From the IMG/VR virus record IMGVR_UViG_2529292873_000018: a stretch of DNA of 4,140 nucleotides; one strand, given 5' to 3'. Below, in pieces: positions 1-4,140 of the stretch (positions within the stretch are counted from its first letter, which is position 1; each line of letters begins with the position of its first letter). The position numbers and the translations under genes were made by a program. Source of the stretch: a virus (Duplodnaviria > Heunggongvirae > Uroviricota > Caudoviricetes). The notes below the pieces were generated by a model, which did not search any database, had not been told where the DNA came from, and saw only the letters and a program-made list of their open reading frames with translations.

Positions 1-1236
1 CTACGATAACCGCGCATTCAACATGGCTATCTGTTCGTCGTTCATGTCATCAATCCACATACCGTAAATTTCATACACCATCTGCGCAGTTTCATGCCCC
101 ATTTGGCTGGCTATAAATGCCGGGTTCGCTCCTGCCGTCAACAGCCAGCAGGCAAAAGTATGCCGCGTATGGTACGGATTACGACGGCGAATACCAGCAC
201 GTTTTACTGCTGCATTCCACCTTGCCCCCAAACTGCTTACCGAGTAATAAGGTTTTTGTTTTCCGTTACACACCCTGGGCATGAAAACAAAATGCAGTTT
301 TTGCTTTTCGGTTCTGCCGTACTCCCGATGGTAAAAGGTGATTTCGCTTTTGCGATGATGCCCGGTCAGTTTGTATTGCTCCTTCAGTGCTTCAAGAGCA
401 GGCTGCAGTAGTGTTACTGTCCGGATCCCGGCATTTGTTTTTGGGGGACCGAACATATCAAGTATCGTCAGGTTTCTTCTGACATTCACTATTCCCTTTT
501 CGAGATCCACATCCTCCCACGCCAGAGCTGCCAGTTCCCCGTGACGAAGTCCTGAGTAAACGGCAAATTTCCACAAGTTCTGGCTCTGTCCTTTTTCACT
601 TTCCATTAATGCATTGAATTCTGTTTTAGATAACGGATCAGGCTTTATTCTGTTTCGCTGTAATTTTTTTACTCCTTCAAATGGTTTGGTTGATATAAAT
701 CCCGACTGATACGCAAAACGCAACAGCGAACAGAGCAGGGCGATATAGTTATCAACTGTGCGCACGGTTCTTCCTTTTTTGTTGGATCTTGGATTATCCA
801 GGTAAAGCGTTTCTCCATGCAGCAGTTCATTCCGGTAGTTTAAGATATCGCTATAACGAATATGTGATATCGGGGTACTTTCACAAATTATTATTCTGAG
901 TGTTTTTAATTGTGATTTTGTTTTCTTCATTGTGTTTGTTGTTAACTCTGTCTCTTTAATTTTTGTCCAGATATCACAAAGCTCTCCGAACGTTTTTATG
1001 ACTCTCGTTGTCACCATTTTTGCCCCAGTGCTGGACTGGGGAAAACGTCTTAAATACTCAAATTCACCGGAGTTTATTTCATGAACTATCAGCGCTCTTA
1101 AATTTCCGGCCTTTTTAATATTACTGTTTGTAATCTCCCAGCCTTTTAATGTTTCCCGACATCGTTTTCCTCGAAACATGAACCAGATGCGAATGTATCT
1201 ACCTCTAATCTCGACACCTGTTGGTAATTTAGACAT
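1..1236 (-). CDS. intR: Prophage tyrosine-type site-specific integrase (411 aa, complete)
   Basis: Minus-strand ORF with ATG at 1234-1236 and TAG stop at 1-3. The translation (MSKLPTGVEIRGRYIRIWFMFRGKRCRETLKGW...) is recognised as the Rac prophage integrase IntR. C-terminal half carries tyrosine-recombinase hallmarks: R in LRHGELAALAWEDV, H-x-x-R in HTRHTFACWLL, and a terminal Tyr in MVYEIYGMW. AT-rich 5' third (about 860-1000) is typical of a horizontally acquired arm-binding domain. Identity is from memory, not a search. Confidence 0.9.
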   Translation of the reverse strand: MSKLPTGVEIRGRYIRIWFMFRGKRCRETLKGWEITNSNIKKAGNLRALIVHEINSGEFEYLRRFPQSSTGAKMVTTRVIKTFGELCDIWTKIKETELTTNTMKKTKSQLKTLRIIICESTPISHIRYSDILNYRNELLHGETLYLDNPRSNKKGRTVRTVDNYIALLCSLLRFAYQSGFISTKPFEGVKKLQRNRIKPDPLSKTEFNALMESEKGQSQNLWKFAVYSGLRHGELAALAWEDVDLEKGIVNVRRNLTILDMFGPPKTNAGIRTVTLLQPALEALKEQYKLTGHHRKSEITFYHREYGRTEKQKLHFVFMPRVCNGKQKPYYSVSSLGARWNAAVKRAGIRRRNPYHTRHTFACWLLTAGANPAFIASQMGHETAQMVYEIYGMWIDDMNDEQIAMLNARLS

Positions 1237-1237
1237 A

Positions 1238-1453
1238 TCATGAGTCTTTGATAAACTGATTTATCTTTGGATAGTTGTACCAGATAATCCCTCGTTTGCT
1301 GTCTGGCTTACCTAAAGGAGATACTCGTTTGAAGTGGAAGCCCTCCACCCAACAGTTCTGGCGGTATGCTTCAATTTGTCTGGCCCCCAGACCAGTGCGA
1401 AGCATCAGGCCGTATTCAACCATCCACTCTTCATTAAAGATTACTTGTGCCAT
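1238..1453 (-). CDS. ydaQ: Small excisionase-like / AlpA-type DNA-binding protein (71 aa)
   Basis: The ORF track starts at a TTG at 1475-1477 (79 aa). The first ATG is at 1451-1453 and is preceded by a Shine-Dalgarno GAGGTGA (minus strand, about 1458-1464), giving 71 aa ([35 protein letters not shown]...), the size I recall for Rac YdaQ/XisR. Its TGA stop (1238-1240) sits 1 nt upstream of the intR ATG, the classic xis-int arrangement. Confidence 0.8.
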
Positions 1454-1490
1454 CGCATCACCTCTGGCAGGCGCCAATGTTAGACTGAAA

Positions 1491-1518
1491 TTGACGCCCG
1501 ATGTTGATTATTAATAAT
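1491..1518 (+). promoter_or_regulatory. Candidate sigma70-like promoter firing rightward, antisense to ydaC/ralR (TTGACG -35, 16-bp spacer, AATAAT -10)
   Basis: Plus strand TTGACG at 1491-1496 and AATAAT at 1513-1518, in the ydaQ-ydaC intergenic region. A second good -10-like hexamer TACAAT lies at 1542-1547 without a convincing -35. By-eye motif match only; no experimental or computational scoring available. Confidence 0.2.
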
Positions 1519-1531
1519 CAGCTATGAAGTT

Positions 1532-1741
1532 TTAATTTGAATACAATGCAATTCTCGAGGACTGAAGTTTCTCGCAATTAAAATTTATCAGTTTTACTTT
1601 CTGCTCTCTGGAAACGCCTGCTTCTTTTTTACCTGAGAGCATTTTTTCGCATTCTGATTTCGTTAGTTTAGATTTTGAATATCTTGTCCAGTTAGTAGGA
1701 GTGCCACCTTCCTTTTCAATAGTGGCGGTAATTTTATACAT
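1532..1741 (-). CDS. ydaC: Small protein of unknown function, YdaC-like (69 aa)
   Basis: The ORF track gives 93 aa from an ATG at 1813, but that extension overlaps ralR out of frame for about 80 nt. The internal ATG at 1739-1741 is preceded by a strong SD GGAGGTG (minus strand, 1745-1751) and gives 69 aa (MYKITATIEKEGGTPTNWTRYSKSKLTKSECEKML...), matching the size I recall for Rac YdaC. TAA stop at 1532-1534. Confidence 0.75.
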   Translation of the reverse strand: MYKITATIEKEGGTPTNWTRYSKSKLTKSECEKMLSGKKEAGVSREQKVKLINFNCEKLQSSRIALYSN

Positions 1742-1750
1742 GAACACCTC
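1555..1750 (+). ncRNA. ralA: Possible location of the RalA antisense sRNA antitoxin (coordinates approximate, not resolvable from sequence alone)
   Basis: Established knowledge, from memory: RalA is a roughly 179-nt Hfq-dependent sRNA encoded opposite ralR with a 16-nt overlap with the ralR coding region. Placement antisense to ydaC, overlapping the ralR 3' end, is my best recollection, supported only weakly by plus-strand promoter-like hexamers at 1491-1518 and 1542-1547. No clear intrinsic terminator was found on the plus strand. Confidence 0.2.
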
Positions 1751-1928
1751 CATTATTATTTCCAGTGGTTCGTTTATTCCATCTTTCGAGTGCTTCTTTT
1801 TCACTTCCACCATAACCGGTTCGGGATTCGCATCCGTTACACTTCGCTCGGTAATATCCTGAAATGGCTTTCACCGTTACTGATGGACAACCACAAAATG
1901 GACATGGTTTAACATTGTCATATCTCAT
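1734..1928 (-). CDS. ralR: RalR/Lar-like small zinc-ribbon protein (restriction alleviation protein; reported DNase toxin of the RalR/RalA type I toxin-antitoxin pair), 64 aa
   Basis: Minus-strand frame with three in-frame ATGs (1965-1967, 1938-1940, 1926-1928). The 64-aa product from 1928 (MRYDNVKPCPFCGCPSVTVKAISGYYRAKCNGCESRTGYGGSEKEALERWNKRTTGNNNGGVHV) matches my recollection of RalR. It contains CPFC...CNGC, a C4 zinc-ribbon-like motif. No good SD precedes any of the three ATGs. Stop at 1734-1736; the last codons overlap the ydaC start and SD. Confidence 0.75.
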   Translation of the reverse strand: MRYDNVKPCPFCGCPSVTVKAISGYYRAKCNGCESRTGYGGSEKEALERWNKRTTGNNNGGVHV

Positions 1929-1957
1929 AATTTTTCTCATAAAAAATATTTCAAGTT

Positions 1958-1976
1958 GGCGGTGCATTACACCGCC
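1958..1976 (-). other. GC-rich stem-loop (7-bp perfect stem GGCGGTG / CACCGCC, 5-nt loop) in the recT-ralR intercistronic region
   Basis: Plus strand 1958-1964 ggcggtg, loop 1965-1969 catta, 1970-1976 caccgcc. On the sense (minus) strand it begins 8 nt after the recT stop and ends 29 nt before the ralR ATG at 1928. The loop contains an in-frame ATG (1965-1967). A U6 run follows only about 11 nt downstream, so it is not a canonical intrinsic terminator. Confidence 0.5.
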
Positions 1977-1984
1977 AGGCTGAA

Positions 1985-2795
1985 TTATTCCTCTGAATTA
2001 TCGATTACACTGTATTCCCCGGTTAATACAGAGGAATCTGCAGGATCGATTGTCAGTGGTTCCTTTTCATCCATTGATACTGCACGCTGGATCTCAATTG
2101 ATACGGGCAGATATTTGAACAGGCGACGAATAGCCGTTTTCTTTGCCATTTCTTCCCAGTGAGTTACCCACGGCCCGTTATTACCAGCTTTACTCAGGCT
2201 GCGCACCAGCTCAATCTGTTTGCGCGTCATAACTTCAAACTGAGTACCTCCGTCTTTCAGTCTTGCGACAGCATAGACGTGGGTAACCGGGGCATCTTCG
2301 TTTTCTCCCGGGCGGTGTATTAACTTTTCATCAAGGCCAAATTCGAAGCTAAACTCGTCACCTTCACGGACAACACGGGCTGACAGGCTGGCGATTTGAC
2401 CAGAACGGCGAGCCAGATCAATCATGCCGCGATAGCCAATGATTAGCTGAACGTTCTTTTTACCGCTCTTTTCGTTTTTATTACCAAAAGGCAGTAAATA
2501 TGCATGACCGAGGGCGCTACCTGGCTCAAGTCCGAGCTGTGAACACTGTACGATGGCACCGATAAAACTCGTCGAGTCACAGTTTCTTAGTTCCGGTACT
2601 TTACGGATTTCTGTTGTAGCAATGCGGATCATGCGTTCCGCTGTCATTGTGACGTGGCAGAGCTGCTGCCAGTTGCGCTTTCATTGCCGGGCTGTTAATC
2701 ACGCACAGCACATCCTTATCGTTAACTGCTGCTGGTGCACGGTTTCCCTGAGTTTTTTGCAGATCGGCTTTTGCGATAGGTGGTTGCTTAATCAT
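1985..2795 (-). pseudogene. recT: recT (RecT single-strand annealing protein) disrupted by a +1 frameshift at position 2648; N-terminal 49 codons (2649-2795) and C-terminal 220 codons (1985-2647) are in different frames
   Basis: ORF 2601-2852(-) contains [49 protein letters not shown] and then runs out of frame (NDSGTHDPHCYNRNP, stop at 2601-2603). ORF 1985-2647(-) begins MTAERMIRIATTEIRKVPELRNC... and runs to the RecT C-terminus ...GEYSVIDNSEE. The two frames differ by 1 nt (2852 mod 3 = 2, 2647 mod 3 = 1). Minus-strand sequence at the junction is CCA CGT CAC A ATG ACA GCG, so one extra A (plus-strand T at 2648) lies between the His-49 codon and the Met-50 codon. 49 + 220 = 269 aa, the length of intact RecT as I recall it. 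Start ATG at 2793-2795 with SD AAGGAG (plus coordinates 2804-2809), 8 nt spacing. Confidence 0.8.
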
Positions 2796-4140
2796 TTGCA
2801 TACTCCTTAGCCCAGCGGGGCAGTGATAACGTCTTAATAGCTGGCCATTCATCGGTATTTAGGCAGTCAGCCAGGGTCCGCAGATTGCGGTGATATTCCT
2901 GCTGGCCTGCCAGTTTTGCTTCTTCGCCCATCATGAAAATCTCAACCGGATAACGTCCGCATTCAACAGTTGTGCTGGCAACCAGAAAAACGAAAGTTGG
3001 CTGCACGCCAAACTGTGCTTCATAACCGTCACTGTAGAATGCATCCTGAACGTGATAGCGGTAGTCGTAATAAGCCGTTTTGAATCGTTGAATATCCGCT
3101 GTGGTTTTCACGTCCATGATCCAGTGAAATTCAGGAATAATTTTGTCCGGACGGCACCGACACAAAATTCCTGTTTCCGGATCTTCCCAGTAAATTGATG
3201 ATTCAGCGTGTCCGGCGCTTTCAACAAGCCATTGCCCCAGCGGCAAAGCCATAACGCTTTGATACATGAGTTCAATTTTCCGGCCTTCTTCCGCAGTGAT
3301 AACCGTTTTTCCTGTGCTTGCGCATTCCATCAGAAACGCTTTCTCTTCTTCTTTTCCGGCGTTTGTACGGCGGTTAAATTCAGGTGCTACGATAAAGCGG
3401 TTACTGAATTCTTCCGGTTCAAGTACCCGGCAGTGGAAAGCGGTTCCTAAATCGAGCGTTTTTGTCTTTGTAGTGTCCACGGGAGCATCTTTACGCCACA
3501 AATACAGTGCCGGAGTATCAGCAATGTCATCGAGCTGAGACTTACTGACACCGGGACCTGCGTGGTAATTCTCATTCGAAATTCCGTAATAAATACCTGG
3601 CTCTATGTCTTCTACGATTACGGGATCTGCGACTTCGCCAGTTTCATCACTGCAATCGCGATGCGGATCGCTGCCAGCATTCTCATTGTGCGGATGTTCA
3701 GCGCCTTCCATTTCCTCCGGATCTTTTTCCTGAACTTCAACCTGATACTCTTCATCGAATGTTTCTTGGTATGTTGCGTCGCCCATCACCGCGCCACAAT
3801 CAGGGCAGTTGCCGCCGCCGGTCTGACCGCAGGCGGTGCAGGCTTTTTCCACTTCCTGTTGCGCCACTGGTTCAGGCTGTTTCGTTTCTGGCTCGTTTTG
3901 TAACGCATTTGGACTGTTTTGTTCCGCTTTTTGGTAGTTCCGTTCCGATTCATGCTGGTTCTGGTTCACAGAATCGCGGGTCTGGATCCCCTTAATCCAT
4001 TTCGGATCATTCGGGTCACTAATCCCTTCAACAAATTCACCACGTGATGCAGCAAGCAACTTATCGGCGTCAGGCTGGCTGATATTGGCTGCCTGCATAA
4101 TTTTGTTTACTTCGTCAGCGGTAACTTTATCGGCTCTGGT
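2788..4140 (-). CDS. recE: recE (exonuclease VIII), 3' portion encoding the C-terminal 450 aa; 5' end lies beyond the right edge of the window
   Basis: Minus-strand frame is open from 4140 to the TAA stop at 2788-2790; the listed ORF start (M at 4096-4098) is internal. Translation ends ...[16 protein letters not shown], recognised as the RecE C-terminus. PD-(D/E)XK nuclease motif is intact: RPDK (D codon 3145-3147) and IMDVK (D codon 3112-3114, K codon 3106-3108), consistent with RecE active-site residues I recall as D748, D759 and K761 if the protein is 866 aa. Upstream is an acidic low-complexity region with a CxxC-x7-CxxC cluster (3796-3840). Confidence 0.9.

Follow-up and report, generated by a model that had tools for sequence, protein, structure and literature searches.

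A probable RalR/RalA type I toxin-antitoxin locus of the Rac prophage, with the RalA small RNA encoded opposite rcbA

The small zinc-ribbon gene ralR raises the question of whether an RNA antitoxin is encoded beside it, where that RNA lies, and whether it behaves as the antitoxin of a type I system. The DNA analysed here (the window) is a stretch of 4,140 nucleotides from the Caudoviricetes record IMGVR_UViG_2529292873_000018. Window positions 920-2109 are identical base for base to Escherichia coli K-12 MG1655, and the K-12 features ralA (b4714), rcbA/ydaC (b1347), and ralR (b1348) transfer exactly onto them with 100% identity. A preliminary description had expected a plus-strand RalA of about 179 nt at approximately 1520-1760, sharing 16 nt with ralR. 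The K-12 annotation and the Rfam RalA model RF02694 (225.1 bits, gathering threshold 170 bits; E 7e-55; model positions 1-179) both place RalA, the 179-nt small RNA antitoxin of RalR, at 1557-1735 on the plus strand, corresponding to K-12 1413556-1413734, and mapping from the K-12 annotation did not put it elsewhere. Other Rfam matches in the window (HrrF, Transposase-2, and SAM_alpha) were far under their thresholds, with E values of 2-9. RalA had also been expected to run antisense over both ydaC and ralR: it does lie fully within rcbA/ydaC, but its overlap with ralR amounts to 2 nt of the stop codon. Toward rcbA, RalA is a cis-antisense RNA; on ralR, it acts in trans. Judged from sequence alone, the elements of the locus do not rise above chance (four promoter-like sites versus 1.7 ± 1.6 expected); they count as real because they are identical to K-12 and matched by the Rfam RalA model. 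Outside the RalR/RalA locus the window departs from K-12, with a frameshifted recT and a diverged recE region. Very probably, the locus is best explained as RalR/RalA, the type I toxin-antitoxin system that belongs to the cryptic prophage Rac. The locus and its small RNA are already described, in the K-12 annotation and in a 2014 paper (Guo et al., PMC4041452), and the preliminary description had identified them correctly.

The toxin gene ralR (lar/ydaB; 1734-1928, minus strand) encodes a 64-aa zinc-ribbon protein of the Lar family, matching the NCBIfam equivalog model NF007260 (166 bits, cut-off 113), TIGR03655 (55.3 bits, cut-off 39.6), and Pfam PF14354 (53.5 bits, cut-off 28.6). Its CxxC...CxxC motif is formed by C9/C12 and C30/C33, with C14 in addition, and a search for relatives among solved structures gave only a spurious weak match to CbpD. 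Expression of RalR is reported to be harmful (PMC4041452). RalR is a hydrophilic, Cys-rich protein and not the small hydrophobic membrane peptide that is typical of type I toxins, though not obligatory for them, and a review treats it as an exception among such toxins (PMC4147584). The three in-frame ATGs noted earlier are present at 1967, 1940, and 1928, the last of which gives the 64-aa product, and the claim that ralR has no convincing Shine-Dalgarno (SD) sequence held up: the anti-SD duplex reaches -2.7 kcal/mol at the annotated start and +0.4 kcal/mol at the 1940 ATG, and that of the 1967 ATG reaches -6.1 kcal/mol but with a useless 2-nt spacing, compared with -10.6 for rcbA, -8.6 for recT, -7.1 for xisR, and a mean of -2.6 kcal/mol for all ATGs in the window. 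Fold energy points to a GC-rich hairpin in the ralR leader (1957-1977, minus strand), whose loop contains the earliest of the in-frame ATGs (1967). The leader from 1990 to 1915 folds at -23.8 kcal/mol, versus -9.7 ± 2.5 kcal/mol for shuffled sequences (z -5.7), and the stem is retained in all E. coli variants, two of which have a different loop and flanks. The poor SD and this very stable hairpin would limit ralR output further. A W50stop allele of ralR occurs in approximately 308 of 1,763 genomes, where rcbA is intact; such alleles are compatible with ralR being costly.

The 16 nt that RalA was said to share with the ralR coding region could be located at RalA 1619-1634 and ralR 1791-1806, in agreement with the published element (PMC4041452). 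The seed, or '16-nt repeat' (TGCTTCTTTTTTACCT; RalA nt 63-78, plus strand), matches the plus strand of ralR at 14 of its 16 positions, including an uninterrupted run of 11, and its target in the ralR mRNA (minus strand) spans CDS nt 123-138, codons 41-46 (GSEKEA), a site invariant in eight of nine Escherichia variants. The 16-mer duplex contains 14 base pairs at -17.5 kcal/mol. Pairing was evaluated by the longest perfect match, which replaced full-length duplex energy; the latter had returned an unrealistic global duplex between RalA and the ralR mRNA (-81.6 kcal/mol, with an energy as low or lower in 4 of 500 shuffles) and was rejected. A perfect match of 11 nt is reached by 12 of 500 dinucleotide shuffles (2.4%), making it modestly unusual by sequence alone, and it consists of in-phase Lys-Glu-Ala codons in both genes. 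The complementarity to the toxin mRNA that is expected of a type I antitoxin is present at these two sites, with functional proof coming solely from the literature (PMC4041452). Guo et al. altered the seed by point mutation, by a 4-nt change, and in a double mutant with compensating changes; mutations that spared the YdaC protein and the cis overlap abolished protection, and compensatory ralR changes restored it (PMC4041452). In the same study, start- and stop-codon mutants of ydaC indicated that RalA RNA, not YdaC protein, blocks RalR toxicity; RalA required Hfq, and it decreased RalR protein and not ralR mRNA (PMC4041452). On this basis, RalA nt 63-78 would pair with ralR codons 41-46 in an Hfq-requiring manner, and RalR protein would fall with no fall in ralR mRNA. 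For a translational block, the position of the target, approximately 120 nt from the start of the coding sequence, is unusual. A literature search for RalA, ralR, and RIL-seq together found no paper. The repeat is absent from the Citrobacter ralR-DUF1187 pair (6 of 16 positions matched), and in 33-34 of approximately 1,907 locus-bearing complete E. coli genomes an intact ralR is accompanied by the CEC15-type allele, a 12-nt deletion of RalA nt 59-70, after which complementarity of at least 8 nt to ralR is gone.

Conserved secondary structure was not found for RalA. The Rfam consensus structure and the minimum free energy (MFE) fold predict a 5′ stem-loop at RalA nt 2-39 (1558-1595, plus strand), pairs of which are disrupted by natural variation at nt 7 and at nt 36. 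The MFE of RalA is no better than that of shuffled sequences (z -0.26), the Rfam structure showed no covariation across 11 sequences, nine of them distinct (score reached by 60 of 500 shuffles), and most changes among the nine distinct sequences break predicted pairs. The published structure is a single-sequence prediction (PMC4041452). As a separate observation, the sequences that entered the covariation test varied little, and rcbA codon constraints dominated that variation.

Over its full length, RalA is antisense to rcbA/ydaC (1532-1741, minus strand), a 69-aa reading frame that was concluded in 2014 to encode no protein (Guo et al., PMC4041452). The product of rcbA matches Pfam PF06688 (DUF1187) at 131.7 bits (cut-off 20.7) and phrog_5753. 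Pairwise dN/dS is 0.05 (L008 vs. L009), 0.15 (L012 vs. L017), and 0.14-0.31 in other pairs, and codon position 3 holds 13 of 19 Escherichia polymorphisms. The strong SD sequence of rcbA, GGAGGTG, lies inside the 3′ end of ralR (1745-1751, minus strand); its anti-SD duplex is the best in the window, and its GGAGG core (1747-1751) is present in nine of nine variants. By these sequence measures, rcbA is a genuine protein-coding gene under selection, in the DUF1187 family. An AlphaFold2 model of RcbA (pLDDT 76.3) has a beta-beta-alpha-beta-beta fold, for which Foldseek found no match in the PDB at E ≤ 0.001, and there are no solved structures among its sequence relatives. The phage p56 uracil-DNA-glycosylase inhibitor, the best Foldseek match, was rejected as a likeness (E 0.63, not significant).

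These comparisons allow, as a tentative possibility, that rcbA is a translated and functional phage protein, that RalA is a young, Escherichia-restricted antisense transcript whose seed is a dispensable coincidence of Lys-Glu-Ala codons, and that ralR is not under a classical type I antitoxin; natively, ralR would instead be controlled by repression of the prophage, by its poor initiation, by the hairpin in its leader, and perhaps also by the cis overlap of 179 bp. The seed would be dispensable in nature because strains that have deleted it retain an intact ralR. The cis overlap invites a second alternative. ralR and rcbA overlap by 8 nt (ATGTATAA) and no terminator lies between them, so the native ralR message would most likely run on through rcbA, and RalA would then also be the perfect 179-nt cis-antisense partner of this co-transcript. 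We think it unlikely that this is how RalA natively acts, pairing along 179 bp with the rcbA portion of a ralR-rcbA(-xisR-intR) co-transcript. Control would then bear on rcbA, on genes downstream, or on what becomes of the entire message, and trans pairing would matter mainly in plasmid overexpression. The arrangement itself speaks for this alternative, as RalA sits wholly inside rcbA on the opposite strand, as do the reality and selection of rcbA with its leading SD and the natural 12-nt deletion, which removes the trans seed but by its nature keeps the cis complementarity, beside an intact ralR; a review also raises an interaction via overlapping ends, with the ends not mapped (PMC4147584). 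Against it, a ralR-only transcript was neutralised by RalA in trans in a dual-plasmid test (PMC4041452), and the seed mutants described above lost protection with the cis overlap unchanged and regained it by compensation in ralR. RNase III cleavage at ralR/ralA was not detected either, though the prophage operon was repressed in those cultures.

A third alternative takes protein constraint as essentially the whole explanation: the DNA would be maintained as rcbA, and RalA would be an antisense transcript of recent origin, confined to one lineage and contributing little or nothing as a native antitoxin, because ralR would already be rendered harmless by repression of the prophage, by poor initiation, and by its frequent inactivation. 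DUF1187 is conserved across genera under dN/dS of 0.05-0.3 and occurs without ralR in three of them (Izhakiella, Symbiopectobacterium, and Buttiauxella), Citrobacter-type loci reach just 29-35 bits with the RalA model, which finds nothing further out, and variation in RalA tracks the third codon position of rcbA while breaking predicted RalA pairs; the loss of the seed in approximately 34 genomes and the W50stop alleles next to an intact rcbA point the same way. The transcript is, however, detected in wild-type cells (PMC4041452, PMC12266141), in eight of eight conditions by RNA-seq (PMC12266141), its -10 box is conserved or improved, and genetic experiments support an RNA antitoxin directly (PMC4041452). 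Guo et al. moreover read the increase in double-strand breaks after ydaC deletion as loss of ralA releasing RalR (PMC4041452). We regard this alternative as improbable.

For the type I locus that we favor, RalA begins at G1557 according to the literature; its transcription would be driven by a TACAAT -10 box (1542-1547, plus strand) without a -35 element and would stop at 1702-1735, where a hairpin followed by U4 forms a weak signal of non-canonical type. The 5′ end was placed by Guo et al. (2014) 62 nt upstream of the repeat, by one primer extension from an overexpression plasmid, and the 3′ end was predicted only (PMC4041452). The Term-seq supplement tables of PMC7815308, which are possibly incomplete, contain no ralA, ralR, or rcbA entries and no K-12 coordinates. 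By sigma-70 criteria (-35 and -10 hexamers 16-18 nt apart, -10 box 5-9 nt before +1), TACAAT matches five of six -10 positions, has no recognisable -35, and ends 9 nt before the mapped +1; it is kept in nine of nine Escherichia variants and equals the consensus TATAAT in three, a pattern that suggests that it drives RalA transcription. An alternative -10 box, TGCAAT (1547-1552), was rejected because T1552C destroys it in the three variants that improve TACAAT to TATAAT. The preliminary description had proposed two promoters, and both are present as described; TACAAT fits the mapped 5′ end, whereas TTGACG-16-AATAAT (1491-1518, plus strand) would initiate near 1525, some 30 nt too early, and is probably not used for RalA. 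That RalA is transcribed from TTGACG-16-AATAAT and that 1557 is a processing site is very improbable: this is the sole plus-strand site in 1400-2050 with both hexamers (10/12), and the competing 5′ end comes from a single primer extension, but qRT-PCR gave no signal for a fragment extending upstream of +1 (Guo et al., PMC4041452), and some variants have another excisionase and a replaced -35 but retain the RalA region and TATAAT. At the other end, the stem GCCAC 1703-1707/GTGGC 1722-1726 followed by GGTAATTTTATACA was found as described and is the published predicted RalA terminator, given there as a hairpin of -6.8 kcal/mol (Guo et al., PMC4041452). In the Rfam structure it is helix 6 (stem 1702-1707/1722-1727, 14-nt loop, TTTT at 1732-1735, plus strand), with TAATTTT downstream of the stem. 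A scan of 1400-2050 for canonical intrinsic terminators (GC-rich stem, loop of 3-8 nt, at least five U in the next 8 nt) found none; the RalA hairpin, with 5-6 pairs, fails it because its loop is 14 nt and only four T follow. The natural variant CH458 disrupts one pair of the stem.

In itself, the finding is a rediscovery of ralA (b4714; RF02694) and of the 2014 paper. The locus serves as a positive control, in which a reader without tools put a known small RNA within a few tens of bases and chose the correct -10 box and terminator. For toxin-antitoxin and prophage specialists, the comparisons have a modest interest: a selected rcbA, natural seed deletions, and a toxin truncated in approximately one-sixth of carriers bear on whether the system shows genuine type I behavior at native expression, and equally on the role of RcbA.

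Among known systems, the closest is RalR/RalA of the K-12 Rac prophage (Guo et al. 2014, PMC4041452; RF02694), with which the window shares gene order, RalA coordinates, the 16-nt element, and the predicted terminator, with zero differences within the locus. Type I systems whose antitoxins are divergent or trans-encoded (TisB/IstR-1, ShoB/OhsC, and ZorO/OrzO) resemble RalR/RalA in having an antitoxin that adjoins the toxin gene and a short pairing of 16-21 nt in place of a long overlap. Their RNAs, however, pair in the toxin 5′ UTR and do not need Hfq, whereas RalA pairs approximately 120 nt into the coding sequence and is reported to be Hfq-dependent, and TisB, ShoB, and ZorO are small hydrophobic membrane peptides, in contrast to the soluble, Cys-rich, Lar-family RalR, a reported DNase. 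SymE/SymR, with other type I pairs of the cis-antisense kind, is alike in that the toxin is a reported nuclease, not a membrane peptide, and the antisense RNA lies opposite a protein gene; SymR overlaps the 5′ end and start codon of symE itself, whereas RalA overlaps the neighbor rcbA, which is not its reported target. RalR exceeds the threshold of each of the three Lar-family models (PF14354, TIGR03655, and phrog_599) and has the CxxC...CxxC motif. The family is one of restriction alleviation, whereas for RalR Guo et al. report DNase toxicity (PMC4041452), and the assignment made here is one of sequence membership.

The RalR/RalA feature is already known and curated. Transfer of the K-12 annotation places the ralA noncoding RNA (b4714) on the plus strand at 1557-1735 (K-12 1413556-1413734), and rcbA (ydaC; b1347) and ralR (b1348) on the minus strand at 1532-1741 and 1734-1928, respectively. 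Rfam model RF02694 (RalA, "RalR antitoxin") independently matches 1557-1735 (plus strand) over its full length at 225.1 bits (E 7e-55; gathering threshold 170 bits), and annotation and model together give the end positions of RalA. The 5′ end mapped by primer extension precedes the 16-nt repeat by 62 nt and corresponds to window position 1557, and the 3′ end was inferred, not mapped, from a hairpin with 5 bp, a 14-nt loop, four U, and -6.8 kcal/mol (PMC4041452). A canonical terminator scan found none, and the weak stem noticed near the expected 3′ end (GCCAC 1703-1707/GTGGC 1722-1726, then GGTAATTTTAT) is, with TAATTTT, helix 6 of the RalA model and the terminator predicted by Guo et al. RalA was detected by RNA-seq in all eight of eight conditions in a 2025 study (PMC12266141). 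The preliminary description of this locus is confirmed in its observations and supported in its interpretation, with corrections: RalA, which it had expected antisense over ydaC and ralR, lies wholly opposite rcbA and shares with ralR no more than 1734-1735, within the stop codon.

The minus strand carries a lambdoid prophage left arm, consisting in the ORF map of integrase, excisionase, two small ORFs, recT, and a recE-like nuclease. By megablast, 1935 of the 5426 complete E. coli genomes carry 1200-2300, where it is annotated as intR, xisR, rcbA, ralR, and recT of Rac-type prophages, and 920-2109 is identical base for base to K-12 MG1655 (NC_000913.3; window coordinate = K-12 coordinate - 1411999). 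The window as a whole differs from K-12 by four SNPs in intR and strong divergence from 2555 on, and the best match of its right part is 98.3%, with no exact one among complete genomes. The recT gene is split over two minus-strand frames (2601-2852 and 1985-2647) with a break near 2648: frame -2 (2795-2649) aligns with K-12 RecT residues 1-49, and frame -3 (2647-1988) with residues 50-269. Either the gene is a frameshifted pseudogene or the break is a sequencing error. The recE-like ORF (2788-4098, minus strand) shares 90.6% identity with K-12 RecE residues 454-866 (PDDEXK domain, DUF3799); its N-terminal part is unlike K-12, and no complete E. coli genome matches the region exactly.

The RalA seed (nt 63-78; 1619-1634, TGCTTCTTTTTTACCT) is identical at 14 of 16 positions, 11 of them contiguous, to the ralR plus strand at 1791-1806 (TGCTTCTTTTTCACTT), which is nt 123-138 of the coding sequence (codons 41-46, GSEKEA). 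One of the two differences leaves a G-U pair, and the 16-mer duplex, with 14 base pairs, has a predicted energy of -17.5 kcal/mol. The repeat is an in-phase codon string in both genes (rcbA GGT AAA AAA GAA GCA; ralR AGT GAA AAA GAA GCA), and RalA matches the ralR region perfectly over 11 nt in 12 of 500 dinucleotide shuffles. The minimum free energy of RalA (-35.5 kcal/mol) is on par with shuffles (z -0.26), the Rfam structure finds no covariation support among 11 sequences (9 distinct), the covariation score being reached by 60/500 shuffles, and most natural changes break pairs. The case for pairing thus rests on published genetics rather than on sequence statistics. Protection drops with point mutations in the seed, disappears with a 4-nt seed mutation, and returns when ralR carries the matching change; ydaC DNA still protects against RalR with its start codon destroyed or a stop codon introduced; RalR protein falls and ralR mRNA does not; and RalA action requires Hfq (PMC4041452). 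In the published and best supported account, Hfq-dependent trans pairing lowers RalR synthesis. Separately, the RalA terminator loop holds a second near-match to the ralR target (1708-1718, CTTCCTTTTCA, vs 1793-1803, CTTCTTTTTCA; 10/11), both stretches encoding Glu-Lys-Glu; in the SMN152SH1-type variant, C1712T makes this near-match a perfect 11-mer.

RalR matches the NCBIfam equivalog NF007260 at 166 bits (cut-off 113) as well as Lar family models, and the product from 1928 is the 64-aa Cys protein described earlier (C9-x2-C12, C30-x2-C33, plus C14). Its weak initiation holds up by anti-Shine–Dalgarno (SD) duplex energy: among the three in-frame ATGs, the annotated start at 1928 scores -2.7 kcal/mol, that at 1940 +0.4, and the first, at 1967, -6.1 but with an unusable 2-nt spacing, against a mean of -2.6 for all 138 ATGs in the window, -8.6 for recT, and -7.1 for xisR. 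The ralR leader (1915-1990, minus strand) folds at -23.8 kcal/mol vs -9.7 ± 2.5 for shuffles (z -5.7). Its GC-rich 9-bp stem (1957-1977), with the first in-frame ATG in the loop and no U run directly after, persists in every E. coli variant, also in two whose loop, flanks, and upstream recombinase gene differ. Both the poor SD and the very stable leader may further limit ralR output. Two weak minus-strand promoter-like sites (9/12 each) lie upstream of the ralR start (2026-1997) and across it (1954-1927); the former, within the recT 3′ end, could be ralR's own promoter.

The main rival, or a complement, is that RalA acts as a cis-antisense RNA on a ralR-rcbA message. The two genes overlap (ATGTATAA) and no terminator separates them, so the native message probably includes rcbA, and RalA would then also be its 179-nt cis-antisense partner. 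This mechanism would account for strains that tolerate an intact ralR with a deleted seed. The deletion (12 nt, in frame; window 1615-1626) removes RalA nt 59-70, and with them most of the seed and four rcbA codons. Among the lost positions are nt 63 and 64, at which point mutations weaken the antitoxin, and no complementarity to ralR of at least 8 nt is left. Its exact junction occurs in 33-34 of ~1907 complete E. coli genomes that bear the locus, the isolates being from mouse, human, cat, and rodent; in CEC15, the example examined, ralR is intact. From these comparisons, the trans seed seems dispensable as long as the prophage is repressed. RalA supplied from a second plasmid neutralizes a ralR-only transcript (PMC4041452); a review points out that, as the ends had not been mapped, the overlapping ends might still interact (PMC4147584). 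Published data, from cultures in which the prophage operon is repressed, show no RNase III site at the ralR/ralA locus. The O157/EDL933-type allele (1779 and 1784) carries ralR W50stop, giving a 49-aa product with rcbA intact, and its exact 81-mer is found in 308/1763 locus-bearing genomes. Citrobacter-type loci match 6 of 16 seed positions, have an unrelated promoter region, and score 29-35 bits with the RalA model, which suggests that RalA as described is confined to Escherichia/Shigella Rac-like elements. A weaker rival than cis-antisense action takes RalA to be, for the most part, a by-product transcript from a region under protein constraint.

RcbA, encoded opposite RalA, matches Pfam DUF1187 (131.7 bits) and phrog_5753, and its SD, GGAGGTG (1745-1751), is the best in the window (-10.6 kcal/mol). 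Homologs with 47-67% identity occur in Citrobacter, Klebsiella, Izhakiella, Symbiopectobacterium, and Buttiauxella, with a ralR homolog upstream only in Citrobacter-type loci. Between loci L008 and L009, 20 of 26 rcbA differences fall at codon position 3 (dN/dS 0.05); dN/dS is 0.15 between L012 and L017, E. coli vs Citrobacter synonymous sites are saturated (pN 0.25), and 13/19 variable sites within Escherichia are at position 3. The rcbA gene is real and its reading frame is under purifying selection, which is compatible with RalA being functional as well. An AlphaFold2 model of RcbA (pLDDT 76) has no significant structural neighbor. At 1555, 2 nt ahead of the RalA +1, the K-12-type T does away with the rcbA stop (TGA, 62 aa) that most diverged variants use, extending RcbA to 69 aa. 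Three database RcbA proteins (P0041, P0072, and P0075) have a local frameshift, KKRSGRFQRAESK replacing KKEAGVSREQKVK, with the frame regained downstream in P0041; this suggests indels within the seed region's T/A run. The DUF1187 gene of Symbiopectobacterium prophages has a phage context different from Rac, with isrK and C4 antisense RNA (P1/P7-type immunity RNAs) downstream (L015 2243-2443 and L016 2243-2436, ~50-250 nt after DUF1187; L020 3307-3501, ~1.2 kb after).

Both antisense promoter candidates proposed earlier are present at the stated positions. A scan found four promoter-like sites vs 1.7 ± 1.6 expected; by sequence statistics alone, the promoter- and terminator-like elements are not beyond chance. 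Comparative data favor TACAAT (1542-1547) as the RalA -10 box: it ends 9 nt before +1, stays unchanged in six diverged Escherichia variants, and reads TATAAT in three, exactly those in which the overlapping alternative TGCAAT is destroyed. Transcription from TTGACG-16-AATAAT (1491-1518) with processing to the mapped 5′ end is unlikely, since its predicted start precedes +1 by ~30 nt, variants that carry another excisionase lack its -35, and no transcript was seen upstream of +1 (PMC4041452).

A real rcbA, a naturally deleted seed, frequent ralR truncation, and a conserved leader hairpin are worth a short follow-up. These comparative results do not amount to a new kind of system; among type I systems, RalR/RalA is unusual in pairing within the coding region and in its dependence on Hfq (PMC4147584).

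Follow-up and report, generated by a model that had tools for sequence, protein, structure and literature searches.

The stretch of DNA analysed here (the window, 4,140 nt) comes from a Rac-type cryptic prophage of Escherichia coli and covers its integrase-proximal end. All genes lie on the minus strand and follow the order of the Rac recET module, intR-xisR-rcbA-ralR-recT-recE. The same order is annotated in the closest complete genomes, with ttcA adjoining the end of intR, whose stop codon forms the window edge. Four of the genes are intact open reading frames (ORFs) identical to those of E. coli 493/89 and annotated in relatives, i.e., intR (1-1236), xisR (1238-1453), rcbA/ydaC (1532-1741), and ralR (1734-1928). 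From the list of ORFs, recT (1985-2795) is interrupted, and recE, annotated as such in relatives, is represented by its 3' part (2788-4140; 450 codons and stop), the recE stop lying over the recT start in an 8-nt overlap. The window has no ambiguous bases, and recT and recE are the only genes that are not intact.

On the plus strand, an intact RalA sRNA was identified at 1557-1735 (Rfam RF02694, 225 bits), antisense to rcbA/ralR; RalA serves as antitoxin to RalR in a type I toxin-antitoxin pair. Moreover, an inverted repeat (GGCGGTG-CATTA-CACCGCC, 1948-1966) was noticed by eye in the spacer between recT and ralR, followed on the minus strand by an A/T-rich stretch with a T-run, which may be a terminator or processing hairpin.

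Anatomy of the recT break

The native recT start is the ATG at 2795-2793, preceded by the Shine-Dalgarno (SD) motif AAGGAG (2803-2808, minus strand) at a spacing of 7 nt, with an anti-SD duplex energy of -8.6 kcal/mol. The 5' piece of the gene (2649-2795, minus strand; codons 1-49, MIKQPP...AALPRH) is identical to 493/89 recT and ends with the His49 codon CAC at 2651-2649, and the 3' piece (1985-2647, minus strand; codons 50-269 and stop) constitutes a 220-aa ORF beginning MTAERMIR at the wild-type Met50 ATG (2647-2645). Where the wild type has a single A (CAC-ATG), the window presents an AA dinucleotide (2647-2648, minus strand), so that the minus-strand junction reads GCA GCT CTG CCA CGT CAC A ATG ACA GCG GAA CGC ATG; the extra A is assigned to 2648, or equivalently to 2647, the two As being indistinguishable. 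Past the insertion, the frame of the native start reads NDSGTHDPHCYNRNP and then meets a premature TAA (2603-2601, minus strand), which ends translation after 15 out-of-frame codons and leaves a product of 64 aa.

In the alignment with the closest relatives, the inserted base was the sole recT difference. The PF03837 RecT profile scored 190.9 bits (cutoff, 24) against the 220-aa piece and equally against the repaired 269-aa protein, and the match in the 220-aa piece spanned residues 4-195, which is the entire Pfam domain. With a +1 insertion after codon 49, no single uninterrupted ORF covers the N-terminal lobe (helix alphaA included) and the core. An earlier note on this DNA, made from the letters alone, had described a single-base insertion at the His49/Met50 boundary (CAC-A-ATG against CAC-ATG), 49- and 220-aa pieces in offset frames, and termination at 2601-2603 of translation from the start at 2793-2795 after 15 out-of-frame codons; sequence, alignment, ORFs, and translation agreed with this description in full. 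As the split follows deterministically from the letters, chance needs no consideration.

Distribution of the extra base and a second indel in recE

Positions 1-3718 of the window are those of E. coli O157:H- strain 493/89 except for the extra base, as 1-2646 and 2649-3718 are both present exactly in this strain. The recT gene was 100% identical to the WP_000595430.1 allele over 810 nt apart from one base, and 95% identical to the K-12/DH5alpha allele. Indeed, the Rac relatives share with the window the intR-xisR-rcbA-ralR-recT-recE synteny and the same 8-nt recE/recT overlap, whereas the extra A that splits the ORF between codons 49 and 50 is found in the window only. Over its full length, the window matched RefSeq complete E. 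coli genomes at 99.2% identity at best (megablast), and phage and plasmid collections at no more than 97% with partial coverage. The source record is thus not among the RefSeq complete E. coli genomes, which fits a lower-quality or excluded assembly but may have other reasons. By exact look-up, no sibling with the same RalR neighbourhood was found, and a protein search with the RecE fragment returned representatives of at most 97% identity, the contigs of which all carried an intact 269-aa recT.

Among 5,426 complete E. coli genomes, 1,749 matched the recT segment, the best being identical save for one gap (815 nt against 816). With a 71-nt query centred on the site, 121 complete genomes matched, all spanning 70 nt, and the extra base was present in none of the 121. 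A synonymous-tolerant pattern requiring the extra base (GCN YTN CCN CGN CAY A ATG ACN GCN GAR CGN ATG AT), which matches the window itself as positive control, gave no match in 185,579 GTDB species-representative genomes, 241 million JGI metagenome records, or 2.9 million IMG/VR viral contigs, while the wild-type junction pattern was matched by at least 120 IMG/VR contigs. Furthermore, none of 323 fetched loci had the extra-base junction. The 64-, 66-, 83-, and 220-aa products were missing from a collection of 15 billion proteins by exact look-up, an absence of little weight, as pseudogenes are often not entered as proteins. Among all sequences searched, then, the A inserted at 2648 occurs in this record alone; comparison with other recT copies had been suggested in the earlier note, and none of them shares the base.

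A second private single-base indel was detected in recE, 1.5 kb from the recT insertion, where a run of three As (4126-4128, minus strand) stands in place of four in relatives. The coding strand reads GAT AAA GTT in the window and ...TAAAAGT... in about 192 relatives; the exact A4 pattern occurred in 176 of the 323 loci, and the A3 form had no match in IMG/VR. When window positions 4040-4140 were compared with complete E. coli genomes, the best matches were one base longer than the query (102 nt against 101); at least 99% identity was reached by more than 1,400 genomes, and 100% by none. If the upstream part resembles that of relatives, the shorter run would shift recE so that its translation ends at a TAA (4109-4107, minus strand), as predicted from their upstream reading and the window sequence. 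Because the indel lies 12 nt from the window edge, with only these 12 nt of upstream sequence inside the window, it could not have been recognised in the earlier note.

In the pooled loci, the k-mers private to the window were confined to the two indels and one mosaic junction, with no private substitution, and all other stretches of the window occur exactly elsewhere. The private variants of these 4.1 kb are thus two changes, each of one base, in the length of A/T runs (A1 to A2 in recT, A4 to A3 in recE), the privacy of the recE change being judged against a pool of alleles whose closest middle-segment relative is 99.1% identical, rather than against a true sibling genome. Regarding the mosaic junction, from about 3719 the middle region of recE is an allele of the exonuclease genes of other lambdoid prophages (99.1% identity), and its k-mer is common in such prophages. 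The recombination junction was placed at ~3719-3731, with the Rac allele of 493/89 or 2013C-4974 on the left and the lambdoid exonuclease allele (99.1%) on the right. The k-mer across the junction is seen in the window alone, but the sequence on either side is present exactly in numerous loci, and the switch is therefore ordinary mosaicism. In addition, a 21-bp in-frame insertion/deletion relative to 493/89 (3912-3932) was observed in the variable acidic middle region of RecE.

Origin of the two indels

The recT split is most likely no biological feature. On the sequence comparison, we consider it likely that the extra A is an indel-type base-calling or assembly error, in which a run of one A was miscalled as two, and that the recE change is a second miscall, of four As as three. 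The two miscalls, being of the same type, would have a technical cause, and the source would carry an intact recT encoding the ordinary 269-aa RecT annealing protein. Spontaneous base substitutions exceed indels by about 10:1 in mutation-accumulation studies of E. coli, whereas the errors of flow-based and long-read sequencing are mostly homopolymer-length indels. Two indels with no substitution are therefore unlikely to arise by neutral mutation, and we infer a technical rather than a mutational cause; this is the pattern that errors in homopolymer length typically leave in flow-based or long-read data.

The earlier note had leaned away from an artefact, considering that the site is no long homopolymer. 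This is countered by what would be expected of an artefact and is observed here, i.e., a variant private to one record, accompanied by a further private run-length change, and by no private substitution; for these reasons an artefact now weighs more than it did. Nevertheless, the recT site (A1 to A2) is not a homopolymer and is a less typical error site than runs of A5-A9, selection on cryptic-prophage genes is relaxed, and about 6% of the sampled recT loci are frame-broken, so that real lesions are not rare. Of the three origins left open in the earlier note, a sequence error is now favoured over a real mutation, with an engineered lesion a very improbable third. The significance of the finding is mainly one of quality control, as the split recT should not be taken as loss of recombination, recoding, or an isoform before confirmation.

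A possible but rather unlikely alternative is that both indels are real and very recent private mutations, reflecting decay or inactivation of a silent recET in a cryptic prophage. Frame breaks of recT at various sites in about 8 of 129 sampled public loci offer precedents, although many of them sit in homopolymer runs and may be errors themselves. In the Rac prophage of K-12, recET is normally repressed, and given this repression its loss would be near neutral; moreover, the remaining window looks cleanly assembled, with no ambiguous bases and the other genes intact. However, two private indels with zero private substitutions in 4.1 kb are unlikely under neutral mutation, and neither indel was present in any other genome, contig, or locus searched. 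Were both real, RecT would be null, with the native start giving a 64-aa peptide, and RecE would probably be truncated too. A confirmed base would make this copy an ordinary private pseudogene of a well-known gene in a cryptic prophage, of local interest only, for users of the endogenous RecET of the strain.

That the lesion was engineered or deliberate, whether the strain was constructed or its record edited, is very hard to credit. The insertion is unique and falls exactly at a codon boundary beside an ATG, but the sequence shows neither scar nor restriction site nor cassette, and the allele belongs to a wild Rac variant, other than that of K-12, whose recE is a natural mosaic. The second lesion, at the window edge in a run of As, also gives the impression of an accident. 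There is a similarly slight chance that both indels are real and selected, with independent knock-outs of recE and recT favoured where the Rac exonuclease/annealase pair harms the host. One possible reason for such harm is a retron-type defence system sensing exonuclease/annealase proteins; in this context, the Rac exonuclease and the lambda gam-bet-exo operon have been listed among retron-interacting factors or escape loci (bioRxiv 10.1101/2022.08.27.505566).

The Met50 fragment, frame change, and other broken recT copies

If the base is real, a truncated RecT (residues 50-269) might be made from the Met50 ATG and keep its annealing function, which we regard as scarcely credible. The 220-aa ORF does contain the entire Pfam RecT domain, and in LiRecT, the RecT of the Listeria innocua A118 prophage (PDB 7UB2 and 7UBB) that serves as structural reference for the RecT/Redbeta family, it is the C-terminal lobe (residues 110-221) that holds the filament on ssDNA (PMC9772228). 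On the other hand, the anti-SD energy before Met50 was +0.8 kcal/mol, against -8.6 kcal/mol at the native start and a mean of -2.7 kcal/mol for the window background, consistent with the earlier observation that no SD precedes this codon. Additionally, translation in the upstream frame would stop only 42 nt past this ATG, which disfavours the usual termination-reinitiation coupling.

The fragment would also be without the conserved helix alphaA of the oligomerisation lobe. RecT aligned with LiRecT 7UB2 over residues 20-248 (E 3.4e-13; ~22% identity), and both proteins have the N-terminal three-helix bundle; in this alignment, in which chain numbering is offset by 3, RecT residues ~35-49 correspond to helix alphaA of the LiRecT bundle. 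Unlike that of LiRecT, the coding sequence in the window is interrupted in the alphaA-alphaB loop. In LiRecT, F41 and V44 of alphaA form the upper inter-subunit hydrophobic core (PMC9772228), and the N-terminal lobe clamps onto the annealed duplex (PMC9772228; PMC11611040). An AlphaFold2 model, made not of the window protein but of P0142, an 83%-identical E. coli RecT homologue with the same N-terminal numbering, presented the RecT/Redbeta/RAD52-like fold with an N-terminal helical lobe. In this model, residues 29-33 and 36-45 are helical and residues 46-51 form a loop (pLDDT there ~83; mean pLDDT 70, core 80-90), and the top PDB match was 7UB2 (E 9.6e-10, target TM 0.72).

The N-terminus is kept by all full-length relatives (266-289 aa), shorter entries being labelled partial. 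Among 26 orthologues, down to 61% identity, P36, K39, A43, A45, P47, and H49 were invariant and M50 nearly so, and H49-M50 were always contiguous. From the missing SD and the structural and sequence comparisons, the Met50 fragment would be poorly made and probably defective in filament consolidation. In literature searches, neither an experiment with N-terminally truncated E. coli RecT nor a description of the present lesion was found.

Programmed +1 ribosomal frameshifting or recoding that still gives full-length RecT, which has in its favour only that both pieces are well conserved, was rejected as having practically no likelihood: positions 2680-2601 (80 nt), the frame overlap and sole region where a frame change could give a near-normal protein, hold no X_XXY_YYZ heptamer, homopolymer of five or more, prfB-like CUU_UGA site, or other known +1 site, the insertion is private to this record, and, as the earlier note had supposed, no orthologue has a natural frame change here, H49-M50 being contiguous in one frame in every orthologue examined.

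Other frameshifted public recT copies (e.g., GCA_021582075.1, locus L006) likewise have a single-base indel in a Rac-like prophage, at codons 13, 113, 217/218, and 259 and nearly all in runs of A5-A9 or G4-G5, whereas the break in the window lies at codon 49/50 and outside a run. Independent frame breaks were seen in loci L006 (3171), L025, L045, L055, L099, L104, and L115, and could be real slippage mutations or sequencing errors. By type, an A6 run had become A7 at codon 13 and a G4 run G5 at codon 259; a lost G had produced an A7 run at codon 113 (L099, L104, and L115) or codon 218 (L055); and an A-run at codon 217 (L045) was lengthened and contained an additional A. In locus L014 (IMGVR_UViG_2698536437_000003), NN replaces five bases at recT codon ~168, a gap of the assembly rather than a mutation. 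Finally, a called protein of 318 aa (P0138), which matches RecT at 96% identity over 84% of the query, combines Exonuc_VIII (PF06630) and RecT (PF03837) domains. It resembles RecE and RecT called as one fused protein, which an indel in the 8-nt overlap of the two genes may have caused.
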